This document shows positions 1-64,000 of a DNA stretch of 64,000 nucleotides, one piece after another (within the stretch, counting starts at the first letter, position 1; each line of letters starts with the position of its first letter). The stretch spans positions 32,001-96,000 of the forward strand of contig CAVUWV010000011.1 in NCBI GenBank assembly GCA_963745075.1, given 5' to 3'. Both the position numbers and the translations under genes were made by a program. This DNA comes from Candidatus Hydrogenedentota bacterium. GTDB lineage: Bacteria > Hydrogenedentota > Hydrogenedentia > Hydrogenedentales > SLHB01. The notes beneath the pieces were generated by a model, which was not told where the DNA came from, ran no database searches, and saw only the letters and a program-made list of their open reading frames with translations.

Positions 1-416
1 ACCGGCGCGTCCCAATCGTCGCAGTACAACCGGGGATCGGAAGCGGGTGTGGGTATTCCCGCGCAGGCCGCGTAGTGGTCGAGGCGAAACACGTCCCGGG
101 GCGCGCCACGCAACAGAATGTAACGGTCGCAGGCGATCGCGCGCGGGTCCTCATCACCCGGGTGCACGGCATTGACGTACGGGTTGTCGATCAACAGGTC
201 GGGATGGTTGCACCATGCCGTCACGTGAGCGGAAGGGTACGCCTGTTTCAGCCCTTGGTAAATCGGGATCGCCATGACCTCGTCACCCAGACGCCAGCGC
301 GTTTCGACCAGGATGTTCGGTCTGCGTTTGCACGACCATGCGATGCTTCGCACCGTACGACGCAGACGGCGCGTAACGGGATTGAACCGGTCTTCATAGG
401 TATCGTCCGTCGTCAT
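1..416 (-). CDS. Glycosyltransferase family 9 (heptosyltransferase-like), 5' part; runs off the window start
   Basis: Not in the ORF track. My translation from ATG at 416 gives [17 protein letters not shown]...NILVETRWRLGDEVMAIPIYQGLKQAYPSAHVTAWCNHPDLLIDNPYVNAVH, the GT9 N-terminal pattern (LGD..M..P....LK..YP...LL..NPYV). ATGA overlap with the upstream GT4 stop. Confidence 0.8.
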   Translation of the reverse strand, partial: MTTDDTYEDRFNPVTRRLRRTVRSIAWSCKRRPNILVETRWRLGDEVMAIPIYQGLKQAYPSAHVTAWCNHPDLLIDNPYVNAVHPGDEDPRAIACDRYILLRGAPRDVFRLDHYAACAGIPTPASDPRLYCDDWDAP

Positions 417-1564
417 GGAAGTAGCGACTCGTAGATGTCGGACAAGGCTTCGGCGTGGGCCTTGACGCCAAACCGCTCCACGGCGCGAGTCCGTGCGCGT
501 GCGCCGAGGTCTTCTCCGCGCGCGGGATCGCGAATCAGATCGCGGAGATTTCGGTACAGCGCCAGAAAATCGTTGGGCTGGCACAAAAGTGCGCAGTCCC
601 CGGTCACTTCTTCGATGGCGCCGCTGAGCGAGGCAACGCACGGGACGCCACAGGCCATGGCCTCGATCAACGCCATGCCAAATTGCTCCTGCCATTCGTC
701 CGTGGCAATGCTCGGCAGCACGAAGGCGTCGGCGTTACGGAAGACTTCGGGCATTTGGCCGTAAGCTACCGCGCCGGTAAACGTGCACGCATCGCCTACG
801 CCCAAGCGGTCGATTAGGTTTTCGACACGGTCCCGCCCCGCGCCGGAACCGACTATTTGCAGCCGGATGCGCCGGTCCTTCAGTTCGGGATCGGCCAGCA
901 GTTCACGCAAGGCGAGCAGGAGAAAGTCGATTCCTTTCCGTGGCACCAGCCATCCGACAAAGAGGATGCGGAATTCATCAGATTCTTCCTTGGGTTTTCC
1001 AGGCGAAAATACCTCTGCGTCGATGCCGGGGTTGATACGCGTGATGCGATTTGGCGCAATGCCTTCGACTTCGAGCGTGCGCCGGGACCGATCGGTGTAG
1101 ACGATGAAGCGGTCAGCGTTTTCCGCAACGCGTTTCTTAATGTCCCGGCGTTCGGGGTCGCGTTCCATGTTGAAGGGGATGAGATCCCACACCGTGATGG
1201 CAAGGGGGATATTGAACTGCTCGCGGGCTTTCAAGGCTTCCGCAGACCAATCGGTGAACAATTCCCAGGAATGCATGACGTCGAATCCGTTCAACCGTTC
1301 GTGAAAGGGAAGAATGCGCGGCGCACGGTCCGCGTAGCGTTCGAGAAGGATGTTCTTGACTCGGGCGATTGGAGCGCCCGCTTGTGTGTCGAAATCGATG
1401 CGTTCGATGGCGAAGCCTTCCGTACCTTCACCGCGTTCGCTGAAATGGGCCTGGATCTGTGAATTCGCGCGAAAGGCCGTGATGGTAGGTTCGCCGCGCA
1501 GCCGCCGAAACCCTTGCAGGTGCCACGCGTTGTACCGGTTGCCCATGAGCAACGCCAGCTTCAC
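413..1564 (-). CDS. Glycosyltransferase family 4
   Basis: [15 protein letters not shown]...[19 protein letters not shown] motifs. Confidence 0.92.
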
Positions 1565-2085
1565 GCGTCCTCCCCCCAGAAGTGCTTGATTAAGACTTCA
1601 CGTGCCGCTTCACGATCCTTCGGGATGTCGATGTGCGCCGCTAAGGCCTTCTGCTCCAATTCGTCCAAGGTGCAAATGACGCGCGCGGGATTGCCCGCTA
1701 CGACGGTGCTGGGTTCCACATCTCGGGTCACCACGCTGCCCGCACCGACGACGGCGTTTGGGCCGATGGTAACGTTAGGCAGGATGATGGCGTTGACGCC
1801 GATGTGGACGTTGTCTTTTACTTCGATTTTGCCGAAACTCGTGAGCGTCTCGTACTTGTCCTGAAAGGTCCAGTTGGAATTGTGGGTGATGAACACGACG
1901 TCGTGGGAGATGCCGACGTGGCTGCCGATGCGGATGAGCCACGGTTCCGAACCGAATTTGGTTGTGTACACGCGGCTGCGTTCGCCAACCTGAATGCCCA
2001 TTTCGCGCAAGGTGCGGCGGATGGTTTCGTCGGAGCCGTAGCGTAGTTTAAGTTTCTGAATGACCCGCCGTATCTCGCCCATCAT
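1561..2085 (-). CDS. Hexapeptide-repeat (left-handed beta-helix) sugar O-acyltransferase
   Basis: [39 protein letters not shown]...VAGNPAR. Start moved to MMGEIRR (2085), giving an ATGA overlap with the upstream stop. Confidence 0.88.
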
Positions 2086-2828
2086 GGTTCCATCTTCCAA
2101 AAGCCGTGGAGGCTCGCCCCCGGCCATGCTTTCACGATGCGGGGTCCCGCCCACGCGGCCAGCCGTTGCAACCGGAACTGGATCGCCTCGGGCATCCCCG
2201 GATGGTCGATCCAGGGGAACACTCCCAACCCCGCTTCGGGCCCATGTCCGATCCGCCGGATTCGCGTAAATCCCGCGCTGCCATACAATCGCCGCACCTG
2301 TGCGCCGGTCAACGGTTGCTCCAACTCCTGCGGTTGCCAGCGCCGGAAGGGCGCCCACGTGTCTTTGGCGTATCCGCCAAAGGTCTCGCATGCCCATTTT
2401 ACGAGACCCGCCACATTGCCGTAGTTGGGCGCGGACAGGAACATGAATCCATTGCCACGCACCACGCGCCGGAACTCCCGAGCCGCCGCTGCGCCGTCCG
2501 GGATGTGTTCGAAGGCATCAATGCACAATACACCATCGAAGCGCGCGTCGGGAAACGGCAGGTGCGTGGCGTCTCCGAGGGCAAAGGGGTAACCGGAGCC
2601 GGAACGCACGAGATCGACGCCCGTGTACCTGCCGCCGCGCGCGCGGATGAAGTCGCCCGTGAACCCGCGCCCGCACCCCACGTCGAGGATATGCTTGCCA
2701 TGGAGGTCGATGTTCAATGCGCGAAACACCGATTCAAACAGCGCTTCGTTGATGCCATCCACGCCGCCGAACGGCGAACTCACCATAAGTGGGTTGTTCT
2801 CGTAGAACTCCTGGATGGCGCGCTTCAT
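2082..2828 (-). CDS. Class I SAM-dependent methyltransferase
   Basis: ILDVGCGRG motif [20 protein letters not shown]. Start at MKRAIQEF, overlapping the GT2 stop. Confidence 0.88.
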
Positions 2829-3706
2829 CGCAAAAACTCCCGGCCGAAACGGCTGCCGGCGAATACGCCCAAGGGGCGAACCATGGGGAACAGGAGCGCG
2901 GCAGGGTTCCGCAAGCTTCCCCGCGCTAGTTCGCGGAGCCACGCTCGGTACTTGCCGGGACTCACCAGATCGCGCGCAAGATCGCCTGCGGTATATTCGC
3001 AGCCGAGCGCGGCGAGCCCCATGCCTTCGTTGCGGCAGCGTTTGTACAGCGGTCCCAGCGTGTACGTGTGGTGATGCAGGACGGGCGCGTCATCGGGGAA
3101 TGCGATGCGCAGTCCCTCTTTGTTCAACTTGGTCTGAAACAAAAAATCTTCGCCGATGGATTGCTCGCCGAAACGCAAGCGTTCCCACACGGACCAGCGT
3201 ATGGCGGAATTCGCGTTGGATAACCCGCGCCCGTAGCGCTCCCGGAATTTGCCCATTTCCGCGGTGAAATAGAACCATCCGTTCCGTTCCCAGGGAAATT
3301 GGGAGAAGCTGCGATCGGGATCCGGAATGGATCGGCCACAGGTTGCCGCCACTTCGGGGTCGCCAAGCGGCGCCACGAGGTTTTCCAGCCAGCGCGGATG
3401 GGCGGGTATGGCATCCTGAGACAAGCACACGACGATCGCGCCTCGGCTTTTCTCGAAAACCCGGTCGCGGGTACGGCCGAAATTGAAGGACTCGGATGGA
3501 ATGGTATCCACGCGTGCGCCGAACTCGCGCAGCGTATCCAGCGTGCCGTCTGAAGAGCCCGAGTCTACGGCAACAATCTCGACGGTACGGTCGGTTTTCT
3601 GATCGCGCACCGCCTGAAGCAACCGCCGCAGCAACAAGCCGGCGTTGTGAGTCAGAAGCGTCACGCTCACGTCGGATTGACTGTCGATATCGAGCTTCCC
3701 CTGCAT
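2825..3706 (-). CDS. Glycosyltransferase family 2 (rhamnosyltransferase-like)
   Basis: VDSGSSDGT, FNFGRTR, LSQDAIP, GED motifs. Confidence 0.9.
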   Translation of the reverse strand: MQGKLDIDSQSDVSVTLLTHNAGLLLRRLLQAVRDQKTDRTVEIVAVDSGSSDGTLDTLREFGARVDTIPSESFNFGRTRDRVFEKSRGAIVVCLSQDAIPAHPRWLENLVAPLGDPEVAATCGRSIPDPDRSFSQFPWERNGWFYFTAEMGKFRERYGRGLSNANSAIRWSVWERLRFGEQSIGEDFLFQTKLNKEGLRIAFPDDAPVLHHHTYTLGPLYKRCRNEGMGLAALGCEYTAGDLARDLVSPGKYRAWLRELARGSLRNPAALLFPMVRPLGVFAGSRFGREFLR

Positions 3707-3712
3707 TGCCGC

Positions 3713-4637
3713 TCACTTCACCAGGTACTCGAACACCGCCTGCAAGTTGTCGTCGGGGGAATGGACGCTTTCCACGCTCACCGCGCCGTCGGCGATCAAC
3801 TTGGTGAGGCGGTCATAGAAGGTATTGGGGTCGCGCGTGGTAATGGCGAGACCGCCGCCGTCTTCGTCGAAGCCGATGGTGACAATGTGCGGCTCGTCCA
3901 CGAACCTGGCCGCAACCTGCCGCGCATGGTTGCACCGGATGGATACGGAATGAGGATGGGCATCGATTAACGCGCGAACCTGATGCACGTCGCCGTGGGC
4001 GAGGACGCGTCCGCGGTGGAGCAGAACGATATTCGCGGTGACGCGTTCAATCTCGTAGAGGATGTGACTGGACACGATGACGGTTTTGCCTTCGCGGCCG
4101 AGGGTTCGGATAAGTTCGAAAATGGCGTGCCGGCCCAACGGGTCGAGGCCGGTCATCGGTTCGTCGAGGAACAGGACCTCGGGGTCGTGGGCGAAGCACT
4201 GGGCCAGCTTGACACGTTGGCGCATGCCCCGGCTGTAGGTGGCGATCCGGTCGTGCATGCGGGCCGGTCATGGCGACCCGTTCGAGGCTTTCCTGGGCGG
4301 CCTTGCGAGCGGCCCTGGCGGAGAACCCGACGCAGCGCGTCAGCCAGTAGACGAACTCGAAGCCGGTCATGTCTTCGTAGTAGTTCTCGCGATCCGGGCA
4401 GAGTCCGACGCGCCGGAGGAGGCGGTAGTTGCACCAGACCGGTTCGCCGAAGATTCGGACGGTCCCCTGGCTGGGCCGGATTTGCGAGGTGCACAGGCCC
4501 ATGAACGTCGACTTGCCGGCGCCGTTAGGGCCGAGCAATCCCGTGATCCCCGCACCGATTTCCAGGTCGACTTTGTTCAACGCAACGACTTCGCCGTACC
4601 AGCGGGAGACGTCGCAAAACGCGATAGTGGTATTCAC
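3713..4637 (-). CDS. ABC transporter ATP-binding protein, split by one extra base near 4260
   Basis: Walker A ([12 protein letters not shown]) lies in the 4047..5093 frame from GTG 4637; signature/Walker B ([17 protein letters not shown]) lie in the 3713..4258 frame. Removing one C in ACC GGC CCG C ATG joins them. Confidence 0.85.
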
Positions 4638-5512
4638 GACCCGATCTCCACATTGCGAATCCGTCGCAGTACGATAAGCGCGCACAAGATCGAGAAGAGG
4701 ATTAAACCCGCGACGACGTAGCCCCAGGGCAAGGTGATGCGCGTGCGGCTGTCGAACAACACGTCGCCGAGATAGACGAGCGATCGAATCAGGCTGAGGC
4801 AGCGGAGGTTGTAGCTGCGCAGGATCTCGGCGAGGGCGTTGGCGAAGGCGCCGTTCATGAAGACGAGCGCGCAGGCGATCACCGAGGCGAAGCCGGTTGT
4901 CTTGCTCACGGCGGAGCAGGTCATGGTGAGCAACGCCACGGGAACGACAATGGCCAGCGACAGTCCCAGGCACGCGAACGGTACCCAGTACAAGTCCCGG
5001 ACGAAATCGACGGCCGTGGACGGCGAGAACATCAGATGCAGTAGAAAGAGCACAAGGGAAAGTCCCGCCGTGAGGCACAGCGGCACGTAGCACACGGCGG
5101 CAAGTTTGCCGAAGAAGTAATCAAGCTTCCCCAGAGGCTTCGCGAAATAGACCTCGAGCAAGTTGTTGCGGGCGTCGTTGCAGATGGAACCTGCGCCGAC
5201 GAGGAGACTAAACACGAACGCGAAGGGCGTGGCCATAGACACGTAGACCCGGAAGAATCGCGCGTCAACGTTCGTGAACTGCACCTGTTGCACCACGGAA
5301 CGCAGCAGCATGCTGGGATTGGTCGTCATGAGGTCGGTGACCACGAGCAGGAAAAGGCAGATGAGAAAGGGCAGCGCGCTGAGCATGAGCAGGCGGCGGT
5401 AGAGGCGCGACGTGCGCGCCACGCGCAATTCCTGGGCGGCAACGGCTAGCCACCGTGCACGGCCCCCGAAGCGGGCTTCCCAGGGTTTGTAGGTTTGGGT
5501 ATAGATGGGCAT
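4634..5512 (-). CDS. ABC-2 type transporter permease
   Basis: About six hydrophobic segments; GAGSICNDARNNLLEVYFAKPL..LDYFFGKL motif; flanked by ABC ATPases. Confidence 0.85.
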   Translation of the reverse strand: MPIYTQTYKPWEARFGGRARWLAVAAQELRVARTSRLYRRLLMLSALPFLICLFLLVVTDLMTTNPSMLLRSVVQQVQFTNVDARFFRVYVSMATPFAFVFSLLVGAGSICNDARNNLLEVYFAKPLGKLDYFFGKLAAVCYVPLCLTAGLSLVLFLLHLMFSPSTAVDFVRDLYWVPFACLGLSLAIVVPVALLTMTCSAVSKTTGFASVIACALVFMNGAFANALAEILRSYNLRCLSLIRSLVYLGDVLFDSRTRITLPWGYVVAGLILFSILCALIVLRRIRNVEIGS

Positions 5513-5515
5513 CGC

Positions 5516-6448
5516 TCAACCGCTTCCCGTCATGGCGTGGACGAAGACGTCCTCGAGCCGGTTCTGGACCGGGGCAAACTCGCGTACTTGCACGTCCATC
5601 GATTGTGCGAGGCGGAAGATGTCGCGACGCATGGTCGCTTCCGTCATGGCGACGGTGATGGCGCCGTCCTCAGCCAGTGCGGTTTCGAAACCTTGGCCGG
5701 CGAGCGCGTCCGCGAACCGGTCGGCGTGTTCCCGGACACGAATGCGGAACTGCGCGCCCTGTTCGCCGGCCATTTCCTTGATGACACCCTGCTGCAAGAC
5801 CTTGCCTTGGCTCAGCAGGACGACCCGCTCGCAGACTCGTTCCACGTCGGGCAAGAGATGGGAGGACAAGATGATCGCCACGTCCTGCTGTCGCGCGATG
5901 TCACGGATGAGGTCGAGCATGGCCACGCGGCCCACGGGATCGAGCCCGTTGGTGGGCTCGTCGAGAAAGAGAAGTTTCGGGTCGTGGACCAGCGCTTGGG
6001 CAAGTTTCGCCCGTTGCCGCATGCCGGTCGAATAGGTTTCCATCGTGCGGTAGCGCTCCTCGCCGAAGCCGATGTAGTTGAGCACTTCGTGGGTCCGTTG
6101 CAGGGCGTCGCGGTAGCGCATTCCCGCAAGACATCCGCAGTAAGCGACAAACGAGACCGCACTTAACTTGGGCGAAGTCACGTCGCGCTCGGGCATGTAG
6201 CCGACCATGCGGCGGAGCGACCGCTTACCCGCACGTTCCCCGAGCAGGTGCGCCGTGCCGCGGACGGGCCTGCAGAAGCCGAGCAGGGTTTTGAGCAGCG
6301 TGCTCTTGCCCGCGCCGTTGGGGCCGAGCAGTCCGACAATTCCCGGTTCGAGGGCGAGCGAGACGTCGTCGAGCGCCACGTGCCGTCCGTACCGCACGGT
6401 GACGGACTCGGTCTGCACGATCGGTTTGCCGATTTTGGCGCCGGTCAT
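5516..6448 (-). CDS. ABC transporter ATP-binding protein
   Basis: [26 protein letters not shown]. Confidence 0.93.
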   Translation of the reverse strand: MTGAKIGKPIVQTESVTVRYGRHVALDDVSLALEPGIVGLLGPNGAGKSTLLKTLLGFCRPVRGTAHLLGERAGKRSLRRMVGYMPERDVTSPKLSAVSFVAYCGCLAGMRYRDALQRTHEVLNYIGFGEERYRTMETYSTGMRQRAKLAQALVHDPKLLFLDEPTNGLDPVGRVAMLDLIRDIARQQDVAIILSSHLLPDVERVCERVVLLSQGKVLQQGVIKEMAGEQGAQFRIRVREHADRFADALAGQGFETALAEDGAITVAMTEATMRRDIFRLAQSMDVQVREFAPVQNRLEDVFVHAMTGSG

Positions 6449-6453
6449 GGGGA

Positions 6454-7350
6454 TCAGTCCTTGGGCTCGATGTGGATGAGCACATCGCGCACGCTGGGGT
6501 TGGCGTCGCGCACGGCATCCTTCACACGGTGGGCCACGTCGTGTCCGTCACGCACGGACATGTCGCCGTCGACTTCCACGTGGAGATCGACGAAGTAGTC
6601 GAACCCCATCTTGCGTACGGTGCAGGTATCAAGCGATTTGACACCTCGAACGCCCGCCGCTACATGCCGCACTTCCCTCTCTATCGCAGGGTCCGGCGCC
6701 ATATCCATGATCTCTCCCAGCGCCGGGCGCAACAGGCGAAAGCCATTGAAGGCAATAATGCCGCATGCAAACAAGGCGGCCCAATCGTCGGCCGCCTCGT
6801 AGCCCTTGCCACCGACGAGGGCGACGGAGATGCCGACGAAGGCTGCCAGCGAGGTCAAGGCGTCGCTTCGATGGTGCCAAGCGTCCGAACGGACGGCGGT
6901 ACTCTTGATGGCATGACCCACCCGACTGATGACGCGAAACATGGTTTCCTTCGTCGCGACGACCAAGACCAATACGACCAGGGTAAAGGCCGCGGGGGCA
7001 TGGTGCGGATGATGAATTTCGCGGATACTCTCTACAGCGATGACCGTGGCGCCCGCGAGCAGACCGAGGGACACGACAATCGCGGCGAGCGGTTCGGCTT
7101 TCCCGTGACCGTAGGGGTGATCCTCATCTGGAGGCACGGCGGCGATTTTCAATCCGCCCCAAACCACAAGGGATTGGAAGACGTCCATACCCGACTCGAT
7201 GGCGTCCGCAATCAGCGCGTAGGAATTGCCGAGCACTCCGGCGATGCCTTTGATGGCGGAGAGGGCGGCGTTGATGATAACGCCGAGAAATACCCATCGC
7301 GCGCCCTGCAACGCGGGGTGATCGGTTGGTCTGGTGTCGAGAGTAGCCAT
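6454..7350 (-). CDS. Cation diffusion facilitator (FieF-like) transporter
   Basis: ALIADAIES..D, HPYGHGKAE, DAWHHRSD, C-terminal domain ending VLIHIEP. Confidence 0.93.
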   Translation of the reverse strand: MATLDTRPTDHPALQGARWVFLGVIINAALSAIKGIAGVLGNSYALIADAIESGMDVFQSLVVWGGLKIAAVPPDEDHPYGHGKAEPLAAIVVSLGLLAGATVIAVESIREIHHPHHAPAAFTLVVLVLVVATKETMFRVISRVGHAIKSTAVRSDAWHHRSDALTSLAAFVGISVALVGGKGYEAADDWAALFACGIIAFNGFRLLRPALGEIMDMAPDPAIEREVRHVAAGVRGVKSLDTCTVRKMGFDYFVDLHVEVDGDMSVRDGHDVAHRVKDAVRDANPSVRDVLIHIEPKD

Positions 7351-7457
7351 TGTCCGGTAGCTTTGCTTCCCAAGCCTATTGCGCCGAAACGTATGGTAAC
7401 GGATGGAGGCAGACGGTATCCAAAGACAAGCGGCCGCACCCCAAGGAGGTTAAGTGG

Positions 7458-8418
7458 TTACTTGCGGACTTCGACGACGAGGAAGGGGTTGAAACAGGAA
7501 CGGCGGAGGGGGGCGGGCATGTTTTCGACGTAGTTCACGATGGCTCCTTTGAAGAGCCGCAACAGGTCGAGGGAGCCAGTGCGTTTGAATGCGAAGTAGT
7601 GTTTGAGCGGCAGGGCTTCAGCGGCAGTGGCGCCGTTGTCCACACGGAATAGCCGGCGCAATTCGCCGAAGGAAAAGAGGTGATACTTCCCGAAAGGCTT
7701 GTGCAGGGTCAGGCCGTAACGGTCGAAGATGTAGCGGCGAAACCGCATGGCGCCCTCGGGCGTGGCGTCATCGGTGGGTTCGTGATGGATATCGATGGGG
7801 AAAGACTTGTTGGGGCAGGTCACGAGCAGGCGCCCGCCGGGTTTCGTGACGCGAAGCATCTCTTTCGCAAAGGCAATGCGGGTTTCGCGGTAGTCATCGG
7901 CAAGCGTGTAGTGGCCGACCTTCGTGCCGATGTGTTCGATCGTGCCGAGGGTGTACACGGCGTCGAAGTAGTCGTCCGGAAACGGCATGGATGCGCCGTC
8001 GCCAAGGAGGAAATGGCGCGGGTCGTTGCCGATGCGTTGCCAGAACTTCGCCAGGCACGGGATGTCGAGGCCATATGCGTCGTAGCCCTCCTCTGCAAAG
8101 AACCGAATCCCCATGCCAACACCGCAACCGACTTCGAGCACGCGCCGTGCCGACTCCCGATCCACCCACGGCTTCAGGAACTCGTCGTAGAAACGCCGCC
8201 ACGAGGCCTGCTGTTCTTCCGCGTAGTCTTCGCTGGTGGACTCCATATCGTAAAAGGCGGGGTCCAGCGTAAAATCGAAATAGCCTTGCGGGTTCGGCGC
8301 ATAGGACTGGCCGGTTTTGGCGCAAAACAACGAACCCTCGCGGACGTTCCAGCTTCGCGTGGGTACGCGGGCACACCAGCACGCCGGAGAAGGCTTCCGC
8401 GGGAGACGAGGCGGTCAT
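7458..8418 (-). CDS. SAM-dependent methyltransferase with Trm112-like N-terminal segment, split by one extra base near 8346
   Basis: VLEVGCGVG, GDGASMPFPDDYFD, RVTKPGG. The N-terminus MTASSPAEAFSGVLVCPRTHAKLE (ATG 8418, overlapping the Nudix stop) joins VREGSLFCAKTGQSY if one base is removed. Confidence 0.82.
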
Positions 8419-8942
8419 GACTGGAGCCGGACCTGCAATTCGCGCAGGCCGATGATGGTCTTGGCGTCATCAAATTCGCAACGCGCGAGGCGGTCGTTCA
8501 ATTCGGCAATCGGGATTTCGACGATCTCAACGCGCTCGTCTTCTTCTAGACGCTGTTCGGTCTTCGTGAGGTCGAAGGCCAGGTAGATCTCGTCCCGCTC
8601 GTTCGTGAATCCCGGCGAGCAGTAACACGAGGCCACATGCACGAGCCGCCCTGCGCGATAGCCGCATTCCTCTTCCAGTTCGGTGTGGGCGCGGTGTTCG
8701 GGCGTGTCGTCGGGTTCCAGGCGGCCCGCCGGAATCTCGAGGACTTCCGCGTCGATAGCCGCGCGAAACTGTCGCACCAGGATCACCCGGTCGTCCAGCA
8801 CCGGCACCACCCCGACGCCGCCGCCGTGTTCGACGATTTCCCGGTAGGCTTCCGTGCCGTCATCAAGCCGGACGCGGCCGGTGCGCACGCGAATGATGGG
8901 GCCGTCATGAACGAGTTCGGAATGGAGCCAGGTTTCTTTCAC
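8415..8942 (-). CDS. nudF: Nudix hydrolase, ADP-ribose pyrophosphatase-like
   Basis: Nudix box EIPAGRLEPDDTPEHRAHTELEEECG, SPGF, DAKT. Confidence 0.85.
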   Translation of the reverse strand: MKETWLHSELVHDGPIIRVRTGRVRLDDGTEAYREIVEHGGGVGVVPVLDDRVILVRQFRAAIDAEVLEIPAGRLEPDDTPEHRAHTELEEECGYRAGRLVHVASCYCSPGFTNERDEIYLAFDLTKTEQRLEEDERVEIVEIPIAELNDRLARCEFDDAKTIIGLRELQVRLQS

Positions 8943-9066
8943 GGGGCTGGAGTTCCTTTGGACCGTTTTCGACGCACTTTACGGGGATGAGGCAACAGAT
9001 GCAACCCGTGGCGGATATTCGTGGCATAATACACCGACGTGCAATTGGAGACTGTCAAACGGTGCA

Positions 9067-10647
9067 ATGCCTATGCCGCGCTTCCTGCTAATTGGTTTGG
9101 ATGGAATGGAGCCTTTCCTCGCGGAGCGGTGGATGGATGAGGGCCGCCTCCCGCATCTTGCCGCCCTGCGTGAAACGGGCGCGTACATGCGGTGCGCGAG
9201 CGTCGATCCGCCAGTGACCTATCCTGCCTGGACGACCTGCGTGACGGGCGTGAACCCGGGACGCCACGGAATCTTCGATTTCACCGAGATGACGCGCGGC
9301 GCCTACGGTCTGCGCTTCGTCAACAGCTCCCATCGGCGTGCGCCCGCGCTCTGGAACATTCTGTCCGAGGCGGGAAAGCACGTGGGTGTACTGGGCGTAC
9401 CGGGGACGTATCCGCCGGAAGAAGTGACCGGTTTTATGGTTTCGGGTTTCGACTCGCCGGTGGCCACGGCCGTGGATCGTTCCTTCGTGTATCCGCCTGA
9501 ATTGTACGAATCCGTTAGGGAGTGGCGTTTCGCCGATTTCCAGGAACACGACATCGGCGAACGGTGGCACGACACGGCATTGCAGCGATTGCTGGACAAG
9601 GTTGCCGTGAAAGAGTCCATCGCCATCGAATTGTTGCAGCGCGAGGCCTGGGACTTCTTCATGGTCGTCTTCGGCGAGTCGGATACCGTGTCCCACCACT
9701 TCTGGATGTTCCACGATCCCAATTCCCCGCGACATCGGACGGGGCACGAAACGGCGATACGCGAGGTATATGAGCGGCTGGACGCTGCGGTGGGAAGACT
9801 CGTCGATGCGGCGGGTGACAATGTGACAATTGGCATCTGTTCGGATCACGGTTTTGGCGGTGCGGGCACGGGCGTCGTTCATCTGAATAATTGGCTTGCG
9901 GAAAACGGCTATCTCCGTTTCATTCCGGCGCGGGAGAGCTTGTTGAAAAGTCTCGCATTGCGATACACGCCGCAACGGCTACGAGGAACACTTTTCCGCT
10001 CGCTAAGAGGACTGGCGACCAAAGCGGAAAGCCATTCCCGTTTCGCCGGAATCGACTGGGATCGCACGACGGCTTTTTCAGAGGAGTTGAATTACTTTCC
10101 GTCCATTCGCATCAACCTGCGCGGGCGGGAGACTAAGGGTCATGTGGCGCCGGAAGATTACGACGCCTTTTGCAGGGGCCTGTGCGCCAAGCTGGAGGCG
10201 TGGGAACCCATTCGGAAGGCATGGCGACGTGAGGAACTTTACGATGGCCCCTATGTGGACCGCGCGCCGGACATCATCGTCGAGCTGGCGCTTGAGAACG
10301 GCTACTCGCACTCCTGCCTGCGGAGCCGGGGTGGACCCTCGTTTCGGCGGATTGGCCCGGATGAATACCTGGGCGGAAAGGAACGGGGAATGAACGGCAA
10401 CCATCGTCCGACGGGCGTGCTGTTCCTTTCAAAGCCGACGGTCTCCGGCGCAGCGCGGTTGGAAGATGTTGCGCCGACGGTGCTTGCGGAGATCGGGGTG
10501 CCCTCCCCGCCGATGGACGGTACCAGCCTGCTCGATGCGCCACTTGAGAGCGACGCGTGGGATGTGCCCTGCGATTCCCGCGTCTACACTCCGGCGGAAA
10601 CGGAGGTCGTTGAACGACGGTTGCGCGACTTGGGATACTTCGAGTAA
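9067..10647 (+). CDS. Alkaline phosphatase superfamily, type I phosphodiesterase/nucleotide pyrophosphatase-like
   Basis: IGLDG, PPVTYPAWTT..TGVNPGRHGIFDF, SDTVSH, SDHGF, GNH, C-terminal RLRDLGY. Confidence 0.9.
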   Translation: MPMPRFLLIGLDGMEPFLAERWMDEGRLPHLAALRETGAYMRCASVDPPVTYPAWTTCVTGVNPGRHGIFDFTEMTRGAYGLRFVNSSHRRAPALWNILSEAGKHVGVLGVPGTYPPEEVTGFMVSGFDSPVATAVDRSFVYPPELYESVREWRFADFQEHDIGERWHDTALQRLLDKVAVKESIAIELLQREAWDFFMVVFGESDTVSHHFWMFHDPNSPRHRTGHETAIREVYERLDAAVGRLVDAAGDNVTIGICSDHGFGGAGTGVVHLNNWLAENGYLRFIPARESLLKSLALRYTPQRLRGTLFRSLRGLATKAESHSRFAGIDWDRTTAFSEELNYFPSIRINLRGRETKGHVAPEDYDAFCRGLCAKLEAWEPIRKAWRREELYDGPYVDRAPDIIVELALENGYSHSCLRSRGGPSFRRIGPDEYLGGKERGMNGNHRPTGVLFLSKPTVSGAARLEDVAPTVLAEIGVPSPPMDGTSLLDAPLESDAWDVPCDSRVYTPAETEVVERRLRDLGYFE

Positions 10648-11789
10648 TGCGAGTCGCCATCGTCAGCGCCTGTCCCTTTCCCGTGCCGCAAGGGTCGCAG
10701 GTCTTTTTGAAAGACACGGCCGAGGCCCTCCGGGACGATGGGCATGAGGTGCACCTGGTCGTTTACGGATACGGCGACGGCACCGCCGTAGACGGTCTGC
10801 ACGTGCACCGATCCTGGCGGTTGCCGGGATCGAAACGTACCAAGGCGGGTCCGTCGTGGACTAAGCCGCTGTACGATATCGCGCTGATCGGCACGTTGCG
10901 ACGCGTCGTGCGGGAGTACCGCATCGACGTGGTTCAGGCGCACAATTACGAAGGGCTGCTTGTGGCCCTTGCGGCACGGGTAAGACCGGTGGTGTACCAG
11001 GCCCACAACGCCATGGCTGATGAACTGCCCCACTACGCGGGCTTCGAGCGATTCGGCAAATGGCTCGGTGGCTGGCTGGACTGTCGTTTTCCCCGCCGCG
11101 CGTCGCAGATCGTCGTGCCCCACGCTGGACTGGCCGAGTACCTTATCGCCAACGGCTGCGCGCCGGGAAAGGTTTCGGTGCTCGCGCCGCCCGCGATGAC
11201 GGACTGGTTTGAACCGGAGGAACCCGGTGACGCGCTGCCGCCCCTGCTGTACACGGGCAATCTGGATGTGTACCAGAACGTCGCGTTTCTCGAATACGTT
11301 CTCGCGCGTGTGCGCGACACGGTCCCAGCGGCCCGCCTCACGCTGGCCACGCGGGACCGCGTGCCCTTCGACGGCGCCGAGACGGTCCCGGCGACGGATT
11401 TTGGGAGCCTGCGTGCATTGCTGGCGCGGGACGCGGTTGTGGTGTGTCCGCGCGTGTCGTGGTCGGGATATCCCATTAAATTGCTGAATGCCATGGCGGC
11501 GGGGAAGGCGATTGTGGCCTGTCGCAGCGCGGCCCATCCGCTCGAACATGAGCGCACCGGGATCATCGTCGACGACAACGACGAAGCCGGATTCGCCGAC
11601 GCGATCCTTCGCTTGTTGCAGGATTCGCGGGAGCGCAAACGATTGGGCGATGCTGCGCGGGAGGCGGTTCGGGAGCGGCACAGTCCGGCGAATTTCGCGA
11701 ACTCGTTGGAACGGATTTTCAATCGGGCGGTCCGGAATTACGCCCTGGCCCAGCCCCGTGTGGCGACCAGTGACATTCCTCTCGCGTAA
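10647..11789 (+). CDS. Glycosyltransferase family 4
   Basis: VVQAHNYE, YTGNLD.YQ, PIKLLNAMAAGKAIV. Confidence 0.88.
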   Translation: MRVAIVSACPFPVPQGSQVFLKDTAEALRDDGHEVHLVVYGYGDGTAVDGLHVHRSWRLPGSKRTKAGPSWTKPLYDIALIGTLRRVVREYRIDVVQAHNYEGLLVALAARVRPVVYQAHNAMADELPHYAGFERFGKWLGGWLDCRFPRRASQIVVPHAGLAEYLIANGCAPGKVSVLAPPAMTDWFEPEEPGDALPPLLYTGNLDVYQNVAFLEYVLARVRDTVPAARLTLATRDRVPFDGAETVPATDFGSLRALLARDAVVVCPRVSWSGYPIKLLNAMAAGKAIVACRSAAHPLEHERTGIIVDDNDEAGFADAILRLLQDSRERKRLGDAAREAVRERHSPANFANSLERIFNRAVRNYALAQPRVATSDIPLA

Positions 11790-11800
11790 GGAGAGCGATT

Positions 11801-12241
11801 TTGGAGTTATACGCGATCAATAAGGACGGCAGTGTAACCGGCATTGAGTCGCTACGTGACGATGCCGCGCGGGAAGTTGCTTCGTCCTATCCTACCTACT
11901 ATGAGGCTATCGGGTACGTGGAACCGTGGATTGGTTACCTCGCCCGGCGCGACGAACAATGGGTTGGCGCGTGCGGGTTCAAGGGGGCGCCCAAGCGCGG
12001 ACGTGTCGAGATTGCGTACTTCACGTTTCCTGCGTTCGAAGGCCAGGGCGTCGCCACGGGGATGGCCCGCGCGTTGATTACCAAGGCGAGCGAAGCGGAT
12101 TCCGCGGTGATCGTCACGGCGCGCACGCTGCCCGAGGGGGGGCCATCCAGCACGATCCTCCGCAAGCTCGGGTTTACGAAGACGACAACCGTCACCGACG
12201 CCGAGGACGGTGAAGTGTGGGAGTGGGTGCTGGAGGGGTGA
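11801..12241 (+). CDS. GNAT family N-acetyltransferase (RimJ/RimL-like)
   Basis: VEIAYFTFPAFEGQGVAT, S..ILRKLGF; AAGGAG SD before the TTG start. Confidence 0.85.
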   Translation: MELYAINKDGSVTGIESLRDDAAREVASSYPTYYEAIGYVEPWIGYLARRDEQWVGACGFKGAPKRGRVEIAYFTFPAFEGQGVATGMARALITKASEADSAVIVTARTLPEGGPSSTILRKLGFTKTTTVTDAEDGEVWEWVLEG

Positions 12242-12922
12242 AAGTGCCAACGCGACCGCAAAGCGACATCGCTTTTCGAGGACTGGGTTGCTCACATTTT
12301 CGACCACGATGCACCGGAGATTGTGACGTACGAGGAAATCATGGACGCGATCGAATGGGATGTCTCAGCGGAGCAGAAGATCGCGTATATGGCGCAACTC
12401 TTCGAAAAACCGCGCCCAATTCTTGACCGCTATTCGGATTTGCAGCTCCAGCACGGGTTTCAATACCTCATCAGCAACTTGCTGAGCGACTATCCGCTGG
12501 GACTTCACGATGCGTCGGTTCCGTTGGACTTGCGGGCGCGGTGTATTCGCAGTATATACACCGTGTACGAGCAGGTGTTCGCCGAGCGGTGTTCACCGGA
12601 GTTGGCCTGTTCCGGAAGACGGCCCACGAGTCCGCTCAATGACGTATGTTACATGTGGTGGGACATGCTTGCGTTTAGCGCGAAGTTGGTGCCGGTAGAA
12701 GAGCGGATTCTCGACGAAACCGCACTCACGGTTATGGAATCGACGCTCAATCTGGAATCCCTGCCTTGCCAGGAGGGCGCGCTCCACGGCCTCGGCCATT
12801 GGCACTATGATTATCCCGAGCAGGTTGGGGTAATTATCGACGCATACCTCGGTCGCGATACCTCAATTCCAGAAGGACTGCGAGCCTATGCCTCGAATGC
12901 GCACCGCGGATACGTGCAATGA
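12238..12922 (+). CDS. Hypothetical protein, probably split by one extra T at 12273-12276
   Basis: Body ORF 12323..12922 has CYMWWD and ALHGLGHW motifs. Its frame extends upstream as FEDWVAHIFDH without a start; GTG 12238 (overlapping the GNAT stop) joins it if one T is removed. Confidence 0.65.
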
Positions 12923-13041
12923 AAGTTTCCCGTTCGCGCGCCGCAGGTCATGCATTAGATGCCGCGGGCCGTGCGGTATACTATAGAGCGTGGGTGTTCT
13001 AATTCGGTTGTTGTGATTGCTGGAAGGCTGTGGTGAATTGT

Positions 13042-13881
13042 ATGCAGTATCCGGACCCCATCAATACCGTTCCTCTGTTTCCCCGGCTGGACTCGGCGCT
13101 GACGGACTTGCTGAGAAACCTGGTGCCGGCGGACTGGGACAAGCCGACGACGGCGTCGTTGTGGACGGTGAAGGATGTAGCGGCGCATTTGCTGGACACC
13201 GCGCTGCGGCGATTGTCCATGCAGCGGGACGGGTACACGCCGCCGGACGCGCCGAAGGGGTTTTCGGGTCACGACGACTTGGTCGAATACCTGAACGCGA
13301 TCAACAACGACTGGGTGCGCGCGACGCGGCGGCTGGGCCCGCGTCTGCTCATCGACCTTCTTGAGAAGGCGAATCACGAACTGCATGCCTTCTTCGATTC
13401 GCTGGACCCGGCGGCACGGGCGTTTTTCCCGGTGGCGTGGGCGGGCGAAACGGAATCGGAGAACTGGTTCGACATCGCCCGCGAATACACGGAGCACTGG
13501 CACCATCAGCAACAGATTCGGGAAGCGCTGGGACAACCCTTGGTGCTCGAACCCGAGTTGTACTATCCCGTTCTGGATACCTTTATGCGGGGCCTTCCTC
13601 ACGCGTACCGGATGGTTCCGGCCCGCCCGAAAGAGGCCATGGCCATTCACGTCACCGGTGAAACGTCCGGCACGTGGTACCTCGCGGATGACGACAGCGG
13701 CTGGGAATTGTTTACGCAAATCGACAAGGAACCGATGACGACGGTGCGCATACCCCATGACGTGGCGTGGAAGGTATTCACGAAACGGCCGGATAAGGTT
13801 CAACTCAAAGACCAATTGAAGATCGAGGGCTCGCGCGACAAAGGGGTGCACCTGTTGACTATGGTCGCGTTCATGGTTTGA
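13042..13881 (+). CDS. Maleylpyruvate isomerase N-terminal domain (DinB-like) protein
   Basis: WDKPT..SLWTVKDVAAHL, EHWHHQQQIREA. Confidence 0.85.
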   Translation: MQYPDPINTVPLFPRLDSALTDLLRNLVPADWDKPTTASLWTVKDVAAHLLDTALRRLSMQRDGYTPPDAPKGFSGHDDLVEYLNAINNDWVRATRRLGPRLLIDLLEKANHELHAFFDSLDPAARAFFPVAWAGETESENWFDIAREYTEHWHHQQQIREALGQPLVLEPELYYPVLDTFMRGLPHAYRMVPARPKEAMAIHVTGETSGTWYLADDDSGWELFTQIDKEPMTTVRIPHDVAWKVFTKRPDKVQLKDQLKIEGSRDKGVHLLTMVAFMV

Positions 13882-14104
13882 CGCCGTCGTGCGGGTGAGT
13901 TCGTTGAGGCGAAATGGAGCGCAACTTCCCGGAGACATACAATTCGCCTGTGTGGTATGCTCCACCGAATGCAGTGCAATACGCTTTCGCATGCCTTGGG
14001 CGTAGACACGAGAAGACGTTGACGTGGGGCGCTTCGAGGTTTTCGACTACAAGCGCGATAATACGTAGAACTTCTCAAAGAACCACATGTCTTTTCCGTT
14101 CGAT

Positions 14105-14169
14105 GTGGTGCGGCCATCCTGGCTGCTCTTGGTCTGACGGCGTGGGACAGGCAGGGATGCCCGCACCAC
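14105..14169. repeat. REP-like inverted repeat pair
   Basis: GTGGTGCGGCCATCCTGGCTG ... CAGGCAGGGATGCCCGCACCAC, imperfect inverted arms. Confidence 0.6.
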
Positions 14170-14229
14170 GATTTGACCACTTGATTTTGTTAGAAGTTCT
14201 TACGAGAAAACCGTAGAAAGGGGTAAGCA

Positions 14230-15093
14230 GTGTATAAGCGGGGATTCACCTTAATTGAATTGCTGGTGGTCATCGCGATCATCGGTATTCTTGCTGCGAT
14301 CCTGCTGCCGGCGCTTGCCCGTGCGCGCGAAGCGGCGCGGCGTGCGTCGTGTCAAAACAATCTCAAACAGTTGGGGCTGATTCTGAAGATGTACACCGGC
14401 GAGAGCGAAGGTGAACGCTTTCCCCACATCAAAGCCTTCGATTGCCAGGGCGATGTGGTGGTGTGGGACCAGATCATGGACCCGGTGTCCATCTACCCGG
14501 AGTATTTGACGGATTTGAATGTGCTGATCTGTCCGAGCAACTCGGCGGGAGGAGATGCCCTCGCGCAGTTCGACGCGGGCGAGACTACCTACACCAAGTG
14601 GATTGAGGTGGCGGGGTTCAGCAACAACGGCAAAGTCGAACCCTGCGAAATCAACCAGGACCCATACCACTACTACGGCTGGGCCTTCGACGCGAACCTC
14701 TTCAAAACGGAAACCGATTTCGTCAATTTCGAGGACGAAGTCGAAGATATCGGAGAGAAGATGCCAACGGACCCGGGTGTCGTGGACGAGGAATTCGAAC
14801 TCGACGACGAGGTAGGCGGCCGGTTTTCGATTCCCCGGCTTCGCGAGGGTATCGAGCGGTTTTTTATCTCGGACATCAACAATCCGGCCGCGACCGCCCA
14901 GGCCCAGTCGACCATCGTTGTGATGCACGATTCCATCAGCGACGAGCCCGAAAGTTTCAATCACGTTCCCGGTGGCGCCAACGTTCTTTTCATGGACGGG
15001 CACGTGCGCTTCGAGAAATGGAACGATATGGATGGCGTTTTCCCGATGAACGAAGCAGCGCTGATTCTCCACGACATCAGCGAAGAGATTTAG
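14230..15093 (+). CDS. Prepilin-type N-terminal cleavage/methylation protein, DUF1559 / H-X9-DG family
   Basis: [44 protein letters not shown]-terminal [15 protein letters not shown]. Confidence 0.93.
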
Positions 15094-15181
15094 GCCCAGC
15101 CGTCTTGAACGATTCGTGGGTCGCGACTCTTTGCAGGTCTCGATTTGCGCGGCGCGCGATAGTTCGGAGCGTGCACCTGTG

Positions 15182-16036
15182 ATGATGCGGTTTGCATACC
15201 TGTTCGCCGGGGGCGGCGCGTTTTATCCGGCGCTGCTCGGCTGCATCGTGGGGCTCATTGTTCTACGTACCGTGCGGAGCCAACGCCTCTTCCGTGTCGG
15301 GCGTATCGTCGTCGTGCTTTCGGCTGTCGTAGCCGTTCTTTGCTCGGTTCCTCTCCCCGTCTGGCTGTACCTCGTGTGGGCGTTTACGCTCATTGCAGCT
15401 TCGTCTACCCTGGCGCGAGCGGAGACGTTCAAATCAAGGACTCGTAGTGCCATCCTCGCGGCCAGCCTCGCGATCACTATCGCGCTGATGGCCGCGGAAG
15501 CCCCGTATCGTGTTTTGCCGAACGTCCCTTACAAGAGCGGCGGCGTCTTGTATACGCTCGGCGATTCTCTCAGCATGGGCGCCGATACCATGGAAGGGAA
15601 TTGGCCAGCCCTGCTCGCGAAACAGGCTGGCATGGACGTACATGCCTTTGCCTTCGGCGGCGCCCGGCTCGGGACGGCCATGGGCAACGCGGATCGCGTT
15701 CAGTCCGACGCCGATCTCATTATCGTCGAACTCGGCGGCAACGACATCTTCTATGATACGCCGGCCGCGACGTTCGCAAACGAATTGGATACGATGCTGG
15801 AAAAGTTGACGCGCCACGGCGCCTCTGTTGTTTTGCTCGAACTTCCCCTTCCTCCGTTCTACAATCACTTCGGGGCCGACCAACGCTGTCTCGCCGCGAA
15901 ACATGGGGTCGTCCTCATTCCAAAGTCCGTACTTGCGCATGTGCTCGCTGCCCCTGGTGCAACAGTGGACGGACTGCACCTTTCGAGCGCCGGACACCTA
16001 CGACTCGCAGATGCGCTCTGGGGACTTCGCGAGTAA
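15182..16036 (+). CDS. Membrane-anchored GDSL/SGNH hydrolase
   Basis: Three to four N-terminal TM segments, GDSLS, ELGGND, DGLHL. Confidence 0.85.
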   Translation: MMRFAYLFAGGGAFYPALLGCIVGLIVLRTVRSQRLFRVGRIVVVLSAVVAVLCSVPLPVWLYLVWAFTLIAASSTLARAETFKSRTRSAILAASLAITIALMAAEAPYRVLPNVPYKSGGVLYTLGDSLSMGADTMEGNWPALLAKQAGMDVHAFAFGGARLGTAMGNADRVQSDADLIIVELGGNDIFYDTPAATFANELDTMLEKLTRHGASVVLLELPLPPFYNHFGADQRCLAAKHGVVLIPKSVLAHVLAAPGATVDGLHLSSAGHLRLADALWGLRE

Positions 16037-16118
16037 GCCGGAAGCGGCGGATTCGAATACCCTTTTCTTCCTCCCTGCATATTCTCTATGCTTTCGGCAA
16101 ACAGGAGGCCTGCCAGGC

Positions 16119-16619
16119 ATGAAGGTCGAAGTCTATCAAGCCGGAGTGGAAGACGCGACGGACGTGGCGACGATGATCGCCGAACTGACGCAAGAGATTG
16201 TGGACCGGACGGGCATGCAGCACTTTAATCTGGACCGGGACGATCTGTTTGCCCGCTGCGTCGAGTATCTTCAGCAGGGTATCTATACGGCCTTCGTTCT
16301 TGCGCTGGATGACGAGCCCAACGGGGCGCTTACGCTGTGCGAAAGCCATGCCCTGTACGCGGGCGGTGCGTTCGGGATCGTGCAGGAGTGTTACGTGCGG
16401 CCGGACGCGCGTTCGCGGGGTTGCGGGCGGGCCTTGCTCGAGGCGGCCGAACAGCACGCGCGGCGTTCCGGCTGGACCCGGCTCGAACTGGCCACGCCAC
16501 CCTTACCGGAGTTCGCGCGCGCGCTGGCGTTCTATGAACGCTTCGGCTTTGCGGTCACGGGCGGGCGGAAGTTGCGGTATCTCGTCACTCCGCAGGAAGA
16601 GTCTGAAGCCGATTCCTGA
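16119..16619 (+). CDS. GNAT family N-acetyltransferase
   Basis: YVRPDARSRGCGRALL, AFYERFGF; AGGAGG SD upstream. Confidence 0.88.
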   Translation: MKVEVYQAGVEDATDVATMIAELTQEIVDRTGMQHFNLDRDDLFARCVEYLQQGIYTAFVLALDDEPNGALTLCESHALYAGGAFGIVQECYVRPDARSRGCGRALLEAAEQHARRSGWTRLELATPPLPEFARALAFYERFGFAVTGGRKLRYLVTPQEESEADS

Positions 16620-16644
16620 CTGGGGATTTCAACCTTCGCCGGAA

Positions 16645-17394
16645 TCACTTCTCCACTATCTCATTCACGGGCCGATACACGTTGCGCTGCGGAATTTCCC
16701 GGGTGACCAACGTGCCGTCGATTTTGTGCAACCGAAACGCCTTGGCGCCGCGACGGGCGGCGAGCACGCGGTACTCGTTGCCGACGAAAGCGATGGCGCA
16801 GTCGTTGTCGATGGCGATTCCGGAGCCGGGACGCTTCCACAGCATGGCCTGGAAGTGGGTCATGCGATCATCCGCCAGCACGTGGGGGCAGCCCGTTGCG
16901 GGAATCAACCCGAGTCCGCGCACGCGGATGTAGTCCCAGTTCCCGGGGTGGTAGAAGGACATGGAATCGCTGTGGCCGTGGGCGAACCAGCACAATGCGC
17001 CCGCGCTTGACCCGGCCAGGACCGTTCCGCGCCGGTGGGCCCTGCGCAGCATCGCATCGACTCCGAGCCGCCGCCAACGGCGCATCATCTTCAAGGTATT
17101 GCCTCCGCTTACCCATATGAGATCGGCGCCGCCGATGGCCTCGCGCAATTCGTGTTTGGCCGGTGCCTTGCCGAGCAGGTACACCACCTCTGTCGAGCAT
17201 CCCAACCGCTTGCCGTAAGCGACCCGAAACTTCTCATACACATCCGCGTCGTCGTAGGCAGCCGTGGGAAGGAGAAGCGCGCGGGGTTTGCGCTCTCCCG
17301 TCAGGTCATAGATGAACCGATGAATGACCCGGCAGTGCGGCGCGTCCAACGGTACGCCGCCGCATGCAACGATGCGCGTGGGTTTGTGCAGCAT
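16645..17394 (-). CDS. Peptidase E / S51 family peptidase
   Basis: LLPTA, IWVSGGNT, nucleophile AGSSAGA, CPH. Confidence 0.88.
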   Translation of the reverse strand: MLHKPTRIVACGGVPLDAPHCRVIHRFIYDLTGERKPRALLLPTAAYDDADVYEKFRVAYGKRLGCSTEVVYLLGKAPAKHELREAIGGADLIWVSGGNTLKMMRRWRRLGVDAMLRRAHRRGTVLAGSSAGALCWFAHGHSDSMSFYHPGNWDYIRVRGLGLIPATGCPHVLADDRMTHFQAMLWKRPGSGIAIDNDCAIAFVGNEYRVLAARRGAKAFRLHKIDGTLVTREIPQRNVYRPVNEIVEK

Positions 17395-17734
17395 GGACGA
17401 CAGATTCGCATGATTGGCGCGGGGCGTGCAAGAAATGAACAACGGCATCGATTTGGGGACGACGCTGCCAAACGATCGCTCGATTTCATGCAACCATCGG
17501 GCGTTTCGGAGGTGCGAATACAACCCCGGGTTTAGTGGAAACAACACACGTTTGAAACACAGCGCCGCGCACAAAGATATGCATTGAAATCGGGCTTCGT
17601 GGACGCGAGAATGCCGGGAAGAGCGCCGCGCTTCTGTGGTACACTTGGCGTGCTGTGCGCTTACAGGGAACAATCCCGGCGCCGTTCACGTTTACCAATC
17701 GGCAGGTTTCTCGACACCAAGGTTTCAGGTAGGT

Positions 17735-20700
17735 ATGGATTTCATCAAGACACTTCACGAGCAGGTCATCGTCATCGACGGGGCGATGGGAACGCAGGTC
17801 CAGAATCTCGATCTGCACGACGCCGATTACGGCGGCGCCGAATTCAAGATGCTTCCGGACATTCTGGTGTTCTCCCATCCCGGCGCGGTGCGCGACATTC
17901 ATCTCGCGTATTACCGCGCGGGCGCGAACGCCGTGGAAACGAACACCTTTGGGTCGACCCCATTCCGGATGGCAGAGTATGACTTCAGCAAGCTCGACCT
18001 GTCGCACTTTGATTCGATTCCTTACGGAATCGACTTGCGCAAACTCAGCTACGAGGACTTCGCGTACTACATGAGCCGCCGCGCCGCCGAGATTGCATGC
18101 GAAGCGCGCACCGTATATGCGACGGAGAAGGATTACGACGGCCGGCCGCTCTTTGTGTTGGGTTCCATCGGCCCGTCAAATCGCGTGCTGTCCAGCACGG
18201 ATGCAAACCTGAAGCTTTCCACGTTCGACGAAATGGCCGACAACTTCTACCACCAGGTGCGCGGGCTCATCGAGGGCGGTGTGGACGTGTTGCTCTACGA
18301 GACGCAGCAGGACATCCTCGAGTTGAAAGCCGGGGTGTTTGGCGGGCACAAGGCCATGGCGGAAGCGGGACGTAACGTCCCGGTTATGGCGCAGGTCACG
18401 GTCGACCAGTTCTCGAAGATGCAAATCTTCAACACCGACATCCACGCGGCATTGGTCACGATGCAGGGGATCGGCATCGACACCTTTGGCATCAATTGCA
18501 GCATCGGCCCGGATCTCATGGAGCGGACCGTCGAGAAGCTCGCGCGCTATTCGCCGCTGCCCATTTCCGTGATCCCGAACGCAGGGTTGCCCGTATCGGA
18601 AAACGGCCGCACGGTGTTCAAATTCAAACCCGATAGACTCGCCGAGTATCTCGACTCGTTCGTCGACAAGTACGGCGTGAACGTTGTCGGCGGCTGCTGC
18701 GGCACGACGCCCGACCACATCGCCGCGATTGCGCAGCGGGTCTCCGGGCGTAAACCGAAGGATCGCCGGCCGGAGCGTGGTCTTTATGTTTCGGGTCCGC
18801 AGGAGGCGGTTCTCCTCGACAGCAGCGAAACGCTGATCATGGTCGGTGAACGGCTCAACGTGCGCGGATCGAAAAAGGTGCGCGAAGCGGTCGAGAGCGA
18901 CGGGGTCATCGATCAGGCGGCCCTCGAAGAGGTCGTTGAAGAGCAGGTGCGCGGGCTGGGCGTCAAAGTCATCGACGTATGCATGGACTCGAACGTCGTT
19001 GACACCACCGAGACCTTGAAACAGGTCGTGCACAAACAGACCACGGACTTTTCCGGCGCCATGTGCCTGGACTCCTTCGCGGTGGACGCGTTGGCTGAGG
19101 CCATTCGCGTGTATCCCGGCCGGCCGATCATCAACTCCATGTCGATGGAGGACGTTGAGCCGGGAGTGACGAAGGTGGACGCCGTGTGTCGGGCGACGAA
19201 AGATCATTGGCCCATGTACGTCGGGCTGGCGGCCGGTCCCAAAGGACCCGGCGCGACTCGGGAAGAGAAAACGGAACTGGCGCGGCAGATCGTCGAGAAT
19301 GCCGCGAAATACGGGGTCACGCCGGACCAAATCTTCATCGACATGAACGTGTTCCCTATCGGATCCGAATCCGAGGAAGGAATGAATTTCGCCGTCGAGT
19401 CCCTGGAATCCATCCCGCTTATCAAGGCCATTCACCCCGGCCTGCGCACGATCTGCGGCGTGGGAAACCTGACCAACGGGCTGGCAAAGAAGCCGTACAT
19501 GCGCAAGGTGCTCACGTCGGTCTGGCTGGACGAGGCCCGCAAACGCGGGCTCGACGCGGCGATTATCAATCCCAACCATTACGTGTTCGTGAAAGATCTC
19601 GATCCCAGGGATTACGAACTCGGGCTGAAAGCGGTGCTCGAGCGGGACATGGAAGCCTTCGAGCAGCTCGAAGACATCTCCGATCGCAAGAAGGGGATCG
19701 ATGTCGTACGCCGCACGAGCTACGAAGATCTGCCCCTCGAAGAGGCTATCTGCGAGCGGATCAAGGATGGGTTCAAAGAACGCGAGCATGGCGATATTGA
19801 AGTCGGCGGGCATCACTACAAGTATGCCGACCGGATCGTGCTCCAGGTAGTTGAAGCCATCAAGAAACACGAACCGCTGTCCTTTATCAACACGCACCTC
19901 ATGCGCGCCATGAACGAACTCGGCGATGGGTTCGCGCGCGGCGAGGTGTCGCTGCCGCATCTGTTGAAGTCCGCCGACGTGATGAAACAGGTCATGGGAT
20001 TTCTCGAAGAGTATATGCGGGTGTCGGCCGGCATCGACGTGCATACGAAAATTGAATACAAAGGCGCCATCGTGCTCGGCACGGTCTATCAGGACGTCCA
20101 CAGCATCGGGAAGGACCTCGCCAAGACCTTGTTCGAGAACTACGGCTACCGGGTAATCGACCTCGGCGTGATGACGCCCTTGCAGAATTACCTGGATACG
20201 GCAAAAGAGCACAACGCGGACGCCATCGGTATGTCGGCGCTGCTGGTGCAGACATCGAACCACATGATCACCGTATCAAGAATGATGCGCGAGCAGAACA
20301 TGGACAAGGTTCCGGTGCTCATCGGCGGCGCACCGGTGAACGATCGCCATGCCGCCTATGTTGCCATGGCGGGCGAAACCGACGAGTCGCACATGCGCGC
20401 GAACGTGTTTTACTGTCCCACGGCCATGGACGGCGTCAACGTGATGAACGCGCTGAAATCCGGCAACGGCACGGATGCCATGTTCGACGCCAATTTGAAG
20501 AAGCTGCACAAGAATTACGAACGGGCGGAGAAACGGGCCCAGGAAGAGGAAGAGCTGCTGCGCACGCTGCCACAACGTGTTATCGGCTTTGAGAACCATC
20601 GCGTTCCGGAAGAACCGTATTTTGCGTACGCGACGCAGTCCTTGGACCTTCGCGAATTCAAAGATCGTATCGACCGGAAGACGCTCTTCGCCTTGAACTG

Positions 20701-21355
20701 GAAATTTGGCGGTTCCGCTTCCCGCGAGCGGCAGGGGGAGACGCCGGAGAAGCTCAACGCCCTGCTCGACGAGTGGGTCGCGCGCGCTGCTGCCGAGCAT
20801 TGGGTGCGGCCATTGGGCATCTGCGGCGTGTTCCCGTGCCAATCGGATGGCCACGAGGTCATCGTGTACGACGTGGACGACCTACGCACGGAAATCGGCC
20901 GGCTGGGATTCACGCGGGTAATCGGCAGCGAACGCAAAGACACCGTGTGCGCGGCGCAATACTTCTTCCCCAAGGAATCCGGCAAGCTGGACGCCATCGG
21001 ATTGCAGATTTCGACGAGTGGACCCCAGGTCGACGCACAACTGCGCAGATTTCGGGAAGGCGGCGATTCCGAGTCGACGTTGTACTTGCAGGGATTATCA
21101 GACCGCATCGCGGAGGATATGGCGGATTACGTTCACGGGATTCTGCGCGAACGGCTCGGGTACGACGCGAAACAGGGCATCCGGTGGTCGCCGGGGTACC
21201 CCGCGATGACCGAGACAAAGCACAACCAAACCATTCTCGATTTACTCCACGCCACGGAACTGATCGGCGTGAAAATCACGGAAGCAGGGGAGTTTTCCCC
21301 GACGGGCACGACGGCGGCGGTCGTCTGTTTTCATCCCGACGCGCGGTATACCTAG
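17735..21355 (+). CDS. metH: Cobalamin-dependent methionine synthase
   Basis: DGAMGT, GINC and GGCCGT Zn ligands, pterin domain VGERLN, B12-binding DVHSIGK, C-terminal reactivation domain RWSPGYP...HPDARY. Confidence 0.95.
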   Translation: MDFIKTLHEQVIVIDGAMGTQVQNLDLHDADYGGAEFKMLPDILVFSHPGAVRDIHLAYYRAGANAVETNTFGSTPFRMAEYDFSKLDLSHFDSIPYGIDLRKLSYEDFAYYMSRRAAEIACEARTVYATEKDYDGRPLFVLGSIGPSNRVLSSTDANLKLSTFDEMADNFYHQVRGLIEGGVDVLLYETQQDILELKAGVFGGHKAMAEAGRNVPVMAQVTVDQFSKMQIFNTDIHAALVTMQGIGIDTFGINCSIGPDLMERTVEKLARYSPLPISVIPNAGLPVSENGRTVFKFKPDRLAEYLDSFVDKYGVNVVGGCCGTTPDHIAAIAQRVSGRKPKDRRPERGLYVSGPQEAVLLDSSETLIMVGERLNVRGSKKVREAVESDGVIDQAALEEVVEEQVRGLGVKVIDVCMDSNVVDTTETLKQVVHKQTTDFSGAMCLDSFAVDALAEAIRVYPGRPIINSMSMEDVEPGVTKVDAVCRATKDHWPMYVGLAAGPKGPGATREEKTELARQIVENAAKYGVTPDQIFIDMNVFPIGSESEEGMNFAVESLESIPLIKAIHPGLRTICGVGNLTNGLAKKPYMRKVLTSVWLDEARKRGLDAAIINPNHYVFVKDLDPRDYELGLKAVLERDMEAFEQLEDISDRKKGIDVVRRTSYEDLPLEEAICERIKDGFKEREHGDIEVGGHHYKYADRIVLQVVEAIKKHEPLSFINTHLMRAMNELGDGFARGEVSLPHLLKSADVMKQVMGFLEEYMRVSAGIDVHTKIEYKGAIVLGTVYQDVHSIGKDLAKTLFENYGYRVIDLGVMTPLQNYLDTAKEHNADAIGMSALLVQTSNHMITVSRMMREQNMDKVPVLIGGAPVNDRHAAYVAMAGETDESHMRANVFYCPTAMDGVNVMNALKSGNGTDAMFDANLKKLHKNYERAEKRAQEEEELLRTLPQRVIGFENHRVPEEPYFAYATQSLDLREFKDRIDRKTLFALNWKFGGSASRERQGETPEKLNALLDEWVARAAAEHWVRPLGICGVFPCQSDGHEVIVYDVDDLRTEIGRLGFTRVIGSERKDTVCAAQYFFPKESGKLDAIGLQISTSGPQVDAQLRRFREGGDSESTLYLQGLSDRIAEDMADYVHGILRERLGYDAKQGIRWSPGYPAMTETKHNQTILDLLHATELIGVKITEAGEFSPTGTTAAVVCFHPDARYT

Positions 21356-21404
21356 AAGAAATGGGGGCAATGACCATTTCTTCTCAACGAGAGAGGCGTC
21401 CGTC

Positions 21405-21701
21405 ATGAAGAAACGCCAGTTGCCATACCAGACCGTGATCCTCGTCTGCGGCGGGGACAAGTGCAGCGACCGGAAGGCCACGAAACTCTTCAAACGGATC
21501 GAGGGCGAGATCGAGCGCCGAAAGCTCGACGAGTCCGTCCGCGCCGTCCGGACCGAGTGCATGGGCAAGTGCGACGACGGGCCGAACGTGGTAATCAGTC
21601 CGGGCGCAGTGTGGATCTGCGGCGCAAAGCCCAAGGATGCGAAGAAAATCCTCGACGAATTGCTGGACAGCGGCGTGGCGCCCGATGCGTCGGAGATTTG
21701 A
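21405..21701 (+). CDS. Thioredoxin-like [2Fe-2S] ferredoxin
   Basis: VCGGDKC ... ECMGKCDDGPNVVI four-Cys pattern. Confidence 0.88.
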   Translation: MKKRQLPYQTVILVCGGDKCSDRKATKLFKRIEGEIERRKLDESVRAVRTECMGKCDDGPNVVISPGAVWICGAKPKDAKKILDELLDSGVAPDASEI

Positions 21702-21764
21702 GTGCACGCGCATTCATAGGACGTATAGGACTCATGGGCCCTATGGGACAAGATCGGGGGTAGC

Positions 21765-22937
21765 GTGGTTAATCGTTTCGAAATGATGGTGTGTTGCACG
21801 CTGGTCGTCTCCTTCCACTGTATGGCCGGCGCACAAGACTCGAATGAGCGCGATGCCGCCGTCAACCCTCCCTCCATAGTTATAAACCCCGGCGCCAAAT
21901 ACGGCCCGGACACGCGACCGTTCCAAGGCATCCCGGGAATCGAACGGGCGGTAAACGGGCGGCTCTGGGCCACGTGGTACGGGGGCGGGCCCGGCGAAGG
22001 TCCCGAAAACTACGTGCTGTTGTCGACCAGCGGCGACGACGGGAAAGCGTGGGACGTGGTTATGGTCGTCGATGCGCCGGGCTCGGTGCGGTGTTTCGAC
22101 CCCTGCCTTTGGCACGATCCGGACGGGCGCCTGTGGTTCTTCTGGGCGCAGGGTTTCAGTCACTGGGACGGCCGCGCCGGCGTGTGGAGCATGGTCACGG
22201 AAGACCCCGGCGACGCCGCGCCCAAGTGGTCGGAACCACGCCGTATCTGTGACGGCATCATGATGAACAAACCAACCGTGCTCCGCAACGGCGATTGGTT
22301 GTTACCGGTCGCGATTTGGGCGTCCAAGGCCAACGTGAGCGTTCCCGCGCACGCCCATCCCATCGACGAGACCACTGGTTCCCACGTGTATGCGTCAACC
22401 GACCACGGCAAGACCTGGACCTTGCGCGGCACATCGGACGTGAAAGAACGCAGTTGCGACGAACACATGATCGTGGAGAAGGAAGACGGCACCCTGTGGG
22501 AACTGGTGCGCACTAAATACGGCGTCGGCGAGGCGTTTTCGAAGGATGCCGGCAAGACCTGGGAGGTCGCGGGACCAGCCGCTTCCGTGATACACATTCC
22601 GCACGCCCGCTTCTTTATTCGACGCCTGGCGTCGGGCAAGTTGATGCTCGTACGCCACAATCCGCCGGACATGAAAGCGCGGACGCATCTCACGGCTTAT
22701 CTGTCGGACGACGACGGGCAGATGTGGACCGGAGGTTTGGTGCTGGACGCGCGCGCATGCTCATATCCCGACGGCGTCCAGGCGCCGGACGGGACAATCT
22801 ACGTCATCTATGACCACGAACGAACCGGCGCGAAGCAGATCCTCATGGCGGTGTTCAACGAAGCGGACGTCGCCGCCGGGAAACCGGTAAGTGATGTCGC
22901 GCGAATGCAGGTGGTCGTGAACCAGGCATCAGGATAG
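21765..22937 (+). CDS. Secreted sialidase-family (BNR/Asp-box) protein
   Basis: Signal peptide; Asp boxes SGDDGKAW, STDHGKTW, SKDAGKTW, SDDDGQMW; SYPD. Confidence 0.88.
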   Translation: MVNRFEMMVCCTLVVSFHCMAGAQDSNERDAAVNPPSIVINPGAKYGPDTRPFQGIPGIERAVNGRLWATWYGGGPGEGPENYVLLSTSGDDGKAWDVVMVVDAPGSVRCFDPCLWHDPDGRLWFFWAQGFSHWDGRAGVWSMVTEDPGDAAPKWSEPRRICDGIMMNKPTVLRNGDWLLPVAIWASKANVSVPAHAHPIDETTGSHVYASTDHGKTWTLRGTSDVKERSCDEHMIVEKEDGTLWELVRTKYGVGEAFSKDAGKTWEVAGPAASVIHIPHARFFIRRLASGKLMLVRHNPPDMKARTHLTAYLSDDDGQMWTGGLVLDARACSYPDGVQAPDGTIYVIYDHERTGAKQILMAVFNEADVAAGKPVSDVARMQVVVNQASG

Positions 22938-23019
22938 TTCGGCGTGCGCAGATTTCGAGATTATTGAAGATGGATTTTCTGACCCCCATACGGTCAAGCA
23001 ATTGCGAATACCGTCGATC

Positions 23020-23099
23020 GACATCCTGAGCGCTAGCGAAGGATCTCTAACCGGTCGGTGCCTGTCCCAAGGAGATCCTTCGCTGGCGCTCAGGACGAC
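23020..23099. repeat. REP-like inverted repeat pair
   Basis: GACATCCTGAGCGCTAGCGAAGGATCTC ... GAGATCCTTCGCTGGCGCTCAGGACGAC. Confidence 0.75.
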
Positions 23100-23154
23100 G
23101 GTGTGGACCAGTACGCGGGGATCGTGAATCCGTTACGCCAACGGGGAAGTCAAA

Positions 23155-25605
23155 ATGAATGGGTTTGGGTGCACGGCAACTTTGCGACGGCTAGTCGTCG
23201 CGTTCGCTCTTTGGGGTACTTATAATCTCGCTTTTGCCCAAGCGGATGACACGTGGCAACTCACCGTGGGCGCGGAGCATGACAGAGAAGAGGCCACGCG
23301 TCTCGCGGTGGACGATCTTGCTGCGGCGTTCGCGGAACATGATCTGACACTACGACAGACTCACTCACCCGGCGCGACAGAAGGCAATTCAATTCTCGTG
23401 GGTAGTGTGGCGCGTGACGCAGGGGCCATCGACACGCCGGACGATCCTGACGGCTACGCCATTCACACCATCGACCGCGACGGGACCCGCACGGTACTCA
23501 TCAGCGGTGGGTCTGTGATAGGCGACGTTTATGGGCTCTACTGGGTTCGCGATCGGTTGTTCGTCTATGGCGATATCCCGGTTATCAACACCTTTCGCGT
23601 TCCCGCGATGAAGATTCGCTTCGGCGCGGCCTGGGGACGACACGGGTTCGGCGGCAGCTCCAAGGAGCAGATGCAGATGGCCCTGCGCCAGAGCGTCAAC
23701 TGGGTGTCGGGTCCGGCCGTACTCGATCTCGTACCCTGGAATTCCGAGCCGGAAGCGACCGTCAACGCGGAGAACCGCGAGAATGCGCGGGGACTCATCG
23801 CGTACGCCCATTCCATGCACATGAAGTATTTCAGTTTCGCCAACGAGTTCACGTATCACCCGTCTTTATTGAAGGATACCGGCGCAACGCTGTCGCCGTG
23901 CGATCCGAGATTCTGGGACGCCGTGCAGGAGAAATTCCGCATGCTCTTTACGGTGTTGCCCGAACTGGACGGCATCGAATTATGCAACGACGATATCTCC
24001 GGGTTCTGGGATACGTACCGTGCGTACGACGTGATGCATGAGACGCCGGATTGCGAATGGTCTTACGAGAAGCGGTTCCGAACCTTTGTTGAGAAAGTCC
24101 ACGAAGTCGTTGCGGAAGAGTTCGGCAAGGACTATTTTCATTTCACGTGGAGTCTCACTCCGCACGAAGTTCATACGCAACCCGCGGTCTTCCGCGAAAT
24201 CTTCACGGACGCCGTGCCCACGGATCACCTCTATCTTATGCCGAAGATCACGACGGCGGACCGGTGGTGGCATCAGCCCTACAATCCAACTTTCAACCTG
24301 ACGCCCCACAAGACGGTCGTCTGTTTCGAGACCATGAACTACTACGAGAGCGGCAAGGCCAACATCTTCCCTACGTTCTCGGGCCAGTATTTCCAGGCCG
24401 GGCTGCAAACGATTTTGATGCCCGAGAATTCCAATGTCATCGGAGCAGCGTCGTTGGCGGGAATTCGCAAGGTAGGCTGGGATACGGCCAGCGCGTACGC
24501 GTACGTGTTGTACCGCTTGATGTGGGACCCCAACGAATCGATGGACCAGATCGCGGAGGACTTCTGCGCGATCCACTTCGGCCGGGATGCCGCCAAAGAC
24601 ATGGCGCAGATCTATCTGCTCACGCCGGTGGCCTACAAATACGGGCTGCACATCGAGCCGGTGTCCTACGGGCAGTTCAACTCGTTCATTCACATGCGCG
24701 TTGGGACCTTTCCGGCCGAAGGATATCCCGCCATCGATGGGGGCAAGGAGCACCTCGTTTTCCTGCGCAAAATCTACCTGCGGTGTAAGCCGTGGATTCC
24801 CGAGACGTTGGACGACCTGCAGCACGGACTGGACACGGCCAACGCGATGTTGAAGACCTATGCCAGGGCAAAGCCGGAAATTCAGGACCTCACACTTGCG
24901 AAGGACCTCGAGGATCGGCTGACCATGACACGCAACCTGATTCGAACGAATCTCGGGTACGTGGCGACGAGTTTCGCATATTTTGCCTATATCGACGAAG
25001 TGTCGGAGGAACACCGGCAGGCACTGGCGAAGGAAGTACAGAGCCTTACGGATGCCCGAGCCGATTTCGTTGCGACAGCCGGGTTTGGCTATCAATTGTT
25101 CGGTGTGGATGTGATGCTGAAAAGCGCGGAAGCCGCGCTTGCGAACCGCGATGCGGCCATCGCGGCGTTGGAGCAGAAACCGACACGATCGCAGATCGAG
25201 GCGACGGTTGCGGAGCAACAACGAAAATATGCGGAGGTATTGAAGACGCGCGCGGACCACGCGGTGAAGTTCGCCCATGTCGAAGTAATGGTCGACGGTC
25301 GCGATATCCTGAATGTGTCCGGTGACTCATATTCCATCGAACATCTGCGCTGGGATTATCCCCACGTGCAGGTCTTTGATTTCACCGCGCCGCTACCCGG
25401 AAAGCCGGTTACGGTGATTCCCGGGGATGTCGATTCGCGTCCCATGCACCCGTTTATATTGGAGCAACCGGGACGGGACAATGACTACACGGTCCGGATC
25501 TATCTTGACGACCTGCCCGGTGGCCAAGGCTGGATGAAATTTGACCTGTATTACGTTCCGGAGCCGCCGGAGAATCTTGGACTGGAAATCCCCTGGTCAC
25601 GATAA
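23155..25605 (+). CDS. Secreted hypothetical protein with GH20/GH67-like N-terminal domain, probable glycoside hydrolase
   Basis: Signal peptide; PDGYAIH...LISGGS..GDVYGLY pattern; probable barrel region with PELDGIEL. Confidence 0.65.
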   Translation: MNGFGCTATLRRLVVAFALWGTYNLAFAQADDTWQLTVGAEHDREEATRLAVDDLAAAFAEHDLTLRQTHSPGATEGNSILVGSVARDAGAIDTPDDPDGYAIHTIDRDGTRTVLISGGSVIGDVYGLYWVRDRLFVYGDIPVINTFRVPAMKIRFGAAWGRHGFGGSSKEQMQMALRQSVNWVSGPAVLDLVPWNSEPEATVNAENRENARGLIAYAHSMHMKYFSFANEFTYHPSLLKDTGATLSPCDPRFWDAVQEKFRMLFTVLPELDGIELCNDDISGFWDTYRAYDVMHETPDCEWSYEKRFRTFVEKVHEVVAEEFGKDYFHFTWSLTPHEVHTQPAVFREIFTDAVPTDHLYLMPKITTADRWWHQPYNPTFNLTPHKTVVCFETMNYYESGKANIFPTFSGQYFQAGLQTILMPENSNVIGAASLAGIRKVGWDTASAYAYVLYRLMWDPNESMDQIAEDFCAIHFGRDAAKDMAQIYLLTPVAYKYGLHIEPVSYGQFNSFIHMRVGTFPAEGYPAIDGGKEHLVFLRKIYLRCKPWIPETLDDLQHGLDTANAMLKTYARAKPEIQDLTLAKDLEDRLTMTRNLIRTNLGYVATSFAYFAYIDEVSEEHRQALAKEVQSLTDARADFVATAGFGYQLFGVDVMLKSAEAALANRDAAIAALEQKPTRSQIEATVAEQQRKYAEVLKTRADHAVKFAHVEVMVDGRDILNVSGDSYSIEHLRWDYPHVQVFDFTAPLPGKPVTVIPGDVDSRPMHPFILEQPGRDNDYTVRIYLDDLPGGQGWMKFDLYYVPEPPENLGLEIPWSR

Positions 25606-25642
25606 TTGGCGATTCCCGGCATGACTGAGTGAAAGCATTCCC

Positions 25643-27013
25643 GTGAGCGATTTTGTTTCGAATAGAGCCAACGGTTCCCGTTGGGCGAATGTGGTGCGTC
25701 CGTTGCGGTCGCGAAACTACCGGCTTTTCTTCATGGGCCAGGGGGTGTCGCTGGTCGGGACCTGGATGCAGCGAACGGCGCTGATGTGGCTCGTCGGCAC
25801 CATGTTCCACGACGAGAAGTTGGCGGCCTTCTGGCTGGGCGTGGTGGGCTTCTCCGGGCAGATTCCCGCGTTTGTGCTGACCCCGTTGGCGGGGGCCCTG
25901 GCCGACCGTTGGGACCGGAAGCGGATGGTCATCGGCACGCAGACGCTGGCCATGATTCAGTCGTTTGTGCTCGCGGCGTTGACACTTTCCGGACACATTG
26001 AACTTTGGCACATCGTGGTCCTCGCGCTGTGGCTGGGCGCGGCGAACGCGGTCGACATCCCAACACGGCAAGCCTTTGTCATCGAAATGGTGGACCGGCC
26101 GGAAGACCTCACCAACGCCATTGCCTTGAACAGCTCCATCGTCAATGCAGGGCGTCTCATCGGTCCGGCGCTCGGTGGCGTGCTGATGGCGCTGTTCGGC
26201 GTGGGCATATGTTTTCTCGTTAATGGTGTCACGTTCTTTGCCGTGATCGTCGCGCTATTTGCCATGCGCGTGAAGCCGCGGGAGATTCACGCAGGAACCC
26301 CGCACGTCGTTCATCACCTGGTCGAAGGATTTCGATACGCGTTCGGTTCGCCGCCGATTCGTGCACTGCTGACGATCATGGCGCTCGTGAGTCTGATGGG
26401 CATTCCCTACAGCTCCCTGCTGCCGGCCTTCGCCGTGCATATCCTTTCCTCCGGTCCGAAGGGATACGGAACGCTGGTGGCCGCCGTTGGTGTCGGAGCG
26501 CTGGCCGCGGCGCTGTACCTGGCCAGCCGGTCTTCCGTTCGCGGACTGGGCCGGATCATCGTCTTTTCGCCAATACTAATGGGTGGCGGCTTAATCGCCT
26601 TTTCGTTCACAAAATCGTTCACACTCGCGCTGTTTCTCATGCCCTTACTGGGGATGGGGCAAATGCTCCTGATGGCCTCGTGCAACACCGTGCTCCAAAC
26701 CATTGTGGATGACGACAAGCGCGGCCGCGCGATGAGCTTCTACTCGCTATCGTTTATGGGAATGATGCCCCTTGGCAGCCTGCTGGCGGGGCTCGCGGCG
26801 CGGCAGATCGGTCCGGCCATCACCATTGCCATCGGAGGGGCGGTGTGTGTCTGCGGGGGGATCGATTTCTACCGGAAACTGCCCAACCTGCGGAAGCTCA
26901 TCCGTCCCATTTACGCCAGTAAAGGGATCATCCCGGAAGTGGCGACGGCGCTGCGTGCGGCTGAAGAACAGTCCGGTACGACCAGCGAAGAAGTCCGGAT
27001 CGCGCACGAGTAA
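25643..27013 (+). CDS. MFS transporter
   Basis: About 12 TM segments; GQGVSLVGTWMQ, GALADRWDRKR, DIPTRQAF. Confidence 0.93.
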   Translation: MSDFVSNRANGSRWANVVRPLRSRNYRLFFMGQGVSLVGTWMQRTALMWLVGTMFHDEKLAAFWLGVVGFSGQIPAFVLTPLAGALADRWDRKRMVIGTQTLAMIQSFVLAALTLSGHIELWHIVVLALWLGAANAVDIPTRQAFVIEMVDRPEDLTNAIALNSSIVNAGRLIGPALGGVLMALFGVGICFLVNGVTFFAVIVALFAMRVKPREIHAGTPHVVHHLVEGFRYAFGSPPIRALLTIMALVSLMGIPYSSLLPAFAVHILSSGPKGYGTLVAAVGVGALAAALYLASRSSVRGLGRIIVFSPILMGGGLIAFSFTKSFTLALFLMPLLGMGQMLLMASCNTVLQTIVDDDKRGRAMSFYSLSFMGMMPLGSLLAGLAARQIGPAITIAIGGAVCVCGGIDFYRKLPNLRKLIRPIYASKGIIPEVATALRAAEEQSGTTSEEVRIAHE

Positions 27014-27042
27014 GCAGCCGGGCGTCAGGATCGATTACGCCA

Positions 27043-27837
27043 TTATTCCTGATAGATGATTGGTGCGTGGACGGGGTTGTCGAGGTGTTCGGTGTAGTAT
27101 TCGCGGGATGCTACGTCCGTTCGATCGGTGCGGAGATGGAGGGCGAAGCTCCGGCGCGGATAGGATTCGAGGTTGGGTCCGCTACCGTGAAAGGTCAGGC
27201 AGTGGTGGAAACTCACTTCACCCGGCGAGAGGGGCAGCGGTTCCTCGTCCCACGTCTCACCGGGCGGCAGTTTGATAGCGCGTTTCTGATTTTCGTGATC
27301 GGGCTCGAAGAAGTCGCCGCCTTCGCACAAGCCCCACCGATGCGAGCTGCGGACGAAGCGGATGGGCCCCGAGTTCAGGGTGACGTCGCTTAAGGCCATC
27401 CACGCTGTCAGGAGCCCCTCCGTGCCTTTCCAGTAGGGCCAGTAGAGTTTGTCCTGGTGCCAGCCGACGTGGCCCGCGCGCTTTCCGCCGGGCGGTTTGA
27501 TGAGGAGTTGCACCGCGAAGACCTGCACCATCTTGGCGCCCGTCAGGGCCGCCGCGTACTTGCCGATATCCGGAAGGCAGATTGCCTCGCGGATCGTGTC
27601 GTCGCAGAGATGGGGTTGATCGACTTTGCGGATCTTCTCCGGCGCGTCGTCCGGTGAGAAGTGCAGCGCGTGCGGTTCGTGCCCGGTTTCGTATTCGCCA
27701 TTCACGACGCGATCCATGTGATCGATGGCCCGCGCAATCAGGTCCGGCGGCACGATGACCGGCGTTTTGCAGTAGCCGTCGATGCGATACCGCTCGACGG
27801 CGTGTTCAGCGAATTGTGCAAAATGGGGGTGTTTCAT
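27043..27837 (-). CDS. Phytanoyl-CoA dioxygenase (PhyH) family Fe(II)/2OG enzyme
   Basis: WHQD, FHHCLTFHGSGPN. Confidence 0.9.
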   Translation of the reverse strand: MKHPHFAQFAEHAVERYRIDGYCKTPVIVPPDLIARAIDHMDRVVNGEYETGHEPHALHFSPDDAPEKIRKVDQPHLCDDTIREAICLPDIGKYAAALTGAKMVQVFAVQLLIKPPGGKRAGHVGWHQDKLYWPYWKGTEGLLTAWMALSDVTLNSGPIRFVRSSHRWGLCEGGDFFEPDHENQKRAIKLPPGETWDEEPLPLSPGEVSFHHCLTFHGSGPNLESYPRRSFALHLRTDRTDVASREYYTEHLDNPVHAPIIYQE

Positions 27838-27957
27838 GCCATCTTTACCTTTCGCCGATTCACCCGATATTCCCAGGCAGGTGTACTCTGTTTGCCGAAG
27901 CAAATCCAACCGATCCGATCCGTCGAATCGGCGGCCGGGAGCGTGATTCGCTCCGAG

Positions 27958-28740
27958 TCACACCCATGAATCGGAGCCGCGAAACGACATGTGTTTGCCT
28001 TGGACGTATTTCGGGAAATCGTTGTACTCGTTCAAACCGGCGTTGTGGCCGCGCAGGTGGAACGCGCTGACATGCTTCTTTACATCCGTAATCCGGGTCG
28101 TGGTCGGGATGTAGCGGATCGTGAGACCCTTGCGCCACCGGCCGGAGGTGTTGCCGTCGGAACCGTGCACGATGTTGGGGTGATGGACGGACACGTCGCC
28201 GGAGTTCAGGACGATGTCGACCGCCTGGGACGCATCAACGAGCGACTCGTCCATTCCGGAATCGAGGACATTCGCGACCTCCTCGCGTTTGCGCATTTCC
28301 TGCAAGCCCATGTGCTGGGTCCGCGGGATGACGCGCATGCAGCCGTTCGCTGGCGTCGAGTCCGTGACGGACAACCACAGCGTCACCACTTCCATCGGTT
28401 CCAAGGGCCAATAGCTGCCGTCCTGATGCCAGAGGACGGGCATGCCGTCCCCGGGCGGCTTGCAGATGTAGTGGCTCGCGAACAGGGCGATATCGGGGCC
28501 GATAAACTGTTCGGCGATGTCGAGCAGCCGGTCGTCGCTGACGAGGCGCACCCAGAAGGGGTCCTCTTTCACCAGCCAATGGCCAAGCTTTTCCGGACGC
28601 AGATCGGGATGTTTGGCGCGTAGCCAGTCCACGTGGGCGTTGGTCTCTGCGATGAGTTCCGCGTCAAGCACGTCGCGAAAAACGACGTATCCTTCGCAGT
28701 TGTACCGATCCACGGCGTTCGGTTGTGCTGAAGAGATCAT
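27958..28740 (-). CDS. Phytanoyl-CoA dioxygenase (PhyH) family Fe(II)/2OG enzyme
   Basis: WHQDGSYW, NGCMRVIP, HHPNIVHGS. Confidence 0.92.
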   Translation of the reverse strand: MISSAQPNAVDRYNCEGYVVFRDVLDAELIAETNAHVDWLRAKHPDLRPEKLGHWLVKEDPFWVRLVSDDRLLDIAEQFIGPDIALFASHYICKPPGDGMPVLWHQDGSYWPLEPMEVVTLWLSVTDSTPANGCMRVIPRTQHMGLQEMRKREEVANVLDSGMDESLVDASQAVDIVLNSGDVSVHHPNIVHGSDGNTSGRWRKGLTIRYIPTTTRITDVKKHVSAFHLRGHNAGLNEYNDFPKYVQGKHMSFRGSDSWV

Positions 28741-29129
28741 ATGCGCCTACCTTTGTCTGTAAGTTGGGTACGACTGCGTTGTCTTCATGGACCCGCACGG
28801 GTAATCACGGGCATCGGATGGCGCGACGATTTCCGCTGCAAAGACCCCCTTCAATCGGTTCATCTCCGATTTCCGGGGAACGAAACGCCCGTTCCAATGT
28901 GGCCCGGATCGCAGTTTTCCGCGCAATGACACCCCCTCTGTTTGTGACGAAACAAGGGGGTAGGACATCCGGAGTGGGGAGCCCGGAGTCGGGATCCGTG
29001 CGGGCGGAACTCTCCGTATCGCTATGAACCGCGGTGACTTGCACCAGAATGAGATAAGAAGCCGGGAGACGCGGGATGCGAATGCTTTTTTACGAAACAA
29101 GGGGGTGCGCCTTGCGGATCGCAGATCAC

Positions 29130-29153
29130 GGTCCCCGCGTTCGGGGGGATGAC
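29130..29153. repeat. Single REP-like hairpin
   Basis: GGTCCCCGCGTTCGGGGGGATGAC resembles the ...CCCCGCnTTCGCGGGGATGAC REP type. Confidence 0.45.
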
Positions 29154-29297
29154 GGGCGGGATTGGGGGTGCTTGCCATGGGCAGAACTCTCCTTATGAAT
29201 ATAGACCGGGGCGTTGCACCGAAATCAGGGTCGAGGCTCGACCGTAGAGAGGTGCTGTAGCGCCATCGAACGACCCCATTTATTGGAGATGAACCCT

Positions 29298-29732
29298 TCA
29301 CTCGGGCATTTTCCGGGACGATATGGCGATGCGATTCCATGCGTTAATCAGCGAGATGCAGACGGTCAAGTCCACGACTTCCGTTTCCGAGAAGTGCTCG
29401 CGCACGGCATCGAAATCTTCGTCGGGTACGTGCGTCTCGGAGACATTGGTGAGGCTTTCCGCCCAAGCCAGGGCGGCGCGTTCATGCGCGTCGAAGTAAG
29501 GGGCTTCGTGCCACGCGGCCAACGTGTCGAGTCGTTGTTGCGTCTCGCCCCGGGCACGCGCCTCTTTCGAATGCATGTCCAGGCAATAGACACATCCATT
29601 GATCTGCGATACGCGAAGCTCCAGCAAGGCCCGGAGCTTTTGGTCCAACCCGCATTTGCTCAAGTATTTACTGACTTCTATCAAATGCTGGAACGGTTCC
29701 GCGGCAACTTTGTAATAATCGATTCTAGCCAT
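29298..29732 (-). CDS. Carboxymuconolactone decarboxylase / AhpD family protein
   Basis: RVSQINGCVYCLDMH, INAWNR. Confidence 0.93.
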   Translation of the reverse strand: MARIDYYKVAAEPFQHLIEVSKYLSKCGLDQKLRALLELRVSQINGCVYCLDMHSKEARARGETQQRLDTLAAWHEAPYFDAHERAALAWAESLTNVSETHVPDEDFDAVREHFSETEVVDLTVCISLINAWNRIAISSRKMPE

Positions 29733-29903
29733 CAGGGGCGCCTCCCGGTTTCGTTTCGGCAGCTATGCGCACGCCTTGCGGGTGTTTCCGAAGCAACGCG
29801 CCAGGCGGGTCCGCAAATTCCCGTGCCAGCCCCGAAGGATGACGCAGGAATGCTACAAACTTCGCTACCATTGCGAACGCAGGCACGGACGCTTTGGAAT
29901 CGA

Positions 29904-30965
29904 CTAATGCTGCAATTCCGCGTCGATGAATGCATAGGCCTTTTCGCGAACTTCGGGCGGGAAATCGTGGGCGCAGTCCGGGTAGACGACCTGGAGATTG
30001 TCCACGGCGTCAAATAGCCGGTAGACGGGCGTTGCGGCGTCGACGCAGTCGCGGACGCCCGACACCTCAAAATTCTCATCATGGAGGGGCGCGTTGATAA
30101 AGACCGGTCGCGGCGCGAGGGCCCCGAGGATTTCGGGGAAGTCGAAAGGCATACGCGCGGGATCTTTGCCGTAGACGTCGGCGATGCGCGGCATGTAGCC
30201 CTTATGGCTCCAGCCCGTGAGGTCGCCGCCGTAGTACTTGGCGAAACGGTTGAACCCGCAACTCGTCACCATGACTTTGATGCGCGAGTCGAAGAGGCCG
30301 GCAAAGAGCGTGTTGTGTCCGCCGAGGGAATGGCCGATGCAACCAATCCGATCGGTGTCCACATCGGGCAGCGACTGCAACAGGTCGACGCATCGCATAT
30401 GATTCCAGATACCCTTGGCGGTGGCGCTTGCGTAGCCCATCGCGTACGCGTCTATCCTGTAATCGCCGAAACCGGGATAGTCCGGAGCCAGCGTTACGTA
30501 ACCGCGCTGCGCGAGTTCCTCGGCATAGTTGCGATTGGGCTTGTCGCCCAACCCGACGACCATACCTTTGCCGAAAGTCGAGGTGGGATGCAGACAAAGC
30601 ATGGCGGGCGCTTTACCTTCGAGATGCTTCGGAATCAGCAGGTAGGCGGGTAGACGGTCGCCGGATTCTACGGCGAAGGTGATCTTCTGTCGCGTGTATT
30701 CGGGAAAATCCGTCTCTTCTTCGACCTCCATGTCGAGCGGGACGCGCCGAGACGAATCGGGCAGCAATCCCGCGACGCGCTGAAAGTTCTCAATGATGTG
30801 TTTGCGGCGAATGGCCCAATCGTCTGGACGTTCCACCGGGTGAGACGTGCCATCGGAATCTTTGTAGACCAAAAGATTCTGCTTGTCTTCGTAGAAGGGC
30901 GCGGTCAGCGCGGAATCTGCGCCGCCGGCCGATGCCATCAAGACCATCGCAAGCATCTCGAACAC
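29904..30965 (-). CDS. Alpha/beta hydrolase (dienelactone hydrolase / acetylxylan esterase-like), secreted
   Basis: GHSLGG nucleophile elbow, LAPRP, HDFP. Confidence 0.88.
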   Translation of the reverse strand: MFEMLAMVLMASAGGADSALTAPFYEDKQNLLVYKDSDGTSHPVERPDDWAIRRKHIIENFQRVAGLLPDSSRRVPLDMEVEEETDFPEYTRQKITFAVESGDRLPAYLLIPKHLEGKAPAMLCLHPTSTFGKGMVVGLGDKPNRNYAEELAQRGYVTLAPDYPGFGDYRIDAYAMGYASATAKGIWNHMRCVDLLQSLPDVDTDRIGCIGHSLGGHNTLFAGLFDSRIKVMVTSCGFNRFAKYYGGDLTGWSHKGYMPRIADVYGKDPARMPFDFPEILGALAPRPVFINAPLHDENFEVSGVRDCVDAATPVYRLFDAVDNLQVVYPDCAHDFPPEVREKAYAFIDAELQH

Positions 30966-30983
30966 GCCGTCATCCTTTGTCGT

Positions 30984-32915
30984 TTACCAGACGAAATACG
31001 CACCATACGCGGCGAGTGCCCAGCATGCAAACGCGCCCAGTAGCGCGGCACGAATGACTCGCCTACGACCTAACACATCGAATCCCGCCGCGCCGAGTAC
31101 GGCGAAACACGGCAACAGCCCCGTCATGTAACTGGATTTCACCACGCAGTAGTACGGGACCGTCGCGAACGTGTACAGAATACCCGCGAGAAAGGTCGCG
31201 ACGCACACGGTCGAGAGGATCAATGCGCGACGCTCCCTACTCCGTCCAAACGTGCGACATGCGCCGGCGAGCAGCATGGCCGTGGGGACCATTCCGAGCC
31301 ACACGCCGGGAAGCATCAGCCGGTAGTTCCATGGTGGGCGCTTCTCGTAGTCCAATGCGGCGCTGAGCAGGCCGTCGGACCAGAACGTGGCATAGAGCCC
31401 GTCCCAGAAGCCGTTCATGTTCGCGCAAACGGGATGGAACAAGGCCGCGCCGAAAGTAGCGAATTGATGCAGCGTACGGTAGCCGGGGTCCTGCCACCAG
31501 ATGATGCCGCGTTCCGGTTCCCAGCCGCCGTAGAACGGCTTGCCGATCAGAATCCAGTTGCGGATGAAATACCATCCTGCAACGACGAACGCGACCCCGA
31601 AGATGACGGCCGCGCCCTTCAAGGCCCTTCGTAGTCGCTTCTCTGTGGACGCGTATGCACGTACGGCCAGCGTATACACTATCCCGGGCCCCAGCAGCAC
31701 GGCGGTGACTTTGCTCAAGAGGGCGCATCCCCATGCGATTCCCGTGGCAGCAAGGGTACGCCGGTCCGGTCCCTGCCCGGGGTACAAATGGTGGAGAAGC
31801 AGAACGACGGTCACCCCCCCGAACACGCCGCTGAATGATTCGTTGCCGAGGTACTGTGACACGTAGATGTGGAGCGGCAGCAACGCGCCGAGTGTGGTTC
31901 CGAAGATTTGAAGGCCGGGCCGCTCATTCCATACCAGCCGCACGGCGCGGTAGCAGAGTTCGATGTGAAGCGCTCCGCATATAACGGGGACGATCCGCAG
32001 CGCGCGCAAGGCTTGGTCGTCGCTTAAGAACAGTGTCAGCACCCGAAAGATCGGCGCGCAGACCAGGTAGAAGAGCGGTGCCTGGAACATGGTCCACCCA
32101 TCGCTCGCCAGCGGGACGCGCCAATGCTTGGCTACGTACTTGATGTAGGCCATGTGCCCCTCGATATCGAATCCGATACTTTGGGGAAGTTTGAACAGGT
32201 TGTTTACCCCAAGCACCAAGAACGCCGCGACGAGAACCCAGCGGATCGTCGCGGGCGTAATCGTTTTTGTGAGCGTGCGCCGGCGTTCTTCCCCGAAATA
32301 CCCTCCGATGCTCACCAGCAGGAACAACGGAACGAACAGGTACCACAGCGACAGCAGCGCCTCGTCGGCGCGGGGGAAGCGTTGCGAAACGGCGTAGGCG
32401 TGGGGTGCGTCGACGGCGATGGCTGGCGTCCAGACTTTGGGATCCCGGCTGGCCTCCCAACCGGCGCCCGTGGCGATGGGTAGTTCGTCGCTGTACGCGA
32501 GCAGGCACTGGGGACCGTTACGATTTGAGACGATGAAGAGAAGTTCGTAATCGCCGGCCGGAAGCCCCTGGTCGAACGCGATCGTTTCAGGCATTTTCCA
32601 AGAGGCGCGTTGCGGATCGGTCCGGTAAATGGGTTGACCGTTCAGGTAGACGTCCGCGTTCTTCATCGTGCGAAAGGTCAGTGTGGCATGCGGAATATCT
32701 TCCGCCAGCGGAAACCTTTTGCGAAATGCCGTGGCCAGTGTTACGTCGCCAATGTAGACTTCGATCTCGGGATTCTTGAAATGAATCCACTCAGCGCCGT
32801 GCTCGGGAAAAAGATAAGGCATCTTGCTGGATCGCAGGCGCGCCAGCGCAAGCCCCGCACAAAAGACAATCGCAAGCGCTCCTACTATGACGATCCACGC
32901 CGAACGGCGTTGCAT
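30984..32915 (-). CDS. GT-C fold (PMT/ArnT-like) membrane glycosyltransferase with N-terminal extracytoplasmic domain
   Basis: FDIEGH..YI...FQAPLFY, GNE, LLSK, WYFIRN; many TM segments; start MQRRSAW. Confidence 0.75.
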   Translation of the reverse strand: MQRRSAWIVIVGALAIVFCAGLALARLRSSKMPYLFPEHGAEWIHFKNPEIEVYIGDVTLATAFRKRFPLAEDIPHATLTFRTMKNADVYLNGQPIYRTDPQRASWKMPETIAFDQGLPAGDYELLFIVSNRNGPQCLLAYSDELPIATGAGWEASRDPKVWTPAIAVDAPHAYAVSQRFPRADEALLSLWYLFVPLFLLVSIGGYFGEERRRTLTKTITPATIRWVLVAAFLVLGVNNLFKLPQSIGFDIEGHMAYIKYVAKHWRVPLASDGWTMFQAPLFYLVCAPIFRVLTLFLSDDQALRALRIVPVICGALHIELCYRAVRLVWNERPGLQIFGTTLGALLPLHIYVSQYLGNESFSGVFGGVTVVLLLHHLYPGQGPDRRTLAATGIAWGCALLSKVTAVLLGPGIVYTLAVRAYASTEKRLRRALKGAAVIFGVAFVVAGWYFIRNWILIGKPFYGGWEPERGIIWWQDPGYRTLHQFATFGAALFHPVCANMNGFWDGLYATFWSDGLLSAALDYEKRPPWNYRLMLPGVWLGMVPTAMLLAGACRTFGRSRERRALILSTVCVATFLAGILYTFATVPYYCVVKSSYMTGLLPCFAVLGAAGFDVLGRRRVIRAALLGAFACWALAAYGAYFVW

Positions 32916-32920
32916 GACGG

Positions 32921-33655
32921 TTAACGGCCTTCCAAAACGCCGCGCGAGGGGTAGAACCTGCACAACCAGACCGCCGTCTCTTCGAGCGGAATCTGTCCGG
33001 CGGCGGTACCTTCCCCGAAGGCGGCGAAAGTGAAGAGTGAGCCCAATGCAGGGAAGAACACCCGGCTCAACAGGCCCGTGTCGCCCATGCCGATGGTGAC
33101 GAGCCCCTTGTCGCGGTGCCGCAAGGTGTATTCGGCCAGCACATGCAGATCCTCGATGTTTCGGCACGTGGCCGCAACCTTCACGATGTCCGCCCCGGCG
33201 GAACTGGCGCGGTTCGCGATGTCATCGAGTGTGGCCGCTGGAGGCGTGCGCGCAAAATCGTGAAACGACACGATGGCGCACTTCTTCTGCGCGCGGGCAG
33301 CGGCAATGACCGATGCCACTATCGCGGCCGACGACAGCTCAACATCGACGGCGGCCACGCCGGGGAGGAGTGCCTTGTAGAGTGCGAGGCGCTCGTCGTC
33401 CGGCCCGTCCCATGCGCCGCCCTCGGCGGCGGAGCGAATCGTCGCGAGCACCGGGACGCCGCGAAACCGGTCGACTTCCTCACGCACACGCTCGGCTTCC
33501 CGGTTACTAAAGAAATCCACGCGCAACTCGGCGATATCCATGCCGAGTCGTTTCGCTTCCGCAATGCGTTCGGGCGGCGTGCCGTCGCGGAATGGCACGG
33601 CGATACGTGGAGTGACCCCGTCGAGTCGGAGGTCGCCCAGTTGAATGGTATTCAC
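32921..33655 (-). CDS. aroD: Type I 3-dehydroquinate dehydratase
   Basis: ELRVD, TIRSAAEGG, SFHDF..TP, ADIVKVA, IGMG..G..SR, AAGQI. Confidence 0.93.
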   Translation of the reverse strand: MNTIQLGDLRLDGVTPRIAVPFRDGTPPERIAEAKRLGMDIAELRVDFFSNREAERVREEVDRFRGVPVLATIRSAAEGGAWDGPDDERLALYKALLPGVAAVDVELSSAAIVASVIAAARAQKKCAIVSFHDFARTPPAATLDDIANRASSAGADIVKVAATCRNIEDLHVLAEYTLRHRDKGLVTIGMGDTGLLSRVFFPALGSLFTFAAFGEGTAAGQIPLEETAVWLCRFYPSRGVLEGR

Positions 33656-33829
33656 GTTTCACGATCCTTTCCTCGCCGGATTGTAGCCGTTGAACGGTCA
33701 AGGCGCCAATTCTTGGGAGGCCAAAGTGGTTTTCATTGAATGCCAGGCGGTACCCGCATATACTGCCTTGCGGGCTAGCACAAACCGACGCAATAGTGGG
33801 TACATTAGTTGTAAGCCTTGGCGTGAGAC

Positions 33830-33987
33830 AACATCCCCCTTGATCCCCCTTCAAAGGGGGAAAAAGGGCGCAACGCTTTGCGTAGCGTTGGGTCTGCCAC
33901 GAACCTTATATCGAGGCATAGACCATAACTGCACCCGAATCCCGATGTGGGCGATTCCCCCTTTGAAGGGGGATCAAGGGGGATGTT
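33830..33987. repeat. Perfect 33-bp inverted repeat pair (REP/REPIN-like)
   Basis: AACATCCCCCTTGATCCCCCTTCAAAGGGGGAA (33830-33862) and its exact reverse complement (33955-33987). Confidence 0.85.
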
Positions 33988-34065
33988 CTTCGGGTTGAGG
34001 AGCGTTCCGGACGTGTGCCCAAATTGCGAGGCGTGGTACCACGGAAATCAACGTAGGAGTCATCT

Positions 34066-35034
34066 ATGCGCGCACTGGTCACCGGCGGCGCCGGGTTTAT
34101 CGGATCCCATTTGTGCGAAGCCCTCGTGGCGCGCGGGGATGAAGTCTTCGTGCTCGACGACCTCAGCACGGGGCGATTCGAGAACATCGAACATCTCGAC
34201 GCGGTGACCTGTGTCGTGGATTCGACCTTAAATCAGGAAATCGTGCGCGATCTCATTCGCGAAGTCGACGTCGTATACCACCTCGCGGCGACCTTAGGCG
34301 TGCAGCTCGTCGTCGACGAACCCATCCGGACCATCGTCAACAACATCCAAGGCACGGAAACGATCCTCGAAGAGGCGTGCCGGTACCGACGTCGGTTGTT
34401 GCTGGCCTCCACCAGCGAGGTGTACGGCAAGAGCGACCGCGAAGTGTTCAGGGAAGACGACGACCGGATCATGGGCTCGACCCACCTGAGCCGGTGGAGC
34501 TATGCCGAATCAAAAGCTATCGACGAGTTCCTGGCGCTGGCCTATTGGCGCAGCAAGCGCTTGTCATGCGTCGTGGTGCGTTTGTTCAATACCGTGGGGC
34601 CGCGTCAAACCGGCCGCTACGGCATGGTCATCCCGCGCTTCGTCCGCGCTGCGCTGCGCAACGAACCGTTGACGGTGTATGGCGACGGCAAGCAGACGCG
34701 GTGTTTCGCCTTTGTGGGCGACGTGGTACCCGCGTTGATGCAACTCATGGATCGCAGCGATTTGAACGGTGAGATTTACAATGTCGGCAACACCGAACGG
34801 ATCACCATCATGGAACTTGCCGAGCGGGTTATCGCACGGTCGAAGAGTCGCTCAGAGATTACGTTTGTGCCCTACGATAAGGCCTATGGGGCGGGTTACG
34901 AAGATATGCGCCACCGGGCGCCCTGCCTCGAAAAGATCGGCGCGGCCATCGGCTATGAACCCAAAACGGGTTTGGATGCGATCCTGGATGCCGTCGTCGC
35001 GGAGATGCGGGGACGGCCCATCACTTCTTCCTGA
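34066..35034 (+). CDS. NAD-dependent nucleotide-sugar epimerase/dehydratase
   Basis: TGGAGFIG, STSEVYG, YAESK, RLFNTVGPRQ. Confidence 0.93.
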   Translation: MRALVTGGAGFIGSHLCEALVARGDEVFVLDDLSTGRFENIEHLDAVTCVVDSTLNQEIVRDLIREVDVVYHLAATLGVQLVVDEPIRTIVNNIQGTETILEEACRYRRRLLLASTSEVYGKSDREVFREDDDRIMGSTHLSRWSYAESKAIDEFLALAYWRSKRLSCVVVRLFNTVGPRQTGRYGMVIPRFVRAALRNEPLTVYGDGKQTRCFAFVGDVVPALMQLMDRSDLNGEIYNVGNTERITIMELAERVIARSKSRSEITFVPYDKAYGAGYEDMRHRAPCLEKIGAAIGYEPKTGLDAILDAVVAEMRGRPITSS

Positions 35035-35185
35035 GCGGAAATCCATCTTCGTCTCCGGAAGTTCATCACCTATTATCAGTTAGACCCCGCCGCATGTGAG
35101 GCCGTGGAGAATCTAGCGTTGTCGGATTAGGAGAATCCGCAGAACGCACCCTTACGGTCATGGAATCGAAAACTGTCGAAGCGGT

Positions 35186-35399
35186 GTAGTCCGCATTTCT
35201 CACCGCCCGAAAGTCTTCGTATTGAGGAGCATTACCTTAGGCGCGGCGAGAAATGCTTTCGAGAAAGACCGTAGGCTCACTGTTGAGGAATTCTCACACG
35301 CACTCACTGAACCCCAAAAGCTCGGGCCAGCATGTGAAGCCCCAGAGCGAATTGGGGTTACAGACCCGACGATTGGAGCGTGTGAGAATTCCGGTGTAG
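35186..35399. mobile_element. Composite MITE-like repeat, copy 1
   Basis: GTAG-TCCGCATTTCTCAC ... GTGAGAATTCCGGT-GTAG with two internal hairpins; homologous to 40787-40955. Confidence 0.6.
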
Positions 35400-35405
35400 C
35401 GAGAA

Positions 35406-37259
35406 TCACCGAAACGGTTTCGCGTCCAGCGTTTGAACCTTCGCGTCCGGTGGGAGCTGGAATTCTTCCTCTTTGAACGGTTGAACGGGTCCGCCCTGCG
35501 TCCGCACCCACTTCTTTCCGTTCTCTTCCATGGTCGCGGTGACGGGGACTGGTTCGAGGTTCTTATTGTCGATCTTAACCCAGATGTTGAAGGGGTCTTC
35601 GTCGTCCGCGAATATCGGAACGATGTTTTGCGCGTAGATGGGTCCTGTCATCGCGACGACATCCAGCGCGCCGTATCCTTTCTCCTCAGGGGTGCGCACC
35701 ACGCGTGCGCGATACACGGAATAGGATGGCGGGTTGTCGGTCATCTTGAAGAGTTCAACCTTGTCCGAATTGATCTTTTTCGATAATATCGGCCAGCCAT
35801 TTCGGAGGATCTCCAGTTTCATCCCCTTCGCATTGCTGACCTTGACGACGAGGTCAGCCGGCAATCCAAGCGGTATCACGCCGCCGATCCCGACATCGGC
35901 CGGACCCAGTGTCGCCTTCGTCTTTTTCTCGTTCATGAGATTCTTGCCTTCGAGATCCTGCGCGTCGATGACGACGCGATCCTTCTTCGGCTTTACGTCG
36001 GCCGTGAAAATCATGAACGGACCGTCCGGGCTGGACGACACGACGGTGCGTCCCAGGCGCAGTCCGTTGAGAATCCCTCGAACCGACTTCTCCGGTGCAT
36101 AGACCCAAGTTACAGGCGAACCCATGGGCACGCCCGGGCTGGACGAAAGACTGCCCGCGATGGGTGCAGCCTTCAGGCCGCGAACCAATTCGTAATCCCA
36201 AAACATGCAGGCTTGCCCGTTGGCGGAAAGCTGGGTCTCGGACGCCGCACGCGAGATGGAATAGATTAGATCTTTGCCATCCTTACGGCGGCGGTATTCC
36301 GGTACGAAGGCGCTCAACGACACGGGAGGGACGGCCCGGTAGTCCCGGCACCACACCTCGACGGCGTTCACGTAGCTGAGTCCACGCTGCCAGGGCGCGT
36401 TGGGAAAGCATGGGTGGGCGATGGCGAAAATCCCTCCTTGCGCCTGAACGCGCCGGCACACTCCCTGATCGTCGCGAATGTCACTGGTCAATTCGGGGTA
36501 GGTGTGGGGACCATAAATCAGCGCCACGCCCCGGTCGTCGGTGCCCCACTCCATGGCGGGAATCAAGACGACCTTCTTGGACTGGAACTCAGGATCAAAA
36601 CATGCATCCATCGTGTTTCGATCGGTGATGGCGATGAAATCGAGGCCGCGTTTCTCGGCCCGATCCACCAGTTCTTTGACGGATTCCTTGCCACCACCGT
36701 GGATCGATCGAACGTGCAAATCACCCTTGTACCAGCCCGCTTCTTTCGACAAGACCGGCGAATCGAAGGGAATGAGTTCCGCGTGCGGGAAGCTGTCCGG
36801 ATCCGACGGGTCCGTCTTTGCGTCCAGCTCCACCCGGTCCAGCACGAGATCGCCGTCGTGGTCGAAGGCGCGAAGGGGCAAGTCGCTTCCCACGCCCAAG
36901 GTCAGTTGCGACGTGACAGTGGCGACCGCGTCTTTCTTGATCGACACCCGTTGTATATCCGTCATAATGGGGATATCCCAGTCGTACACGTATACATACA
37001 CGACGTATTCACCGACCGGAAAGGGCGTCATCAGTTTGCCTTCCTTGAGCCGGCGCGTGGAGACGTCTCCCCCGTCGAGGGGGTAGATTTCGATCTTGCC
37101 GGGAAGCTCCCGCTCGAGGATGTCCGTAACTTCCACAAACAGCGAGCCTTGCGTAGTCGTTGGCGGTGGCGCTTCGGCCCCCTGGCTTGGGACCCCGAGG
37201 ACAATGGTGGCCCAAAGCACCAGCACGGGAAAACCCCGTAGACTCATTGTTCTGCTCAT
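35406..37259 (-). CDS. Secreted CehA/McbA-type PHP-domain protein with degenerate metal site
   Basis: Signal peptide; DHDGD..LD..E....TDP.DP Ca-binding-like motif; WYKGDLHVRS, GLDFIAITDRN, IAHP, EVW. Confidence 0.8.
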   Translation of the reverse strand: MSRTMSLRGFPVLVLWATIVLGVPSQGAEAPPPTTTQGSLFVEVTDILERELPGKIEIYPLDGGDVSTRRLKEGKLMTPFPVGEYVVYVYVYDWDIPIMTDIQRVSIKKDAVATVTSQLTLGVGSDLPLRAFDHDGDLVLDRVELDAKTDPSDPDSFPHAELIPFDSPVLSKEAGWYKGDLHVRSIHGGGKESVKELVDRAEKRGLDFIAITDRNTMDACFDPEFQSKKVVLIPAMEWGTDDRGVALIYGPHTYPELTSDIRDDQGVCRRVQAQGGIFAIAHPCFPNAPWQRGLSYVNAVEVWCRDYRAVPPVSLSAFVPEYRRRKDGKDLIYSISRAASETQLSANGQACMFWDYELVRGLKAAPIAGSLSSSPGVPMGSPVTWVYAPEKSVRGILNGLRLGRTVVSSSPDGPFMIFTADVKPKKDRVVIDAQDLEGKNLMNEKKTKATLGPADVGIGGVIPLGLPADLVVKVSNAKGMKLEILRNGWPILSKKINSDKVELFKMTDNPPSYSVYRARVVRTPEEKGYGALDVVAMTGPIYAQNIVPIFADDEDPFNIWVKIDNKNLEPVPVTATMEENGKKWVRTQGGPVQPFKEEEFQLPPDAKVQTLDAKPFR

Positions 37260-37452
37260 CGCACTACTCCCGTAACCCGCAGCTACATTTATGTTGCGTT
37301 CTGCTTATATACTAGTTACAATAGGACTAGCATGAACTAGACAGTAGCTCATGTAATCACGTGAACTCACGACCGGTTTTGGCGGTTCCAAACCCGTCTG
37401 AGGATTGGGCAACGCATCGATTACGATGCGGTAATGAGAGGAGGAAGTCAAG

Positions 37453-37893
37453 ATGCTATCGAGTATCGACATCAACAGTAGTGTGGCGGTGTACGTACAG
37501 ATCGAAAACCACGTGCAGTTTGCCATCGCGTCCAGCCGGTTGAAGGCCGGTGACCAGCTTCCGTCGGTGCGCGAACTTTCCGAACGCCTCGGCGTGAACC
37601 CGAACACCGTGGCCAAAGCCTACCGGGACCTGGAGGTCATGGGGCTGCTGTATACGCGCCGTGGTATGGGCGTGTTTGTGAACAAGGGGATCGAGGCCAA
37701 GTGCCGCGAAGATTGCCGTAAGCGCATTATTGGCCGTATGCATGAGGTCGTTGCCGAGGCCAAGGCGGCCGGCATGACCAAATCGGAGGTCGGCGAAGTC
37801 GCAGATAAGAGCTACGCGTCCGACGCGGGCCCGTACAGCGCGACCCCTAATTCGCTTACCGCGCTCGCGAAGAGCAAGAAGAAGGCGAAATAA
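37453..37893 (+). CDS. GntR family transcriptional regulator, YtrA subfamily
   Basis: VYVQI, GDQLPSVRELSERLGVNPNTVAKAYRDLE, RRGMGVFV; short helical C-terminus; GAGGAGG SD. Confidence 0.93.
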   Translation: MLSSIDINSSVAVYVQIENHVQFAIASSRLKAGDQLPSVRELSERLGVNPNTVAKAYRDLEVMGLLYTRRGMGVFVNKGIEAKCREDCRKRIIGRMHEVVAEAKAAGMTKSEVGEVADKSYASDAGPYSATPNSLTALAKSKKKAK

Positions 37894-37926
37894 ATTAGAT
37901 TACTTGCGCGATACTTGTAAAACGTG

Positions 37927-37970
37927 AACTGGGTTGTCTGTGAAGCGGGCAACCCAGTTTGTGTTTTTAT
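37927..37970 (+). terminator. Intrinsic terminator after the GntR gene
   Basis: AACTGGGTTGTCTG-tgaag-CGGGCAACCCAGTT stem followed by TGTGTTTTT. Confidence 0.75.
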
Positions 37971-38096
37971 CTAAAGTGCTGTAAATAAATAATTTATGTG
38001 ATTATCTTTGTAGTCGGTTCGAGTCATTGACTGACAGATTGACCGAGACAGTGTGAAAAGCGCTTCGCTTCTCGGGTGGAATTGTGCAGAAAATAA

Positions 38097-38125
38097 TTGA
38101 CATTGTGCGACCCTTGGTCTAGACT
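38097..38125 (+). promoter_or_regulatory. Sigma70-type promoter for the recombinase-domain gene
   Basis: TTGACA-N17-TAGACT, with an A/T-rich stretch upstream. Confidence 0.7.
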
Positions 38126-38252
38126 TAGTTCAGAACACTTGGGACTGGGAATTTCACCGGTATGCCCCTTGAGACTGCCTTGGGGGGATAGAATGGTGCC
38201 TTACCGGTTGGAAATTCAGGCTGTGGCGATAGCAGACTGGCAGATAGGCGCA

Positions 38253-38813
38253 ATGGAATCGATCGAACATTCGACGAGCCCTGAACCCGCCATCGGGCAG
38301 GATGAACACCATTCTCCGGGGGCGGCCGGGGAAATGGGTGCGGTTTCACGCACCATATCCAGCGAACCGATGGACCAAACCGGGCGGTTAAGTCACGGGG
38401 CGAAGGTCAAACGGGGACAACTCAGTGCGGTGCAACAAGGCCGCTACGGCACTGGTCCGGCGCCCTACGGGTACCGGCGTGGCGAAGAGGGCGAGAAACC
38501 GCTGGTCGTTGACGACCGGGAGGCGGAAGTCGTCCGCACCATTTTCCGCGAATACCTGAACACGCGGAGTACCGGGAAGGTCGTCTCCTACCTCCATTCC
38601 CGGGGAATCTTCACGCGCAAAGGTAACAAGTGGTCTCGTCAGGCCATCGCTATCATCCTTTCCAACCGGACGTACCGCGGCCGCGTCAGCTATGGGGACG
38701 TAGAAACCCAAGGGATCCATGAGCCGATCATCGATCCGGCGTTGTTTTACAAGGCGAACGCCTTGCGGGAACGGCGCCGGCGCGGCAAGGATGCCGGCGC
38801 GAATCTGGACTGA
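38253..38813 (+). CDS. Stand-alone large-serine-recombinase 'Recombinase' DNA-binding domain protein (no catalytic domain)
   Basis: GPAPYGY...EAEVVRTIF..Y...L...GI.TR.G..WS...I..IL.N..Y.G...HEPII...LF; no Y-x-R-x-S resolvase motif. Start uncertain (38193, 38253, 38334 or 38370). Confidence 0.85.
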   Translation: MESIEHSTSPEPAIGQDEHHSPGAAGEMGAVSRTISSEPMDQTGRLSHGAKVKRGQLSAVQQGRYGTGPAPYGYRRGEEGEKPLVVDDREAEVVRTIFREYLNTRSTGKVVSYLHSRGIFTRKGNKWSRQAIAIILSNRTYRGRVSYGDVETQGIHEPIIDPALFYKANALRERRRRGKDAGANLD

Positions 38814-38843
38814 CGCCCGTCACATGAATCTTCCGTCGTGTCG

Positions 38844-38872
38844 TTGACGCCCTTTTCATGCCCCGCTATAAT
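38844..38872 (+). promoter_or_regulatory. Sigma70-type promoter for the isochorismatase gene
   Basis: TTGACG-N17-TATAAT. Confidence 0.75.
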
Positions 38873-38945
38873 CGCGTTTTGACCAAGACCCACGGCAATT
38901 CTCAACCGGTTTCTCCGGCCTTCCGGAAGATAAGGGTTCGTCTGC

Positions 38946-39485
38946 ATGCTCGATCGTAATTCTGTGGCGCTCCTCGTAATCGACTTCCAAGAGAAGCTGT
39001 TGCCCAAGATTCTGAACGGTGACTGCGTCGTCCGGCAGGCCGTCAAATTGATTCAGTTCGCGCGGACGCTGGCCCTTCCCGTCCTGGTTACGGAGCAATA
39101 TCCGAAGGGGCTGGGCCGCACCGTCGAGCCGGTCGCGAAGGAACTCGGAGCCATCGAACCCATGGAAAAGACGGCGTTCGGCTGCCTGGGGGACGCGGCC
39201 ATCGCGGCGGCTGTGGCCAATACGGGCAGGAAGCAACTCCTGCTGACGGGCATCGAGACGCACGTTTGTGTCATGCAGACCGCGCTGTCAGCCCTCGAAA
39301 AAGACTATGAAGTTTTCGTGCCCCGTGACGCGGTGGGATCCCGTCTGGAAGCGGAGTACGACGCGGGGCTTCATCGCCTTGAACGTGCCGGTGTCGAACT
39401 CGTTACCACCGAAATGGCGCTTTTTGAAATCCTGCGGGAAGCGGGAACGGCGGAATTCAAGCAAACCCTGCCCCTCATCAAGTAG
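38946..39485 (+). CDS. Isochorismatase family hydrolase (YcaC/ISOC-like)
   Basis: LLVIDFQEKL, TEQYPKGLG, GIETHVCV. Confidence 0.93.
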   Translation: MLDRNSVALLVIDFQEKLLPKILNGDCVVRQAVKLIQFARTLALPVLVTEQYPKGLGRTVEPVAKELGAIEPMEKTAFGCLGDAAIAAAVANTGRKQLLLTGIETHVCVMQTALSALEKDYEVFVPRDAVGSRLEAEYDAGLHRLERAGVELVTTEMALFEILREAGTAEFKQTLPLIK

Positions 39486-39524
39486 GACCATCGGCCGAAT
39501 CGAGGCTGCCATTGGGGGAGAATC

Positions 39525-40790
39525 ATGATAGGAGATCTAGTGATGGCACACGACATTTCACTCGCGGCTACCGCTTCCATCCTCGTACTTGCGGCGCTGT
39601 GTACCGCAGCCGTGGCTTCGGCGGACCCCATCGTCACCGCTTACGACGATGATGGCATGGTGACCGTAAACGGCCAACGCACACTGATTATCGGCACCTA
39701 CTACGCCGGCAACAAGTACACCGCGCCCAAACCCACCCCGGAACTTTATGAGGAACTTGCGGCCGCGGGCTTCAACCTCGTGCACGGCAGTGCCGATACC
39801 CTCGACATGATTCAGGCGGCGGGGCTCATGGCCTGGACAAACGCCGGAACGCTCGATCTCGACAACCGGGAAGCGAGCCAACAGAAGATCCTCGATGCCG
39901 TCAACGCCGTTAAAGACCATCCAGCGCTGGCCTTTCTGGAGACGGTCGATGAACCCGCATGGACCTGGATGAAAGCCGAGGCGCGCGTCCCGGCACAAGC
40001 GCTTATAGACGCCTACCCCATCATCAAGGGCGCCGACCCGAATCACCTGCTGTACACGAATCAGGCGCCAACCAATCTGGTCAAAACGCTTCGCGCCTAC
40101 AACGACGGAACAGACATTGTCGCCGTGGATATCTATCCGGTGAATCCGGGCGGGTTGAAATATTCCTACGCGCTGTTTGCGGACGGATTCCAGGGCGATC
40201 TGAATAACATTTACATCAGCCAGGTTGGCGAGTACGTGGACAAGATGCGCCGGGTCGCCGGGACGAATCGACCCGTGTTTATGGTGTTGCAGGGATTTGC
40301 ATGGGAGATGCTGACGGACGAGGCAGAACGCCGGGAAGAGAAGATTCTGTACCCTACCTATGAGGAGAGCCGGTTCATGGCCTTCCAATCGCTGATCAAG
40401 GGCGCGAACGGCATTTTGTACTGGGGCACGTACTACACGCCGCAGCCGTCGGACAGTTGGACCGGCCTGAAACGAGTCGTCCGCGAAGTCGCCGACCTCG
40501 CAGCACCCTTGGCTGAACGGGCGAAAGAGTTGCCCCTGACTGCGGAGTATCACGAAGTGGGACACTCCGTGGACGTGGGCGTCCAATGGTTGGCGAAGGA
40601 GCACGACGGAAAGCTCTATCTCTTCACGTGCAACGCCGATAAGAACCCCTGCCGCGCGACGCTATCCGGGTTGAACGGATGGACCGGTTGCCGGGCGATC
40701 GATGAAGATCGCGATTTGACGGTCGACAACGGGAGCATCACGGACGATTGGAAGCGGTTCGACGTGCACATCTACGAGTTGACGAAGTAG
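39525..40790 (+). CDS. Secreted hypothetical protein, probable glycoside-hydrolase-like TIM barrel
   Basis: Signal peptide; VDEP, DIYPV, FMVLQGFAWE, YPT..E.RFMA...I.GA.GI.YW; start may be 39543. Confidence 0.65.
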   Translation: MIGDLVMAHDISLAATASILVLAALCTAAVASADPIVTAYDDDGMVTVNGQRTLIIGTYYAGNKYTAPKPTPELYEELAAAGFNLVHGSADTLDMIQAAGLMAWTNAGTLDLDNREASQQKILDAVNAVKDHPALAFLETVDEPAWTWMKAEARVPAQALIDAYPIIKGADPNHLLYTNQAPTNLVKTLRAYNDGTDIVAVDIYPVNPGGLKYSYALFADGFQGDLNNIYISQVGEYVDKMRRVAGTNRPVFMVLQGFAWEMLTDEAERREEKILYPTYEESRFMAFQSLIKGANGILYWGTYYTPQPSDSWTGLKRVVREVADLAAPLAERAKELPLTAEYHEVGHSVDVGVQWLAKEHDGKLYLFTCNADKNPCRATLSGLNGWTGCRAIDEDRDLTVDNGSITDDWKRFDVHIYELTK

Positions 40791-40955
40791 TCTGCATTTC
40801 TCACTGCCCCGAAAGACATCGTCTTGCCCGCCGGTACCTTGGGCGCGGTGAGAAATGCTTTCGAGCAAATTGAAAGCCCGGACCGACACGCAAAGCTCCA
40901 AGGCGATTTGGGGTTACCGATTCGACGTTTGGTGGGTGTGAGAATTCCAGGCTAG
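40787..40955. mobile_element. Composite MITE-like repeat, copy 2
   Basis: GTAG-TCTGCATTTCTCAC ... GTGAGAATTCCAGG-CTAG; aligns to 35186-35399 apart from a central deletion. Confidence 0.6.
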
Positions 40956-41053
40956 GGGGGACCGAGGCATACCGACGCTAACGGACCCGCATGGACACTG
41001 GTGTTGCATTTGTGCACCACCAAATTGAGCGCCCCTTACAACGGACCAACAAC

Positions 41054-41080
41054 GTAGACGCGGCTTCCAGCCGCGTCTAC
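41054..41080. repeat. Perfect GTAG-type REP-like hairpin between convergent genes
   Basis: GTAGACGCGGCT-TCC-AGCCGCGTCTAC, 12-bp perfect stem. Confidence 0.7.
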
Positions 41081-41181
41081 TTCGACCGTCGTGATTCATA
41101 ACCCCACCCTTGGATTCGTCAATTGGAACGAACCACGAGAAGACGGTCAAACTCTTTCGGGCGCTCGCCAGGGCCGCGAGG

Positions 41182-41655
41182 TCAATCAGGAAATCGTTCC
41201 GAGTCGTCCGCGTAGTCTTTGTCGGGGGCGTAGGGTGTGGTCCCCGCCACGCCCGCGTCGTCGGCCGGCTCGACGGGTGCCGATTCATCCTCAGTCTTGT
41301 CCTGGGGCTCCTCAGCTTTATTCTCCGTAGTTTCCGCCGGTCCTTCGGATTTGCTTTCCTTCGAGTTCTCGCCGTAGGGGTAGCCTTGCCCGTCGTAATT
41401 CGTGTCTTCGGATGAGTCCGCCGTCATCGACTCGAGGTAGTCTTCGGGCTTGTACTTTTCGAGTTCTTTGATCTCTTTCTTGACGGGTTTCAGTTCTTCG
41501 GTGAGATCGCGTTTTGCCTCATCCCAATAGCCGCGGATATCCCGGATAAATCGCATGGCGATTTTCGCGTGACCGGGAAACTTCTCCGGTCCCAGAATCA
41601 CCAAGGCGACTGCCGCGATGAGGAGAATCTCCGTGAATCCAATGGTTCCAAACAT
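41182..41655 (-). CDS. tatB: Twin-arginine translocase TatA/TatB family subunit with long acidic tail
   Basis: MFGTIGFTEILLIAAVALVILGPEKFP; downstream of tatC. Confidence 0.85.
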   Translation of the reverse strand: MFGTIGFTEILLIAAVALVILGPEKFPGHAKIAMRFIRDIRGYWDEAKRDLTEELKPVKKEIKELEKYKPEDYLESMTADSSEDTNYDGQGYPYGENSKESKSEGPAETTENKAEEPQDKTEDESAPVEPADDAGVAGTTPYAPDKDYADDSERFPD

Positions 41656-41747
41656 AGTTTCAATCCGCGGGAATGCGGTGCGAGGACTACCGGCCGCGCA
41701 ACGCAAACCCGAATTGGTTTCTATCCCTAATTGTACCCCAAGCGGCG

Positions 41748-42587
41748 CTACGTACCCGCCTGGGCCTCGGCTTTCTTCCGCTTACGGCGTACCACCAAAT
41801 AGGATAACCATATGCTTGCCTCGTACAAAACCAGCAGCGGCGTCATCATGAACATCATGCTGATGGGGTCGGGCGGTGTCAGGACCGCAGAAAGTACGGC
41901 GAGCCCCACGATGGCTTGCTTCCGGTGTTGCTTGAGCGCGGCCGGGGTCAATAAGTCCATGTAGACCAGGATCAAGACGACCATCGGAAACTGAAACACT
42001 ACGGCAAACCCCAGTAGTCCCAAGAGGATCAAGGAGATGGTTTCGGTGATGCTCAGCATGGTCGTGACGCCCTCGGGCGTCCATTGGAGGATATAGGGCA
42101 GCACCAGCGGGAATACCCCAAAATACGCCACCATAAGCCCTATCAGGGACAAGGCGCTGCACCCGATCAGCAACATCAGGACGACCCGCTTCTCGCTGGA
42201 CTTGAGCCCGGGAAAAATGAATGCGCCAACCTGATACAGGAGGTACGGCATATTGAGAAGCAAACTGCCATAGGCCGCCAGCTTCAACGATAGGAGGAAC
42301 CACTCCAACGGGTTCTTTTGAAGCCATTGGACGGCCTCGTTCATATTCCCCCCCGCTTCTGCGTCGGCGGTTTGTGCCGGACCGGTAAACCACGCCAATT
42401 CAGGCGTATTCAGGGGGTGTTCCAGGGGGCGACGGACGATGTCGAAGATCTGTCCGGAAAAGATGTAGCAAATGACGAATCCGATGATGAATGCAATACC
42501 CGCCCGAATGATTCGGGTGCGCAATTCACCGAGGTGCTCGGTAAAGGTCATGCGGGCTTCCGGGTCTCGCTCAGCTTTATTTTCCAT
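41748..42587 (-). CDS. tatC: Twin-arginine translocase subunit TatC
   Basis: MTFTEHLGELRTR, FIFPGL...E, FQFP, LTPPDP.SM, LYE. Confidence 0.95.
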   Translation of the reverse strand: MENKAERDPEARMTFTEHLGELRTRIIRAGIAFIIGFVICYIFSGQIFDIVRRPLEHPLNTPELAWFTGPAQTADAEAGGNMNEAVQWLQKNPLEWFLLSLKLAAYGSLLLNMPYLLYQVGAFIFPGLKSSEKRVVLMLLIGCSALSLIGLMVAYFGVFPLVLPYILQWTPEGVTTMLSITETISLILLGLLGFAVVFQFPMVVLILVYMDLLTPAALKQHRKQAIVGLAVLSAVLTPPDPISMMFMMTPLLVLYEASIWLSYLVVRRKRKKAEAQAGT

Positions 42588-42641
42588 ATTCCGATACGCT
42601 TGCGCGGGCTAAAGATCGTTTATGCCAGGAACCGAAAGGTG

Positions 42642-42670
42642 ATCGTACTGTGTTCCTGCGGGAGGTGCAA
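42642..42670 (-). promoter_or_regulatory. Putative sigma70 promoter for tatC-tatB
   Basis: TTGCAC-N17-TACGAT on the minus strand. Confidence 0.45.
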
Positions 42671-42751
42671 CTATCCTTCGGAAGGAACTTCACCAAGGAC
42701 AACGCGCGGCACGACACCCTCGCGTCCGTCAACTGAAAACTGCATGCCGAT

Positions 42752-43135
42752 CTACACGTGACCGGCGGAACTTTGCGACTCTCCGCTGAGTCCCCCCGGA
42801 CTCGCCATCGGTCCGGATAGTTCCTGGGAACCGGCTCCGGGCGCTGCCGCCGAACGGTTCTGCGCCATTTCTTTCAATGCTTTTCCCGGCTTGAAGGTCC
42901 CGACCCGTTTGGCCGGAATCGGTACTTCCTCACCAGTTCGCGGGTTGCGTCCGATTCGGGCGTCGCGCGTTTTGACTTCGAACACGCCGAAGTTGCGGAT
43001 CTCGAGCCGATTTCCTTCGGACAACAACTGCACGACGCAATCCAACGTTGCCTGGACCACATCGGAGACTTCATTCTGCGTGTAGCCGAGCCGTTCGGCC
43101 ACGTCCACGACCAGTTCCCGTTTTGTCACACTCAT
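42752..43135 (-). CDS. HU/IHF family DNA-binding protein with low-complexity C-terminal tail
   Basis: TKRELV, EIRNFGVF, RIGRNPRTGE, FKPGKALK. Confidence 0.93.
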   Translation of the reverse strand: MSVTKRELVVDVAERLGYTQNEVSDVVQATLDCVVQLLSEGNRLEIRNFGVFEVKTRDARIGRNPRTGEEVPIPAKRVGTFKPGKALKEMAQNRSAAAPGAGSQELSGPMASPGGLSGESQSSAGHV

Positions 43136-43213
43136 GATTCTCCCGACTCCACCATTGGCGACACCATACCACGGCCGCCGCGTTGTTGCGCGGCCGGTTC
43201 ACCCCCGTCGACA

Positions 43214-43784
43214 TTAGCCCATCAAATCGTGCCAAGCCTTGCAGTACATCTCGCTGATTGGATTGTCCGTCAACATCAAGCACCGCAACGATGATTGCGA
43301 TCACGATGACGATGATCAGATTCCTGGTTCCTTTGGACATCCCGGCGGACTTGATTTCAGGTTGTGCGCTGCCGACATATACTTTTTCGCCGGCTTCGGC
43401 GCGGGTCTTCTTGTCTTCGATTCCGCCGAGGGTTTCGTTGATCGAGATGAACGCCCGGTGCCATTCATTCTGGAGCTTCTTGATAGCGACCTCTGATTGG
43501 GAATAGATCGCTTCGAGGTTGGTGGCTCCCGAGATGATATTCATGGTGTTCGAGTCAAACTTATAATCGGAGCCCAAACCCTCCTTGAGCACCTGATGCT
43601 CGCGCGCCAGTTTGCTCTTAATCTTGAGAAACTGGTTCTCGAGCTGCGCCTTGTTCACCCCCGGGCTCGGATAGGCGCTCAGAATCTGGTTGAACAACAG
43701 CCAGTCGTTCATGAACTCCTGGCACATCTGAATGTTGCGGTTGAGGGCTTCGATCGTCTTGAGTTGCTTCTTATTTTGGGCCAT
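43214..43784 (-). CDS. Hypothetical helical protein with C-terminal TM anchor, probably one extra base near 43278
   Basis: As read, the ORF overlaps HU by 65 bp. Removing one base after ...IIVAV gives LMLTDNPISEMYCKAWHDLMG* ending at 43214. Confidence 0.7.
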
Positions 43785-43833
43785 GGACCGCAGCCTTTCC
43801 TAGGTTTGGAAAACTCCCCTCCAAAACCAGCCG

Positions 43834-43862
43834 ACTGTAGCACACGGTGGGGGGGAAGTCAA
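43834..43862 (-). promoter_or_regulatory. Sigma70-type promoter for the hypothetical-HU operon
   Basis: TTGACT-N17-TACAGT with extended -10 TG. Confidence 0.7.
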
Positions 43863-43938
43863 ACCTAAGTAACCGACTTGGAATCGGTTAGCCTGGATTC
43901 GGCCGCCTTGGCGCCCCCCGGCGAGCGGTTCGCCGCAT

Positions 43939-44504
<566 letters not shown>

Positions 44505-44508
<4 letters not shown>

Positions 44509-45986
44509 GATTCCAGCCCTTTCTCTGCAAACTCGACCGCTCGGAACAACGCCTTGGCCTTGTTGACGGTTTCCTCGAATTCCCGCTCGGGCACGCTGTC
44601 GTAGACGATGCCGGCCCCGGCCTGCACATATGCGATATGGTCTTTCAGGATCATCGTGCGGATGATGATGCAGGTGTCCATGTCCCCGCTGAAACTGATG
44701 TACCCGCACCCGCCGGAATAAGGGCCGCGCCGGAGCGGTTCCAGTTCGTCAATGATTTCCATGGCCCGAATTTTCGGCGCGCCGCTTACCGTACCCATGG
44801 GGAAAGTCGCGCGCAGGGCCTCGTAAGCGTCCGCGTCGTCCTTCAACGTCCCCTCGACCTCGCTCACAATATGCATGACGTGCGAATAGCGCTCGATGGT
44901 CATCATCCGGCTGGGGTGTACCGTGCCGGGCGTGCTGACCCGGCCCACGTCGTTGCGTCCGAGATCGACCAGCATGACGTGCTCCGCGACCTCCTTTTCG
45001 TCCGCCAGGAGATCCTTTTCCAGAGCTAGGTCCTCCTCGACCGTCGTGCCGCGGGGACGCGTCCCCGCGATGGGGCGGACCATGCAGCGGCGGCCGGTGA
45101 CCTGGGTCATGACTTCGGGGCTCGACCCGACAAGCGTGAAATCCGGGTAGCGCACCAAGGTCATATACGGGGAAGGATTGATGCACCGCAGGGAGCGGTA
45201 CAGATTGATGGGGCTGGCGTAGACCTTCCGTTCAAATCGCTGCGACAGGACCACCTGGAAGACGTCCCCGGCGCAGATGTACTCTTTGGCTTTCTTCACC
45301 GCATCGCAGAAACCCTCGCGCGTAAAACTGGACTTCACTTCCGTGTCCGGTTCCCCTGAATGGATACGTTCCGTGCTGACGATCAGGGGCTGCTTCAGCG
45401 TGTCGTTGAGTTCGTGAATCTTCCGGACCGCGTCGTTATACGCCGCGACGGCGTCGTCTTGAACGTGGGCGTTGGACACGATCTTCAACCGGTTATTGAC
45501 ATGGTCGAAGATGAGGATGGTATCCGTGATCATGAAGTACAGGTCGGGGAGGTTCAGCGTGTCGGGATTCTCGTCGGGGAGCTTTTCGAAGAAACGGACC
45601 TGATCGTAGGACATGTAGCCCACGGCGCCGCCGTGAAACTTCGGCACGCCCTCCACCGCGACGGGCGTGTATTGGGCCATGAGTTTCCGCAGTTCGTCGA
45701 GGGGTTGCTCCGATTCCATCGATTTGTCCTGGCCGTCGCGCACGATCGTGACAGCTTTCCCCTTGGAGCGGAACACGATGGACGGGTTCGCGCCCAGAAA
45801 CGAGTAGCGGCCGATGGAGTCGGCCCGCTCCACGCTTTCCAGTAGAAAGGAGTAGGGTTGGTCTTTTGAAATCTTCATGTATGCCGTAACGGGAGTTTCG
45901 AGGTCCGCGACCACATCGCGGTACACCGGGACCAGGGAGCCCGGTTTCGCGATGCGCTGAAACTCCTCCAGTGTCGGGTGAATCAT
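44505..45986 (-). CDS. trpE: Anthranilate synthase component I
   Basis: LLES (Trp feedback site), [36 protein letters not shown]. Confidence 0.93.
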
Positions 45987-46016
45987 CGGTCGTATCCTTT
46001 TGTTGGTTCGCTCAAA

Positions 46017-46400
46017 TCACGAAGTGGCCACGCCGTCGCCGTCCAACGTGACCGAACCGTCAAAGTCCACCTTGCGGTAGAAACAACTCGTCTCGTTGGT
46101 GTGGCAGGTCGGCCCCACGGGGTCGCATTTCAGCAGTAGCGCGTCGGCGTCGCAGTCCGTGCGGATTTCGAGGACGTGCAACACGTTGCCGGAAGTTTCT
46201 CCCTTGCGCCACAGCTTCTGGCGCGAACGAGACCAAAAACAGGCCTGCTTTTCACGCAAGGTGACCTCCAACGCTTCAAGGTTCATGTAGCCGACCATCA
46301 ATACCTGCCCGGATTCGTAATGCTGGACCACGGCGACAACAAGCCCCTTATCGTCCAGCTTGATCGTATCGGTCAGGGTTCTCGAATTCTCGGCGTTCAT
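46017..46400 (-). CDS. hisI: Phosphoribosyl-AMP cyclohydrolase
   Basis: VLMVGYMN, FWSRSRQKLWRKGETSGN, DCDAD, CHT..SCF; GGAGAGG SD. Confidence 0.95.
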   Translation of the reverse strand: MNAENSRTLTDTIKLDDKGLVVAVVQHYESGQVLMVGYMNLEALEVTLREKQACFWSRSRQKLWRKGETSGNVLHVLEIRTDCDADALLLKCDPVGPTCHTNETSCFYRKVDFDGSVTLDGDGVATS

Positions 46401-46548
46401 GACATTCCTCTCCACGTGCGTTGCGGGCTCGGAAGACCCTTCTATTTCCCTCTCGCGAAACCGGTTGCAGCAGCGATCGCGGAAGGCGAACGAGGCCGTA
46501 TCGCGATTTCGAAAGTCGGGCAAACAAGAATACGAAACAGGAATAGAT

Positions 46549-46602
46549 TCAGGAATGGGTATAGTGACGCCATCGGTGGTGGGAAAGCGAATGTGCCGGC
46601 AT
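46549..46602 (-). CDS. Putative His/Trp attenuator leader peptide MPAHSLSHHRWRHYTHS
   Basis: GGAGG SD 7 nt before ATG; 5 His and 1 Trp codons in 17; stop lies 148 nt upstream of the hisI start, same strand. Confidence 0.75.
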   Translation of the reverse strand: MPAHSLSHHRWRHYTHS

Positions 46603-46656
46603 CACGAGTCCTCCAAGGGCGCGGTGCACACTGACACCGCAATCAACGTCTAATGC

Positions 46657-46686
46657 ACTATCGCACAGAGTATGCGCACGTTTCAA
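46657..46686 (-). promoter_or_regulatory. Putative promoter for leader-hisI-trpE-trpG
   Basis: TTGAAA-N18-GATAGT with extended -10 TG on the minus strand. Confidence 0.4.
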
Positions 46687-46742
46687 GTAGTGGGCTGAGC
46701 TGAATTTGCTCGCCCCTCGGTCGATGTGGACGTGATGGACGA

Positions 46743-47645
46743 TTATGGGCCGGATGCGGGCTTCTCGTTGTCCTCGGCGGGGGATTCCTGGTCCGCCAGG
46801 GAGTCGAAAGACGTGTCTTCGTCGGAGGAAGGTTCCGAATCCAGTTCGATGGGTTCCGATTCCGCTTTGGGCAGGGCGTCGTCCGCGTCCCAGGCCACGG
46901 CCAGTTCCGGTTCGTCATCGACATGGCCGGTGAGGGATTGCTCCTCTTCTTCGGCGGCTTTGACGGACTCCTCGTAGGTCACGAGATCTTCGGAATCAGG
47001 ACGTGGGGCCGGTTCCGGAACAAGCGCCTCATCGGCCGTCATGGGTTCGTGGACGGATTGCCGTGCGGGCGCCGCAATCTCGGCCGCAACAGGCGGACTC
47101 TGCATTTCCGCCGCCGGCTGCGCCGCGCTTTCCGTATTGACAATATTTACCGACACCTCGCCAATTTCTTCGGCCCCGATTACGCGCCGGGCCAACTCGT
47201 CCAGGTAGGTTTTCAACTGTGTGGAAGTCTCGCGGACACTCGCGTCCGCGGGATTCAAGAGATGCACGTCGGCATGGACGTTGGCTTTGTCAGCCGCCTT
47301 GGTTGGAGTGAGGTGAACCGTCCCTTTCTTTACGACGGGAATCTTGGTGAATGTCTTGTTCAGCGTGGTCGCGATGGGATCAAGCTGGATCGTCACGGGC
47401 CCGGTATCGTCGTTAAATCGTAGTTCCCGTGACCGCCGCCGCCGGTTTCCCAAAGGTAACAGGGCGAAGATGGCCAGTGCGGCGGCGACACATCCGATGG
47501 CGATTCGAAGCATGGGATTGGGTTGCGGAAGCTGAGCGACGATTGTCTGGTAAAGGCCGCTCAAGGAAAACACGGCGATCGCCGCACCGCCCGCGAGGAG
47601 CGCAATGCACGCCAGCTTCTGAATAATCGTCTGGAGGATTCGCAT
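46743..47645 (-). CDS. AmaP-like membrane anchor protein with acidic tail
   Basis: Two N-terminal TM segments, then GPVTIQLD...VSVNI alpha/beta domain; downstream of accC. Confidence 0.55.
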   Translation of the reverse strand: MRILQTIIQKLACIALLAGGAAIAVFSLSGLYQTIVAQLPQPNPMLRIAIGCVAAALAIFALLPLGNRRRRSRELRFNDDTGPVTIQLDPIATTLNKTFTKIPVVKKGTVHLTPTKAADKANVHADVHLLNPADASVRETSTQLKTYLDELARRVIGAEEIGEVSVNIVNTESAAQPAAEMQSPPVAAEIAAPARQSVHEPMTADEALVPEPAPRPDSEDLVTYEESVKAAEEEEQSLTGHVDDEPELAVAWDADDALPKAESEPIELDSEPSSDEDTSFDSLADQESPAEDNEKPASGP

Positions 47646-47773
47646 GAGTGTCTTTCCTTTTCCCGGGATGTTGGCCGTTCCCCGGCACGTTGCGGTGGAT
47701 TCGCGCGGGCCGTCCCGAATTATACCCCATGGAAAGGAACGGCGTGAACGGGGTGCCCGCAGACATACCTCTA

Positions 47774-49117
47774 CTATCGCCCTTTGACGATGAATTGATC
47801 AACCATGTCCGAGGAAAGTTCCCCGCGCCGGAACCGGTCGCTCTGCAGGATTCGCGCGCAAAGGGTTGCGGAGGTCTTGACGCCGACCGTCGTAAACTCA
47901 TTCAGGGCGCCCGCCAGCCGGTTGATCGCTTCGTCGCGGTCCGTGCCCCACGAAATGACCTTGGCAAGGAGCGAATCGTAGTAGCGCGGCACGGTGTAGC
48001 CCGGGAATAAGTGGCTGTCGATACGAATGCCGGGGCCGCCGGGAATATGGCAACGCGTGATCGTACCGGGGCAGGGCGCAAAGTTGTTGTCCGGGTCTTC
48101 GGCATAGACACGGGCCTCGATGGAAAAGCCTTGGGGCCGCACCGTGGTCGTCTTAAGTGGTTCCCCGGCGGCAATCCGGATCTGTTCCTTGACAAGATCC
48201 ATACCCGTGACTTCCTCGGTTACGGGATGCTCGACCTGGATGCGCGCATTAAATTCGATAAAATAGAACTGTCCATCGGGCGCAACCAGAAATTCCGCCG
48301 TGCCCGCATTGGAGTAGCCGATGGCCTTGGCCGCGCGGTAGGCCGCTTTCGCCATCTTGGACCGAAGGGAACTGGTCAGTCGCGGCGAGGGCGTTTCCTC
48401 GATCAGTTTCTGGTGGCGACGCTGAATCGTGCATTCGCGCTCGCCGAGTGTGATGATCCGGCCGTGCTCGTCACCCAGCACCTGAAACTCGACGTGGCGC
48501 GCGTCCTCAACGAACTTTTCGAGATACACGCCGCCGTCACCGAAGGCCGCCTGAGCCTCGATTGTGGCCATGCTGACGGCTTTCTGGAGCGCGGCGTCGT
48601 TGTGGGCGATGCGCATGCCTTTGCCGCCTCCGCCGGCCGAGGCCTTTACGAGGACCGGGAACCCGATTTCCCGCGCGATGGAAAGGGCTTCGGCGGGCTC
48701 CTTGACGAGACCCTCGCTGCCCGGGACGACCGGCACGCCGGCCGATTTCACCTTCTCGCGGCAAGCGGACTTATCGCCGCTCAGGGAGATGGCTTCCGGC
48801 GTAGGGCCGATAAAACCGATGTTGCAGTCGCGGCACATGGCGGCGAACTTGGCGTTTTCCGATAAGAAACCATAACCGGGGTGAATGGCGTGGGCGTCGC
48901 AAATCTCCGCCGCCGTGATGATGCTTGGAATGTGGAGATAACTTTCGGTCGCACTGGGGGGGCCGATGCAGATGCTCTCATCGGCCAGCGAGGCGTGAAG
49001 GCAATCCTGGTCCGCTGCGGAATATACCGCGATAGACGTGATGCCGGTATCGCGGCACGCCCGAATAATCCGCACGGCGATCTCGCCGCGATTGGCTATG
49101 AGGATTCGACGAAACAT
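47774..49117 (-). CDS. accC: Acetyl-CoA carboxylase biotin carboxylase
   Basis: ILIANRGEIA, HPGYGFLSEN, GGGGKGM, RIQVEHPVTE. Confidence 0.95.
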   Translation of the reverse strand: MFRRILIANRGEIAVRIIRACRDTGITSIAVYSAADQDCLHASLADESICIGPPSATESYLHIPSIITAAEICDAHAIHPGYGFLSENAKFAAMCRDCNIGFIGPTPEAISLSGDKSACREKVKSAGVPVVPGSEGLVKEPAEALSIAREIGFPVLVKASAGGGGKGMRIAHNDAALQKAVSMATIEAQAAFGDGGVYLEKFVEDARHVEFQVLGDEHGRIITLGERECTIQRRHQKLIEETPSPRLTSSLRSKMAKAAYRAAKAIGYSNAGTAEFLVAPDGQFYFIEFNARIQVEHPVTEEVTGMDLVKEQIRIAAGEPLKTTTVRPQGFSIEARVYAEDPDNNFAPCPGTITRCHIPGGPGIRIDSHLFPGYTVPRYYDSLLAKVISWGTDRDEAINRLAGALNEFTTVGVKTSATLCARILQSDRFRRGELSSDMVDQFIVKGR

Positions 49118-49129
49118 GGTGATTGCCGC

Positions 49130-49621
49130 CTACTCGGCCGGACGCACAGCGAAAAGAGGCTGGTTGTATTCGACCGGCTCACCGTTCTCGACCAGTATGC
49201 TGACGATGGTTCCGTGCACTTTCGCAGCGACTTCGTTCATGAGCTTCATGGCTTCGACGATACACACGGTCTGCCCCTCTTCGACGACGTCGCCGGGGCT
49301 TACAAAGGGCGCTTCACCCGGTGCCGGCGCGGCGTAAAACACACCAACCATGGGTGAATCGATCGTGACCAGCCCCTCTTCCATTTCCTCGATCGGGGGT
49401 TCGTCGTGTTTCGACGCCGGACCCGGCGCAGGATGGGGAGCGGGCGGTTCCACCGCGATATGGGTTGGCGGAGGCATATGGGTCAACACCGGCTGGGGGT
49501 GTGCGACCTGCGGTTGCGGCTTGCAGAGGCGGATGCGCCGCCCCTCTTCCTCTATCTCGATTTCGGCCAGCTCAGAGGTTTGAAAAATCCCAATCAGCTC
49601 CCGAAGCTTATCCAGGTCCAA
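49130..49621 (-). CDS. accB: Biotin carboxyl carrier protein
   Basis: EAMKLMNE, SPMVGVFY, Pro-rich linker; TTG start with GGAGG SD. Confidence 0.95.
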   Translation of the reverse strand: MDLDKLRELIGIFQTSELAEIEIEEEGRRIRLCKPQPQVAHPQPVLTHMPPPTHIAVEPPAPHPAPGPASKHDEPPIEEMEEGLVTIDSPMVGVFYAAPAPGEAPFVSPGDVVEEGQTVCIVEAMKLMNEVAAKVHGTIVSILVENGEPVEYNQPLFAVRPAE

Positions 49622-49687
49622 TGACCAACCCTCCGTTCTTTCGCAGACTCGTTCGCAGCGCTGCGGTTGCCGCGACGCAGGTCGGCG

Positions 49688-50245
49688 TCAGGCGCGTTCG
49701 ATGTACTCGCCCGTCCGGGTGTCGACCTTAATCGATTCCCCTTCGTTGACAAACAAGGGCACTTGTACCGTGGCGCCCGTTTCGAGTGTGGCGGGTTTTG
49801 TGCCGCCCGTGGCCCGGTCTCCCTGGACTCCGGGATCGCATTGCGTGATCTCCAGTGTAACCGTGATGGGGAGACTGAGCTTGAGGACTTTGCCGTCGTG
49901 GAAAAGCAGATTCACGTTGTTGTTTTCTTTCAGCCAGAATTTGTTGTCGCCGACGGTGTCCGCGCTGACTGCAATCTGCTCGAAGGAGTCCGGATCCATG
50001 AAATGGTACAAGTCGCCGTCGTTATACAAATATTGCCAAGTCCGCTCTTCCAGCCGGACATCTTCCAATTTCTCGCCCGACCGGAACGTCTTCTCCAACA
50101 CCCGGCCGGACATAACGTTCTTGAATTTCGTGCGCACGAATGCGCCGCCCTTTCCGGGTTTAACGTGCTGAAAATCCACTATTTCCATGAGATCGCCGTC
50201 TATGAGAACAACGAGCCCGTTGCGAAAATCCGCTGTCGAAATCAT
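49688..50245 (-). CDS. efp: Elongation factor P
   Basis: HVKPGKGGAFVR, KPATLETG, VDTRTGEY; start MISTADF. Confidence 0.96.
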   Translation of the reverse strand: MISTADFRNGLVVLIDGDLMEIVDFQHVKPGKGGAFVRTKFKNVMSGRVLEKTFRSGEKLEDVRLEERTWQYLYNDGDLYHFMDPDSFEQIAVSADTVGDNKFWLKENNNVNLLFHDGKVLKLSLPITVTLEITQCDPGVQGDRATGGTKPATLETGATVQVPLFVNEGESIKVDTRTGEYIERA

Positions 50246-51315
50246 GCTCCGAGAATCCTTAATTCCTTGGGTGACACGCTCAGGTTTTCGCATCCGTCCT
50301 TCGTGACGACCACGAGGTCTTCGATGCGGACCCCTCCGCGTTCCGGCAGATAGATGCCGGGTTCGATGGTTACCATCATGCCCGGTTCGAGAGTCGTCTG
50401 GGACTCAGGGTTCAACCGGGGTGCTTCGTGTATTTCGATTCCAACCCCGTGACCGAGCCCATGCCCAAAATGAGTTCCGTGCCCCGCATCGGCAATAATG
50501 GAGCGCGCCACCGCGTCCAAGTCCTTGCACAGCATGCCCGGTCGAATCGCTTCAAGCGCCATCCGCTGAGCCGTAAGCGTCAGTTCATAGATCTCCTCGA
50601 ACCAAGCGCCGGGAATCCTACCGAACGCGTAAGTGCGAGTCAAGTCAGAGCAGTACCCGTCGCGTCGACAGCCAAAGTCCAGCAACACAATATCGCCGGA
50701 CGCCAGCGCGCGATCTCCCGGTTGCCCATGGGGCAGGGAACTGCGTGCGCCGAACAGGGCGATAGTGTCGAATGAGGCCCCGCGAGCCCCCCGGGCCTTG
50801 AATTCATACTCGAATCGCGCCGCCAAGTCCCGTTCCGTCGTTCCCGGTTCGAGCGCTTCCACCAAGTCCAGCAGCACGCCCTCGGCCAGTTCGCCCGCCG
50901 CGCGAATCCGCGCGATCTCGTCCTCACTTTTGCGGATGCGCAGTGCCGAGACGATGTCCGAAACCGCTTCGAGGTTGCCGGAGTATGCGGACCGGACCGT
51001 GTCGAATTCGCTCACCGTAACGTAGCCGGGCTCGAACGCCACGTTTTCTGCCCCGAGCGCAGCCAATCGTTCCGCGGCGCGGGTATGAAGGTTTCCCTTC
51101 ATTTCCTCGATAGCGTAGCCCTGGACCTCGATGGCCGCCTGCTCCGTATACCGGAAGTCACAGAGGAACTGCGCCTCGTTGGCTGTAATGATGATCGCCG
51201 AGGTCGTTCCGGTGAAGCCCGCCAGATACTGGTTGGTGGGCGGAGCGAAACTGAGAAACGCGTCGCAACCGGCCGCATCGAGCCGACCTCGCAACGCTTT
51301 GATACGTTTCGTCAT
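50242..51315 (-). CDS. Xaa-Pro peptidase (M24 family)
   Basis: DFG..GYCSDLTRT, HGLGHGVGIEIHE, TIEPG, GVRIED. Confidence 0.93.
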   Translation of the reverse strand: MTKRIKALRGRLDAAGCDAFLSFAPPTNQYLAGFTGTTSAIIITANEAQFLCDFRYTEQAAIEVQGYAIEEMKGNLHTRAAERLAALGAENVAFEPGYVTVSEFDTVRSAYSGNLEAVSDIVSALRIRKSEDEIARIRAAGELAEGVLLDLVEALEPGTTERDLAARFEYEFKARGARGASFDTIALFGARSSLPHGQPGDRALASGDIVLLDFGCRRDGYCSDLTRTYAFGRIPGAWFEEIYELTLTAQRMALEAIRPGMLCKDLDAVARSIIADAGHGTHFGHGLGHGVGIEIHEAPRLNPESQTTLEPGMMVTIEPGIYLPERGGVRIEDLVVVTKDGCENLSVSPKELRILGA

Positions 51316-51401
51316 GGTAACCCCTTACGTGTCTCACATTTTATCGATTACGACTACGGCCACGAAGAGCACAGTGCCGCGCAGGCGCGCGTGGCATTGC
51401 C

Positions 51402-53981
51402 CTACGTTGAGGCTTGCTTCTGGCGCGCATTTTGCAAGCGTTCGCCCGCGGCCTGCATGGCCTGGCCTTCTTCGATCAAGGCCTCACCGCCCTTTACATC
51501 GCCCGAATTCTTACGTTCGTTGCCGTAGGATATGGCGATTTTGGCGAAATCAAAGTAGACGTCCGGCCGGCTGGGGTACAGCTCGATGCACTTGCGGTAC
51601 TGCTTTATCGCTTCGTCGTAGTACCTGAGCTGGTCGACGGACTTGTCGACCTCGCCGCGGCGCCACAGGGCACGCGCCAGCAGGTTGCGATAGGCCACTT
51701 GTTCCGGGCTGCGCTCCACGCATTTTCGGGCCCATTCAACACATTGGGTTGCGTATTCGATCTTTTTCTCGTCGGTCGTTGCGAAACGAAACAACATTTC
51801 ATACCAAAGACAAAGGTGCGCCGACACATCGGGATCGTAGGGGTAGCGCATATCAGCATCCGTGAATCGCGCCAACCACAGGGGAATTCGTTCCATGGCG
51901 CGGGCCTTGGCCTCCTGTGGCCTTACGATCAACAGTATGGCGTCCGGGGGGATCGACTCGTTTTCGTTAACAGGACGGGCGGAAGGACTTCCGGGCTGCA
52001 ACCGGGTGTAGAGTTTGCCAAACGTTTCTTGCGCCGCGCGGCTTGGAATCAGCAACGATACCACCCGCTCGGACATCTGGGGGAACTTCGGATTCGCTGC
52101 TTGCGCCCCCGAGGTGGTGTCGTCCACACCCAGAATGTCAACGGCTGCTTCAAGGCGCAGCTTTTGTTCCAGTTTGCTGCCCATGGTACGGTCTAACTGA
52201 TAGACCCGCCATCCGCACGCGACCACGATGGCCGCTGCCAATAAGCCTGGCGCACCGATGAAGTAGGCTTGTCCGCGTGTAAGCCGGGGTACCGAGGAAT
52301 CGGCCGCCAGGGACAGGAATAAGCCGGCCAGCAGAAATACCAGCGTTGCAAGCGCAGGGTTGGAGAAATTGAAGTCGACGAAAGCATGGAGCACGAATCC
52401 GAGAGTGCCGCAGAATACGCCGGTCAACAGCCAGCGGTATGCGGTATCGGCTTCGCGCAGAACACGCCGTACACCCCACAGTGCGAAATACCCCCAGAAG
52501 GCGATGAACGCGATGCCGCCGAAAACGCCGGTCTCACAAAATGCCTGTAAGAAGTCATTGTGCGCCTGTTTCACGTCGGCCGAATTGGGCAACTGGTATT
52601 TGGGATAAACCGTACCGAAATTGCCGAGCCCTACGCCGGTAATCGGATTGGCCAGGGCCATTTTGAGCGCCGACCGCCAGTACGACAATCGCAAGAACGC
52701 GGTTGCGGGGTTCATCATGGCATCAAACGAAGGATTGATTCCTTTGAGATCCAGGTTGGATTCGGCGGGTTGCTGGCTCTCGGGTTGGGGTTGGCCCTCG
52801 ACCGCCCACGCAGGCGCATCGAGCAATCGCGCGCCCGTCGCCGCCGCAAATAAAATTAACGCGGCGATCGCAGCACCGCGGGCACCCGCCATCTTCCGTC
52901 CCTTCCAGAGGAGAAACCCGCCGAGCGAGAGTGCCGCGGCGGTAGCAAGCATCCCACCGCGGGAATAGGTGTGGGCGAGGCCGATGCACTGGAGCAGTGC
53001 CAGCGCCGCCAGCGCTCCACATTGAATCCAGAGGAGCACGGTTCGTGTGCCTTTCTTGACAATGGCGAGGTAGGTTCCCGCGCCAATCCCGGCGGGAAGA
53101 ATTGCGCAGTACAAGCTCCAGCGGATGGGGTGGTTGGTCCAGTCGTCCCCCGGGTACGCAAAGGCAAAGTAGAAGGAGTAATAGGTGGCCATCGCCACAA
53201 AGGCGCCGAAGCCGATTGACAGTCCCAGGATGAGCGCCTTCAGGTTGAGCCGGGGTTCGCTGGCGACGGAGGCCGGGCTTCCCGCGCGAAGTTTCAAGAG
53301 GGCCTGAACCGAGCCGCCGATGGCGAAGGGAATCGAGACCAGTACCCAGCATGCCAACGCATTGGCGAACAACAGAGACCCCATGGCGCGGTTGCTCTCG
53401 ATCCGGCTGCGGATGGCTTCCGTCATTTCGGTGGTGCCGAAATACCGTTCCATCAGCGCGGGGTCCTTTACGGCCTCCCGCGTCATCGGCATGAGGTACT
53501 TGATGTGGAGAATGCTCCAGATGGTTTCTGCGAATGAGGTGAGCACGAAAAATCCGAGCACGATTGCGACCGCGCTACGCGACCGTAAGCCGCTCGCGGC
53601 CATCATGAAGATCATGAGGTACGCGGCCCAATTCAAAAGGGATCGATAGGTCGCGTCATACTGAACCGAGAAGAGTCCCGTTATGAATGCAACCGCGAAA
53701 AACACCGCCAACAACCCGATATGAACGGGGTAGCGGAGTTCCTCTTTCCGGAACAACATCCGCGCGGACCACAATGCGAAAAGCACGGTCACGACCCCCA
53801 CAAAGTACGTATTCTTTTCAGGATAGGTCAGGCCATCTACCCACGGCCGGACGAAGATGAGTCCCCCCAGGCCCAGCGCCAAAACGATCTCGTGAACGGG
53901 TGCGCCGAACGGGGCCCAAGTCTCTTCCGCCGGGGCACCGGTTTGCGACGGTTTAGGTATGCAAGTGGACTTGCTGCTCAT
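51402..53981 (-). CDS. O-antigen ligase (Wzy_C) family membrane protein with C-terminal TPR-like region
   Basis: TYSRGG, RLSYWRSAL...P.TGVGLGNF, AHNDFLQ..ETG, H..VDF; start MSSKSTC overlaps the WecA-like stop. Confidence 0.85.
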   Translation of the reverse strand: MSSKSTCIPKPSQTGAPAEETWAPFGAPVHEIVLALGLGGLIFVRPWVDGLTYPEKNTYFVGVVTVLFALWSARMLFRKEELRYPVHIGLLAVFFAVAFITGLFSVQYDATYRSLLNWAAYLMIFMMAASGLRSRSAVAIVLGFFVLTSFAETIWSILHIKYLMPMTREAVKDPALMERYFGTTEMTEAIRSRIESNRAMGSLLFANALACWVLVSIPFAIGGSVQALLKLRAGSPASVASEPRLNLKALILGLSIGFGAFVAMATYYSFYFAFAYPGDDWTNHPIRWSLYCAILPAGIGAGTYLAIVKKGTRTVLLWIQCGALAALALLQCIGLAHTYSRGGMLATAAALSLGGFLLWKGRKMAGARGAAIAALILFAAATGARLLDAPAWAVEGQPQPESQQPAESNLDLKGINPSFDAMMNPATAFLRLSYWRSALKMALANPITGVGLGNFGTVYPKYQLPNSADVKQAHNDFLQAFCETGVFGGIAFIAFWGYFALWGVRRVLREADTAYRWLLTGVFCGTLGFVLHAFVDFNFSNPALATLVFLLAGLFLSLAADSSVPRLTRGQAYFIGAPGLLAAAIVVACGWRVYQLDRTMGSKLEQKLRLEAAVDILGVDDTTSGAQAANPKFPQMSERVVSLLIPSRAAQETFGKLYTRLQPGSPSARPVNENESIPPDAILLIVRPQEAKARAMERIPLWLARFTDADMRYPYDPDVSAHLCLWYEMLFRFATTDEKKIEYATQCVEWARKCVERSPEQVAYRNLLARALWRRGEVDKSVDQLRYYDEAIKQYRKCIELYPSRPDVYFDFAKIAISYGNERKNSGDVKGGEALIEEGQAMQAAGERLQNARQKQAST

Positions 53982-55111
53982 GGTGTCTTGCGTCTTCCGT
54001 TTGCGGAAATCATTAGTAGAACGATAAGGCAATACACGCCCACCGTCTGCGCTACCACCACGATGGTACCGGTTGTGGTGACGTGGGGCAAAAGCACGGC
54101 GCCGAGGCCGCACACGAAGCCCACGAGGTAGATGAATTCCACCGCTTGACTCGGCGACATGCCGATCTCGACCAGCCGGTGTGAAAAATGACGCTTGTCG
54201 CCCTTCATGATGGATTCCCCCCGGCGCCAGCGGATAAAGACGACGCTCATGGTGTCGAAGATGGGTACGCTCAGCGCCAGTAACGGTGCGGCCAACGCAA
54301 TGCGCGATGGGGTTCGCTCCGCGGTGTAGAAAGTGCCGAGGAGCGCGACGGTCGCAAGCAGGTAGCCGCAAAACATCGCGCCGGCGTCACCCATGAAGAT
54401 GCGCGCAGGGTTGAAGTTGTGAAAGAGGAAGCCGGCCACCGATCCCGCAAAAACCATGAGCAAAACACATACAAACGTCTGCCCGCTCGGAAGGAAACAT
54501 GCGAAGAGCGCCAATGCCGCGATGACGGCAACTCCGGCGCAGAGCCCGTCCATGTTGTCCAAGAAATTCATGGCGTTAATCATCATAATCACCCAGAACA
54601 TGGCCGCGAGGGATCCCGCGATTGCCGCCAGTGGATCGGGCAGGATGTCGTTGAAGAAGTCGAACCGCACGCCGGATACGACGAGCACCAGTGTTGCCAC
54701 GATCTGGCCGGCCAATTTCTTCTCCGGCCGAAGCGCATGCAAATCGTCCACCACGCCCAAGGCAAAAACGATAAGACCCCCGGCGATGACACCGGCGAGT
54801 TTCCACTGCGCGTCCTGTCCCCGGCCAAGAAAGTGGAGCACGTGATCTTCAATCCACGCGTAGCCCAATTGGGTTGCAGGAATTAGAAGGAGTAGATTTA
54901 CCGCGATCACAAGATGGAAGGCAACGCAGATCGCGACGCCACCAAGTAAAGGCACCGGTTCGGTCTGCATTTTGCGGTCGCCAGGATGATCGAAGACCCC
55001 CCAACGGATTGCCAATAAACGCATAAAATGCGTGAGGATTGCCGACGCCACAAAGGAAACCCCTAACGCATACGCGAAAATCGAGTACCAATTCACTTGC
55101 CAGTCAGTCAT
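53978..55111 (-). CDS. MraY/WecA/TagO-family polyprenyl-phosphate sugar-1-phosphate transferase
   Basis: P.LGG, GVVDD, NAMNFLDNMDGL, IFMGDAG, DKRHFSHRL. Confidence 0.92.
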   Translation of the reverse strand: MTDWQVNWYSIFAYALGVSFVASAILTHFMRLLAIRWGVFDHPGDRKMQTEPVPLLGGVAICVAFHLVIAVNLLLLIPATQLGYAWIEDHVLHFLGRGQDAQWKLAGVIAGGLIVFALGVVDDLHALRPEKKLAGQIVATLVLVVSGVRFDFFNDILPDPLAAIAGSLAAMFWVIMMINAMNFLDNMDGLCAGVAVIAALALFACFLPSGQTFVCVLLMVFAGSVAGFLFHNFNPARIFMGDAGAMFCGYLLATVALLGTFYTAERTPSRIALAAPLLALSVPIFDTMSVVFIRWRRGESIMKGDKRHFSHRLVEIGMSPSQAVEFIYLVGFVCGLGAVLLPHVTTTGTIVVVAQTVGVYCLIVLLMISANGRRKTP

Positions 55112-55264
55112 GCCTTTCCCACGCGATTCATGTTCCCCACGGACGGAAGCCCTTATTGTTAACCAAGACGGGGCCGGAAATCTATCGGTGCTTGGCTGCG
55201 CCGGGCAAGCGTGGGGCAGATACGGATACTTGGCGTAAACCCCGCTGAGAACTGCGACTCGATC

Positions 55265-56365
55265 TCAGCGTGTGAGAACCTCCTCGTACACGTCGAATTC
55301 GCGACGGGCGATATGTTCGGCGTGGAGGTCGGTTTGGACTCGTTGGCGGGCGAATTCGCCCATGGCCCGGCGTTGCGCGGGATTCTCGAGGAGTATGTTG
55401 ATGGCTTCGGCCAAGGCCACCGGGTCGCGGGGCGGTACATTAAGACCGGTCTGTGTGTGAATGTTGACGAATTCGACGCCGGTTCCGAGCGTGGTGGCAA
55501 CGACGGGTTTGCCGCACGCGTGCGCCTCAAGCATGGAGATTCCGTACGCTTCGCTCCGTGCGACAGATGGAAAAGCGAATACGTCACAGCCGTGGAGGTG
55601 GGCGATGAGGTCCTCGCGCGTCAGGCGCCCCGGAAAATGCACCGGCGCGTCGAGTTCTTTTGCCAGCGCTTCGCAGGCCGCGCGCTCCGGGCCATCCCCC
55701 GCGATAACCACCGGCGCTTGAATGCGTTTCGATGCGCGCACCAGGTTCTCGAGACCCTTGTAGTACCGGTGCCGGCCGCTGAAGAGCACGTACCCACCGC
55801 CGTACCGGTCGTGCAAGGCGCGCACGGTTTCCTCGCCGGGGTGGACGAATTCTTCGGGCAGGATTCCCAGCGGAATGATACGGCACATATCCTTGAACGG
55901 TTCAAGCGTGGTCGAAGTCTCCAGGTATTGTTGCGACGTAGTGATGATAACGTCGGCCGCTTCGAGGAACCGGCGCTGCACGGGCGCGTAAATCCGCATG
56001 GCCTTCGCCTGGCGCACCACGTCGCTCTGATACCGCACCACGAGACGCGCCTTCGGTCTAGCCACGAGCCACGAAACTTCGGCCGTCGGATTCGGTACGT
56101 GAACGACGACGACATCCGCGTCTATCTTGCGCACGTGCCAGGGGAAGGTGGGAGCGATCGGCGCACTTTGGAAGCGTCCCCATTCGCCGACTTCCGTAAC
56201 GCGGGTGCCGTCCCGATCGACGACGCGGGTGCGCCGGGATCGACTGCATGTGAGGGCCTCGACCTCCGCCCATTGCCGCTGAAACCGGCACATGAGCGCC
56301 ATGTGATGTTCCATGCCTCCGTGAACCGGCGGGTCGAAGTCTTTGTATATGTGGACAATCTTCAA
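55265..56365 (-). CDS. Glycosyltransferase family 4
   Basis: GRHRYYKGL, FPSVARSEAYGISMLEAHACGKPV. Confidence 0.92.
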   Translation of the reverse strand: MKIVHIYKDFDPPVHGGMEHHMALMCRFQRQWAEVEALTCSRSRRTRVVDRDGTRVTEVGEWGRFQSAPIAPTFPWHVRKIDADVVVVHVPNPTAEVSWLVARPKARLVVRYQSDVVRQAKAMRIYAPVQRRFLEAADVIITTSQQYLETSTTLEPFKDMCRIIPLGILPEEFVHPGEETVRALHDRYGGGYVLFSGRHRYYKGLENLVRASKRIQAPVVIAGDGPERAACEALAKELDAPVHFPGRLTREDLIAHLHGCDVFAFPSVARSEAYGISMLEAHACGKPVVATTLGTGVEFVNIHTQTGLNVPPRDPVALAEAINILLENPAQRRAMGEFARQRVQTDLHAEHIARREFDVYEEVLTR

Positions 56366-56390
56366 CGTCCCGTACTAGCCTCCGTCTCGT

Positions 56391-57503
56391 TCATGTTCCC
56401 ATCGCGCGCCGGTACGTCTCCAACGTCTGCTCGGCTGCGTTGGTCCAACTGTACCGTTTGGATCGCTTCAATCCTTTTTCCGACAACTCGTTTCGCAGCG
56501 CTTCGTCGGTTGCCAGCATACGCATACTGTCGGCAAGGGCGCCCACATTGGTGGGATCTTCCGTCAGGGCCGCGTCGCCGGCGATTTCCGGCAGACTCGA
56601 GACATTGGAGGTGAGGACCGGTACGCCGCACGCCATCGCTTCCACCACGGGAATGCCGAACCCCTCATACAGGCTGGGGTATACCAATGCGGTAGCGCCG
56701 CTCATCACCGCGGGCAAATCGTCATCCTCGATGAATCCAGGAAAGTGAATGCGCCGGACGTGGTCCGTCAGATCCGCTTCCTGACGGATCGGTGCGACCT
56801 TCCAGCCGTCGCGCCCCGCAATGACAAGGTCCTCTTGAATATCTTCGGCAATTCGAGCCCAAGCCTGGATGATACGCGCCACATTCTTGCGGGGTTCGAT
56901 GGTCCCAACAAAGAGAACGTAACGATCCGGCAAGCGGTATTTCCCCTTCGCAGCCAGTTGCTCGCCTTCATTGCGCGGCGTGTACCGTTCGTCTACCCCG
57001 TTGTGCACCACGTCGATGCGGTCCGCCGGAATGTTCAATACTCTGCATATCTCGTTCGCGGTCGCGGTTGATACGGCGATGATCCGGCTGGCGTGCCGGG
57101 CGGATCGGGCGACGGCCCAGCAGTAGTATCGGGCGCGTTCCGCTCGATACCACGAGGGATTATGGAAGAAGGTTAGATCGTGAATTGTGAGGACCATGTT
57201 GCGCAGGGAGAATACACTTCCCACGTTCGCGGGATAATGGACGATGTCTGCACGGGCCGCGCGAATGTCGCGCCGGATGCCGAATTGGTCGTAGCGAATG
57301 CGGGCGCTCGCGGAGCGAATGGCCCGCTTTTGAACGTTCGCGGGGGAGTCCTCAAACTGCTTGGGCCAGCTTACGTGAGCCGGCCAGATCACGGTCACCG
57401 CGCCCTCTTTCATGAGGCGGGGCGTTCTCGCGGCAAGTTGCGTGGTGTACACACCCGTTCCGCTGCGGTTGCCCGCTTGCAGTGCGTTGAGCAACACCTT
57501 CAT
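56391..57503 (-). CDS. Glycosyltransferase family 4 (mannosyltransferase-like)
   Basis: TIHDL, GTIEPRKN, YPSLYEGFGIPVVEAMACG. Confidence 0.93.
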   Translation of the reverse strand: MKVLLNALQAGNRSGTGVYTTQLAARTPRLMKEGAVTVIWPAHVSWPKQFEDSPANVQKRAIRSASARIRYDQFGIRRDIRAARADIVHYPANVGSVFSLRNMVLTIHDLTFFHNPSWYRAERARYYCWAVARSARHASRIIAVSTATANEICRVLNIPADRIDVVHNGVDERYTPRNEGEQLAAKGKYRLPDRYVLFVGTIEPRKNVARIIQAWARIAEDIQEDLVIAGRDGWKVAPIRQEADLTDHVRRIHFPGFIEDDDLPAVMSGATALVYPSLYEGFGIPVVEAMACGVPVLTSNVSSLPEIAGDAALTEDPTNVGALADSMRMLATDEALRNELSEKGLKRSKRYSWTNAAEQTLETYRRAMGT

Positions 57504-58618
57504 GAGGCGATCTCCCTATAGGCTGACAGCGTTGCTTCGGCACAGGATCGCCAGGAAAACTGCCGCGCCCGATCGTGTCCCTCCGCTATCATTCGTGATC
57601 GCAGCTCCGTGTCGTTTATCACGTGTTCGATGGCGTTGGAGATCCCTTCCTCGTCTTCAGGATCGCAGTAGACGGCCGCGCCACCGCCGACTTCGGGCAA
57701 GCACGATACGTTCGAGGCAACGACCGGGCAACCGCACGTCATCGCTTCAAGCACCGGGAGCCCGAATCCTTCGTAAAACGACGGGAAGACAAACACGTCT
57801 GCCGCTGAATACAGCGCGGACAGTTCATCGTACGTTACGAAGCCCGTGTGGGTGACTTTGTCTGCGAGGCCGGGCTTTCCGAACTCGTCCAGCGTATTCC
57901 CAGAATTCCAGCCGATGGACCCCGCGAGCACCAGCCGGTGCGGCAGCGATTTGGCGAGCAACCGAAACGCGCGGATCAGTCCTCGCACGTTCTTTCGTGG
58001 TTCAATCGTGCCGGCAAAAAGCAGATACGGATCGCGAATCCCGAACCACTCGGCCACGCACTGCTGGGCTTCGTCTCGTGGGACCGGTTGCAGGGAAACG
58101 TTTGCCGCGCCGTAGGTGACGCGGACCTTCTCCTCCGGAACCTCCAGGAGGTTCACGATGTCGTGCATGGTCGATTCAGACGACGCCAGCAACAGGTCGG
58201 CGTCATGTGCGAAGCGCCGAATATTCTTCGAGAAAGGGCCGACCACTTTCGGGCTGCACCATTCCGGGCGTACCAGAAAGGCCAGGTCAAAAATGGATAA
58301 GACACGTCGCCCTCGGCGGGAAGGAGGTAGAAAGTAGTTGGTCGCGTGATACACGTCCAAGCTGCCGATGAGGCTTTCCACTGCGGGAAACCGGAAGGCG
58401 TTCCACATCGCATACATCGCCCGTGTGGGAATCGGCACATGCCGGCAGGTCACGCGATCCGCCAAGGCGTCCAGGCTCGGGGCGCCCAGCCCCGTTGCGA
58501 GCCCCTTGATGGCGGGAGCGTCGGGCAGATTCAGGAGGGCTTCGAGCAAGGAATAGCAGAAGTTGCCGACACCGGTCCGGCTATTGGTAATGGGACCCAT
58601 GTCATACCCAACCTGCAT
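57500..58618 (-). CDS. Glycosyltransferase family 4 (mannosyltransferase-like)
   Basis: GTIEPRKN, FPSFYEGFGLPVLEAMTCG. Confidence 0.93.
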   Translation of the reverse strand: MQVGYDMGPITNSRTGVGNFCYSLLEALLNLPDAPAIKGLATGLGAPSLDALADRVTCRHVPIPTRAMYAMWNAFRFPAVESLIGSLDVYHATNYFLPPSRRGRRVLSIFDLAFLVRPEWCSPKVVGPFSKNIRRFAHDADLLLASSESTMHDIVNLLEVPEEKVRVTYGAANVSLQPVPRDEAQQCVAEWFGIRDPYLLFAGTIEPRKNVRGLIRAFRLLAKSLPHRLVLAGSIGWNSGNTLDEFGKPGLADKVTHTGFVTYDELSALYSAADVFVFPSFYEGFGLPVLEAMTCGCPVVASNVSCLPEVGGGAAVYCDPEDEEGISNAIEHVINDTELRSRMIAEGHDRARQFSWRSCAEATLSAYREIAS

Positions 58619-58659
58619 ATAAAGCTCGGAACCTCCATAGGTACGCTCTAACTGGTTAA

Positions 58660-58689
58660 ATACTAGCAGCTTATGACGTAAGTTGTCAA
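58660..58689 (-). promoter_or_regulatory. Putative promoter for the GT4 cluster, divergent from hrcA
   Basis: TTGACA-N18-TAGTAT with extended -10 TG on the minus strand. Confidence 0.55.
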
Positions 58690-58791
58690 GTGATAATGTG
58701 TCCGGCGTTGCGGCGAGGGAATCGGCTTAACTTATTTTTCATTAATGAGTTAAGTGACGAACACGAAAGGGATGTCGAAACAGGTCGAGTC

Positions 58792-58820
58792 TTGACAGAG
58801 GTAGGCGAGTATGTTACACT
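58792..58820 (+). promoter_or_regulatory. Sigma70/sigmaA promoter of the hrcA-grpE-dnaK-dnaJ operon
   Basis: TTGACA-N17-TACACT with extended -10 TG, just upstream of CIRCE. Confidence 0.8.
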
Positions 58821-58830
58821 CGCGCGATTA

Positions 58831-58857
58831 TTAGCACTCCATAGAGTTGAGTGCCAA
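58831..58857 (+). promoter_or_regulatory. CIRCE element (HrcA operator)
   Basis: TTAGCACTC-N9-GAGTGCCAA, one mismatch from consensus, 15 nt before the hrcA ATG. Confidence 0.95.
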
Positions 58858-58872
58858 ATCGGGGTTTCGACC

Positions 58873-59934
58873 ATGCGACCCGAGGCTGAACTCTCAGAAC
58901 GCGAAAAACTTATCTTGCAGGCCGTCGTGCACAGTTATATCACGACGGCCGAGCCGGTGGGGTCGCGGTCTATTGTGAGGCGTTTCGATTTGGGCGTGAG
59001 CGCCGCCACGGTGCGCAACGTGATGTCGGACCTGGAAGAGCACGGGTACCTGCAGCAGTTGCACACCAGTTCGGGCCGGGTGCCGACCGATGAGGGCTAC
59101 CGGTACTACGTCGACTACCTGATGCGAGTCCAGGATCTGACCTTGCAGGAGCGGGCCCGGATTGAGAGGGAGTTAACCGCGAAGCGGGACGATGCCGATG
59201 AGGTGATGCGGCAGACCAGTCATTTGCTTGCGTTGATGGCCCATCAAACCGGTATCGTAGAGGTTCCGGGCGAAGGACGGGCACAGGTCAATCGCATCGA
59301 GCTGGTGCCCGTGTCGCAGACCCGTACGGCAATTCTGATCGCCGACAGCCTCGGGCGCGTCCGAACGCAGATCGTTTCGTACGAACGGCCTATGAATTCC
59401 GTTCAAGTGCAGCGACTGAGCGCGTTCTTGAATGACAATCTGCGCGGCGTTCCCGTGGAGAATCTGGCCCAATCGCTGCAAACGCGGTTACGTGTGTACC
59501 TCGACGAGCAGCGAGGGTTGGCGGAAGAAGCGATGCGGCTGCTGCAGCTCTTGCCGGCTCATCGGCCGGGGCAGTTGTTTTTGGAAGGCGCGACGCAGTT
59601 GTTCGAACAGCCTGAATTTCGGGATGTCGAACGGGCGCGCGAAGTGTTCAGTCTACTGGAAGAACGCGATCGTTTGGTGGACTTGCTCCGCGTGGGCGTT
59701 ATGAACGAGGAGCAAGCCGGCACCTACGTCATTATTGGTAAAGAGGCCATTGGCAAGGGAATCGACGGTATCAGCATCGTGGCGTCGCCGTACTCGGTCG
59801 GGTCCAGGAACGTCGGCATGATTGGCGTTCTGGGACCGAGACGCATGCCCTATTCGCGGATTACCGCTGTCGTGGACTTTACGGCTGGCATGTTGAGCCG
59901 GCTGTTGACCAAGCTCGCCGGAGCCGGTAGTTGA
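58873..59934 (+). CDS. hrcA: Heat-inducible transcription repressor HrcA
   Basis: EPVGS, SAATVRNVMSDLE..GYL.QLHTSSGRVPT..GYRYYVD, GPRRMPY; start placed after CIRCE. Confidence 0.96.
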   Translation: MRPEAELSEREKLILQAVVHSYITTAEPVGSRSIVRRFDLGVSAATVRNVMSDLEEHGYLQQLHTSSGRVPTDEGYRYYVDYLMRVQDLTLQERARIERELTAKRDDADEVMRQTSHLLALMAHQTGIVEVPGEGRAQVNRIELVPVSQTRTAILIADSLGRVRTQIVSYERPMNSVQVQRLSAFLNDNLRGVPVENLAQSLQTRLRVYLDEQRGLAEEAMRLLQLLPAHRPGQLFLEGATQLFEQPEFRDVERAREVFSLLEERDRLVDLLRVGVMNEEQAGTYVIIGKEAIGKGIDGISIVASPYSVGSRNVGMIGVLGPRRMPYSRITAVVDFTAGMLSRLLTKLAGAGS

Positions 59935-59968
59935 CGGGTTTTCCGGCGCACAAGGTAATTGGGTACGA

Positions 59969-60652
59969 ATGAGTAAAACGGAAACAAAGAAGACGGAATT
60001 GGAAAGACGGCTGGAAGAAGAAGCAGAAGCGGATCGGAAGGCTCGAAACGAATCAACTTCGGAGCCGGAGGGCGCGGAGCATCCGGAAGGCATCGGCCCG
60101 GCGGATACGGCATCGCCGGGCGCTCACGAGTCGGAGTCGTTTAAGGCCGAGCGGGACGCATTGGCCGACCAGTTGTTGCGTGCCCGGGCCGAGTTCGACA
60201 ACTACCGGAAACGGATGGCACGGGAAGCCGAGCGTACCCGCCAGATGGCGGCTGAGTCGTTGATTCGGGACATTCTGCCAGTTGTTGACCACCTCGAACT
60301 CGCGCTGAAACACGCCGACGATCACCCGGGCGCGCTGGGTGAAGGCGTGGCATTGGTTTTGCGCCAATTCCACGAGGTGCTGGGCAAGCACGGCGTGCAA
60401 CCCATCCCGGCCGAAGGCGAGCCCTTCGATCCGAACGTGCACGAGGCCGTGATGCAGCGCGAAACGGACGGTGTGCCGCCGGAATCCGTTGTCGAAGAAT
60501 TTCAAAAGGGATACCGCTTGGGTTCCATCGTGCTTCGGCCATCAAAAGTGGTCGTATCCATGGGGAGTCCGCAGGCGGCGTCTGCCGCAGACGAACTCGG
60601 TGAAGGTGAACCGCCGCCGGAGCCGTCCACGGAAGACGGCGATCCGGCGTAG
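59969..60652 (+). CDS. grpE: Nucleotide exchange factor GrpE
   Basis: RARAEFDNYRKR, FDPNVHEAV, GYRL...VLRPSKVVV. Confidence 0.96.
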   Translation: MSKTETKKTELERRLEEEAEADRKARNESTSEPEGAEHPEGIGPADTASPGAHESESFKAERDALADQLLRARAEFDNYRKRMAREAERTRQMAAESLIRDILPVVDHLELALKHADDHPGALGEGVALVLRQFHEVLGKHGVQPIPAEGEPFDPNVHEAVMQRETDGVPPESVVEEFQKGYRLGSIVLRPSKVVVSMGSPQAASAADELGEGEPPPEPSTEDGDPA

Positions 60653-60706
60653 CGTATCCCAAACATTAGTTTACGAACCGATTGTCGGAATGGAGGCTTG
60701 AACGTA

Positions 60707-62635
<1,929 letters not shown>

Positions 62636-62675
62636 GAACCGCGGGAAGAACTCACAAAGGTCCAAGTGTTAGACT

Positions 62676-63822
62676 ATGGCTATGCCCCAACAAAAAGACT
62701 ACTACGAGCTTCTTGGTGTTTCCCGCGACGCGAGTACGGAGGAAATCCGGAAAGCGTATCTGAAGCTGGCCCATAAGTATCATCCCGACAAGACCGGCGG
62801 GGATAAGGTCGCTGAAGACAAGCTCAAGGAGATCAACCAAGCCTACGACACCCTGAAGAATCCGGACAAGCGTTCCAAGTATGACCAGTTCGGTCACATG
62901 GGTGATCAGTTTGCCGGGGCGGGGGGGGCCGGTGGTTTCGGCGGATTCGGTTTCGGCGGCGGGCGGCGGGTTCGAAGCGCCGTTCGATGATTTCTTCGAT
63001 GTTTTGTTCGGTCAGAGTCGCGGAGGGCGCCGTCGTGCGGCGGCGCGGCCCGGTAACGATCTCGAGTACCGGCTTTCCATCACGTTGCGCGAGGCGGCTT
63101 CAGGCTGCAAACGCACCTTTCGATTTGCACGACGGGAAGTATGCAACGAGTGCAAAGGATCTGGCGCCATGCCCGGTACCCAACCGCAGGCCTGCGCCGA
63201 CTGCTCGGGGACGGGCCAAGTCCGTCGAGCCCAAGGTTTTTTCAGTATTTCGCAGACCTGCCCGCGGTGTCGCGGAACGGGACGCATCATTCAAAAACCC
63301 TGTTCGCGCTGTTCCGGTTCGGGGCGTTATCGCGCCGAACGGGAATTGTCAGTCGACCTGCCCGCGGGGATAGACACCGGTTCCCGTTTGCGCCTTTCCG
63401 GCGAAGGTGAGCCAGGAGACAGCGGCGGTCCCCGGGGTGACCTCTACATCTTCGTGGAAGTGGAACCCGACGAAATCTTCGAACGCGAAGGGAACGATGT
63501 CATCTGCGATTTGCCGGTCAGCTTCCCGCAAGCGATTCTCGGCGATAAGATTCGCGTTCCCACTCTGAACGGCGAGGCCGATTTGAAGATTCCACCGGGA
63601 ACCCAGTCCGGAACCCAATTCCGTCTGCGGGGAATGGGTATCAAGGATCTGCGCGGGTATCATAAAGGCGATCAGCTCGTTCGCATCCAGGTCGAGACCC
63701 CGACGAAGCTGTCTCGGGAACAGCGCGAGTTGATTGAGCGGTTCCGGGAAATCAGCAACGAGAAATCGTACCCGCTCTACCATCGCTTCATCGAGAAGGT
63801 GAAGAAATCGCTGGGCGGATAA
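62676..63822 (+). CDS. dnaJ: Molecular chaperone DnaJ, split by one extra G near 62961
   Basis: J domain (HPD) in 62676..62990; four CxxCxGxG repeats and C-terminal domain in 62881..63822; frames join in the G/F linker if one G is removed. Confidence 0.92.
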
Positions 63823-63853
63823 TCCGCGCTCCTCAAATCTCCCCCCGGCAGTC

Positions 63854-64000
63854 TCAGCTCTCCTTGAACTCCGCCAGCAAGGCTTGAATCGTTGCCTTCG
63901 CGTCGCCGAAGACCATGCGGGTGTTCTCGTTGAAGAACAACGGATTGGCGATGCCTGCGAACCCGGAGGCCATGGAGCGTTTGAGCACGAAGACCGTGTG
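63854..64000 (-). CDS. pntB: NAD(P) transhydrogenase subunit beta, 3' end
   Basis: Not in the ORF track. My translation: [48 protein letters not shown], matching the PntB C-terminus. Confidence 0.9.

Follow-up and report, generated by a model that had tools for sequence, protein, structure and literature searches.

A conserved trp-type leader ORF with a CGA-UGG core, likely an attenuator, precedes hisI-trpE-trpG in Hydrogenedentota

Textbook attenuators derive their sensitivity from runs of the cognate codon. The enterobacterial hisL leader carries a run of His codons, and in the at operon of Bacillus subtilis a tryptophan T-box is followed by rtpLP, which contains three Trp codons. The leader ORF described here lies in a 64,000-nucleotide stretch of DNA from a Candidatus Hydrogenedentota bacterium (the window; genome G000). 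It resembles enterobacterial trpL (RF00513) in being a Shine-Dalgarno (SD)-led short ORF directly before trpE-containing genes, in placing its Trp at about codon 10-11 with a CGN codon next to it on the 3' side (as L423 shows), and in a predicted helix that includes the Trp codon; a conserved short ORF with a Trp codon was indeed found upstream of the trp genes. However, the window leader has one Trp codon where trpL has tandem UGG, this codon is preceded by an invariant CGA, the unit includes hisI, and there is neither a terminator/antiterminator pair nor an Rfam hit. As in hisL, the His codons of the leader are enriched in frame and a his gene follows, whereas there is no His run (median 2, scattered), hisI is the only his gene preceded, and the fixed codon is Trp. 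Relatives of the motif in Clostridia also lie behind a T-box, similar to the B. subtilis at operon, whereas the window locus gave no match to a T-box (RF00230; Stem I with specifier loop, antiterminator).

Two further groups of described leaders are relevant. According to the excerpted text of PMC13434334, Trp codons mediate regulation in the Pseudomonas leaders trpL1/trpL2 (RWRWRA). These share an Arg-Trp-Arg core before trpE with the window leader, and related gammaproteobacterial leaders have CGA-UGG-CG in common with it, but the Pseudomonas leaders as excerpted there have two Trp codons preceded by CGT or CGC, show no His enrichment, and belong to another phylum. In addition, tnaC, speFL, cruR, and mgtL are uORF-controlled Rho-dependent attenuators in the excerpted review PMC12360218, and Rho-dependent attenuation is predicted for actinobacterial cys leaders in the excerpt of PMC1262725. 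The window leader is like the tnaC type and the cys leaders, as described in these excerpts, in combining an ORF without an intrinsic terminator, a pyrimidine-rich tract, and a rho gene in the genome. The same review excerpt describes tnaC and speFL as stalling at the stop codon in the presence of the metabolite, via a conserved peptide, whereas the window leader and its relatives keep only Arg-Trp, with 0-9 codons between Trp and stop, and no conserved arrest peptide was found at the stop codon. Because the operon under the window leader is biosynthetic, stalling would be expected upon shortage, unlike in tnaC and speFL. The table of Rho attenuators in PMC12360218, in its excerpted form, contains no trp biosynthetic operon like that of the window. 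We consider the window leader to be a trp-type leader and likely an attenuator, lying outside the classical families.

The leader ORF, its locus, and its relatives

The features of the locus are listed from upstream to downstream.

46657..46686, minus strand: predicted sigma-70-like promoter, TTGAAA-18-GATAGT, TG-extended (sequence scan)
46610..46614, minus strand: Shine-Dalgarno GGAGG of the leader ORF, with a 7-nt spacer to the ATG
46549..46602, minus strand: leader ORF (trpL-like), 17 codons, ATG at 46602, TGA ending at 46549
46567..46575, minus strand: CGA-UGG-CGU core, Arg10-Trp11-Arg12 (conservation across leaders)
46406-46413, minus strand: SD of hisI, GGAGAGGA (sequence)
46017..46400, minus strand: hisI, phosphoribosyl-AMP cyclohydrolase (NCBIfam NF000768, over cut-off)
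44505..45986, minus strand: trpE, anthranilate synthase component I (NCBIfam TIGR00564, over cut-off)
43939..44508, minus strand: trpG-type glutamine amidotransferase (NCBIfam TIGR00566, over cut-off)

The ORF encodes MPAHSLSHHRWRHYTHS, with 5 His and 1 Trp, the latter at codon 11 and six codons ahead of the stop. In G000, 148 nt separate the leader stop from the hisI ATG, and the trpG start overlaps the trpE stop (ATGA). A first-pass annotation of this DNA had proposed an SD-led ORF containing His and Trp before hisI-trpE-trpG, with which the sequence and the NCBIfam matches agree. The promoter that it placed at 46657-46686 is likewise plausible, as one sigma-70-like site was found upstream of the leader against 0.2 expected from shuffles. 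A looser promoter match, counted without a shuffle control, is present upstream of 16 of the 29 leaders that lack a preceding hisF and 6 of the 26 that have one. No leader was found before the trpD-C-F-B-A cluster of G000.

Several observations concern the neighboring genes. Upstream of the leader, window positions 46743-47645 (minus strand) encode an AmaP-like protein with a long acidic tail, scoring below the NCBIfam cut-off; the gene closes an efp-accB-accC run and replaces hisF as the upstream neighbor in the window's genus and some others. After trpG, positions 43071-43784 (minus strand) encode a protein of ~190-240 aa, without NCBIfam or Pfam matches, ahead of an IHF/HU-like gene and tatC-tatB, an arrangement kept in about half of 20 relatives checked. 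While hisF and hisI are present in G000, TIGR00070 gave no full-length hisG match there, which may reflect the 89.7% complete assembly or a divergent HisG.

Within G000 alone, 39 of 4084 short SD-ATG ORFs contain an in-frame CGA-TGG, so a single such ORF is within chance, and the leader is accepted as real because it is conserved across relatives. We compared 61 genomes, namely G000 and 60 relatives of the same order. hisI was matched in 59 (G024 and G031, with no hisI match, were left out), and trpE came directly after it in 53 of those 59. A short ORF with CGA-TGG was present ahead of 50 of the 53 hisI-trpE loci and 5 of the 6 stand-alone trpE loci, giving 55 leaders from 43 genera and 12 families. 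The leader was absent in G010, G040, and G041 among the relatives' loci examined; the contig of G033 ends too early to show it, L050 was scored as a miss with a contig ending 156 nt upstream, and L067 was left out because its trpE is cut. The search upstream of the genes in relatives that the first-pass annotation had suggested thus recovers the ORF, and, judged by this conservation, the leader ORF is real and conserved.

The six genomes with an unlinked hisI separate the two possible partners of the leader, which was found before trpE in 5/6 and before hisI in 0/6. The unlinked hisI genes are divergent (36-50% identity), and retention at trpE is therefore the stronger half of this linkage test. 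The leader does not stay with the his gene but follows trpE.

Apart from the Arg-Trp core, the leaders vary considerably. The N-terminal halves of the 55 leaders are unrelated, and the leader stop-to-gene spacers range from 58 to 343 nt, whereas most leaders share a GGAG-type SD, 36/55 have Trp at codon 11, and 41/55 have six codons from Trp to stop. A single Trp is present in 45/55, and tandem WW in 0/55. It had been suggested that the single Trp could be incidental; this is contradicted by the relatives, in which Trp is the sole invariant sensing codon (55/55) and always follows CGA. Tryptophan is very probably the primary signal sensed by the leader. As a separate observation, the leaders L028, L029, L037, and L038, from two families, terminate in CGA-UGG-UGA: Trp is the final codon before the stop, and several His codons precede it.

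Histidine codons of the leader

The first-pass annotation proposed that the leader may integrate His and Trp starvation, and named retention of both codons in relatives as a check. The Trp codon is retained throughout, whereas the five His of the window's genus are atypical, the median being 2 His per leader (43 genera). Nevertheless, with one leader taken per genus (43), the leader frame contains 90 His codons, compared with an average of 15 in the other two frames. The excess lies on both sides of Arg-Trp: 40 in frame against 22 in the other two frames combined before it (29 against 22 when the W-2 position is omitted), and 50 against 8 after it. In the CGA-UGG leaders of Gammaproteobacteria and Clostridia, which precede trp genes only, His amounts to 1.8% with no frame bias. 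As His is enriched in frame here and not in the trp-only leaders, it is not a by-product of base composition. Moreover, upstream His is more frequent in leaders with a short stretch after Trp (2.14 versus 0.69), and only 1/43 leaders has no His at all, compared with 4.6 by permutation.

These data would fit a dual sensor, in which a shortage of either His or Trp turns on hisI-trpE-trpG, with both codons serving as stall sites. Such dual sensing would be an addition to Trp sensing and not an alternative to it. However, the His codons occupy no fixed position and form no run of consecutive codons; adjacent HH occurs in 8/43 genera, at least 4 His in 4/43, and 22/43 have no His ahead of Arg-Trp. 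All five leaders without hisI keep His (1, 1, 3, 2, and 2; mean 1.8 versus 2.3), and no his gene other than hisI was found under the leader, with hisF upstream of the leader in 26/55 and elsewhere otherwise. In addition, two of the His positions fall where the RNA may pair: at W+2, CAC matches a GTG that precedes the AUG (11/12 GTG cases), and at W+5, CCAY complements the Trp codon. This candidate second helix is 76.7% paired, with one side that never varies. The in-frame enrichment speaks for the proposed integration, while the leader tracks trpE and keeps its His without hisI, and we regard dual sensing as possible but tentative.

The CGA-UGG codon pair within and beyond Hydrogenedentota

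CGA-TGG (Arg-Trp) is present in 55/55 leaders and is their only invariant core; CG follows the Trp codon in 46/55, and the residue after Trp is Pro, Cys, or stop in 9/55. CGA makes up 10.7% of the Arg codons in G000, and the other Arg codons of the 55 leaders are CGA in 9/84 cases. As the ORF picker favored Arg-Trp ORFs, a frame-free count was added to remove this bias: CGA precedes TGGC at 51/163 upstream sites, compared with a 4.3% background, and CGATGG is present in 55/59 upstream windows, with the caveat that related genomes are non-independent and p-values are overstated. The motif is in frame within an SD-led short ORF at fixed spacing. Three explanations for CGA were tried and rejected. 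CGA recoded as Trp, which would make an ordinary WW leader, is contradicted by CGA standing for Arg at 52/55 conserved TrpE sites; a second ORF from the AUG inside CGAUGG would run from 4 to >150 codons, with no excess over the third frame; and base pairing does not account for the A of CGA, which lacks a partner common to the three phylum sets.

The tRNA-Arg genes of G000 have the anticodons ACG, CCG, CCT, and TCT, and no tRNA-Arg TCG was found in this 89.7% complete genome. In five further genomes, tRNA-Arg ACG was detected in 5/5 and TCG in none (pattern search and ARAGORN), and tadA was matched in 5/5. The presence of the ACG tRNA and tadA together with the missing TCG suggests that CGA is read by I:A wobble, likely through tRNA-Arg ICG. 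In the excerpted text of PMC4046918, where the hisL leader served as the assay, CGA is slow in the Salmonella his leader, and the excerpt of 10.1101/755652 reports that CGA in the P site of yeast ribosomes distorts the A-site codon. By analogy with this P-site effect, which is known from yeast only, CGA before UGG may act as a decoding brake that lengthens the wait at a hungry UGG, a role that we mildly favor.

A GTDB-wide pattern scan yielded at least 80 readable loci. Among the matches listed, at least 14 lie ahead of hisI-trpE or trpE, 12 of them titled Hydrogenedentes and one titled Nitrospiraceae with a hisI that is 80% identical, and at least 2 lie before trpB in Clostridia, behind T-box sequences. 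At one such clostridial locus (L072), the T-box RF00230 scores 112 bits. An SD-led Trp uORF was found at 47 of 96 evaluable clostridial trpB loci, 40 of these uORFs being distinct, and the 49 other loci, having none under the rule used, were left out. CGA precedes Trp in 29/32 distinct single-Trp uORFs but in only 2/8 tandem-WW uORFs, while CGA accounts for 28/1410 Arg codons (2%) of the clostridial trpB genes. Of the three single-Trp uORFs without this CGA, two resemble chance ORFs, and one clostridial leader uses AGG before Trp. The arrangement at L069, L072, and L193-L297 is a T-box, then a short Trp uORF, then trpB, with A-rich tails. Predicted ribosome-binding site (RBS) access for the clostridial leaders gave no stall-linked opening (0.54 stalled versus 0.58 free).

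In Gammaproteobacteria, CGATGG lies no more than 200 nt from trpE in 42/53 and 16/29 loci of two samples; L362 and L393 were left out because the edge of the locus is too close to the start of trpE. When distinct Arg-Trp leaders are counted, those with one Trp have CGA in 32/36 cases and those with two or more (W-R-W) in 20/20, and the retention of CGA in the W-R-W leaders indicates that CGA is not simply a substitute for a second Trp. Two gamma single-Trp leaders carry CGC, and the Pseudomonadaceae RWRWRA leaders have CGC or CGT instead of CGA (also in the excerpt of PMC13434334). The Arg-Trp-Arg leaders of L304, L306, L308, L314, and L335-L418 end ~40-70 nt before trpE, often as ...DFRWRR or WRW; their UGG follows CGA, their tails are C-rich, and they are apparently relatives of the Pseudomonas RWRWRA leader. 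A 30-genome cross-phylum trpE panel had CGA-TGG ORFs near the gene in 5 genomes. From these, L300 was removed, as its ATG is probably the trpE start; L314, titled Acidiferrales and with relatives overlapping those of G108, was counted as Gammaproteobacteria; and the CGA-TGG ORF of L322 is distant, at -1272. With these hits dropped or reassigned, we make no claim for the motif in Acidobacteria or Chloroflexota, and nothing convincing was found in the remaining phyla of the panel. Separately, the Blastocatellia trpE locus L318 has an SD-led 28-codon ORF whose last codons are tandem Trp, ~50 nt upstream of trpE; it may be a WW leader, and no terminator is obvious there.

The conservation of the core could instead mean that CGAUGGCG is kept as an RNA or peptide signal, that is, a factor site, an overlapping AUG, or an Arg-Trp-Arg pause motif. 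In Hydrogenedentota even the third position of the codon never changes, more than peptide identity by itself would require; moreover, an AUG lies within the hexamer, and R-W-R fits the +X+ motif (PMC12583479). However, the motif always keeps the frame and a fixed spacing within a short SD-led ORF, the frame opened by the inner AUG varies in length and does not outrun the third frame, Trp is followed by Pro, Cys, or stop in nine cases, and the clostridial constraint on CGA relaxes exactly when a second UGG is present. We judge such a signal to be improbable compared with a CGA-UGG decoding role.

A wider reading is that at least three phyla share a CGA-UGG-CG codon-pair device, to which Hydrogenedentota add His codons and Rho for a dual His/Trp readout. 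In it, I:A wobble in the P site would let one Trp codon replace a tandem run, although we hold the reading as a whole to be rather unlikely.

Output, proposed mechanism, and meaning

Three further elements of the window bear on how the leader may act.

46499..46548, minus strand: candidate Rho loading (rut) site, a pyrimidine-rich tract with C>G (composition)
46597..46605, minus strand: 5' arm of the predicted start:Trp helix, GUGAUGCCG, including the start codon (covariation/shuffles)
46564..46572, minus strand: 3' arm of the predicted start:Trp helix, UGGCGUCAC, Trp-Arg-His codons (covariation/shuffles)

The pyrimidine fraction of the tract is 0.66 in the window and 0.69 on average over the 55 leaders, compared with 0.50 +/- 0.08 in 674 control gaps, and C exceeds G in 52/55 leaders versus 46% of controls. 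A C-rich, G-poor tract thus follows the uORF, as judged from composition only, and the spacer is never shorter than 58 nt. A rho gene is present in G000 and in 18/21 Hydrogenedentota genomes. Likewise, the one gamma genome tested has rho, and gamma tails have C>G in 32/40, whereas the A-rich tails of Clostridia go with a rho match in 0/4 genomes (MAGs that may be incomplete). Across the three groups, the C/U tract goes with rho, which favors Rho-dependent attenuation; by analogy with the known uORF-controlled attenuators, we lean toward it as the likeliest output. In most leaders, a ribosome at Trp11 would stand 21 nt upstream of the tract and shield no more than the approach to it, which makes occlusion geometrically not obvious, and the predicted accessibility of the tract barely differs between states (0.51 versus 0.47).

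For the predicted start:Trp helix, 80.6% of cells are paired across 36 leaders, a value reached in 2/500 shuffles, and 12 cells changed on both sides. The columns are mostly fixed by coding, a +3 slide scores similar covariation, and whole-leader folds are no more stable than shuffles (z 0.01 and -0.51). We regard the support for this modeled helix as moderate.

Two other outputs were weighed against Rho-dependent attenuation. In a translational output, the leader or tract would pair with the RBS of hisI or trpE, and a stalled ribosome would free it. While the leader end CAUUCCU of the window genome complements AGGAAUG at the hisI RBS, the predicted RBS openness over 55 loci is 0.40 for a ribosome at Trp, 0.41 for one at the stop, and 0.40 for no ribosome (p=0.61), the window RBS is predicted to be less open when the ribosome is stalled (0.25 versus 0.52), and the spacers differ as widely as noted above, and we give this output little credence. 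Classical attenuation, in which the predictions would have overlooked a weak intrinsic terminator with its antiterminator, is equally doubtful: U-rich stretches are common past the stop (U 36%), and in 11/55 leaders a U tract is preceded by a weak terminator-like hairpin (-8 kcal/mol or better), but no conserved intrinsic terminator was found, the remaining 44/55 including the window genome lack such a hairpin, the same scan gives -26.4 kcal/mol for the classical WWW attenuator L066, the whole-leader fold is unexceptional, and the leader has no match in Rfam. NCBIfam and Pfam gave no match for the leader either. L066 itself belongs to the second trpE copy of G029 and comprises a leader of 22 codons, three of them Trp in succession, together with two strong terminator-like hairpins; it adjoins a divergent trpE, and the main trpE of G029 has a single-Trp leader.

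The ORF, its conservation and codon constraint, its linkage to trpE, the composition of the tract, and the genes for rho, tadA, and tRNA-Arg ACG are what we observe; from them we infer translation of the leader, stalling, a role of CGA, Rho action, and any His response. On balance, we favor a ribosome-dependent tryptophan attenuator. When Trp is short, the ribosome would wait with CGA, read by tRNA-Arg ICG, in the P site and UGG in an empty A site; the stalled ribosome would deny Rho access to the C/U-rich tract, allowing read-through by the polymerase. When Trp is in excess, the ribosome would finish the leader and leave, the start:Trp helix could fold, hiding the leader AUG and limiting ribosome reloading, while the tract, now free of ribosomes, would be loaded with Rho, which would halt transcription before hisI-trpE-trpG. 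Through the scattered in-frame His codons, His shortage might act likewise; whether or not it does, we treat this weaker second input as conceivable, slightly short of an even expectation.

In the full-text literature searched, on the level of titles and opening abstracts, neither the leader nor the CGA-UGG rule nor a dual His/Trp leader is described, although subscription-only comparative papers could differ; a literature search for Hydrogenedentes together with leader peptide gave 0 results. In contrast to the codon runs of textbook attenuators, one Trp codon seems to be enough here, and the same synonymous codon, CGA, is fixed before Trp in three unrelated phyla. A single synonymous change would therefore provide a sharp and cheap test of codon-pair context as a bacterial regulatory part. 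Moreover, CGA-UGG offers a search motif for terminator-less trp leaders that are missed by current Rfam, NCBIfam, and Pfam models. For the organism, the leader likely switches the genes on when tryptophan is short and possibly when histidine is short. If the proposed output is true, a biosynthetic Trp operon would be under Rho control, and if the His codons work, the leader would be a natural two-amino-acid sensor spanning separate pathways.
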